From the sequence record EF517034.1: 541 nt of DNA, one strand, 5' to 3'. The position numbers were made by a program, and so were the translations under genes. Shown piece after piece: positions 1 through 541 of the stretch; positions within the stretch are counted from its first letter, which is position 1, and each line of letters starts with the position of its first letter. The notes under the pieces are model-generated. The model was not told the origin of the DNA. It was given only the letters and a program-made list of their open reading frames with translations, and searched no databases. This DNA is from a phage.

Positions 1-1
1 T

Positions 2-292
2 ACTGTGGAAGCAGGACGAGATGAGATGGCTGTAGGCTCTCACGCTAAGGGTTACAACCACAACTCTATCGGCGTCTGCCTTGTTGGTGGTATCGACGAT
101 AAAGGTAAGTTCGACGCTAACTTTACGCCAGCCCAAATGCAATCCCTTCGCTCACTGCTTGTCACACTGCTGACTAAGTACGAAGGCGCTGTGCTTCGCG
201 CCCATCATGAGGTAGCGCCGAAGGCTTGCCCTTCGTTCGACCTTAAGCGTTGGTGGGAGAAGAACGAACTGATCACTTCTGACCGTGGATAA
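2..292 (+). CDS. 3.5: Phage lysozyme / N-acetylmuramoyl-L-alanine amidase, T7 gp3.5 type (also the T7 RNA polymerase inhibitor); 5'-partial, C-terminal ~96 codons, stop TAA 290-292
   Basis: Frame-2 ORF is open from the window edge to TAA 290-292. Translation TVEAGRDEMAVGSHAKGYNHNSIGVCLVGGIDDKGKFDANFTPAQMQSLRSLLVTLLTKYEGAVLRAHHEVAPKACPSFDLKRWWEKNELITSDRG matches my recollection of the T7 lysozyme C-terminal two-thirds almost residue for residue, including the zinc-ligand/catalytic cluster AHH...K.C (His codon 203-205, Lys 221-223, Cys 227-229). The GTG at 5 used by the ORF track is an internal Val codon, not the real start. Confidence 0.93.
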   Translation, partial: TVEAGRDEMAVGSHAKGYNHNSIGVCLVGGIDDKGKFDANFTPAQMQSLRSLLVTLLTKYEGAVLRAHHEVAPKACPSFDLKRWWEKNELITSDRG

Positions 293-293
293 T

Positions 294-316
294 TAATTGA
301 ACTCACTAAAGGGAGA
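294..316 (+). promoter_or_regulatory. T7 RNA polymerase class II promoter (phi3.8 type), -17 to +6; predicted transcription start at G311
   Basis: TAATTGAACTCACTAAAGGGAGA matches the 23-bp T7 consensus TAATACGACTCACTATAGGGAGA at 19/23 positions. Mismatches are at -13, -12, -11 and -2 (window 298, 299, 300, 309). The invariant CTCACTA core and GGGAGA initiating sequence are intact. It sits 45 nt upstream of the next ATG. Confidence 0.9.
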
Positions 317-335
317 CCACAGCGGTTTCCCTTTG
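307..335 (+). other. RNA hairpin overlapping the promoter initiating region; candidate RNase III processing site (T7 R3.8 type) or 5'-UTR structure
   Basis: Hand-folded stem: 307-318 (TAAAGGGAGACC) pairs with 324-335 (GGTTTCCCTTTG) around loop ACAGC (319-323). That gives 12 bp, 10 Watson-Crick plus 2 G-U (T307-G335, G315-T327). T7 is known to have an RNase III site (R3.8) between phi3.8 and gene 3.8. Assignment to R3.8 is from memory of the T7 map, not computed. Confidence 0.4.
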
Positions 336-343
336 TTCGCATT

Positions 344-349
344 GGAGGT
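344..349 (+). promoter_or_regulatory. Shine-Dalgarno ribosome-binding site for the downstream HNH endonuclease gene
   Basis: GGAGGT is a strong match to the anti-SD complement, with a 6-nt spacer (CAAATA) before ATG 356. Confidence 0.8.
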
Positions 350-355
350 CAAATA

Positions 356-541
356 ATGCGCAAGTCTTATAAACAATTCTATAAGGCTCCGAGGAGGCAT
401 ATCCAAGTGTGGGAGGCAGCCAATGGGCCTATACCAAAAGATTATTATATAGACCACATTGACGGCAATCCACTCAACGACGCCTTAAACAATCTCCGTC
501 TGGCTCTCCCAAAAGAAAACTCATGGAACATGAAGACTCTA
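356..541 (+). CDS. 3.8: HNH (homing-type) endonuclease, T7 gp3.8 type; 3'-partial, N-terminal 62 codons, continues past the window end
   Basis: ATG at 356 is preceded by the SD at 344-349 and lies 45 nt downstream of the promoter +1. The frame is open for 62 codons to the window edge: MRKSYKQFYKAPRRHIQVWEAANGPIPKDYYIDHIDGNPLNDALNNLRLALPKENSWNMKTL. It carries the HNH-family signature DHIDGNPLND..NNLRL...ENSWN (His codon 455-457, Asn codons 467-469 and 476-478). It matches my recollection of the T7 gene 3.8 product. It is absent from the ORF track only because there is no in-window stop. Confidence 0.88.
   Translation, partial: MRKSYKQFYKAPRRHIQVWEAANGPIPKDYYIDHIDGNPLNDALNNLRLALPKENSWNMKTL

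Follow-up and report, generated by a model that had tools for sequence, protein, structure and literature searches.

A promoter-overlapping hairpin upstream of gene 3.8 in a phage T7 sequence is probably the RNase III signal R3.8

The DNA analysed here, a stretch of 541 nucleotides that we call the window, runs from the 3' end of gene 3.5 across an intergenic region into the start of gene 3.8. Record comparison showed that it corresponds to positions 10870-11410 of phage T7, with 98.9% identity over 10870-11408, and no better match was found among 276 records. In the alignment with NC_001604, window 273-440, which contains the whole hairpin region described below, is reference T7 without any change. 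The 7 differences from the reference, all transitions, lie at window positions 10, 173, 214, 272, 441, 488 and 540. On the plus strand they are 6 G>A and 1 C>T, and five of the seven are nonsynonymous (gp3.5 Ala>Thr and Val>Ile; gp3.8 Gly>Asp, Asp>Asn and Pro>Leu). Because this spectrum is one-sided and amino-acid changes are in excess, the transitions look like the product of chemical mutagenesis or artificial alteration rather than natural divergence. The G>A change at 272 makes TGATCA (within 266-279), a GATC site and short palindrome that reference T7, which reads GGTCA, does not have. Two sigma-70-like promoter matches were found, both on the minus strand inside gene 3.8 (441-468 and 376-405), where shuffled sequences lead one to expect 0.3. 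The features of the window are collected in Table 1.

Table 1. Features of the window, with positions counted from its first nucleotide.
Feature	Position	Strand	Basis
Gene 3.5, 3' part (T7 lysozyme/amidase); stop codon 290-292	5..292	+	ORF, T7 annotation
T7 RNA polymerase class II promoter phi3.8 (-17 to +6), TAATTGAACTCACTAAAGGGAGA	294..316	+	annotated +1, consensus match
Possible lower stem, 5' strand UGAAC	298..302	+	MFE of short contexts
Full 12 bp stem-loop; outer pair U307·G335 marginal	307..335	+	folding
Core helix, 5' arm, 11 bp (AAAGGGAGACC)	308..318	+	folding, alignment
Apical loop ACAGC, 5 nt	319..323	+	folding
Core helix, 3' arm (GGUUUCCCUUU)	324..334	+	folding
Possible lower stem, 3' strand GUUCG, within block UUUGUUCGC	335..339	+	folding, alignment
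Second hairpin, 338-344 with 354-360	338..360	+	folding
Gene 3.8, 5' part (HNH endonuclease); AUG 356-358	356..541	+	T7 annotation

The +1 of phi3.8 is annotated in T7 records at T7 11180, which is G311 of the window. The promoter agrees with the 23-bp consensus TAATACGACTCACTATAGGGAGA, in which initiation is at the first G, at 19 of 23 positions, departing from it at -13, -12, -11 and -2. From G311 onwards, GGGAGACC (311-318) pairs with GGTTTCCC (324-331; GGUUUCCC as RNA), and the upstream TAAA (307-310) pairs with TTTG (332-335), which gives a stem 307-318/324-335 of 12 unbroken pairs, G315·U327 and U307·G335 included. A sequence-only reading of the window had claimed this 12 bp stem, built from the +1 arms and TAAA/TTTG, and both the sequence and the folding bear it out. 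That reading had also named the folding of 295-350 as a check for a stable stem, and such a stem is obtained, at -18.7 kcal/mol with z = -2.7 (3 of 200 shuffles were equally good); for 311-360, z falls to -3.5 and 0 of 200 shuffles did as well. Folded as isolated pieces with RNAfold, 307-335 reaches -16.6 kcal/mol and 311-331, the 8 bp version, -12.2. When the surrounding RNA is extended to contexts of 81 to 251 nt, the core pairs 308-318/324-334 keep a probability of 0.91-1.0, and the outermost pair U307·G335 has one of 0.28-0.55. When the window was shuffled 1000 times with its dinucleotides preserved, 1.0% of the shuffles held a stem of 12 or more unbroken pairs (G·U counted, loop of 3-8). 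In the phi10 leader, and in the majority of close relatives, the apical loop is ACAAC. An Rfam covariance-model search of the window matched no family at the hairpin, its sole match lying elsewhere in the window at chance level (E = 0.54). Window 308-310 is promoter -3 to -1 and is present only in read-through RNA, that is, in transcripts that come from upstream promoters. Folding thus agrees with the earlier proposal that read-through RNA would carry the full stem and RNA started at G311 the inner 8 bp only.

We read the hairpin at 307-335 as the RNase III signal R3.8 overlapping phi3.8, with a probability of roughly 0.85. The overlap of phi3.8 and R3.8 is an already known arrangement of T7 and is not new here. 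Both are reportedly on the T7 map that Dunn and Studier published in 1983. In published transcript data, transcription from phi3.8 starts upstream of R3.8, and read coverage drops past this cleavage site (PMC6938266), and R3.8 appears as a strong site in a drawing made after Dunn & Studier 1983 (PMC5592923); both papers come from the Wilke and Bull groups, and in neither is a coordinate given for R3.8. The feature tables of V01146, NC_001604, AY264774, PP384393 and YpsP-G give promoters and CDS but no RNase III features, and the absence of R3.8 from them is uninformative because even the early RNase III sites are unlisted there.

As for the position of the cut, the sequence-only reading had put R3.8 about 23 nt past the phi3.8 start. 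This agrees with T7 11203, which we take to be the coordinate of R3.8 in the T7 sequence of Dunn & Studier 1983 (GenBank V01146) and which is U334 of the window; that coordinate may originally have been placed by sequence inspection rather than by end mapping. To test this coordinate, we folded the T7 genome around ten RNase III coordinates attributed to the same source, R3.8 among them. The others are 890, 1468, 3138, 5887, 6448, 13892, 18563 and 36856, with R13 in addition. Eight of these nine fall exactly on a canonical cut of the CCUUUAU^GAU type, R13 being the exception, and the eight canonical cuts lie 3 nt past an upper stem of 9-13 bp. Because eight of the nine companions of R3.8 land on a canonical cut, the set is internally sound and the R3.8 coordinate in it probably so. 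The cut so placed falls at CCCUUU^GUUCG, between U334 and G335, at the base of the 3' arm. At this same locus of T7 (11180 and 11203) the element is identical to that of the window, whose 7 transitions lie elsewhere.

R3.8 can be set beside the other processing sites of T7. The canonical sites R0.3, R0.5, R1, R1.1, R1.3, R4.7, R6.5 and R18.5 are, like R3.8, hairpins of polycistronic transcripts with a cut on the 3' side, 11-14 nt past the loop, by which the upstream RNA retains a 3' hairpin. Unlike them, R3.8 has neither the canonical consensus CAAGGUC...GGCCUUUAU^GAU (also given as CAAGGUC...GGCCUUUAUGAU) nor the 3-nt internal loop on the 3' side that marks the eight canonical T7 sites and that R13 likewise does without; its cut would lie at the bottom of an unbroken helix of 11 bp, the 5' arm of which is the promoter. 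R6.5/phi6.5 and R13/phi13 resemble R3.8 in having a promoter embedded in the RNase III hairpin, and at all three sites the RNA from the site's own promoter lacks part of the 5' arm. R6.5 differs in being a canonical site with its promoter in the apical part, whereas at R13, described as weak (PMC5592923), the promoter is the 3' arm. Canonical T7-style hairpins, CUCAAGGUC...GGCCUUUAUGAUU, were also seen in the KP32-type phage KN4-1 (L093), at 6605-6660 and 7131-7190, after two early-region promoters, so the canonical site type is common to these genera.

We then compared the hairpin with the substrate rules of E. coli RNase III. According to Pertzev & Nicholson (PMC1540722), substrates typically comprise two helical turns, for which stacked short helices suffice, and internal loops or bulges limit cutting to one strand, which leaves protective 3' hairpins. 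The shortest helix with significant reactivity has 11 bp between cut and loop; one pair fewer gives a 50-fold lower reactivity and two fewer give no cleavage (PMC1540722). The optimal proximal box is GC, AU/UA, AU, AU/UA (pb1-pb4), the last pair adjoining the scissile bond; for the distal box the optimum, which is not an absolute requirement, is UA/UG (PMC1540722). If the cut does lie after U334, the read-through helix above it has exactly the 11 bp of this minimum, and G311-C331, A310-U332, A309-U333 and A308-U334 match the proximal box in pair identities, strand orientation aside. The 11 bp cut-to-loop helix and the proximal box are common to the hairpin and the published substrate; the differences are a distal box that is CG/CG (loop-proximal pairs C317-G325 and C318-G324) and not UA/UG, and a loop that has 5 nt and is not a tetraloop. 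Without the weak lower stem, the total helix is shorter than the two turns of a typical substrate. In transcripts that begin at G311 the helix counts 8 bp, three below the minimum. Judged by the 11 bp rule, with 11 bp on one side and 8 bp on the other, we lean towards the view that the two transcript classes would be processed differently, only the read-through RNA being cut; a difference of this kind had been suggested in the sequence-only reading, and it fits what the rule would predict.

The lower stem (298-302/335-339), which spans a 5-nt bulge UCACU at 303-307 and would raise the total to 16 bp, is opened in short contexts by G335 pairing with C302 instead of U307. Its probability is 0.5-0.6 within 280-360 and 0.01-0.07 in longer contexts; the second hairpin competes with it and replaces its pairing in longer RNAs. 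In that second hairpin the Shine-Dalgarno sequence of gene 3.8 lies largely in the loop and the AUG in the stem. Across relatives 74% of the cells of the lower stem are paired, and it cannot form in T3-like phages, in which the 5' partner GAAC is replaced by ACAC. The GAAC at promoter -12 to -9 was first read as specific to phi3.8 and as evidence for the lower stem, a reading that was dropped; other class II promoters of fPS-53 also have GAAC or CAAC. The 3' flank UUUGUUCGC (332-340) is conserved across genera, T3-like phages included, and because these keep GUUCGC without GAAC, pairing alone does not account for its conservation. With GAAC or CAAC at other fPS-53 promoters and a partnerless GUUCGC in T3-like phages, the lower stem is unproven.

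Conservation of the element was assessed in relatives. A scan of IMG/VR for lysozyme relatives gave 71 loci, and annotated phage records added more. The promoter and hairpin precede gene 4 and follow either the lysozyme gene or a single small ORF inserted behind it, in phages of the T7 type, the T3 type (Teetrevirus), the KP32 type (Przondovirus) and the Rambo type, as well as in fPS-53 (Helsettvirus; promoter of the element independently annotated), pEp_SNUABM_03, L024/L025 and PRF-SP1 phages. A covariance model built on three T7-like sequences led to 19 orthologous sites, from T7-, T3-, KP32-, Rambo-, fPS-53- and pEp03-type phages. In the covariance-model alignment of these 19 sites, pairing in the 11 bp core helix reaches 99%, and 4 of its pairs, promoter position -2 among them, changed on both sides. 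The whole 16-pair structure is 91.5% paired, a level that 0 of 500 shuffles reach; shifting the partners by 1-3 columns gives 43-59%. Being fitted to the structure, this alignment is biased in its favour, and the independent lineages in it are few. A manual structural alignment of 8 lineages agrees with it: pairs +1 to +8 are kept in 8 of 8, with changes on both sides at +4, +6 and +7, and pairs -1 to -4 are each kept in 6 of 8. MAFFT alignments A2 and A3, in which the KP32-type 3' arm is one column off register, were left out of the pair counts.

The surroundings of the element vary among these phages. Gene 3.8 is missing in many close relatives (L008, L011, L013-L015, L018-L020, L079 and L089), which diverge from T7 just past GTTCGCAWT (about window 343) and run straight into gene 4 (MELEQ...SVFLYH). 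Because they leave the T7 sequence at this point and enter gene 4, gene 3.8 seems to have been inserted behind the conserved promoter/hairpin, ahead of gene 4. T3-like and some other phages have a small ORF between the lysozyme gene and the element (L006 1606-1645, L080 358-398, L009 1588-1626 and L027 1604-1633); the element then lies about 100 nt further downstream and is otherwise conserved.

Such conservation could also be expected if the hairpin were solely the 5' leader of phi3.8-initiated RNA, acting in mRNA stability or promoter clearance, with the pairing of -1 to -4 incidental. The arrangement GGGAGACC-loop-GGTTTCCC starting at +1 is that of the phi10-type leader: the T7 phi10 leader stem-loop (GGGAGACCACAACGGTTTCCC, the 5' hairpin of pET vectors, at 22904-22924 of the T7 genome L078) has the same 8 bp hairpin, is identical to that of phi3.8 at 20 of 21 nt and likewise begins at +1, and the two promoter-leader units look, from their sequences, like paralogous copies. 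Among the 17 T7 promoters compared, phi13 and phi17 also form hairpins from +1. With the covariance model, further copies were found ahead of gene 9 in Rambo (at 20658) and in fPS-53 (at 20288), and the same arms, GGGAGACC/GGTTTCCC, follow a KN4-1 promoter at 34795. The compensatory changes that keep +1 to +8 paired in all 8 lineages would serve a leader equally, and fPS-53, whose promoters have TT at -2 and -1, retains the 8 bp with positions -1 and -2 unpaired, a counter-example to conservation of the longer helix. Three observations speak against a leader role alone. Firstly, positions -3 to -1, which phi3.8-initiated RNA does not contain, are paired at 18 of the 19 orthologous sites, and -2 co-varies with window 333: the T7 and T3 groups have A-U at this pair, the KP32 group has C-G. 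Secondly, all 12 other phage promoters of KN4-1 read CACTATAG and only that of the element reads CACTACAG, with C and not T at -2, so that the departure from the promoter consensus is confined to the element. Since -2 is absent from phi3.8-initiated RNA, selection on this pair indicates that it has a part to play in read-through RNA, which is what processing by RNase III would require. Thirdly, the literature has R3.8 here as a strong cleavage site (PMC6938266, PMC5592923). We consider it improbable that the hairpin is a leader and nothing else; a leader role and an RNase III role are compatible, not exclusive.

The related hairpins also show how far the 11 bp rule reaches. At phi10, unlike phi3.8, a U opposite C at -2 breaks the read-through helix, leaving 9 bp, a mismatch and then 3 bp. 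To our knowledge no RNase III site is listed at phi10, which fits, because its helix is broken after 9 bp. The read-through stem of phi17 has 14 uninterrupted bp, promoter -6 to -1 included (L078, 34560-34596). We know of no RNase III site listed at phi17 either, though its stem exceeds the 11 bp minimum, and for this reason the 11 bp rule alone does not explain everything.

A second alternative is that the stem-loop and the UUUGUU after it act on E. coli or T7 RNA polymerase as a weak terminator or a pause site. The stem is G+C-rich and is followed by a U-rich tract (CCCUUUGUU), and the flanks CUCUGUU (L024) and CCUGUUG (KP32 group) of relatives resemble ATCTGTT, the T7 class II pause motif. 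The window, however, reads TTTGTT, without the A and the C of this motif, no terminator is annotated here, and genes 3.8 and 4 need expression from upstream promoters. An intrinsic terminator, scanned for as a G+C-rich stem followed by at least 5 T in 8, was rejected, the scan finding no terminator-like site in the window, and there is no terminator after gene 3.8 in the account of T7 transcription of PMC6938266. We hold termination or pausing at this hairpin to be very unlikely. That the inverted repeat is a functionless chance feature is scarcely credible: a stem this long or longer is found in about 1% of shuffled 541-nt windows, but the helix persists in several genera, where changes in one arm are compensated in the other, and it lies at a processing site already described; the covariation effectively refutes chance.

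On the reading of the hairpin as R3.8, two signals of T7 would overlap within window 294-339: phi3.8, a class II promoter, and R3.8, a processing signal for the host's RNase III. T7 RNA polymerase coming from upstream promoters (phi1.1A to phi2.5) would transcribe across phi3.8, and in this RNA the copy of promoter -3 to +8 (308-318) would pair with 324-334 into an 11 bp helix with a 5-nt loop, possibly stacked on the lower stem 298-302/335-339. E. coli RNase III would then presumably make a single cut on the 3' side at the helix base, probably after U334. The upstream mRNA (genes up to 3.5) would be left with a stable 3' hairpin, shielding it from 3' exonucleases, and the downstream mRNA (3.8, 4 and onward) would start with pG335 and an unstructured leader, 9 nt before the Shine-Dalgarno sequence. 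RNA started at G311, without 308-310, would instead fold an 8 bp hairpin at its 5' end, the same as that of the phi10 leader and not long enough for RNase III; we infer that this phi3.8-initiated RNA would escape the cut and retain a triphosphorylated, structured 5' end.

More tentatively, and with the odds against it in our estimate, the promoter and hairpin before gene 4 might be a conserved device of the Studiervirinae that sorts transcripts by where they start, the phi10- and phi17-type copies being perhaps conditionally cleaved RNase III sites. If this were true, selection would hold promoter -3 to -1, against the consensus, in the 11 bp helix; only read-through RNA would be cut, and locally initiated RNA would retain a protective 5' hairpin; and the copies at phi10, at phi17 and in the orthologues would be unrecognised RNase III sites that follow the same rule. 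What the present analysis adds to the known arrangement is modest: comparative evidence of selection on the stem, including promoter nucleotides that are present only in read-through RNA, and an exact 11 bp fit, which would be a simple, testable reason for the two transcript classes to have differing 5' ends. Such differing 5' ends would bear on models of T7 class II mRNA decay (PMC6938266).

Follow-up and report, generated by a model that had tools for sequence, protein, structure and literature searches.

Between the lysozyme gene and the primase/helicase gene of T7-like phages there is a locus that is occupied in some phages and empty in others. The DNA analyzed here, referred to as the window, is a 541-nucleotide stretch of phage DNA (sequence record EF517034.1) that ends within this locus. 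A frame opens at position 356 and is still open at the window edge. Is this frame a gene, what does its product do, and how did it come to lie between two conserved phage genes? A reading made from the letters alone (the sequence-only reading) had proposed an HNH endonuclease gene with its own phage promoter and had called it the most likely mobile or accessory element in the window. This proposal is followed up here by comparison with the T7 reference genome, with related phages that lack the gene, and with protein families and solved structures.

Identity and Layout of the Window

The whole window corresponds to phage T7 positions 10870-11410, from which it differs at seven single bases. Over 539 bases (T7 10870-11408) the two are 98.9% identical, and the same score is obtained from dozens of T7 records. 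The features of the reference genome NC_001604 across the window are the end of gene 3.5, the promoter phi3.8, gene 3.8, and gene 4A. In reference coordinates, gene 3.5 (lysozyme/amidase) spans 10706-11161, gene 3.8 (annotated as 'HNH endonuclease') spans 11225-11590, and gene 4A starts at 11565. The gene 3.8 locus is located between the lysozyme gene 3.5 with phi3.8 on one side and the primase-helicase gene 4 on the other, and the order is the same in NC_001604. The upstream gene in the window matches Pfam Amidase_2 (E 1.3e-8) and aligns to the gene 3.5 CDS of the reference, whose product is annotated as 'amidase'. It is almost certain that window positions 356-541 are the 5' half of T7 gene 3.8. 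The features of the window, with the evidence for each in brackets, are as follows.

2-292, plus strand: 3' part of T7 gene 3.5 (lysozyme / N-acetylmuramoyl-L-alanine amidase), codons 56-151 and the TAA stop codon at 290-292 (Amidase_2 match, alignment to NC_001604)
294-316, plus strand: T7 RNA polymerase promoter phi3.8, from -17 to +6, with the start site at G 311 (annotation and consensus)
308-334, plus strand: leader stem-loop of 11 bp, the counterpart of the RNase III site R3.8 (RNA fold and homology to phage T7M)
344-349, plus strand: gene 3.8 Shine-Dalgarno sequence GGAGGT, six bases 5' of the ATG (direct reading)
345-541, plus strand: left part of the T7-specific segment (T7 11214-11585, about 372 bp) that is missing in relatives without gene 3.8 (alignment, junction mapping)
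356-541, plus strand: gene 3.8 codons 1-62 of 121, open at the window edge (translation, PHROG 4578)
395-523, plus strand: HNH_3 nuclease domain, residues 14-56 (Pfam PF13392)
452-457, 491-493 and 518-520, plus strand: putative active-site residues D33-H34, N46 and N55, respectively (conservation, alignment to I-HmuI)

The minus-strand ORFs are 28-54 amino acids long and overlap the two plus-strand genes, both of which have strong profile support; these ORFs were set aside as chance. Two weak promoter-like sites that a sigma-70 scan placed on the minus strand within gene 3.8 were also treated as chance. A scan of the window for terminators found none. An Rfam scan of the window gave no relevant family, the one match being a chance hit to HAV_CRE on the minus strand (E 0.54).

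The Open Frame as a Gene

Translation from the ATG at 356-358 runs through 62 codons without a stop, and GGAGGT is found at 344-349, so both the open frame and the strong Shine-Dalgarno sequence that had been read from the letters are there. The openness is only weakly non-random when taken alone, since a frame of 62 codons would be open by chance with a probability of about 0.05 by the rough estimate (61/64)^62. The frame is accepted as a real gene because it matches protein profiles, which goes beyond its openness. The fragment scores 52.9 bits against Pfam HNH_3 (PF13392; E 2.7e-14), for which the curated gathering cut-off is 24.8 bits. This match covers residues 14-56 of the fragment and positions 3-45 of the 46 in the profile. 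A second match, to PHROG 4578 'HNH endonuclease', covers residues 1-61 with an E value of 4.9e-30. The assignment to the HNH endonucleases, made earlier by eye from the motif, is borne out by the profile search. The frame had indeed been missed by the list of ORFs that accompanied the sequence. ORFs that run off a source end go unlisted, and the omission of this frame is an edge artefact.

The T7 gene 3.8 product (gp3.8; NP_041974, 'HNH endonuclease') has 121 amino acids in the reference, in line with the length of about 120 that had been expected if the gene were T7-like. The T7 gene and the window copy share locus, promoter, and Shine-Dalgarno sequence, and 59 of the 62 residues of the fragment are identical to those of T7 gp3.8. 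The three changes are G29D, D45N, and P62L, each of which arises from a G:C-to-A:T transition; this comparison covers the first 62 codons, where the window stops. Given seven substitutions in 541 bases, this variant may carry a truncating mutation 3' of the window. An exact search for a 32-mer with the private variant at position 441 found nothing in viral, genome, or metagenome collections. When the fragment was used to query a word-indexed protein collection, the only hits were four gp3.8-like pieces (P0001-P0004), each truncated or chimeric, and full-length T7 gp3.8 was not among them. One gp3.8-like piece is labelled 'HNH endonuclease, partial [Escherichia coli]' and is probably T7-like phage DNA in a bacterial assembly.

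Insertion at the Leader/Gene-4 Junction

How the gene came to lie at this site can be read from relatives in which the site is empty. T7 was aligned with four phages that lack gene 3.8, namely Serratia phage Pila, Escherichia phage CICC 80001, Salmonella phage Vi06, and phage T7M. The shared sequence stops after ...CGCATTG at window position 344 (T7 11213), which puts the left junction at 344/345. It picks up again outside the window at GATAGT (T7 11586). This hexamer is common to the empty-site relatives, and the TAG within it is the stop codon of gene 3.8. Approximately 372 bp in T7 (11214-11585) replace approximately 34 bp in Pila and CICC 80001, and the empty-site junction of the relatives without gene 3.8 reads ...CGCATTG/TTGATTAAGG....

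The replaced stretch of about 34 bp held the ancestral ribosome-binding site of gene 4 and its first five codons (MELEQ). In Pila and CICC 80001, a ribosome-binding site and gene 4 (primase/helicase) come directly after the promoter and leader. The 3' end of gene 3.8 in T7 (11565-11590) contains the gene 4A start codon and first seven codons (MDNSHDS), an overlap of 26 nt. Through the insertion, the primase/helicase has therefore exchanged the N-terminus MELEQ for MDNSHDS.

Promoter phi3.8 and the Leader Hairpin

The phi3.8 start site is window position 311, which is T7 11180 in the annotation of NC_001604 and V01146. The promoter at 294-316 agrees with the T7 consensus TAATACGACTCACTATAGGGAGA at 19 of 23 positions. 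Its 18-nt core has three mismatches to the consensus, and 200 shuffles gave no match. The leader hairpin at 308-334 (AAAGGGAGACC-ACAGC-GGTTTCCCTTT) has a stem of 11 bp and a predicted RNA fold of -18.7 kcal/mol (z = -4.4); none of 200 shuffles folds as well. The homologous stretch in phage T7M is annotated as 'RNase III recognition site R3.8', and in T7 the phi3.8 start lies just upstream of the R3.8 cleavage site (PMC6938266). The hairpin had no match to a curated Rfam family in the scan of the window. It overlaps the start site of the promoter, and it is kept with a one-base change in the loop in phages without gene 3.8.

The sequence-only reading had given the frame a dedicated phage promoter. 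The sequence of phi3.8 is identical in Pila and CICC 80001, both of which are without gene 3.8, and the promoter and leader common to Pila, CICC 80001, and T7 read AATTAATTGAACTCACTAAAGGGAGACCACA(A/G)CGGTTTCCCTTTGTTCGCA(T/A)TG. What stands of the claim is that this is a real T7 promoter. It is not dedicated to gene 3.8, because the relatives that lack this gene keep both promoter and hairpin directly before gene 4. Since gene 3.8 of T7 has no terminator behind it (PMC6938266), phi3.8 is best read as the ancestral promoter of gene 4, behind which the endonuclease gene would have lodged.

The HNH_3 Nuclease Domain

A phmmer search of 1.84 billion representative proteins gave 2567 proteins with the domain at E <= 0.001. 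In an alignment of 43 single-domain homologues, five residues do not vary (G24, P27, D33, H34, and N46) and four more are almost invariant (H15, W19, N55, and N58). The HNH motif residues H34, N46, and N55 are all present in the window. Conservation of N55 is at least 90% among the 43 homologues, and that of N46 is 99% among 246 domain copies. The substitutions in the window touch no conserved HNH residue. Position 29 is G in 62% and D in 13%, and position 45 is E in 26%, S in 23%, D in 21%, and N in 6%; G29D and D45N are in variable columns where D and N both occur. Many of the top phmmer proteins (P0005-P0014 and others) are 250-660 amino acids long and contain three to six tandem copies of HNH_3, which is an unusual architecture.

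A direct phmmer search of T7 gp3.8 against PDB sequences gave spurious matches only (a designed Kelch-like repeat protein and antibody chains), and for this reason a family profile was needed to reach a solved relative. The N-terminal part of the family profile matches I-HmuI (PDB 1U3E) with an E value of 2.2e-9. I-HmuI, an intron-encoded enzyme of Bacillus phage SPO1, is the best solved relative, and its DH..N..N motif aligns residue by residue with that of gp3.8. In the profile alignment D74, H75, N87, and N96 of I-HmuI correspond to D33, H34, N46, and N55 of gp3.8. I-HmuI nicks one strand, and catalytic roles have been assigned to its residues in the published structure. The two proteins differ in that I-HmuI is encoded in an intron, has 174 amino acids, and carries another DNA-binding tail, whereas gp3.8 is free-standing, has 121 amino acids, and appears to carry an AP2-like tail.

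From the match to 1U3E, gp3.8 would be expected to adopt a beta-beta-alpha-metal fold. A single-sequence AlphaFold2 prediction of the 62-amino-acid fragment was all-helical, with a mean pLDDT of 57.8 and a pTM of 0.25, and was too poor for a comparison of folds. The earlier suggestion that the gene resembles free-standing homing endonucleases finds support in the profile match to I-HmuI and in the empty sites of relatives.

A Probable AP2-Like C-Terminal Tail

The second half of the protein lies outside the window. The C-terminal part of the family profile matches two plant AP2/ERF structures, 7WQ5 and 7ET4. A Pfam AP2 domain that follows HNH_3 is recognised in 13 of the 43 homologues. Pfam AP2 did not match reference T7 gp3.8 at E 1. 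Because Pfam AP2 misses T7 gp3.8 itself, the assignment of its tail rests on the family profile. When a profile was made from the C-terminal halves of the homologues, residues 60-121 of T7 gp3.8 matched it with 57 bits, a value that is somewhat inflated by a few close relatives of T7 gp3.8 in the profile. HNH-AP2 endonucleases are found in phages and bacteria and have the AP2 domain after HNH_3; the tail of T7 gp3.8 would be a diverged version of this arrangement. The combination of HNH and AP2 has been proposed as the source of the plant AP2/ERF domain. By these profile matches the gp3.8 family appears to consist of an HNH nuclease head and an AP2-like DNA-binding tail, and the window holds the head only.

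Distribution, Decay, and Dispensability of Gene 3.8

The lysozyme-to-primase region has a DNA match in 1209 phage records, 107 of which are at least 99% identical to T7. Coverage of at least 80%, which includes the 3.8 segment, is reached in only 177 of the 1209. A translated search found 181 records in which the encoded product has an identity of 60% or more to gp3.8. Presence can differ between near-identical phages, as Citrobacter phage SH5 has a gp3.8 homologue and SH4 and Dev2 are without it (PMC4925675). The proposal that presence varies among relatives of T7 is confirmed by these comparisons.

Orthologues at the same site are found in Klebsiella phages (Przondovirus, IME1309) and in Yersinia phage fPS-21 (Helsettvirus). 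The full 121-amino-acid frame is kept at 73-81% identity across three genera, and in fPS-21 the overlap with the primase gene is likewise 26 nt. The copy in Klebsiella phage vB_KpnP_IME1309 has an in-frame TGA at codon 82 and is otherwise full length and 78% identical to T7 gp3.8. It is annotated as a shorter 'HNH endonuclease motif protein'. The IME1309 gene is apparently a decaying copy, as expected for a decaying homing-endonuclease gene.

In the literature the gene appears as 'T7 non-essential gene 3.8' (PMC6042481). Being non-essential, it has been used as an insertion site (PMC6042481, PMC3737178), and a seamless deletion of it is part of a reduced T7 genome (PMC12153263). There are also records of viable laboratory T7 phages without gene 3.8, for example MZ375249. 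In this record, from the mutant T7 clone T7_90L, the primase/helicase CDS is annotated from 64 nt past the lysozyme stop, which is the position of the gene 3.8 ATG in the wild type. The T7_90L deletion seems to fuse the start of gene 3.8 to gene 4A. Phages can do without gene 3.8, its distribution is patchy, and at least one phage has a decayed copy. The sequence-only reading had called it non-essential, which the published deletions and the viable records uphold. It had also called it a mobile or accessory element, and this description agrees with the insertion anatomy, the patchy distribution, and the dispensability.

Seven Differences from T7

All seven differences between the window and T7 are G:C-to-A:T transitions, with G to A at 10, 173, 214, 272, 441, and 488 and C to T at 540. 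In gene 3.5 the changes at 10 and 214 are silent, while those at 173 and 272 give A113T and V146I. In gene 3.8 three of three are non-synonymous (G29D, D45N, and P62L). The chance that all seven would be G:C-to-A:T is about 3e-6 if changes are uniform over sites and base types, and about 0.008 given transitions only. Five of the seven mutated G residues follow a purine. The variants were compared with six relatives at the four lysozyme positions and with two relatives at the three gene 3.8 positions. In these comparisons four of the seven variants were absent from every relative, and those at 10, 214, and 488 were seen only in distant ones. No public phage record was found to be closer to the window than wild-type T7.

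These differences suggest that the window comes from a chemically or enzymatically mutagenised T7 derivative. The pattern would fit a derivative exposed to an alkylating or deaminating mutagen. Mutagenesis of T7 with nitrosoguanidine is documented in work cited in PMC8923235.

A Homing Endonuclease-Like Gene and Its Alternatives

The best explanation overall, and very probably the correct one, is that the frame is the 5' half of gene 3.8, which encodes an HNH nuclease with an AP2-like tail of the free-standing homing endonuclease-like kind. The gene has the traits of free-standing homing endonucleases: it is lodged between conserved genes, relatives have empty sites, its occurrence is sporadic, and it is dispensable. 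We infer a homing mechanism from the domain architecture, the insertion anatomy, and the distribution. Gene 3.8 would be transcribed with class II from phi3.8 and upstream promoters and translated from its own GGAGGT. The product would work like a free-standing homing endonuclease. The site bound by its AP2-like tail would be a specific one, with the unoccupied leader/gene-4 junction of relatives without gene 3.8 as the most plausible candidate, and there the enzyme's only HNH active site (D33/H34/N46/N55 with one divalent metal) would make a nick or a cut. If both kinds of phage infected one cell, repair of the cut genome by recombination would then bring in gene 3.8 together with its flanks.

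Whether gp3.8 may be an active homing enzyme at present is about an even call. The broader claim joins two parts, namely that gp3.8 is an active site-specific HNH-AP2 homing enzyme that converts relatives without gene 3.8, and that the window comes from a mutagenised T7 line that has been collecting amino-acid changes in the gene. It is offered tentatively, as a combination that would hold with slightly less than even probability. No report of a gp3.8 cleavage assay or genetic cross was found in the searchable literature, where mentions of 'gp3.8' are not on activity.

Gene 3.8 resembles known elements in other phages. MobE of phage T4 is likewise a small HNH gene that is lodged between conserved essential genes, dispensable, and patchy. 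It is a predicted free-standing HNH homing endonuclease and promotes homing of I-TevIII, according to PMC2790892. Nothing comparable to the homing role of MobE was found for gp3.8. Another such gene is 5.3 of T7/T3-type phages, which carries the annotation of a homing endonuclease and, like gene 3.8, is variably present.

The main rival to homing is that gene 3.8 is a spent element, kept partly for the start of gene 4A. It would be the gene of a homing endonuclease that once invaded the leader/gene-4 junction and no longer does any useful cutting, retained as a cheap carrier of the ribosome-binding site and start of gene 4A. The 26-nt overlap with gene 4A and the loss of the ancestral gene-4 start region are as this would have it, and so are the internal stop that the IME1309 orthologue already has and the searchable literature, which reports no gp3.8 activity. 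The phage is viable after laboratory deletion of most of the gene, which also favours a spent element. All three substitutions in the window copy are non-synonymous, and this fits weak constraint, although three are too few to test it. On the other hand, none of the putative active-site residues (D33, H34, N46, and N55) has been lost. Three genera have retained the 121-amino-acid frame with 73-81% identity, which speaks for selection on the protein, and presence or absence among near-identical phages suggests recent movement. A spent element is a serious possibility, though on balance the less likely one.

It is considerably less probable that gp3.8 is an HNH nuclease with a role in the phage life cycle, such as packaging (as for the terminase-associated HNH protein of HK97-like phages), degradation of host DNA, or exclusion of competitors. 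The HNH fold does serve many functions, and the gene is expressed with the class II genes of DNA metabolism, between lysozyme and primase/helicase. This same position, however, is away from the terminase genes. An HNH protein of the HK97 gp74 type adjoins terminase and portal genes, whereas the neighbours of gene 3.8 are lysozyme and primase/helicase. Moreover, gene 3.8 is dispensable with no reported defect and is missing in many close relatives of the same life style. HNH_3 followed by an AP2-like tail, with I-HmuI as the best solved relative, is a set of homing endonuclease features. That the frame is a chance ORF at the window edge and no gene at all has next to no probability. In favour of this idea, 62 open codons are by themselves only marginally unlikely (about 0.05), but it is refuted by the profile matches (HNH_3 at 52.9 bits, PHROG 4578 at E 4.9e-30), next to which stand the strong Shine-Dalgarno sequence, the annotation as a T7 gene, and the conservation of the protein in other genera.

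Significance

The original finding of an HNH endonuclease gene in the window is correct but ordinary, since T7 is a model phage and this gene of it is already known. The annotation of gene 3.8 goes back to the sequencing of the T7 genome, and the gene routinely serves as a neutral site for insertion or deletion; its detection has little discovery value. ORF tracks that drop edge-truncated frames will systematically miss genes of this kind. The comparison with empty sites suggests that phi3.8 and R3.8 are really the promoter and leader of gene 4. The same comparison sets the junctions of the insertion to the base, and the empty site that it defines may serve as a concrete candidate target for the biochemistry of gp3.8.
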